From the NCBI RefSeq assembly GCF_001194135.2, contig NC_068987.1:4428003-4460054 (forward strand): a stretch of 32,052 bases of DNA. Reading direction: 5' to 3'. The translations under genes and the position numbers were made by a program. Below, one piece after another: positions 1 to 32,052 of the stretch. Below the pieces are notes generated by a model. It saw nothing but the letters and a program-made list of their open reading frames with translations, made no database searches and had not been told where the DNA came from. Origin of the DNA: Octopus bimaculoides. Its lineage: Eukaryota. Numbering within the stretch: position 1 is the stretch's first letter; each line of letters starts with the position of its first letter.

Positions 1-105
1 GTGCTTTTACCTGGCACGAACCCAAACTGCATCTCATCTAAATTGATTCGCTCCCTACACAAACATATACACACACACTCACATATATATATATGTATAT
101 ATATA

Positions 106-237
106 CGACGGGCTTCTTTCAGTTTCCGTCTACCAAATCCACTCACAAGGCTTCGGTCGGCCCGAGGCTATAGCAGAAGACACTTGCCCAAGGTGCCACG
201 CAGTGGGACTGAACCTGGAACCATGTGGTTGGTAAGC
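106..237 (-). mobile_element. SINE family A, 5' module (tRNA-like head plus CORE-like segment)
   Basis: Minus strand reads ccaaccacatggttccaggttcagtcccactgcgtggcaccttgggcaagtgtctt...gaaactgaaagaagcccgtcg. It has a B-box-like GGTTCAGTCCC and an accttgggcaagt CORE-like motif, with about 9 related copies in the window. Confidence 0.85.
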
Positions 238-380
238 TGGACTATGGCCATGCTGGAGCACCACACTGAGGAATTTGAGTTGGACAAATCAGCCCCACAC
301 CCCACCGTTATTTACTTTCTTTTCCAGCCTTGCAGTGCTCCAGCATGGCTACAGTCAACTAACTGAAACAAATAAGAGAA
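238..380. repeat. Two inverted fragments of the SINE 3' module B (gtgctccagcatggccgcagtc tail)
   Basis: 240-261 and 335-356 are reverse complements at 20/22 positions. Both match the module at 9565-9760 and 29909-30110. Confidence 0.7.
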
Positions 381-696
381 TATATATACACACGCATACA
401 CATACATAATGTATGTATATATACGTGTAAATGTGTGCATATATAGATTTGTGTGCATACATATTTGTGGATACATGTTTGTAAATGTATGTAGAAATAT
501 GTTTGTGTGATCCATGTTCATGTATATATATGTGTGTATATGCATGTAAGTATATGCATAAAATACATACACTACATGTGCTGCCCACCCCCTCACTCAT
601 ACCCCGCCTACCAATCGCCCCACAAACATTGCTATTTTAATTAGCTATTTCCTCATCAGCATGGTAGTTCTACTCTGAATCTTGATTAATTAGCGT

Positions 697-868
697 ATAT
701 GTGTGTGTGTGTGTGTTTGTATATACATATATATATGTGTATATACATATGTATATATGTCTATATGTATGTATATACATATGCATATACACATATTTAC
801 ATATATACATATATATATATATATACATATGTGTGTGTGTATACATACATATATGTGTGTGTGTGTGT
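697..868. repeat. Compound (TG)n/(TA)n microsatellite
   Basis: Visible dinucleotide and tetranucleotide repeats; these explain the low-complexity ORFs here. Confidence 0.95.
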
Positions 869-1149
869 TATTTCGGTTGGCTCTGTATGAAGCCATGCCA
901 TATTACTAATAGACCGGTTATACTTTGTAGATGCTGTTAAGTAGAAAGAATGGGGGATGGGTGAGGGTGGGGAGCAGGGAGGCTGATGGTTAGTATGTTT
1001 CATACTAACAATCATTAGTTGATGATGAAGATGATGATGATGAGAACAACAGCAATGTTGATGATGATGATGATAAGTAGCGAAGAAATAGATTCTGTTT
1101 TTTTGGTTTTTTTTGTATTGCTACCACCCAATATATCCAGCATGACTGG

Positions 1150-1235
1150 CCCCTTTTGTCAAACCGCTGAGTTACGGGGGACATAAACAAACCAACACTG
1201 ATTGAAAAACAGTTGGGGAGAAATACACCCACTCA
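1150..1235 (-). mobile_element. SINE module B fragment
   Basis: ttttgtcaaaccgctgagttacggggacataaacaaaccaacac matches other B copies. Confidence 0.7.
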
Positions 1236-1639
1236 CATTCTAATATAGACATACCATCCTGATTGATACGTTGCCTGCAACCAATTCTCATTCAGGCAAC
1301 TATCACATCCCTGCATTTAAATATGGAATTTAGCCACAAATTCAACCGGATCATTATTTGTATGCAGCAATCATTTTATGTCATCATTTGTCATCGCATT
1401 ACTCCTGATTCTCAAACAGAACCGACCATGTGCTCAGAGCCCAAAGGTTGCTTAGAGACGCAAGGCACATTATGAAAACCTTCCTGGCCACGTGTCTTCA
1501 CAGCAAGAAACTATTGGCAGCTCTTATCCTTTATACTGTGTACAATAAATGATATTTATCTCTCACCAGATGGCGTACTTTTTTGTTGATCCTACCTTAA
1601 TGGAACTGTAAACTAGTTTGTGTGTATGTGTGTGTTTAT

Positions 1640-1810
1640 CATCCACTACTGATTGACAATCAGTTTATGCCCCCATAACTTAGACCGATTGAATAAGTAC
1701 CAGGCTTAGAATATAAGTATTGGGCTTGATTTTTTTCAACTAAAAACCCTTTGAGGCTGTGCCCCAGCATGGCCACAGTCCAACAACTGAAACAAGTAAA
1801 AAATAAAAGC
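1640..1810 (+). mobile_element. SINE module B (3' half), diverged
   Basis: Runs ...cccataacttag...gaataagtaccaggctt...ccccagcatggccacagtc...actgaaacaagtaaaaaataaaag. Confidence 0.8.
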
Positions 1811-1870
1811 CGACAGTATATATAAAAGCCAACAGGGGTTTTTGTCTTGCAGGTTATTTGTTAACTTCAC

Positions 1871-2052
1871 TAGTGTCAGCATCATGTAAAAAGCACTTGG
1901 TAAAATGGTTGGCATTAGGAAGGACAACTAACTGTAGAAACCATGCTGAAGCAGATCTTGGAGCTTGAGGCAATTCTTTAGCTTCCCGGCTCCTGTTGAA
2001 CTGTCCAACCCATGCCAGCATGGAAAACAAACATTAAATGACGGTAATGACA
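1871..2052 (+). mobile_element. SINE/non-autonomous retroelement family F, 3' part
   Basis: tggttggcattaggaagg...ctgtagaaac...gtccaacccatgccagcatggaaaac...ttaaatgac matches the copies at 9811-10045 and 14037-14226. Confidence 0.8.
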
Positions 2053-2423
2053 ATTTTTCATGCTGGCGTGTGTTAGATGGTTTGACAAGTTCCTAGTGAC
2101 TGGAGGACTGTGTCGTTAGAGATGTCATCTGAAATATAAAGAAATAATTAAATTTGTGTTAACATATTTAATGTAACGAGGTGGCTGAACATTGAAAAAG
2201 TTAACGAGAAATAATTGCAAAATGAAATTAAAAAAAAAAAGAAAATGGAAACAGCGTTTTTGTTCTTGTCTACAAATTCAAACGTGGTCAGTGGTTTGAT
2301 AATGTGTTAAGGTTTTAAATAATGTGCAGAGTTGCATCTTTCGTACAATATTAAGATGAAAGGTTTTCATTAAAGCAGTTACAACTGAAAACATTTATGG
2401 GGTGGGGACATGGGTACAACGTG

Positions 2424-2457
<34 letters not shown>

Positions 2458-2624
2458 TACATACATACATGCATACATAAGTGTACATGATGGGAGAACA
2501 ACAGACAGACAAGGAGTCACACATATACAAACATAGTTTATTTTTATTTTGTAAGCTAACAATACGTAGTCCATTGTTCCACTTAATGAAAATGTCAGGT
2601 CACATGTTAGACAGAATGTTCTTG

Positions 2625-2625
<1 letters not shown>

Positions 2626-2687
<62 letters not shown>
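2626..2687. repeat. (CA)n microsatellite
   Basis: Pure CA run. Confidence 0.95.
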
Positions 2688-2690
<3 letters not shown>

Positions 2691-3480
2691 TGTATATATG
2701 TTGTGTGGTGAGTGTATATATGTATGTACAAGTGTGTCTGTGTGTGTATATGTATAGATGTCAAGCTTTTTGAATGTATATGTATATTGCTTTTCATGTA
2801 TGCGTGGATAGATAAATAGATAGGTAGATAGAGAGATACGTGTTTGCATATCTAAAGGTAGGTAATTAGATTGACAAACAGGTAGATAGATGGGCAGACA
2901 AACAGACAGACAGACGGACGGATAGATGTTTATATACCTATACATGTGTATGCATCCATCTATATCACTATATATATATGTGTTTACATGCTTATGTTGG
3001 CATCTGTATAGTATGAATGCGTGCATATACACGCAGACAACATATACATACCAGCATCTTTTTCACTGCATAACCACAAACATCGTCTTCACTATACATA
3101 CATGTTTCAGTGTAAAACTACGCATGTATGTACATGTGCATGCATGCGTGTGTGTGTGTACATATGCCTGTGCCAATGTGTCTGCGTTTCCCATGCCCTT
3201 CCTCTCAATCAGTCATGTTCAACCCATCTAATCACATTAAGCTGACCTTGTTCTATCTTAACCTTTCCTCATTTCGCAATTGTTGTCCTTCAAGCTTATT
3301 TTATCAATGAGAGATTCTTCTTGTGTCAATTATAAGACTTATAAAGATTTACTGTTCATTGTATGGTTTTTGTGATGTAGAATATGTCGGCTCTGGTTTA
3401 ACTCTGTCACTCTTTATCTTGTAGATATCTGATCAAAGATGTTCATAGCCACAGTCAGGTGACTGAAATGAGTAAAAGAG

Positions 3481-3809
3481 TAAAAGATGGGTTTGGAAAC
3501 AGCACAGAAGTAAATTTAAAACATTTCAATTTAGAAAGAAATTAATAAAATGATTAAAAATTTTTTTTGTATCTATAGAAAACATGAAATATCTAATAAA
3601 ATGATTTTTTTAAAATTTATTTTTATATATGTATATAGAAAATATAAAATATATTTTATATTTCCTATATATATATAAAAATAAATTTTTAAATCATATT
3701 CTTAAATATCTTCTATTTTCTATATATGCAAAAAAAATTTTTAATTAATTTTATTAATTTCTTTCTAAATTGAAATGTCTTAGATTTACTTCTGTGCTGT
3801 TTCCACCTC

Positions 3810-3816
<7 letters not shown>
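3481..3816. repeat. Long spacerless AT-rich palindrome (fold-back or MITE-like)
   Basis: The left arm tggaaacagcacagaagtaaatttaaaacatttcaatttagaaagaaattaataaaat... (from 3494) is mirrored by the reverse complement ending at 3805. The centre lies between 3651 and 3652. Confidence 0.9.
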
Positions 3817-3843
<27 letters not shown>

Positions 3844-3910
3844 NNNNNNNNNNNNNNNNNNNNNNNNNNNNNNNNNNNNNNNNNNNTATATATACACTCA
3901 TACACATTTA

Positions 3911-4057
3911 GCTTCTTTCAGTTTCTATCTATCAAATTAACTTGCTAGGTCTTGGTTAGCCCAGGATTATAGAAGACACTTGTCCAAGGTGCCACACGGT
4001 GGGACTGAACCCAAAAACCATGTGGTTTGGGAGCAAGCTTCTGAACCGCATCTGCAC
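3911..4057 (-). mobile_element. SINE family A, 5' module
   Basis: gcttctttcagttt...gaagacacttgtccaaggtgccacacggtgggactgaaccc...accatgtgg. Confidence 0.85.
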
Positions 4058-4329
4058 TCACACCATATACACATATCTTTTAGTTTTAGATAAATTGTTA
4101 TCAATAAGCTTCATAGAACATGATAGTGAAAAGAGAACCCTCTTGTCAAAGTCCGTCAGGTTTCACCTAAAATTTTGTGCTTTGTCACTGTTGACACTCA
4201 TATCACAGTCAACATGATGTTGTGTGTCTTCTTAAAGTCACGACTAATATCTCTTATCGTTACATTATAATGTCGGCCGTTCATCTTCAATTTGCATAAT
4301 ATCATGATGAAATCTTCTGATGCAAACCA

Positions 4330-4680
4330 AATTTATTCATCTATGCTCAAGGTTACATACAGGCACAGAATCACAAACGCTAAAGTCCTGACAAGAGCCA
4401 ATCTGCACAGCCTGAGAAGGATTGTGGTGGAACGAAGAGTAAGACTTTCCACCTGCCAAAAGAAGAAATACCTAAGACAGCTATACAATGGGTCCCACCA
4501 GAAGGATGAAGGAAGAGACGGCAGACCCAAGAAGACATGGTTTGTCTTCTTCAAAGAAAATCTGAAGCAACTAAGCATCACCTGGGAATATACAGGTGAC
4601 TAAGCTCAAAACCCAAGATGACTGGAGATGTGTTGGCGCCTGATGTACAGACCATGGGAGGTCTGCATGGAATGCAGTAA
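4330..4680 (+). mobile_element. RTE-clade LINE relic, 3' end of the ORF, decayed
   Basis: Across frameshifts it translates as LKVTYRHRITNAKVLTRANLHSLRRIVVERRVRL / LPKEEIPKTAIQWVPPEG*RKR / GRPKKTW...FKENLKQLSITWE. This is the typical RTE C-terminal pattern (I-S/T-N-x-E-V-L ... W-x-P-x-G-x-R-x-x-G-R-P-K-K-T-W). Confidence 0.85.
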
Positions 4681-5180
4681 GACAATGACTAATAGGCCAC
4701 AGGGTGTCTTTTGTAATTTTCATTATGGCCTTATTAAGGGAGGCGTCTTAAGGTATAGAAGTACAGTGCCACTTGGGTTCTAGGGACCCAATACTACTCT
4801 ATGTATACTGTGGCATGATTCTAAGTTGAATATGTAGAAGCCCCAGAGCATGGCTCATTGCTTAGTTTAGGGGCTTATGATGCTGTTTAAAAACCTATTT
4901 ATTGGGAGTTTGTACTGCCATGTAAAGTAGATAAAGTAGATATGTTTCTACGAGATGTTTAAAACGTTTACATATAAATGTTTACATCTGGCTTCAGCCA
5001 GGAGATTGCGAGGAATTTTATAATCACAACCTTCCATTTACCAATTTTGTTCTCTTTCTCCTTCAACCTGCCCTCCCCCCTTGTTCTCTCTCTCTCTCTC
5101 TTTCTGTCTGTCTGTCTCTCTCTCTCTCTCTNNNNNNNNNNACCTGCCCTCCCCCCTTGTTCTCTCTCTCTCTCTCTCTT

Positions 5181-5214
<34 letters not shown>

Positions 5215-5659
5215 CCCTTCCCCTCCTTCTGTCTCTCCTACTTTCTTTGTTTCTGTCTGTTTCCCTCCCTCCCTCTATCTCTCTCTCCTACCCTCTCTCT
5301 TTCTGTCTTCCTGTCCCCCCGCTGTCACACACATACACACTCACCCGTGTTTCAATGCTTTTAATCCCTAATCTCTTTCACGGTAACACTTTGAAGGAAC
5401 TGACACTCACCAAATCTACAAATCTTTCAACAAATAATAATGCTGAAGAAATCCATTGAAATACCAAAACAAATGGAGTTCCAAAGTCTTGAAACCCTTC
5501 AATACCATTCACTTTGAACAGCCACATTCTTTTGCTGCTTTGCCAAAGCACCATTCTTGAAAATGACCTCAATAAATCTTTAATCTTTTATTCGTCTCAG
5601 TCGTTGGAGTGCAGCCTTGAAAGGTTCACTCAAACAAATCAAACCCTGGCCTTATTTTT

Positions 5660-5770
5660 TATTAATTCTGGTACTTACTCTATCGGTCCCTTTTGTCAAA
5701 CCACTAAGTTATGAGGGCATAAACAAACCAACACCGGTTGTCAAACAGTGTGGGAATACAAATGCACACA
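5660..5770 (-). mobile_element. SINE module B fragment
   Basis: ggtacttactctatcggtcccttttgtcaaaccactaagttatgagggcataaacaaaccaacaccggttgtcaa. Confidence 0.8.
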
Positions 5771-5784
5771 CACACATATGAGTG

Positions 5785-5943
5785 TTGGTGGGGCTGTTTG
5801 GTAAGAAGTTTGCTTCCCAACCACATGGTCCTGGGTTCAGTCCCACTGCATGGCACCTTGGTTAAGTGCCTCCTACTTTAGCTCCTGGCTGACCCATGCT
5901 TTGCGAATGGATTTAACAGAGAGAAACTGAAAGAAGCCCATCC
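5785..5943 (+). mobile_element. SINE family A, 5' module
   Basis: ggtaagaagtttgcttcccaaccacatggtcctgggttcagtcccactgcatggcaccttgg...gaaactgaaagaagccc. Confidence 0.85.
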
Positions 5944-5947
5944 TATA

Positions 5948-6050
5948 TCATCATCATCATCATTTAATGTCCATTGTCCATTCTGGCATGGGTTGGACAG
6001 TTTGACCAGAGCTGGCAAGATGAACCAGGTTCCAGTCTGATTTGGCATCA
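5948..6050 (-). mobile_element. Family F 3' tail
   Basis: (cat)n followed by ttaatgtccattgtccattctggcatgggttggacagtttgac. Confidence 0.75.
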
Positions 6051-6124
6051 CATGACTAAACCATATAAATGTGTGCGTGTGCGTGTGTGTGTTATTGTCT
6101 CCTTGCCTTGACTTCTCATGATGG

Positions 6125-6363
6125 ATGTAAACAAGTGTCACTGGCACACAAGCAGTGTCCTACTTTTCCAATCTTCCATGAAAACATGTCTGGTCATGGA
6201 GGAATACCACCATGTTTGGAAACAGGTGAGGGTTGGTGATGGGAAAGGCATCCAGCAACAAAAATAAAAATCCAACTCCATCTCAACAAATTCTCTCCAG
6301 TCTGTGCAAACATGGCATAAAATAGCTGTTAAAACGATGATGATGATGATAATGATGATGATG
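6125..6363 (+). mobile_element. Family G retroelement (shares its 3' tail with F)
   Basis: gtctggtcatgg...ggaaacaggtgagggttggtgatgggaaaggcatccagc...gttaaaac(gat)n. Related to 11825-11975 and 17200-17377. Confidence 0.7.
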
Positions 6364-6631
6364 AAGAACTTTAGATTTTGTGCTGCACCCCCTCTGCCAC
6401 TGCCATCTTGTTAAGAAGTCCATGTGACTATTTCATCCGAAATTCCAGACCAATTCCTCATTCTTCATTTTCTTTACCATTAAACAACAGTCTGACTAAA
6501 ACTAAAGGTGAAAGAAGAAGCAAAGAGAGACTGGAAGTCGGATGAGAGATAGGGGTGGGCAGGTGAGGTGGGGGTGGGGGGTAGCTACTGGCTGATTTTA
6601 CTTTCATTTCTATGTTTACCTGTCAGTTTAG

Positions 6632-6649
6632 TTAACAACCTCCAGCCAG
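6632..6649 (+). other. Candidate 18-nt microexon (unverified)
   Basis: Branch-like ctgat at about 6592, a pyrimidine tract, ttag|TTAACAACCTCCAGCCAG|gtgagt, and a consensus donor. Confidence 0.25.
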
Positions 6650-7029
6650 GTGAGTGGATGGTTGATGTGCGGTGGAGAGGGGGGTAACTGTTTGTATAGC
6701 AGCTGTTTTAATATATTGAAGAGAGCCAACCCCCCCCACACACACACACACACTTCTCTGCCAATGCACACACTATCTCTAGCAATGCTATCATTAGGCT
6801 GCTGACCTGGAATTCTGCAACTCTGAAATTCCTTGCAACATTATATATATATATATAAACGTGTGTGTGTATGTATTTGTGTATCTAAATACACACACAT
6901 AAGTGTATGTATGTGTGTACATATATATTGTTTAACTGAAATCTAGCTTTAAAATCTTGGCTATTATTTCTGACTTTCCAACCACCTGCCTACCACTCTC
7001 TCTCACTTTTCACACTTACACACACACAA

Positions 7030-7066
<37 letters not shown>

Positions 7067-7208
7067 TTATCTATCTATCTATCTATCTATCTACTTATCT
7101 ATCTATCTACTTATCTATCTATCTACTTATCTATCTGTCTGTCTGCCTATCTATCTATCTATCTATCTGTCTGCCTATCTGTCTGCCTATCTGTCTGTCT
7201 GTCTGTCT
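7030..7208. repeat. (GTCT)n/(ATCT)n tetranucleotide microsatellite
   Basis: Visible repeat. Confidence 0.95.
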
Positions 7209-7611
7209 ACTCAACACTCTGTCCATCTCCCTATCCTAACTAACTTATCTCATAACATATACACAGCACCACAAAAACATTGATAACACACACATATAAA
7301 TTAACACACACACATATATATACTCACACACAAACACACATACACATACTTACACACAAGACACATTAGTGATAAAGAAGGGCAGGGGAAAAAGAAAAGG
7401 GGAAAAAAAGTTACTCGTATAAATAAATAAATAGCTGAAATCCTGAAGAGATCAGATTTGAGTTGAGTATTTATTGAAATAAACTGAAATAACACTTTAT
7501 TGATGTATAAACATTGGTACATTGTCATGTTTAGCTGGAGTTGGCCAGAGTTTATCCGTTCTCTCTAACATAAATATTGTGAATGTCAGTTTATTTACAT
7601 ACACTAAGAAT

Positions 7612-7755
7612 AGGTTGGCTGTGTGGTTAGGGAGCTTGCTTCCCAACCTTGAGATCTCAGGTTCATTTCTTCATTCCAGCTGTACAGCAGTTTGGCTATT
7701 CCAGACTGGTCAAAGTCTTGTAAGTGGGTTTCAGAGACAGAATCTTAAAGAAGCG
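7612..7755 (+). mobile_element. SINE family A, 5' module, diverged
   Basis: ggctgtgtggttagggagcttgcttcccaacc...caggttca...gtcttgtaagtggg...aaagaagc. Confidence 0.7.
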
Positions 7756-8689
7756 TATTGTGTGTGTGTGTCTTGTTTCATTACCATTATGGTAATGATA
7801 AAACAGTGGACAGGAAATGAACAAGGGAAAGAAGTTACAGAAGTTTATTAATTCGCACAGATAACTGTAATCCAAAGGCCAGGATCTGATAAGACACAAA
7901 ACTAATATTTAATCCTAATCCCATCACATGTCAGGGAACGACAATACAAAACCTCACCTCTTTAATGAAACCTTCCTGCAACAATCATTACATGGAAGTT
8001 TTTAGTGTTGATCTGTTGGCCTGGCAGATTGTAGGACATAACATTTTAACTTTTAACTTCCTAGATCCATAAATACATCACTAAATGTTGTTCTTAATTA
8101 ATAGAAAACCCAGCTTTATTTCATGGAGGAAGATTGTATCTTTTTATATATCTTAGTTTTTGTTTGGTAATTACAGATTTGTGCAGCGTCCTTAATCTCT
8201 TCACGAAATATGAAACCGGTAGTTTTTTGTCATCTTAGCAGTCACGCTGTTGGTGTTTAGGATATTTTTGTTGTTCAACAAGTCGTGTTCGTGGTAGGGT
8301 TTAGTGCTGGTGGTGATGTCGCTGGTGGTAACGATGTTTTGTAATGGTACCAAACGAATAAAAGGAATTAGAATATAACTAAATTTATGATTGGCTTCTG
8401 GTGAATATTTGCTAGCTGTGCAACAGGATATGTGCACGAGCAAGAGGGGGGGATGCAGGGAGGGGTGTGTGAGTGAGTGAGGGTGAGGGCTTGTGAGTGA
8501 GGGTTTATATGTGTGTGAGTGAGGGTGTGTGTGTAAATAGTGCTGCTGATAGTTATAGAATTGAATTGGGGGTGGGGTGCAGGACGATGAAGAGGGTTAC
8601 TACTAACTGTTAGCATTGAGGAATTTCTATGCATGTGGTTGTGTGTTTGGTGGTGGGGACGGTGGTTGCAACAATAAAAGGTGGCATTG

Positions 8690-9425
8690 GTACTTATGGA
8701 TGTGGAGGTGATAGTGGTAATGGTGGAGGTGGTGGAGGTGCTAATGATGGTGGTGGTGGTGGAGGAGGAGGGTATAGAGTTGGTATTTTGTGAGTAAAGG
8801 GGGAAGTAAAGTTGTTGGCATTTATTTCATTGCCATAGCGATGGTAGTCATGGAGAAGTGCTGGTTAAGGCTCACATTACGATGGTGAGGCGGTTGTTAT
8901 TGTTATTTAGCCATGATTGAAGCCATTCCAACCATGACCATCCTGGCTTCTTTTTCTATATGCAGGGAACCAACCCAGGATTACATTATCCCTTTTTTTA
9001 TTCTTTTTGTAAAACAGTAGGTCGAGATTTCAGAAAGATTTGGCTGCCATGTCTAGCAGGCTGAGCAACTTTGCAGAGCTTNNNNNNNNNNNNNNNNNNN
9101 NNNNNNNNNNNNNNNNNNNNNNNNNNNNNNNNNNNNNNNNNNNNNNNNNNNNNNNNNNNNNGGTGGTGGTGGTGCTGGTGGTGCTGGTGGCAGTGTGCTA
9201 GTTGTGGTAATGGTGGTGGTGGTGGTGGTGGTGGAAGTGCACTAGTTATGGTGACAGTGGTGGTGGTACTGGTGGCAGTGTGCTAGTGATGGTGCTGGAA
9301 GTGGTGGTGGTGATGGTGGTAGTAGTAGTGGTGATGGTGGCAGTGGGCTAGTTATGGTGATGGTGGTGCTGGTGGAGGTAGCAACTGTTGTGGGGGTTGC
9401 AATGCATGATGGCGATGGTGGTGAA
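8690..9425. repeat. Degenerate (GGT)n-derived low-complexity tracts (8690-8770 and 9162-9425)
   Basis: GGT repeats with reiterated ggtggcagtgtgctagt and agttatggtga subunits. Confidence 0.8.
8910..9075 (-). mobile_element. Interspersed repeat family E
   Basis: The reverse complement shares ctgctaga.at.gcag.caaa, taat.ta.tcctggg and ggatggtcatgg with 24427-24595. Confidence 0.6.
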
Positions 9426-9564
9426 TGACTAGAATTCCATGCCATTCCATTGTCTATTATATCAGGTAATTCATTACCAAAACACCACACCGAAATGCCA
9501 ACTGACACCGTTCACCATTCTTGTACTTAATCCTCATTGTAACTATTATGGCTTTTGTTGTTGA

Positions 9565-9760
9565 TTCTTTTACTTGTTTCAGTCATTTGATTGCGGCCAT
9601 GCTGGAGCACTGCCTTTAGTCAAAGAAATTGACCCCAGGACTTATTCTTTATAAGCCTGGTACTTACTCTAGTGGTTTCTTTTGCCAAACTGTTAAGTTT
9701 CTGGGACATAAACACACCAACATCGGTTGTCAAGCGCTAGCAAGGGGACACACATAGGCA
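9565..9760 (-). mobile_element. SINE module B (3' half), well preserved
   Basis: cttttacttgtttcagtcatttgattgcggccatgctggagcactgcctttagtc...ggttgtcaagc, highly similar to 29909-30110. Confidence 0.9.
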
Positions 9761-9769
9761 TACAAATAC

Positions 9770-9810
<41 letters not shown>

Positions 9811-9812
<2 letters not shown>

Positions 9813-10045
9813 AGATTGGAGCCTGGGGCAGCCCCCTGGCTTGCCAGTCCTCAGTCAAGCTGTCCAACCCATGCCAGCATGGAAAGCGGATGCACCCACT
9901 ACACTCTCAGAGTGGTTGGCATTAGGAAGGGCATCCAGCTGTAGAAACTCTGCCAAATCAGATTGGAGCCTGGTGTAGCCATCTGGTTCACCAGTCCTCA
10001 GTCAAATCGTCCAACCCATGCTAGCATGGAAAGCGGATGTTAAAC
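9811..10045 (+). mobile_element. Family F, head-to-tail partial dimer
   Basis: tcagattggagcctgg...ggaaagcggatg occurs at 9811 and again at 9958 (147-bp offset). Confidence 0.85.
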
Positions 10046-10552
10046 NNNNNNNNNNNNNNNNNNNNNNNNNNNNNNNNNNNNNNNNNNNNNNNNNNNNNNN
10101 NNNNNNNNNNNNNNNNNNNNNNNNNNNNNNNNNNNNNNNNNNNNNNNNNNNNNNNNNNNNNNNNNNNNNNNNNNNNNNNNNNNNNNNNNNNNNNNNNNNN
10201 NNNNNNNNNNNNNNNNNNNNNNNNNNNNNNNNNNNNNNNNNNNNNNNNNNNNNNNNNNNNNNNNNNNNNNNNNNNNNNNNNNNNNNNNNNNNNNNNNNNN
10301 NNNNNNNNNNNNNNNNNNNNNNNNNNNNNNNNNNNNNNNNNNNNNNNNNNNNNNNNNNNNNNNNNNNNNNNNNNNNNNNNNNNNNNNNNNNNNNNNNNNN
10401 NNNNNNNNNNNNNNNNNNNNNNNNNNNNNNNNNNNNNNNNNNNNNNNNNNNNNNNNNNNNNNNNNNNNNNNNNNNNNNNNNNNNNNNNNNNNNNNNNNNN
10501 NNNNNNNNNNNNNNNNNNNNNNNNNNNNNNNNNNNNNNNNNNNNNNNNNNNN
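10046..10552. other. Largest assembly gap (others: 3844-3886, 5132-5141, 9082-9161, 18474-18492, 19125-19134, 21149-21510, 22387-22799, 29088-29416)
   Basis: Runs of N. Confidence 1.
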
Positions 10553-10811
10553 GGTTAAAATATATAATAGAGAAACAATTCTTAACCCTTTTGATACCAA
10601 CCTGGCTGAAACTGCCTCTGGCTCTGTAGTACAAATGTCTTGTTTTCAAAAGTTTTGAATTAAAATCTTCCACCAAACCTTAGTCACAATTTATGTTCCT
10701 AACACTAGCTTAATGATAACTAAGCTATTTTACCAAATTCTTTGTTATATTTAAAATTGATTGAAAGAAACACAGAGCATCTCAAAATAAATACGGTAAC
10801 AAAAGGGTTAA
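10553..10811 (-). mobile_element. piggyBac-type MITE (230 bp including both TTAA, 10582-10811), 23-bp spacer, and the terminus of a second copy entering the gap
   Basis: TTAA-CCCTTTTGATACC...GGTAACAAAAGGG-TTAA. TTAA target sites with CCC/GGG termini are the piggyBac signature. Confidence 0.85.
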
Positions 10812-10819
10812 GATTACAC

Positions 10820-11009
10820 CCATCCCCCTGCAGCAGAATGCTGGTCCATTCCAAGGCTAACTTCTCACCTAATACTGGCATTCATTTACAGCTGAATGCA
10901 CTGGAGCAACATGAGATGAAGTGTTTTGCTCAAGAACACAGTATGGGAATCGAAACCCCAATCTTACAATTGTGAGTTAAACAGCCTAACCACTAAGCCA
11001 CACACTTTC
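10820..11009 (-). mobile_element. tRNA-headed SINE family H
   Basis: actggagcaac...aagtgttttgctcaagaacac...gggaatcgaaacc...cctaaccactaagccac. A-box and B-box are on the minus strand. Confidence 0.8.
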
Positions 11010-11010
11010 C

Positions 11011-11210
11011 TTCTCTAAATATAAATACAGGGAAATAGAAATAGCAAGGAAGTGGAAGAAATATGGACACACAAACATCGTCTGTAAATATAGAAACATT
11101 GGAAAATAGAAAACTTGAAAAAATGCCAAGTAAACCTTTCATATGTGAAATTCAGAAGCCAGCGTTTCTAGGAAGTTGTCTTCTTTGCAGGAAAATATTA
11201 TCAATAAAGA
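11011..11210 (+). mobile_element. R4/Dong-like non-LTR retrotransposon relic (C-terminus of the restriction-like endonuclease region)
   Basis: FSKYKYREIEIARKWK, then after a frameshift MDTQTSSVNIETL...LEKMPSKPFICEIQKPAFLGSCLLCRKILSI. This follows the K-Y-x-D-L-x-x-E-I-x-R-M-W ... I-Q-K-x-A-x-L-G-T-x-x-I-L-R-K pattern of RLE elements. Confidence 0.7.
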
Positions 11211-11314
11211 GAAAATGGTTTATAACAAATTTATCTGTTCTACATTTCAGCTTGATGATGGCTGTGGTATAATATGTGCATCTTAAACAGTGTACAGTTT
11301 TATGATAATGTGTG

Positions 11315-11452
11315 TATGGATGTGTGGTTAAGAAATTTGTTTCCCAACCACATGGTTTTGGTTTCAGTCCCACTGTGTGCCACCTTCTGCTATAACTTCA
11401 GGCCAATCAAAGCCTTGTGAGTGGATGTGGTAGATGGAAACTGAAAGAAGCT
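11315..11452 (+). mobile_element. SINE family A, 5' module
   Basis: gtgtggttaagaaatttgtttcccaaccacatggttttggtttcagtcccactg...gccttgtgagtggatgtggtagatggaaactgaaagaagc. Confidence 0.85.
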
Positions 11453-11504
11453 TGTTGTGTGTGTGTGTGTGTGTGTGTGTGAGACAGAGAGAGAGAGTGT
11501 GTAT

Positions 11505-11672
11505 TTTATTTGTGGGTTAACTAAGCTACCAACGGTTTCATGTAACAGAAATCTCTTAGCAATTATCAACCCTGCCATGAGTATTAACGTTTGCTTGTGG
11601 CAGAGTTGATAATTGTTAAGAGATACCTGTTTACCTGAAACCATTGGTAGCCTAATTAACCAGACAAATAAA
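11505..11672. other. Single-copy long hairpin (about 77-nt arms, 12-nt loop)
   Basis: 11505-11581 is the reverse complement of 11594-11672 at roughly 85% identity. Confidence 0.9.
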
Positions 11673-11824
11673 GAATATTTATCCTCCAATGCGGTGTTGA
11701 GCACTCATTCTCACTTAGCGTGCAGCACCCTAACCATTAGGTCATGCTACCTTCACACACACATACGCATGTGAAGTGTATACCGTGATATCACATGATA
11801 GCTGTAAAAAGGAAGTATCCTTCA

Positions 11825-11975
11825 TTTCCAATATTCTGTGAGAACGTCTGGTTACTGGGAAATATCATCTTGCTTGGAAACAGTCGAAGGTTGGTGACAG
11901 GAAGAGCATCTGGCTGTAGAAAAGTTGCTTCAGTAAATCTGCATCTGACCCATTTAAGCAAAGAAAAGTGGGTGC
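11825..11975 (+). mobile_element. Family G retroelement
   Basis: gtctggttactgggaaatatcatcttgcttggaaac...ggttggtgacaggaagagcatctggctgtagaaaa...ctgacccat. Confidence 0.7.
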
Positions 11976-12220
11976 CACTTTGGCGTGTGATCTACAATTT
12001 AAAGGGAGATTACTGTAGGTTACTTTTTAGTTTACTTTGTGTTACTGCTACTTTGCTGTGTGATCTACATGAGCAAATTTTCTTTGGTGGGTGATCTGTA
12101 TGCTTTTTTTTAATTATTGTATTGTTTATTTTTGGTTTCTTATTATTATTTACTAAGACATAAATAAAACATAGTTTTCTTATCACCAAAACAGTAAGAA
12201 TTTTGAAGAAAATACATTTG

Positions 12221-12650
12221 CAATGGGCTTCCACACAGTTTCTTATTTCTTTACTGCCCACAAGGGGCTAAACATAGAGGATACAAACAAGGACAGACAA
12301 AGGGGTTAAGTTGATTATATTGACCCCCAGTGTGTAACTGGTACTTAATTTATCAACCCCGAAAGGATGAAATGCAAAGTCGACCTCGGCGGAATTTGAA
12401 CTCAGAGCGTAACGGCAGACGAAATACTGCTAAGCATTTTGCCCGACGGGGGTAACGTTTCTGCCAGCTCGCTGCCTTTCACACAGTTTCTACTAACCAA
12501 ATCTACTCACAGGGCATTGGTTGGCCTGGGGGCTATAATAGTAGACACTTGCCCGAGCTATAATGGTATACACTTGACCTCATTTTGACTGAACCAAAAA
12601 CTAAATGATTACATAGTGAGCTTCTTAACCACACAGCCATGCCTGCACCT
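12221..12650 (-). mobile_element. SINE family A variant, interrupted by a family C SINE
   Basis: After removing the insert, caatgggcttccacacagtttctactaaccaaatctactcacagggcattggttggc... matches the reverse complement of 28060-28115. Confidence 0.8.
12244..12479 (-). mobile_element. SINE family C, full length, with 12-bp TSD cacacagtttct
   Basis: Minus strand has gagctggcagaaacg...gagttcaaattccgccgaggtcgactttgcatttcatcctttcggggttgataaattaagtaccag. The TSD is at 12232-12243 and 12480-12491. From memory the central domain resembles Sauria/MetaSINE-type domains (unverified). Confidence 0.9.
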
Positions 12651-13332
12651 CCAAAGAAAATGCTGAAGATGTAGTTCCTCACAGAATTATGAGGCTGTAA
12701 AGTAAAAGTCTCATCACTTGTTATAGAATTTTAGACATTTTTTAGTTCATTAATTAGTCTCTATGCAAAAACTTTAAAAGCTGCATTCCACCGAGACTAA
12801 AAAAAACCTCTGAAATTCATAAATTAAATTTCTAGTCTTTAGGTTAAAGTTTACTTAATGTCATGAGATCATGTGGTAAATAACAGATAAAAATCATTAA
12901 TTCTGAAATATTGTAAGATTGTATACAAACCTTCGACCTGACAGAAAAACTAAGGCAACTCAAATATGAAACTTTATCCTCAAACAAATAATTCTCTTGA
13001 GGTATTCAACAGACTTTAGCACATAATAAACCAGACTAACTCTGGAGAATTATATAGAGTTGGGTATTTGTTACACTGGGGTGTATCTGTTTAAACAGTT
13101 TAATAATACCTGCACCACGCTGGAGAAAACTTGCTCTATAGTACACATGCTTTACTCAACTGCCTATAAAAACAAATATTTATATAAAAAAGAAAGAAAG
13201 ATCTAAGCATTTATAAATCAACTCCAGTCTATCAAATTGACTAACTTCCATGTCTGTGTTTTGGTTTAGATTTTGAATGTTATAAGCTTATCACCATTTA
13301 ATGTCCATTTTCCATATTAGCATGGGTTAGAA

Positions 13333-13400
13333 CTGTGGTTTTCAACCAGGGTTCATATGACCCATTAGGGTCCATGTAAGATTTTGTTGATAAAAATTTA
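13333..13400 (+). mobile_element. hAT-like MITE terminus (family J)
   Basis: ctgtggttttcaaccagggttcatatgacccattagggtcc is CAGTGGTTTTCAACC-like. A second copy is at 31440. Confidence 0.55.
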
Positions 13401-13452
13401 TCTGCAAGAAATCAGTTCCACTTCTACAATGCACAAAATATTTTAACAGCGT

Positions 13453-13632
13453 GACAGTGTGGCAAGGCTGGCCCTTTCAAATACAGGTCCTACTCATTTT
13501 TGCCAGCTGAGTGAACTGGAGCAACGGGAAATAAAGTGTCTTGCTCAAGGACACAATGCGTCGCCAGGAATTGAACTAGTGATCTTATGATCATGAGTTG
13601 AATGCCTTAACCACTAAGCCACACACCTTCAC
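13453..13632 (-). mobile_element. tRNA-headed SINE family H
   Basis: gctgagtgaactggagcaacgggaaataaagtgtcttgctcaaggacacaatgcgtcgccaggaattgaact...taaccactaagccac. Confidence 0.85.
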
Positions 13633-13902
13633 AATGTTGGCAATATGTATTAAACAAATCCTGATGACACAAAAGACATTCTCGAAGCCTTAAATTGCTT
13701 AAATACATTAAAAGACATTAAGTTTTGGAAAACTTTTAGTAAAGGTCCATGGCCCATAGAGAACACTCTCTCCATTGAGCACTTGTTGCTGATCCCTGAT
13801 CTAAAGAGAGGACTTTCAAGTATGAAACCCATTAATTAAAAGCGGGGCACATACATTTATTACATATTAGTATAACTTAGAGTATTATTTTTTTAAATAA
13901 TG

Positions 13903-13952
13903 CTCTATCTCTCTCTCTCTATCTCTCTCTCTCTCTATCTCTCTTTCTCTCT

Positions 13953-14008
<56 letters not shown>

Positions 14009-14025
14009 TTCTCTCTCTCTCTCAC
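13903..14025. repeat. (CT)n microsatellite
   Basis: Visible repeat. Confidence 0.95.
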
Positions 14026-14036
14026 ACACATACGTA

Positions 14037-14226
14037 ATCATCATCATCATCGTTTAATCTGTTTTCCATTCTAGCATGGGTTGGATGGCTTAACAGGAGC
14101 TGACAATACAAAAGACCAAGGCATGTCCGAATGTCTGCTCCTGGCATGGCATCTACAGCTGGATGCCCTTCATAACACCAACCACTTCACCGAGTGTACT
14201 GGGTGCTTTTTACTTGGTACAGGCAC
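14037..14226 (-). mobile_element. Family F retroelement
   Basis: (atc)n gtttaatctgttttccattctagcatgggttggat...ctacagctggatgcccttcataacaccaacc...gggtgcttttac. Confidence 0.85.
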
Positions 14227-14619
14227 ATATGTATATATATATATATGTATATACTTTATTAATAGTAATCATACTCTTGACAAGAGTGGGTGGACGAGGT
14301 GTCCAATTGCTAGGTTTCCATTACACGCTGTCATGTGCACACAGATACATCTAAATAGACGTTGATAAAATACTGTGTTTGGTGAAGTGGTTGAAAACCT
14401 CCTCCAGCGGTGCAGCTCAATGCATTTCAAAAGTGCAGCTTACCATCTTACTGAGAACTGATAATTAAGAAGAGACAGTAGCATTTTCTAAAAGGTGCAG
14501 CTGACTATTAATAGAGCTGAATAATTCAGGAGATATAATTAGGTGGAGGGCAGCGGAGATACTTAAAAGATTTTGATAGCTTATGCAAACCTTGTTTGTT
14601 CTCAGAGGAACTGTGACAG

Positions 14620-14827
14620 AAATTTTGGTTTCAAATTTTGGCACAAGGCCAGCAACTTCAGGGGAGGGAGGGGGTAAGTCGATTATATCAACCCAGTGTT
14701 TGACTAGCACTTATTTTATCAATCCTGAAAGGATGAAGGGCAAAGTCAGCGCAAAGGCATTTAAACTCAGAATGCAAAACTAAGCATCTCACCTGGCATG
14801 CTAACAATTCTAATATCTCATTACCTT
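14620..14827 (-). mobile_element. SINE family C variant
   Basis: ggcacaaggcc...gtcgattatatcaacccag...ttttatcaatcctgaaaggatgaagggcaaagtc...aactcagaa. Confidence 0.75.
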
Positions 14828-14976
14828 CTGAGACGGAAATATTTAAGACTCAACATTCTCTTATCATCATTATATTATCATCATCTTCATGACTTGGGTG
14901 GAGCTGGTAGCATCTCACCACTAATCAAGGCTTCTCTCACCTGCAAGTCTATCTTTGTTGTTGTGTGATTGTTTTC

Positions 14977-15459
14977 TTAACTCTTTCGTTACCATATTTC
15001 TGTTGAGATCCTCAGTGTTTCTTTCAATTAATTTTAAATATAACAAAGAATTTAGTAAAATAACCTAGTTATCATTCAGCTAGTGTTAGGAACATAAATT
15101 GTGACTAAGGTTTGGTGGAAGATTTTAATTCAGAACTTATGAAAACAAGACATTTGTACTACAGAGCCAGAGACAGTTTCAGCCAGGTTGGTATCGAAAT
15201 GGTTAAGAATTGTTTTTCTATTATATATTTTAACTCTTTTTTTACCCTATTTCTGTTGAGATGCTCTGTCTTTCTTTCAATTAATTTTAAATATAACAAA
15301 GAATTTAGTAAAATAACTTAGTCATCATTAAGCTAGTGTTAGGAACATAAGTTGTGACTAAGGTTCGGTGGAAGATTTTGACGTAGAACTTTTGAAAACA
15401 AGACATTTGTACTACAGAGCCAGAGGCAGTTTCAGCTGGAATGGTAATGAAAGGGTTAA
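14977..15459 (+). mobile_element. Tandem dimer of the piggyBac-type MITE (14977-15206 and 15230-15459) with a 23-bp spacer
   Basis: Two 230-bp units, each bounded by TTAA. The spacer gaattgtttttctattatatatt occupies 15207-15229. Confidence 0.9.
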
Positions 15460-17199
15460 AGATGTCTTCAATAGGATACTCTTCCTATTGCCTATTCTTT
15501 TGCAGTAAGGAATCCCTTATACTTGCATTCTTGTACTTTGTGAGTACATTCTGGCACCTTGTCCCCATCACCTTCATCTCCGCATATAATGCAGGGTGGT
15601 CATGTATCTCCTCTATAGCAAGACACCTGATCTTCTTTTATTATACCTTAGCCTTCAACATCAGACATAAAACCCCACCACCTCTCTCAAATACACTCCA
15701 TCTCTGCCTCAACAAATTTCGTCTGCCCCCTGTAAGCATGTTTTAAAAGGGAGCTTTATTGATGTTGATATTTATTCACATATACTTAGTCCTTAACTTT
15801 ACGCTTTCAAAATAAAATTCTTCTGTACATTAGTCGACTAGTGCCAGCATTGGTGTATAGTTTGTCTATTTGGATGGCAGCTCTAACAGATCAAGAAGCC
15901 TGACGGATAAAAAAGCCAGGAAGCTTTTCACCATTCTGAGGCTGATGTAGATCCGGAAACCAAATGATGAACCGGGACTCAATACACTGCAATCTAACTA
16001 AATATATCCTACTAAACCTAAACAGGTTTATCACTATGGGAGATAAACATCAAACGGGGAAAAGTTTCTCTAGAATTGCAGTTGATATCAAAGAATTCCA
16101 ACTTCAAAAGCGTCCAAACATCTCTTTGAAATGCTGCCAGAAGGAAAACATATTGAAACGCAGGGGAAAAGCCAAAAGCAAGGTCTGAGCACAAAACACT
16201 TCTTTTGAACTATAAGATGAATTTCTTGTAAATAAGAAAATGTCCTGTGCAGGGTTCTATAGAATTGGATGCAAAATAAAAGATAAAGATGGAGCTTATT
16301 GTTTGCAGCATCAATAATATTCTATGAAAAATGCATTTCAAAGATGACTGTTGAATGCAAATACAGAATTCTCTGCTCATCTGACAGACACAGGGAGGTA
16401 GTTGGTCATTCCAATCAAACCAAGGAAACAATGGTTCTTTTGATTTTTCAAATTAATGGTATTATCTGTTTGGCTGCAATTCTAGACAAAAGATTTACCA
16501 TTTTGTGATGATGAAATGGCATTTTGAATTTAGAATATACAGAAGTGGAACAGATATCACAAGATATCTGTCCAACACTATAACAACCCCACCTGTGCAC
16601 TACCTGAGATTGGAAATTATTATTTTTTTGCTATTGCCCTTAACCTGTTAACTGCCAAATTTTTTCACTCGTATTTTTTGGATTTTCCAAGTGTCTTAGG
16701 AGTTAAAATAATATAAAGTATTTAAATTTTCTGCATATGTGAATCATTTTGGAAATTATGATAAATTTTTCGAAAAGTCCCAAATGGGGATCACTGAAAA
16801 AAAAGCATATTTATCCTTTTCTATTCAATTGCAATAATAAACAGTTTTTTGAAACTATAGTATCAAATGCGAATGTGTATGAAATATCAATAAACAATAT
16901 AAATGGGAAATGCAAAAAAAAAAAAATACGTTTTCAAATCAGTCAATATTTTTGTAATTCAAAAATTACGATTTATGACATAAAATGTCCTCCAGAATTA
17001 ACCAGAGCTAATAATGACAACCTTTAACGACTAAATACTGTTAATCACACCTCTGCAAATGCAATGTCCATAAGCAATTCACTTGAAATACAACAAACAA
17101 CCGACAGTGAGACTGTTTTTAGCAGATCCCCAAAAGGGGCCCATGACTTCCCATGATGGTTCTCAATGAACATTACCATCATACAAGTGATGTCATCCA

Positions 17200-17377
17200 T
17201 TTTTAGTCCACTGTGGAAAATCAGGTCTGGTCACGGGGAAATATTACCCTGCTTAGAAACCACATGAGGGTTGGCAATAGGAAAAGGCATCCAGCTTTAG
17301 AAAATCTGCCTCAACAAAGTCCATCTGACCCATGCAAGTATCAACAGGTGCATTAAATGATGATGATGGTGATGATG
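17200..17377 (+). mobile_element. Family G retroelement
   Basis: gtctggtcacggggaaatattaccctgcttagaaac...gggttggcaataggaaaaggcatccagctttagaaaatctgcctcaacaaa...ttaaa(tga)n. Confidence 0.75.
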
Positions 17378-17952
17378 GTAATATCTTTTTATTAACCATC
17401 CATTTAATAATGGAAACATGGCATAAAAACCCAACAGAGTAACGGCTTATTTGCATGAATAAATTTGCAAAGAATTCAAGCATGAAGTGGTCTGGACACT
17501 GCTTCAATGGCCAAGAGATTCAAGCCTGTCCCATACATGTTCGTGAATTATTGATGACATAACAATTGTATAGAAATATATCAGTGAACACAGCTGGAAT
17601 GATGGCAGCCTGTTATTGACCAGATATTGTAAGCCATGACAAAAACAAAAATCAAAGCAGCAACTCCTTATTGATTTTTAAATTTCAGACAATACTAATT
17701 TTATAACAAAGGAAGCCAAGAAGTTGTGACCTGGACATGGAGGAGGTCAAGGGAACAGAGTCTATTAAACTGGAGTTAGAGTGAGTTCTCATTGTAACTG
17801 GAGATAGTTATAACAAAGGATTCAACAGAAACCCCAAATAGCTCCCTGGTGGCAGACAAGGGACCAAAAGGTTGGTGAAGGTGTGGTTTGTATGGTTAAG
17901 AATCATGCACTCAACAACATGAAACTGGGTTCAATCTCACTATACACTGCTC

Positions 17953-18090
17953 CATCATCATTATTTAACACCTGTTTTCTATAGGTTGGATGGTGTGACA
18001 GGGGCTGGCATGGCAGGAGACTGCACCAGGCTCCACTGTTTGTTTTGGCTGGGCTTTTATGGCTGGAAGCCTTTCTTGATATCAACTACC
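17953..18090 (-). mobile_element. Family F, diverged
   Basis: catcatcattatttaac...ggttggatggtgtgacagggg...ctgcaccaggctcca...tggctggaagcctttc. Confidence 0.65.
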
Positions 18091-18183
18091 TTAAAAAAAA
18101 TATTACAGCCTTGAACTAATGCTTTCTGAATGGAATTTGGTTGACAGAAATTGTGCAAAAGCCCATTTATATAGTAGAAAGGA

Positions 18184-18205
18184 TTGTTGTTGTTGCTGCT
18201 GCTGC

Positions 18206-18242
<37 letters not shown>

Positions 18243-18265
18243 CTTGTTCTTGTTCTTGTTCTTCT
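18184..18265. repeat. (GTT)n/(GCT)n trinucleotide microsatellite
   Basis: Visible repeat; source of the poly-Q and poly-C ORFs. Confidence 0.95.
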
Positions 18266-18616
18266 TCCGTGAACATGGAATGCATTCTTAAACTGCTTTA
18301 GAAGGCAGAAGGTTTATGAGAGTTGCAGAGATGTTTCTGAAGAGATCTAAATACCTAAGAGTGTTGTGCTGCGAAAGTACAGTGGGTGGGTGGGGGTGTC
18401 AGGTAGTGTGGGCGCTTGGTGCTGTTATTGCGGGTGTGGTACCCCAACCTGTTGAGTAGCTACCCCCCCCCCCNNNNNNNNNNNNNNNNNNNGAGAAAGC
18501 TGAAGACTAATGCTCTGCTTTAAACAAACATTTCTTACTGTAATACTGATAATGATGGCAATAATTGTGTCATGATGTTGATTGAACAAATAGCTGTGTG
18601 TGTGCACATGTATGTA

Positions 18617-19106
18617 CAGGGTGCGATGGGTAAATTGTCGCCACTTTATATTTTTTTAATTTTGCACATGTGCATTGTTTACTTTTGATTTTGTTGACTA
18701 CACAGTATAGTAGGGTCAGTTAGGCACCGTCTGTGAGAAAAACAGCACCATGATGCAGTTCACTCTGCCAGGAATTTGGAAACGACATGCTGTACTGCTT
18801 GGCATTTGTGCTGGAATCTCCAATATGAACAGATGGTGAACATATGGAACAACCATTGGCTTGCTCTGGCCCCAAAACATGTACCGAGAGTGATGAAAAT
18901 TAAACATCCAGTCAACATCATGGTGTTTGGAGTGATCACTAGTGATGGCAACATTATGCCTCCATTCATCTTCTCACACCACGTCAGATTCAACACAGAG
19001 GCCTATATCAAGTGCCTAATTTTGGTAAATATATCTGATAAAATGAGATGTCAATGTTATTTTCATCTTTGCGTAATTTAGATGACAGTTTATTCACCAC
19101 ACCCTG
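18617..19106 (+). mobile_element. Internally deleted Tc1/mariner element (maT/DD37D-like), both TIRs, TA target duplication
   Basis: Left end TA-CAGGGTGCGATGGGTAAATTGTC; right end (reverse complement) TA-CAGGGTGTGGTGAATAAACTGTC. Retains the N-terminus MMQFTLPGIWKRHAVLLGICAG (ATG at 18750) and a catalytic-domain piece WLALAPKHVPRVMKIKHPVNIMVFGVITSDGNIMPPFIF...FNTEAYIKCL. Confidence 0.85.
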
Positions 19107-19136
19107 TATGTATATATATATATANNNNNNNNNNTG

Positions 19137-19177
<41 letters not shown>

Positions 19178-19248
19178 GTGTACTATAGTTGTCTCAAAAA
19201 AATTGCACATAAACATTGATTGAAAAATACACGTGCATACAGATTGTT

Positions 19249-19298
<50 letters not shown>

Positions 19299-19329
19299 TA
19301 AAAATAAATATACACATGCCATATTTATG

Positions 19330-19363
<34 letters not shown>

Positions 19364-19645
19364 AACAATTTCACACATGCATACACAACTCCTACATTCT
19401 TAAAAACATTCTTTTCCCCCGTATACACACACACAGATTTATACAGTGCTAATCACACAGACGTGTCTACCAGCAAGTTCCCCAAATACACACACACACA
19501 CACACTCTCTCTCACTCACTGATACTGTGGACCACTTCTGCTAAAAAGGGAAGACATCTTTACTTCTAGTTTATCAATATATTGATTTCTCTCTCTGTCT
19601 CTCTCTGTCTCTCTTTCTCTCTCTGGGTTTGCATGTGTGTGTGTG

Positions 19646-19680
<35 letters not shown>

Positions 19681-20139
19681 GTTCTCTTTACGTTCTCACT
19701 GTTTCAACACATCTCTCAAGCGTTCAACCTTCTTTCAATTTCTTAATCATACAACACACAGTCTCACCCTCTCTCTATCTCTCTCTCTCTCTCTCTCAGC
19801 TTCTCTCTTTCTATCTTACCTTCTTTCTCTCTTTCCTTAAACTGTTTCAACTCTCACCGTTCCAACATACTCCTCATTCTCTTACTCTCTCTCTCCCTCT
19901 CTTTCTCTCGCTCTCTCTCTCTTTCTCACTGTTCCAACATTCTTCCCTCTACACCTTAACTCCCACACACCACCAACCTTCTCCGCTCAAGGTACCATTG
20001 ATTATATAAACTGCTCCACAGTTATTTATAGGTTTTTCACTATTAGGAATGGTGGGCTGTCTGCATTCTGGCGCTCTCTCTCTCTCTCGTTCCCCTACCA
20101 AATGTGTGTATGTATGTATTCTGACATTGTCTCTCTCTC

Positions 20140-20173
<34 letters not shown>

Positions 20174-20639
20174 CAAACATGAGTAAATGCGTCTGTATGT
20201 ATGTATTTATGTACGCATGCATGTTTCTGTCTCTACATGAATTCATGCATTGTGATTCCGTCCCTACAAACGTGAGTGGATATATGTTTGTGTGTGTGTA
20301 TGTGTGTATTTATTTATGTATGTATTCATGTATGCACACATGTTTCTGTGAGTGTGTGTATTCTGAGACTTCTCTGCTTCAACAAACGTGACTGTATGTA
20401 TGTATTTATTTATTTATGCATCCTTGTCTATATGTGTGTGTATCTATATGTAACATGGTATTGTCTCTCTGCATTTACAATCATGAATCATTTTAGATAC
20501 TGGCGTATATACGACCGTTTGTTTATGTATATACCACATGGTCGACTAGACTGTCAGATCTTGTTATACATCACTGATCACAATACACTTCGCATCATCT
20601 TTATCTTTCAAACGATGCCACCCCACTGACTAGGCAAGC

Positions 20640-20836
20640 TAGGCCTGATTGGAAGCAGGCCTGATCAGAAGGCTAGTCAATCACAGGGAGACCCATTTAC
20701 AGACGAGTGGACTGGGACATTGTGAAATGAAGTGTTTTGCTCAAGAACACGATGTACCACTCAATTCAGGAATTGAACTCACAATCGCTAGATCATGAAT
20801 GCAACATTCTAAACCACTGGACCATGTACTTTCACG
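20640..20836 (-). mobile_element. tRNA-headed SINE family H, diverged
   Basis: gagtggactggg...gtgaaatgaagtgttttgctcaagaacac...ggaattgaactcacaatc...aaccact. Confidence 0.75.
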
Positions 20837-20837
20837 C

Positions 20838-20870
<33 letters not shown>

Positions 20871-21609
20871 AATATATAAAATATATAGTTTTAGGGAAAA
20901 TAACCAATTTTCAAGAACTCATCGATGAAAATCCACTATCACATATAGAAAAATATAAGGCTCAATTTAATTTTAACTTTTTATAAATTGATTTTAATTG
21001 AGTTTTTTACCTGTAATTTTGGATTTTGTCCCTAATATTATGATATGAATATATATATATATATATAAATATGATTGCTATTATGTTAAACTGTCATATG
21101 TCCAAATGTTGCCAAATGCGTTTTTTTTTTAATATTTACTTTTGCTTGNNNNNNNNNNNNNNNNNNNNNNNNNNNNNNNNNNNNNNNNNNNNNNNNNNNN
21201 NNNNNNNNNNNNNNNNNNNNNNNNNNNNNNNNNNNNNNNNNNNNNNNNNNNNNNNNNNNNNNNNNNNNNNNNNNNNNNNNNNNNNNNNNNNNNNNNNNNN
21301 NNNNNNNNNNNNNNNNNNNNNNNNNNNNNNNNNNNNNNNNNNNNNNNNNNNNNNNNNNNNNNNNNNNNNNNNNNNNNNNNNNNNNNNNNNNNNNNNNNNN
21401 NNNNNNNNNNNNNNNNNNNNNNNNNNNNNNNNNNNNNNNNNNNNNNNNNNNNNNNNNNNNNNNNNNNNNNNNNNNNNNNNNNNNNNNNNNNNNNNNNNNN
21501 NNNNNNNNNNNAAACTGAAAGAAGCCTAGTGTGTGTGTGTGTGTGTGTGTGTGCGAGTATTAGTAGTGTCTTTGTCTACAAATAAGTGAATTCGTAAGTC
21601 TGAGTTGGT

Positions 21610-21700
21610 GGGGGGAGCATAGTGGTTAAGAAGTTTGCTTCACAAACTATGAGGGGCTAGCTTTGACCCTACTGTCCGCCATCTTGGGCAAGGGTCTTTT
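21610..21700 (+). mobile_element. SINE family A head fragment
   Basis: agtggttaagaagtttgcttc...catcttgggcaagggtctttt. Confidence 0.55.
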
Positions 21701-21924
21701 ACATGCATATATGAATATATACCAACACAATGTCTCTGTAAAAATGTGTTTACACGTATTTGTATGTGTGAGTGTGTGTGTGTGTTTGTAAGTGTCTGTA
21801 TGTTATCGGTGGGTGTATATATCGTTTTTCTAACACTGTAATCTCTGTGGTTGGTATGTGTCTATGAAAGCACAGAAATGTATATGTGTGTATATATTAT
21901 ACATACATTTGATATACAAACAAT

Positions 21925-22275
21925 TTGCACTTCTTTCTCTCTCTCTCCTCATTCCTCCTTTCACCTATTCACTCCTCCCCAGCTCCCCTCTCTCTTCTCT
22001 GGCCTCTCTTTCTCTCTTGCTTTGCCCCCCTCCTATCTTTCTCTTTCTCTCTCTCCCTCCTTCTTCCTCTCCCTCTCTCTCTCTTCCACCTCTCACTCTT
22101 ACTCTCCTTTCCCTTCCACCTCTCACTCTTACTCTCCTTTCCCTCTCTTTTCTCATCTCTCTCTCTCACTCTTTCCCCCTCTTTCTCACCCCTTCCCCCT
22201 TTCTCTCTTTCTCTCTCTCTTTTCCTCCTCTTTCTCTTTCTAGCTTGCTTCCCTTTCATTTCTCTCTCTCCCCTA
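21925..22275. repeat. CT-rich low-complexity tract
   Basis: Visible; source of the Ser/Leu/Pro ORFs. Confidence 0.9.
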
Positions 22276-23876
22276 CTTTTTCTTCACCCCCCCCCAAACA
22301 CTCCAATAGACCCCACCCCACTTTCCAGCTCCCTCCCCAAGGGGTATGGTGATGGGTGGGACCACTTATATGGAATGGAGTGGAGTNNNNNNNNNNNNNN
22401 NNNNNNNNNNNNNNNNNNNNNNNNNNNNNNNNNNNNNNNNNNNNNNNNNNNNNNNNNNNNNNNNNNNNNNNNNNNNNNNNNNNNNNNNNNNNNNNNNNNN
22501 NNNNNNNNNNNNNNNNNNNNNNNNNNNNNNNNNNNNNNNNNNNNNNNNNNNNNNNNNNNNNNNNNNNNNNNNNNNNNNNNNNNNNNNNNNNNNNNNNNNN
22601 NNNNNNNNNNNNNNNNNNNNNNNNNNNNNNNNNNNNNNNNNNNNNNNNNNNNNNNNNNNNNNNNNNNNNNNNNNNNNNNNNNNNNNNNNNNNNNNNNNNN
22701 NNNNNNNNNNNNNNNNNNNNNNNNNNNNNNNNNNNNNNNNNNNNNNNNNNNNNNNNNNNNNNNNNNNNNNNNNNNNNNNNNNNNNNNNNNNNNNNNNNNC
22801 ATCATTAGCACTGGCACCACCACCATCACCAACGTGACCACCACCACCACCACTGACAACATCCTTTCCAGTTTGTAACCCTGGCTGAGATGAAGGTGTT
22901 GCACTTAAGCAGCCTCCAGCTGAACACCAAAACACTGCCACCCCCACCCCACCACCCCTCCACACCCAACCAATAACAACAACAACAGCAACAACCACCC
23001 TACATCTAACCTGACGCTAAACATTTACCATCTTCTTCTTTCTCATTTTCTTCTTTCTCTTCTTCTTCTTTCTCATTTTCTTCTTTCTTGTCTTCTTCTT
23101 TCTCTTCTTCTTCCCCTTCTCCTTCTTTTTACCCTTCTTCTCTCTCGTCTTCTTCCCCTTCTTTTCCCCTTCTTCTCCTCCCTCCTCCACCATAATCCTT
23201 TACCTTCTTCATTGCCTTCTTATATTGGAATTCCTTCTTGTACAACCCCCACCACCACCACCACCACCAACAACAGCAACAACAATAACAACAGGAATGT
23301 CATCCAATACCAGCACCTTACCACCACCATTTTCAGCACCAGCATCATCAACACTATCATCATAATCACCACCACCATCACCACTACTTTTGCACCCACC
23401 TAACCCTTGATCTAAGATGTTACACAAAATCACCCCCCACCCTCTCACTGCCCGCCACTTACTCGGTTGAGGTGGTGGGGATGGGGGGGTTAGTTTTTTT
23501 TTGGGGGGGGGATAAAAGAAGGAAAGGAAGTTGGGAGCAGGGAGAGGGAAAGGGGTTTAGGGCCTTGAAAGTGAATTACACAAGGTAACTTTATCCCTGT
23601 TTTGGGAAAGCAAATGTAAATAAATATACAAATTGCCCCTCGCCTTCCCCTCCCCCCGCCTCGGCTGCTCCCATCTTCTCATCTTTCTCTTCGTCTCTTC
23701 CTCCAGCCTTTCTCTGTCTTTCTCCTCCTCCTCCTCCTTCTCCCTTGGTGCACTCCCTACCATTTCATAACCACCAGCGCCAGACCTGCCGTATCTATAT
23801 CAACACACCATCAGAATCACAACCACCAGTTATACCATCAGCACAACTGCCATGCAACCACAATGAGCTTCTGTAT

Positions 23877-23940
23877 CAGTCATGGCCAAACTGCGGCCCC
23901 GGGCCTCATGGGGCCCATGGCACTTTCTGAATGACCTGCC
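23877..23940 (+). mobile_element. hAT/Charlie-like MITE left terminus
   Basis: cagtcatggccaaactgcggccccgggcctcatggggccc resembles CAGGGGTCGGCAAACT.CGGCCCGCGGGCC termini. No right end was found. Confidence 0.5.
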
Positions 23941-24057
23941 TAACAAAACATTAAACCTTGATTGCTTTTAATTAATGCAGCCGGCCTCATGAGCCATGTC
24001 TCATCCGGCAGCCCACTTCTCAGATGTTGTTTATGTCTGTTCTACATTATCATTAGT

Positions 24058-24430
24058 AGAGGTGCAATGGCCCAGTGGTTAGGGCAGCAGACTCACGGTC
24101 ATAGAATCGCGGTTTCGATTCCCAGACCTGGCTTTGTGAGTGTTTATTGAGCGAAAAAACCTAAAGCTCCATGAGGCTCCAGCAGGGGCTGGTGGCAAAC
24201 CCTGCTGTACTCTTTTACCACACAACTTTCTCTCACTCTTTCTTCCTGTTTCTCTTGCACCTGTATTTCAAAGGGTCAGCCTTGTCACACTCTGTGTCAC
24301 GCTGAATCTCCCCGAGAATTACGTTAACGGTACATGTGTCTATGGAGTACTCAGCCACTTTTACGTTAATTTCACAAGCAGACTGTTCCGTTGATTGGAT
24401 CAACTGGAACCCTCATCGTCATCGTAACCG
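24058..24430 (+). mobile_element. tRNA-derived SINE, a distinct family with a well-preserved head
   Basis: A-box TGGCCCAGTGG (24068-24078) and B-box GGTTTCGATTCC (24111-24122), followed by a non-tRNA body. It could be one of the octopus OK/OR1/OR2 families; I cannot assign which. Confidence 0.75.
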
Positions 24431-24595
24431 ATACATGATCCTTTATCTTGCTAGAAATAGCAGTCAAACTTCCCACACATTACACACACTCCCACCTTTA
24501 TAGGAAAGAATACCCAGGTTAATATAGTCCTGGGTTCTTCAACACTATAGTAAATAACACGGGATGGTCATGGATGGGATTCGTTTGATCACATG
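24427..24595 (+). mobile_element. Interspersed repeat family E
   Basis: Related to the reverse complement of 8910-9075. Confidence 0.6.
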
Positions 24596-24889
24596 GGTTT
24601 ACTTAATCAAGGCTGGCCTGGGGCCATTCAACAACAACACCAACCTCCAATATGGACAATAATCCCACCGTCACCACCACCATCTCCATATCGTCCTACC
24701 TTCCCCTCTCTTCTGTCACCACCACCACCATCAGCATCTTCACACCTTTCCTCCTTGCTCTCCTGCTCTCTACCACCATCACCACCACCACCACCATTTC
24801 TTCCCACCCTTCCTATCCCTCTCTCCTCCCACCGCTACTCTACTTTGGAATCTTATATAAACCATTCAGTGATTGAAAACATTTCAATG

Positions 24890-25175
24890 TTCTTCTTCTT
24901 AGTCTTTGTCTTCTTCTTTCTTCTTTCTTCTTCTTCTTTTTCTCCTTCTTCTTCTTCTTCTTTCTTCTTTCTTCTTCTTCTCCTTCTCCTTCTCCTTCTC
25001 CTTCTTCTCCTTCTCCTTCTTCTTCTTCTTCTTCTTCTTTCTCTTTTTCTTCTTCTTCTGCTTCTCTAAATTCTTCTTCTCCCAATTCTTCTTTCCTTCT
25101 TTTTCTTCTTCTTCTTCTCCTCCTCCTCCTTCTCCTTCTTCTTCTTCTCCTCCTCCTCCTTCTCCTTCTTCTTCT
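24890..25175. repeat. (TTC)n/(TCC)n microsatellite
   Basis: Visible repeat; a similar tract lies at 23030-23190. Confidence 0.95.
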
Positions 25176-27079
25176 AAAACAAACCCAAAATGAAACCCAA
25201 CACAGAATCCAATGTTACCAGGTCATAGGATAAGACTGTGTTTTTGCTTATTATTGACTTTGGGCTAATCTCTCTCCTTTTACTTTCTCTCATAAATCTT
25301 CTTGTCATTGTTGCTGTTCGTTCTTCACTTTCTACTTCTCTCATCTTTCTCTCTTCTCCTCTTTATCCATTCCTCTGGATTCCTTTCTCTTCTTCTTTGC
25401 CTAACATTTTTTCCAGTTCTTTTTTCAAATTTACTTGTTTTTTTTCTTCTTCTTTTATCCTTTATTATTCCTTCTTCAAGTCCCCTTCCTCTTCTGCTTC
25501 ATGTCCTCCTTCTGTTCTGTCTCATGTCCTCTTTATCCTCTTCATGATAATACAGGTATGTTTTAACAAGTCTCAAAAGTCACTGTTTCAATAAGAAAGG
25601 AATATATTTAATACACAATTGTACTCTCAGAGAAAAGGGCAGTGCACACAACCCTTTCATTTTCAAAGCCTTTGAGACATCAGGAACTTTTATCCTCCAA
25701 CCTGAGACCAGATCTTGAATGCTTGCAATAAAATAAACTCAACTAAATGCATTCAAAATCCAAGATGTGGTGATAAACAGATTTGCTTAATCCCTTAATC
25801 TCTTGTGGAGTGGAAGCCATTGATGACTTTCCTTCAATGTTCTCAAAAAGTATTAAATTCCAAGTGTTACAAGCACTACCATATTCGTTCTTAATGTTCC
25901 AGAAGTTTCAAATGCTAATATATTCATCACAGCTGTGTTTTGTCACAAGAGAACAGCTTCTCCTTTATGACGAGTGTCTGTTCATAACACCATTCTATTC
26001 ATTAGCATAAGGGAATCGGGGACAACCTGTGTTCCAGCATTGTTGTGTCTCATCAGCCCAACATACCACCCACCTCTGGACTAACAACTCTAATTGTTAA
26101 ATAAACTGAAATTACTGTTATTTAAATGGCAGGACTGTTTTGATTTGAGTAGACTGACATTTTTCTAAGCAGCTGTTACTTTCATTCACCTCATGCAGTG
26201 ATTCCACGATGGAAAAAAAAGCACAAGTGATTATATAAAACTCTCGCTCCTCATAGGAAGGAAGAGCAGTTTGTTTGGTTTCTAAATAAATTGTTACAGA
26301 AGTTAGTAAACATTGATATTAATATTACTAAGAGATAATCCATTAAATAAATATGTCTCTTTTCTCCTTTCTTTTCTCTCACTTCCATGTTTACTCGCCT
26401 CTCAGTCAGTCAAGCCAATCACCTCCCCACATGCATTTCGTTTTTTCTCTCATTCAACATAGCTTGTTTCCTTCGTCTTTATTCTTCTATCATCTTTTAG
26501 TCAGTCTATCAATTTTTCTAATCTGTTGATGCATATATCAACCTACAAATCTGCACTTAGTTCCATTCATATCTCATTTATCTCTGTATTGATAGCCATA
26601 CACATATATATATATATATGTGTGTAGAGAGAGAGCTAGAGAAAGAGAGAGAGAGAGAGACAGACAGAGAGAGAGAAGATCCATACCTTTATATAATGTT
26701 TATATTTCATATAAATCTGTATACATATCACTCCTATCTGTCCATCTGTATTTATATGTTATCATTTCTCTTAAGTACACATCTATCTGTGAGTACATGT
26801 GTGTGTGTGTGTGCAATCTTACTATCTCACTTATAATTCAAACAAAATAATATATATATATATATTTATATTAGATTTTTATGATCAAATGACTGCTGGG
26901 ACTTTTAAGTAATATGCATAATACGCATGACTAAATTGTCATAAACATTCATGTCTATTGACATAGTGTTTGATTGGTCACCTGCATGTTGAAACAATTG
27001 TAAACCATAGAGTAAATGTAACGCCATAGACTTCAGTCTTCACATGTGTGTGTGAGAGCCTTTATGTCATGTCTCTGTT

Positions 27080-27240
27080 TATCACTCTGACTACATTTGA
27101 CAGCTGGTCTTTATTCGTTTACATTCCTTTAACTTAGCTGTTCACCAAAAGAGACCTTTAGAAAGTACCAGACTTAAAATACAAGTACTTGGAAGTGGGG
27201 ATTGATTATGGGGCAATGACTAAAACAAGTAAAAAATTAG
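27080..27240 (+). mobile_element. SINE module B, diverged
   Basis: tttgacagctgg...taacttagctgttcaccaaaagagacc...gtaccagactt...gactaaaacaagtaaaaaa. Confidence 0.65.
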
Positions 27241-27954
27241 AGAAAGAGTGATTGAATCATACTGCGCAGGTGTCAAAACCATGGTGATTTCTGTAAGGCA
27301 GCTGATAATGGGAATATATGTTGATATGCTTGTTGCTTGTGAATCTTTTATATCTTGTGGTCTTGATTTTCTAAATTGGCCTTCATTCTCAAAGGGTTAA
27401 ACTAGTTAGTTTCTCGGTTTATCATACCATACATTGGAATTGTGTAATTGTTCTTCATTGAGATTCTAATCCTGGCTAGGATAATACAAGGTTTTGCTGC
27501 ATATATTAAAGATGAAATTATAAATCTTGGGCAATATTTATTTTATTGACAATCTCAGATATTAGAACATTTACCATAAACTATTTTGAGAATTCACTTT
27601 GCTCGGTTTTGCTGTGATCACTCAAAAAACTCCAAGGTTATCCCAGAATGCATTGGATGGCATACACCTAGATACCTCTCCCCACCCTCCTCCGCCACTG
27701 CTGTATCTTGGTACAATCAATACTCAGGACAGAAAACACAGAACAATCTGGTTTCAAAATAACACTGTAACAGCCAGTAAAGTGTGTCTGTTGTGTTGGA
27801 CATGGTTGCTAGCGGTCAGCTAATTGACCAGTTATCTATTTCTATGATAAACAAACGTCTACTTGAATTGACTGGGGTTATTCAATAGGAAACAATAACA
27901 AAATAACTATGGTGACAGAGATGAACAAAATAATAATTTTTTTTCCTGGCCATC

Positions 27955-28225
27955 AAGCATGGCTGTATGGTTAAGAAGCTCACTTTTCAACTATGTGATT
28001 TGAGGTTCAGTTCCACTTTAGGGGACCTTGGGAAAGTGTCTTTTACTATAGCTCTGGGCCAACCAATGCCTTGTGATTGGATTTGGTAGGTGGAAACTGT
28101 GTGCAAGCCCATTGTTTTTATGTATCTTTGTTTGTCGCTATCACCCATCACTTGACAGCCAGTGTTGGTTTGTTTATATTCCCATAACTCAACAGTTCAG
28201 CAATAAAGACCAGACTTATAAATAG
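27955..28225 (+). mobile_element. SINE A+B, 3'-truncated
   Basis: A head (ggctgtatggttaagaagc...ggttcagttcc...accttgggaaagtgtctt) runs directly into module B (cacttgacagccagtgttggtttgtttatattcccataact). Confidence 0.8.
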
Positions 28226-28844
28226 GTAGTTGGCTGTTATTGCAAGGAGGTCAAGTAATCATACAATGACTCCCTCATTGCCTCACAGTCACACTTGTTG
28301 AGGGTGGGGGGGTACGTTTTCCATTGTAGCAGGTGAAACTGCAGTGGTTACAACAACGATAGTATTGATGGTAGTGAAAGGGATGCAATCGGCTGTTATT
28401 GCTTTCACATCTATTTCTAGTTGTGATGCAGAAATATGAAACTGATAGTGAAAGTAGAAATGATAGTAGATATAAGAGCTTCTAGTAAACCATTATTCTC
28501 TCAATGACCCTCCCTGACTCATCTGTTTCTGGTTCAATCCCCCCTTTTCTTTCACTGCTGCCTGTTTTCTACACATAAAAATTCTTCCACATTTTTTTTA
28601 ATGTTTTTATTCGGTTTCTTTCAGTTTTTTTTTTTTTTTTTTTAACCTTCCAACATCAAAACACCATCATCCAGCAGGCTTCATTTGTTTTCTTCTTTCA
28701 ATTCCCTTTTTCATACAGATACTTATTTACTATTAATATCTGCAATATATATTTTCCCAAACATTCATTTCATTGCAACAACTTATATATACATATATAT
28801 TTCAACCATTCTTTTTTCTCTCCTTTTTATTATTATTGCTATTA

Positions 28845-28850
28845 CTTTTA

Positions 28851-28888
<38 letters not shown>

Positions 28889-28941
28889 TGTTATTATTAT
28901 TATTATTATTCCTAGTAGTAGTAGTAGTAGTAGTAGTAGTA
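28845..28941. repeat. (ATT)n then (AGT)n microsatellites
   Basis: Visible repeats. Confidence 0.95.
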
Positions 28942-29416
28942 TCTGATATGAAATAACATAGATTTACCAATTATTCTATTGCTTTTTGAGAACAACATTG
29001 AAAATTTCTCTACTTTCTGAAACTACTAACTATAGACTTACCCCACCGACCTTCTAGCCATTCACATATTTCGAGGGAGGGAGGGAGNNNNNNNNNNNNN
29101 NNNNNNNNNNNNNNNNNNNNNNNNNNNNNNNNNNNNNNNNNNNNNNNNNNNNNNNNNNNNNNNNNNNNNNNNNNNNNNNNNNNNNNNNNNNNNNNNNNNN
29201 NNNNNNNNNNNNNNNNNNNNNNNNNNNNNNNNNNNNNNNNNNNNNNNNNNNNNNNNNNNNNNNNNNNNNNNNNNNNNNNNNNNNNNNNNNNNNNNNNNNN
29301 NNNNNNNNNNNNNNNNNNNNNNNNNNNNNNNNNNNNNNNNNNNNNNNNNNNNNNNNNNNNNNNNNNNNNNNNNNNNNNNNNNNNNNNNNNNNNNNNNNNN
29401 NNNNNNNNNNNNNNNN

Positions 29417-29489
29417 TGTGTGTGTGTGTGTGTGTGTGTGCATATTTGCTTATGTGTGAGTCTACATATATGTGTATATACATGCGTGC

Positions 29490-29524
<35 letters not shown>

Positions 29525-29730
29525 TATGTCAATGTGTACGTGTGTCTGTGTATGCCTGTTTGTGTGTGTCTGTCTATATATATATATATATATATATATT
29601 GTGCCTCTGTGTGTGTGTGCATGTGTGTGTGCCAATATATAAGCGTGAGTGTGCATATGCCTCTGTGTGTGTCTGCTTACATGTGTGTTTCTCATGTGAA
29701 TCCATGTGCTTGTACAACATGTGTATGTGA
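29417..29730. repeat. Compound (TG)n/(TA)n low-complexity tract
   Basis: Visible repeat. Confidence 0.9.
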
Positions 29731-29908
29731 ATGAGCATGGGAATGTATGTTTCTAAGCCTGAGTGCATTTCTGGGTGGTGCATGTGGTTTATTTTCTACA
29801 TGTTCAGAGACATATGTAAACACAATAACAGATGAATAAGTATATTCATCTGTTATATATTTATTACATAATAAATATATAATATTATGATAATAATAAT
29901 AATATATA

Positions 29909-30286
29909 TTCTTTTACTTGTTTCAGTCATTTGACTGCGGCCATGCTGGAGCACTGCCTTTTAGTCGAACAAATTGACCCCTGGACTAATTCTTTGTAAG
30001 CCTAGTGCTTATTCTATCGGTCTCTTTTGCCGAACTGCTAAGTTACAGGGACGTAAACACACCAACATCGGTTGTCAAGCAATGGTGGTGGTGGGGGGAC
30101 AAACACACACACACATATATATATGACGGGCTTCTTTCAGTTTCCATCTACCAAATCTGCTCTCACAGCTTTGGTCAGCCCGAGGTTATAGTAGAAGACA
30201 CTTGCCAAGGTGCCATGCAGTGGAACTGAACCCAGAACTATGTGGTTGGTAAGGAAGCTATTTATCACACAGCCAGTCATGTGCCT
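29909..30286 (-). mobile_element. Full-length bipartite SINE: A module, internal (TA)/(TG) microsatellite, B module
   Basis: A continuous minus-strand element from the A-box-like tggctgtg through gaagcccgtc-atatatatatgtgtgtgtgtgt-ttgtcccc to actgaaacaagtaaaagaa. Confidence 0.9.
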
Positions 30287-30287
30287 A

Positions 30288-30340
<53 letters not shown>

Positions 30341-30384
30341 GATTATAGATAGGGTATATGCAATATTTACCCATGTATTTTTTA

Positions 30385-30473
30385 ACAATGGTTCTTGAGA
30401 TATCTTGCCCATGGACAAACAAACAAAAACAACTGAAAACAATACCTCTGCTTTCGCTAAGACACAGGTAATA
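30385..30473 (-). mobile_element. Helentron/DINE-1-like non-autonomous terminus
   Basis: Minus strand attacctgtgtcttagcgaaagcagaggtatt forms a subterminal inverted repeat, followed by (GTTT)n and caagatatctcaagaacc. Confidence 0.45.
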
Positions 30474-30479
30474 ATTATT

Positions 30480-30694
30480 CCTTCTCTAGGCACAAGGACT
30501 TGAAAATTTGGGGGGAGGGGGGTTCTAGTTGATTATATTGACCCCAGAGCATAACTTGTACTTATTTCATTGACCCCAAAAGAATGAAACACAAAGTTGA
30601 TCATGGTGGAATCTGAACTCAGAACGTAGCAGCAGACGAAATACTGCTAAGCATTTCACCCCACATGCTAACGATTCTGCCAGGTCAGAGCCTT
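30480..30694 (-). mobile_element. SINE family C variant
   Basis: ctaggcacaagg...gattatattgaccccag...gaatctgaactcagaacgtagcagcagacgaaatactgctaagcattt...ctgccag. Confidence 0.85.
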
Positions 30695-31439
30695 AATAAT
30701 AATAGTAATAATAATTATAATAATAATAATAGCAGGTCATTATTTGTTTTTAACTGTTTGAGTGAGAGGTCACAACTGGTGTCTGTATGCATTGAGGTTA
30801 GTTCTATTATTTGAAATAAGGATATTGTTTGTGTGTTTGTTGTGTGTGTGATTGGAATGTTTAGATAAACATGCATGTGAGTGTGTATGTAAGAATGTAG
30901 GTGTGTGTGTGTGTGTAAATAACTAACAACATTGCCAGATTAGAAAATACTTAAATAGTTTTATATATTGGCAAGGTCCATTTTTATTACATCTGGCAGC
31001 AGCAGATCATCTATAGTTGCTATTATTGTTGAGCTCCAGGTCAGCCCCCGACCGAGCAGACCTATGATCAATTTGCATCTTTGACCGACCTTCCTTTTAA
31101 GAATATCTAACACTTTCTTATCCGATAGGTTCATACCAATAAAGGAAGGTGGTGGTGGTAGTGGTGGTGGTGGTGGTGGTGGCATTGTAATAGTTTTTTG
31201 TTGTATTTTTGGCAGCTGTTGCTATTGTTGTTCTTGGAATAAAAAATGGAATCGGATATTTTGGAAAGAAATGCCTGGGGTTACTGAAACAATTTCTGAA
31301 TGTCTTTACTGAATGGAAATTAAGTCTCAGAAGCCTGGTGGTTCACTGCATCAGCAAAAATGATTATCTATGAGTGTGAAAAGGGGGGTTGGGAAACCCC
31401 ACACTGATATATAATACCATTGCATATTATGGCTTAAAC

Positions 31440-31500
31440 CTGTGGCTTTTCAACCATGGTCCTTATGACCCTTAGGGGTCCTTACAAGATTTTGCTGTTA
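31440..31500 (+). mobile_element. hAT-like MITE terminus (family J)
   Basis: ctgtggcttttcaaccatggtccttatgacccttaggggtcc matches 13333. Confidence 0.55.
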
Positions 31501-31509
31501 TATATATGT

Positions 31510-32005
31510 GAGATAGTGGGGGCATTCACACCACTACAGCATGTTGCTGCATTCACCATTTGTTGTCAGTATATTCCTGAGTCGTCCCTGGTGATCCATT
31601 GAGCAGAGTCCAAGTCAGTCTCCATCTCTGCAAGATACCTCTTCATCTGCCGCATGTGTGGCATGTGCGTTTGTGTGTGTGTGTGTGTGTGTGTGCGAGA
31701 GAGAGAGACAGGTCCTCATTGAAGAGAACTCAATAAGCAGGATCTGGCTCAGAAAATCAAGCAACATGGCCAAATAGTCTGAACTGCTTCTCCCACATTG
31801 TACGAATAACAGGATGCATTCCAGAGTCTTTGGTTGGATACAAAATCCAACCAATGGCAATCCATAATCTTGCAAAAGTATCCTGGTTCAAAAAGAGATC
31901 AGGGGACTCCTAAGGACCCTGGACAATGTCCAAACCTCACAACTATTGAGCAGGACAGAGAGGACCAGAGACCTTAAAGACTTGAACCTTTGTCCTCCTG
32001 GTCAG

Positions 32006-32008
<3 letters not shown>
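31510..32008 (-). mobile_element. RTE-clade LINE relic, 3' end, decayed and interrupted by a microsatellite
   Basis: YLTRRTKVQVFK / LVLSVLLNSCEVWTL...KIMDCHWLDFVSNQRL / KQFRLFGHVA*FSEPDPAY*VL / MRQMKRYLAEM...VNAATCCSG. These match the RTE motifs T-K-x-x-V-F-K-x-L-V-L-x-V-L-L-Y-G-C-E-x-W-T-L and R-L-F-G-H-V. Confidence 0.9.

Positions 32009-32052
<44 letters not shown>
32009..32052. repeat. (CA)n microsatellite
   Basis: Pure run to the end of the window. Confidence 0.95.

What the first reader, a model, noticed from the sequence alone, without database searches (positions are those of the whole stretch)
10553..15459. piggyBac-type MITE dimer apparently mobilised as a composite, present twice in inverted orientation with the same 23-bp spacer
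Seen: at 14977-15459 the structure is TTAA-MITE-TTAA, gaattgtttttctattatatatt, TTAA-MITE-TTAA. At 10553-10811 the minus strand gives MITE-TTAA, gaattgtttctctattatatatt (22/23 identical), then TTAACC running into the gap. The outer flanks are unrelated, so the shared unit stops exactly at the MITE end. The first units share ccaggttggtatc yet differ at many positions, which argues against assembly duplication. Established: piggyBac uses TTAA sites and CCC/GGG termini. Inference: two neighbouring insertions captured the DNA between them and now move together via the outer ends, like a composite transposon carrying cargo. The inverted pair also brackets about 4.2 kb of SINEs, a LINE relic and a hairpin, and could form long dsRNA.
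Basis: partly seen in the sequence, partly recalled or inferred. Interest (0 to 1): 0.7.

Follow-up and report, generated by a model that had tools for sequence, protein, structure and literature searches.

The report
Decayed piggyBac-type MITE dimer, copied twice
Two small non-coding "cut-and-paste" transposon relics sit head-to-tail with the same 23-base filler at two nearby places in an animal genome, which most likely means the pair once moved as one unit; this is an ordinary, already described kind of transposon behaviour.

Summary
At 14977-15459 two 230-nt units (TTAA + 222 nt + TTAA) lie head to tail around a 23-nt spacer. At 10553-10811, on the minus strand, there is one unit, the same spacer (22/23) and TTAACC, then a 507-N gap. 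The unit has piggyBac hallmarks: TTAA at every visible end and 13-nt inverted ends CCCTTTTGTTACC / GGTATCAAAAGGG. The spacer match cannot be chance (about 4e-11). Homology stops exactly at the TTAA on the one outer side visible at both loci. Locus B is exactly a dimer; its flanks are not spacer-like.

The best reading is a dimer copied as a unit, most simply by transposase acting on the outermost ends (macrotransposition). That reading rests on two copies only. They lie 4.15 kb apart, and one is cut by a gap. No tool gave access to the rest of this genome, so copy number, empty sites and the second unit at locus A stay untested. Repair-mediated copying and other local events remain open.

Both copies are old (7.4% apart), and locus B has damaged ends. 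Tandem piggyBac MITEs, MITE-plus-flank mobile units and macrotransposons are all published. This is a new member of a known kind, of low to moderate interest.

The parts
10046..10552 (.). Assembly gap (507 N). It hides the rest of the predicted second unit (A2) and the far flank of copy A.
10553..10558 (-). Stub of unit A2: TTAA (10558->10555) followed by CC (10554->10553). This is the first 2 nt of a canonical CCC terminus.
   Evidence: chance of TTAAC[C/T] about 1e-3
10559..10581 (-). Spacer, copy A: gaattgtttctctattatatatt (22/23 identical to copy B).
10582..10811 (-). Unit A1: TTAA + 222 nt + TTAA. Inverted ends are CCCTTTTGTTACC (10807->10795) and GGTATCAAAAGGG (10598->10586), 12/13 complementary. 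It has the best-preserved termini of the three units.
10812..14976 (.). 4165-bp interior between the two inverted copies. It contains old SINE copies (about 10851-11010, 13297-13632, 14057-14190 and 12309-12406 / 14677-14771), microsatellites and a hairpin at 11544-11631. It shows no homology between its two ends.
14977..15206 (+). Unit B1: TTAA + 222 nt + TTAA. Both termini are damaged: CTCTTTCGTTACC at 14981-14993 and GGTATCGAAATGG at 15190-15202.
15207..15229 (+). Spacer, copy B: gaattgtttttctattatatatt.
15230..15459 (+). Unit B2: TTAA + 222 nt + TTAA. Termini are CTCTTTTTTTACC (15234-15246) and GGTAATGAAAGGG (15443-15455). It carries 15 private differences, 10 of them in three clusters.

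Best explanation
The repeat is a non-autonomous, non-coding piggyBac-superfamily element (a MITE of 222 nt, inserted at TTAA). At some locus two copies came to lie head to tail, 23 nt apart. Most likely these were two separate insertions into neighbouring TTAA sites, because unit 2 differs from unit 1 by clustered, subfamily-like changes.

That arrangement has a left end at one extremity and a right end at the other. A piggyBac-type transposase supplied in trans could therefore cut at the two outermost ends and move the 483-nt block (unit + spacer + unit) as one piece. This is a macrotransposon, or composite. One such event, probably a short-range hop, left a second copy 4.15 kb away in the opposite orientation.

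Both copies have since decayed and are fossils. They differ by 7.4%, and copy B has lost the terminal CCC in both units and the GGG in unit 1.

Shown: the anatomy, the shared spacer, and the sharp boundary at one outer end. Inferred: that the transposase did the copying, that unit A2 is complete, and which locus is the donor.
For: - TTAA at every visible unit end, and 13-nt inverted ends starting CCC / ending GGG. PMC2872659 names exactly this combination as the piggyBac hallmark.
- The same 23-nt spacer at both loci (22/23), followed by TTAAC[C/T]; chance is about 4e-11 and 1e-3.
- Spacer divergence (1/23) fits the unit-1 divergence (17/230; 1.7 mismatches expected), so the spacer and unit 1 were copied together.
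- Homology ends exactly at the TTAA on the unit-1 side. No flank similarity lies beyond it.
- Locus B is bounded by TTAA on both sides, and its flanks are not spacer-like (scores 7-8 against a null 95th percentile of 9). So the dimer was not made in place by tandem duplication at B.
- Branch lengths of 8 (A1), 8 (B1) and 15 (B2) fit a clock-like tree in which the U1/U2 split predates the A/B split.
- The copies differ from each other, so neither is an assembly duplicate.
- Precedents exist. Ac macrotransposons excise and reinsert (PMC9910405). En-bloc 'macrotransposition' of tandem P copies has been proposed (PMC1562414). In corals, a piggyBac MITE plus flanking DNA moves via outer TTAAs (PMC2872659).
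Against: - Only two copies are seen, and they are neighbours.
- The far half of copy A, including its second outer boundary, is in a gap. A complete second unit and an unrelated flank on that side are assumed, not seen.
- For piggyBac the target duplication is always TTAA, so it cannot show that the outer pair of ends was the pair used.
- The excess of A1=B1 sites over A1=B2 sites (15 versus 8) is not significant (p = 0.105), and the 15 are clustered.
- At position 6 (the second base of the terminus) A1 and the A2 stub both have C, while B1 and B2 both have T. That pattern follows the locus, not the unit, and needs a parallel change or a conversion within a locus.
- No empty site, autonomous partner or further copy could be examined.
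Confidence: 0.55

Rival explanations
1. Template-directed repair, not transposition of the block. A solo MITE, or a break left by its excision, at one locus was repaired using the nearby dimer as template. One broken end paired with unit 1 and the other with unit 2, so unit + spacer + unit was copied in (ectopic gene conversion, or synthesis-dependent strand annealing).
For: - It gives the same product: a dimer with the shared spacer, TTAA at both ends and unrelated flanks.
- The two loci are only 4.15 kb apart, which favours ectopic repair.
- The locus-specific state at position 6 (C in A1 and the A2 stub, T in B1 and B2) shows that some conversion-like process may act on these units.
Against: - It needs a pre-existing solo insertion at exactly that site, plus a rarer repair outcome.
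- Repair tracts often leave mosaic patterns. A1 versus B1 differences are spread along the unit with no obvious tract.
- There is no direct evidence either way.
Confidence: 0.15
2. A local inverted duplication or other rearrangement that did not use the MITE ends. Its breakpoint merely coincides with, or was later trimmed to, the MITE boundary. Copy A may be incomplete.
For: - The copies are adjacent and inverted, as fold-back duplications are.
- Half of copy A is unseen.
- The flank next to A1 is itself an old SINE, and the region is full of later insertions.
Against: - Homology stops to the base at the TTAA next to unit 1. The next 40 nt score at background.
- A random breakpoint would hit that exact base with probability of the order of 1 in several hundred.
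- The two ends of the interior share nothing.
Confidence: 0.1
3. A dispersed short tandem array, the seed of a satellite, rather than a fixed dimer. The mobile or expanding unit is [MITE + 23 nt] repeated n times, and the gap at locus A hides more than one further period.
For: - The period is 253 nt and the gap is 507 N, room for two periods.
- Assembly breaks are typical at tandem repeats.
- Tandem arrays of whole piggyBac MITEs with repeated inter-unit gaps exist in corals (PMC2872659).
- MITE-to-satellite transitions are known in bivalves and Xenopus.
Against: - Locus B has exactly two units, and neither flank resembles the spacer.
- Gap lengths in scaffolds are estimates.
- This reading would still need block mobilisation, or the repair route, to reach two loci.
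Confidence: 0.1
4. An assembly artefact. The last 29 nt of the contig at 10553-10581 were added by mis-extension through a repeat, and locus A really carries a solo MITE.
For: - The junction at A sits at the very end of a contig, next to a gap.
- The assembly is fragmented, with nine gaps in 32 kb.
Against: - The A junction differs from the B junction at 2 of 29 positions (C/T in the spacer; TTAACC versus TTAACT), so it was not built from locus-B reads.
- If the reads came from a third locus, that would itself be another dimer copy.
Confidence: 0.05

Closest known systems
piggyBac-superfamily MITEs (TTAA-specific non-autonomous elements), for example the coral CMITEs of Acropora (PMC2872659)
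   Same: - TTAA target duplication.
- Short inverted ends of 13-14 nt beginning CC[C/T]T.
- Small, non-coding and AT-rich.
- CMITEs also occur as tandem arrays with conserved inter-unit gaps, and as CMITE-IN, a MITE plus flanking DNA that moves via outer TTAAs.
   Different: - The unit here is 222 nt against about 100 nt.
- It has no detectable sequence relation to any described family. That could not be tested against Repbase or Dfam.
- In corals the arrays were ascribed to replication slippage in place. Here the same dimer is at two loci, and locus B lacks the flank signature of in-place duplication.
Macrotransposons: two closely linked Ac/Ds or P elements that move together with the DNA between them (Huang and Dooner 2008, cited in PMC9910405; the P-element case is in PMC1562414)
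   Same: - Two elements of one family sit in direct orientation.
- The outermost left and right ends act as one transposon.
- The intervening host DNA is carried along.
- The copy number of the composite can rise.
   Different: - Those cases belong to the hAT or P superfamily, carry kilobases of cargo, and for Ac were shown genetically.
- Here it is a piggyBac-type MITE pair with 23 nt of cargo.
- It is inferred from two fossil copies.
Bacterial composite transposons (Tn5 and Tn10 type)
   Same: - Two copies of a small element bracket captured DNA and mobilise it through their outer ends.
   Different: - The IS elements encode their own transposase.
- They are often inverted.
- They carry genes. 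Here the units are non-autonomous, direct, and carry nothing functional.
MITE-derived tandem repeats and satellites (clam DTC84, PMC3879986; Xenopus Xstir; oyster and bivalve MITE-related satellites listed in PMC6947457)
   Same: - MITE sequence in head-to-tail repeats, dispersed at several loci.
   Different: - In those cases the tandem repeats are usually internal modules between one pair of ends, or form long arrays.
- Here there are two complete elements, each with its own ends and its own TTAA pair.

Membership tests
piggyBac-superfamily non-autonomous element (MITE) | TTAA target-site duplication at both ends of each element | tested here: met
   TTAA is present at all six unit ends of A1, B1 and B2, and before the A2 stub.
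piggyBac-superfamily non-autonomous element (MITE) | Terminal inverted repeats of about 12-19 nt beginning CC[C/T]T and ending in the complement (PMC2872659) | tested here: met
   A1 has CCCTTTTGTTACC / GGTATCAAAAGGG, 12/13 complementary. B1 and B2 carry point-mutated versions (CTCT......ATGG in B1).
piggyBac-superfamily non-autonomous element (MITE) | Small size and no coding capacity | tested here: met
   The unit is 222 nt, with stops in all frames. The only longer frame (70 aa across the junction) has no relative in 5.8 billion proteins.
piggyBac-superfamily non-autonomous element (MITE) | Many copies at unrelated sites | tested here: inconclusive
   There are three units at two loci in 32 kb and none elsewhere in the window.
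piggyBac-superfamily non-autonomous element (MITE) | An autonomous piggyBac in the same genome with matching ends; empty sites showing precise TTAA restoration | not testable with these tools
   No genome or related genome is available, and no paralogous empty site lies in the window. A repeat survey of an octopus genome lists piggyBac families (PMC13282606), but the source organism of this window was not established.
Composite / macrotransposon (dimer mobilised through its outer ends) | Two elements in direct orientation bracketing captured DNA, giving one left and one right outer end | tested here: met
   B1 and B2 are head to tail around the 23-nt spacer.
Composite / macrotransposon (dimer mobilised through its outer ends) | The same composite at two or more loci, with homology ending at both outer ends | tested here: inconclusive
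   The unit-1 side is sharp, ending at the TTAA with unrelated flanks. The unit-2 side of copy A lies in the 507-N gap.
Composite / macrotransposon (dimer mobilised through its outer ends) | A target duplication specific to the composite, or an empty site showing the whole block absent | not testable with these tools
   A piggyBac duplication is always TTAA and so carries no information here. No other haplotype or species is available.
Tandem array made in place (replication slippage or unequal exchange of MITE + flank) | The inter-unit spacer recurs at an edge of the array (flank = spacer) | tested here: not met
   The 40 nt before B1 and the 40 nt after B2 score 8 and 7 against the spacer. 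The null 95th percentile is 9.
Segmental inverted duplication | Homology continues beyond the repeat into the flanking DNA | tested here: not met
   No similarity appears beyond the TTAA on the unit-1 side. The inverted-repeat arms end within 7 nt of it at background identity. The other side is unseen.

The most novel reading that the evidence does not exclude
The 483-nt dimer is not a one-off. It could be a family of its own, with many copies across the genome: a MITE pair that became the preferred substrate of a piggyBac transposase and spread as a unit. In that case it would catch a MITE in the act of turning into a longer element or a dispersed tandem repeat. Inverted pairs such as this one would then supply long, near-perfect double-stranded RNA arms (258 nt, about -359 kcal/mol) inside transcripts.
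Probability: 0.12. Interest if true: 0.4.

Novelty: new member of a known kind. Interest (0 to 1): 0.2.

Why it matters
If the dimer did move as a block, it is a small natural example, for the piggyBac superfamily, of a known process. Two neighbouring non-autonomous elements fuse into a longer mobile unit and carry host DNA with them. That process is one proposed route to new MITE families, to MITE-derived tandem repeats and to gene or enhancer shuffling.

The example is modest. The captured DNA is 23 nt, the copies are decayed, and the principle has been shown for Ac/Ds and P elements and described for coral piggyBac MITEs. The nearby inverted pair could promote inversion of the 4.2 kb between the copies, or form double-stranded RNA if transcribed. 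Neither effect was tested.

Tried and rejected
1. Other copies in public collections. Exact-pattern scans with a 32-nt and a 22-nt conserved core and with the degenerate junction found nothing in JGI metagenome contigs or IMG/VR. These collections evidently hold no DNA of this organism.
2. Copies through their spurious reading frame. The 70-aa frame that runs across unit 1, spacer and unit 2 has no word-sharing relative among 5.8 billion proteins.
3. Reaching other loci of the same genome through transposon-derived proteins.
   - The Tc1/mariner-like relic (18737-19078) gave no hit.
   - The LINE tail relic (4271-4600) gave nine weak hits in the representative library.
   - The closest of these (P0005) exists only on three Logan contigs of 1.8 kb or less, 78% identical to the window over 137 nt. 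That is useless as a genome sample.
4. Exact look-up of ten window ORFs, in the hope of another assembly with the gap closed. None is in the collection.
5. A paralogous 'empty site' in the window. The SINE next to A1 and the flanks of B have no alignable uninterrupted copy across the insertion points.
6. Tandem duplication in place at B. Rejected, because the flanks are not spacer-like.
7. Simple inverted segmental duplication. Rejected for the visible side, which has no flank homology.
8. A hairpin-type MITE. Rejected: the unit folds no better than shuffles (z = +1.2), and only the 13-nt ends pair.
9. Structured RNA or tRNA. No Rfam family and no tRNA anywhere in the window.
10. Literature search for the sequences themselves. 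Only unrelated primer matches came back.
11. The tool refuses frames with stops, so this was left unverified.
12. The organism. The SINE tails recall cephalopod (octopus) repeats from memory only. Nothing here confirms it.


Full report
**What is in the sequence**

The window is repeat-dense, AT-rich (about 62% A+T) animal-type DNA with nine assembly gaps.

At 14977-15459 on the + strand the structure is:
- TTAA, a 222-nt body, TTAA (unit B1, 14977-15206)
- 23 nt, gaattgtttttctattatatatt (15207-15229)
- TTAA, a 222-nt body, TTAA (unit B2, 15230-15459)

At 10553-10811 on the minus strand the structure is:
- one unit (A1, 10811->10582)
- the spacer gaattgtttctctattatatatt (10581->10559), 22 of 23 identical to B
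- TTAA (10558->10555)
- CC (10554->10553)
- a run of 507 N

Pairwise identities are 92.6% for A1-B1, 89.6% for A1-B2 and 89.6% for B1-B2. BLAST with short words and a profile HMM built from the three units find no further copy in the 32 kb.

**Is it more than chance?**

At the window's base composition, a 22/23-or-better match at a fixed position has probability about 4e-11. The TTAAC[C/T] that follows has probability about 1e-3. One mismatch in 23 nt is what the 7.4% divergence of unit 1 predicts (1.7 expected). The spacer therefore has the same age as the A1/B1 split.

**What the unit is**

- Each unit is bounded by TTAA on both sides.
- The best-preserved copy (A1) has 13-nt inverted ends, CCCTTTTGTTACC and GGTATCAAAAGGG, 12/13 complementary.
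- TTAA duplications plus 12-19-nt ends beginning CC[C/T]T are the stated hallmarks of the piggyBac superfamily and its MITEs (PMC2872659).
- The unit has stops in all frames.
- The single-stranded unit folds no better than shuffled sequence (z = +1.2). Only the ends pair.
- No Rfam family or tRNA is present.

It is a piggyBac-type MITE. The autonomous partner, the copy number and empty sites could not be examined.

**How the two loci relate**

On the side where both loci can be read (next to unit 1), similarity stops at the TTAA. The 40 nt beyond score at background, and BLAST finds nothing else shared. That argues against an ordinary inverted segmental duplication.

At locus B, neither the 40 nt before B1 nor the 40 nt after B2 resembles the spacer. 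They score 8 and 7 against a null 95th percentile of 9. B is therefore exactly a dimer. It was not produced in place by slippage or unequal exchange of 'MITE + flank', which would leave the spacer repeated at an edge.

Variable sites among the three units split as follows:
- 8 private to A1
- 8 private to B1
- 15 private to B2
- 1 three-way

This fits a clock-like history in which the U1/U2 split predates the A/B split. Ten of the 15 B2-private changes fall in three clusters, which looks like a subfamily difference. That mildly favours two independent insertions as the origin of the dimer. The excess of A1=B1 over A1=B2 sites (15 versus 8) is not significant on its own (one-sided p = 0.105). 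The spacer, not the unit sequence, carries the argument.

One detail does not fit neatly. At the second base of the terminus, A1 and the A2 stub have C while B1 and B2 have T. That pattern follows the locus rather than the unit.

**Artefact?**

The A junction lies at a contig end. It differs from the B junction at 2 of 29 positions, and A1 differs from B1 at 17 of 230. It was therefore not assembled from locus-B reads. If the reads came from a third locus, that would be yet another dimer.

**Most likely mechanism**

A head-to-tail pair has a left end at one extremity and a right end at the other. That is a proper substrate for a transposase supplied in trans. The simplest account has three steps:
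1. Two insertions landed in TTAA sites 23 nt apart.
2. The 483-nt block was then mobilised through its outer ends, probably over a short distance.
3. Both copies decayed.

Copy B has lost the terminal CCC in both units and the GGG of unit 1, and that terminal motif is needed for piggyBac transposition (PMC2872659). These are fossils. I put this account at about 0.55.

**Rivals**

| Rival | Probability | Comment |
|---|---|---|
| Copying of the dimer into a site with a solo MITE, or a break, by homology-directed repair | 0.15 | Gives the same product |
| A local rearrangement whose breakpoint coincides with the MITE end, with copy A incomplete | 0.10 | |
| A dispersed array of more than two periods | 0.10 | The 507-N gap would hold two 253-nt periods, but gap sizes are estimates and B has exactly two units |
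| Contig-end mis-extension | 0.05 | |

**What could not be done**

The decisive test is a genome-wide census of the junction. It was impossible because none of the searchable collections holds this genome:
- DNA pattern scans were empty.
- The frame spanning the junction has no protein relative.
- Transposon relics from the window led only to three short Logan contigs.
- No window ORF is on record.
- No paralogous empty site exists in the window.

The source organism was not established. A resemblance of the SINE tails to octopus repeats is from memory only. A recent repeat survey of Octopus vulgaris does list piggyBac families and MITEs (PMC13282606).

**Comparison with what is known**

- Tandem arrays of whole piggyBac MITEs with conserved gaps were described in Acropora corals. 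So was a derived element in which a MITE plus flanking DNA moves via outer TTAAs (PMC2872659).
- En-bloc 'macrotransposition' of two neighbouring P copies was proposed as a source of new MITEs in Anopheles (PMC1562414).
- Ac macrotransposons have been shown to excise and reinsert in maize (PMC9910405).
- MITE-related tandem repeats are well known in bivalves and Xenopus.

The present case works like a macrotransposon and belongs to the piggyBac MITE class. It adds an instance, not a principle.

**The dsRNA remark**

If one transcript crossed both arms, 258 nt would pair with about -359 kcal/mol. Whether such a transcript exists is unknown, and any inverted repeat pair would do the same.

**Verdict**

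This is a new member of a known kind, with interest about 0.2.

Noticed in passing
window 10553-10554, 10806, 14982, 15235: At the second base of the MITE terminus, A1 and the A2 stub both have C (the canonical CCC). B1 and B2 both have T (CTC). The state follows the locus, not the unit, which hints at conversion between the two units of a dimer or at a parallel mutation.
   Followed up: partly
window 9811-9892 and 9958-10045: Two partial copies of a SINE tail (...ccaacccatgcyagcatggaaagcggatg...), 87% identical and 147 nt apart, run into the same gap from the left. The same tail recurs inverted at 13297-13331 and 14057-14094. The gap therefore also hides the end of a SINE, not only the predicted MITE unit.
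   Followed up: partly
window 11544-11631: A perfect-looking hairpin: 34-nt arms, 88% complementary, with a 20-nt loop, inside the 4.2-kb interior. Its nature is unknown; it may be another small inverted-repeat element.
   Followed up: no
window 10851-11010 and 13297-13632: tRNA-derived SINE copies on the minus strand (head gtgtgtggcttagtggtt...ggttcgattcc-like). The first one abuts the TTAA of A1, but its tail does not align with the other copy, so it gave no empty-site evidence.
   Followed up: yes
window 18737-19078 (+): A stop-free 114-aa frame with a Tc1/mariner-like transposase C-terminal pattern (...VNIMVFGVITSDGNIMPPFIF...FNTEAYIKCL). It is a degenerate relic, and the word-indexed protein search gave no hit.
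   Followed up: partly
window 4271-4600 (+): A LINE 3' tail relic (...ITNAKVLTRANL...GRPKKTW...). It has weak matches (E 6e-6 to 9e-4) to reverse-transcriptase tails. One 591-aa hit carries a full RT. A similarly decayed copy lies on Logan contigs of runs SRR11869384, SRR11869390 and SRR11869391.
   Followed up: partly
window 21800-25600: A long, strongly strand-asymmetric, C/T-rich low-complexity stretch (GC skew down to -0.66) with two gaps. It produces long spurious S/L/P-rich reading frames.
   Followed up: no
window 9162-9379: A (GGT)n-based minisatellite with higher-order periods of 41 and 65 nt, directly after a gap.
   Followed up: no
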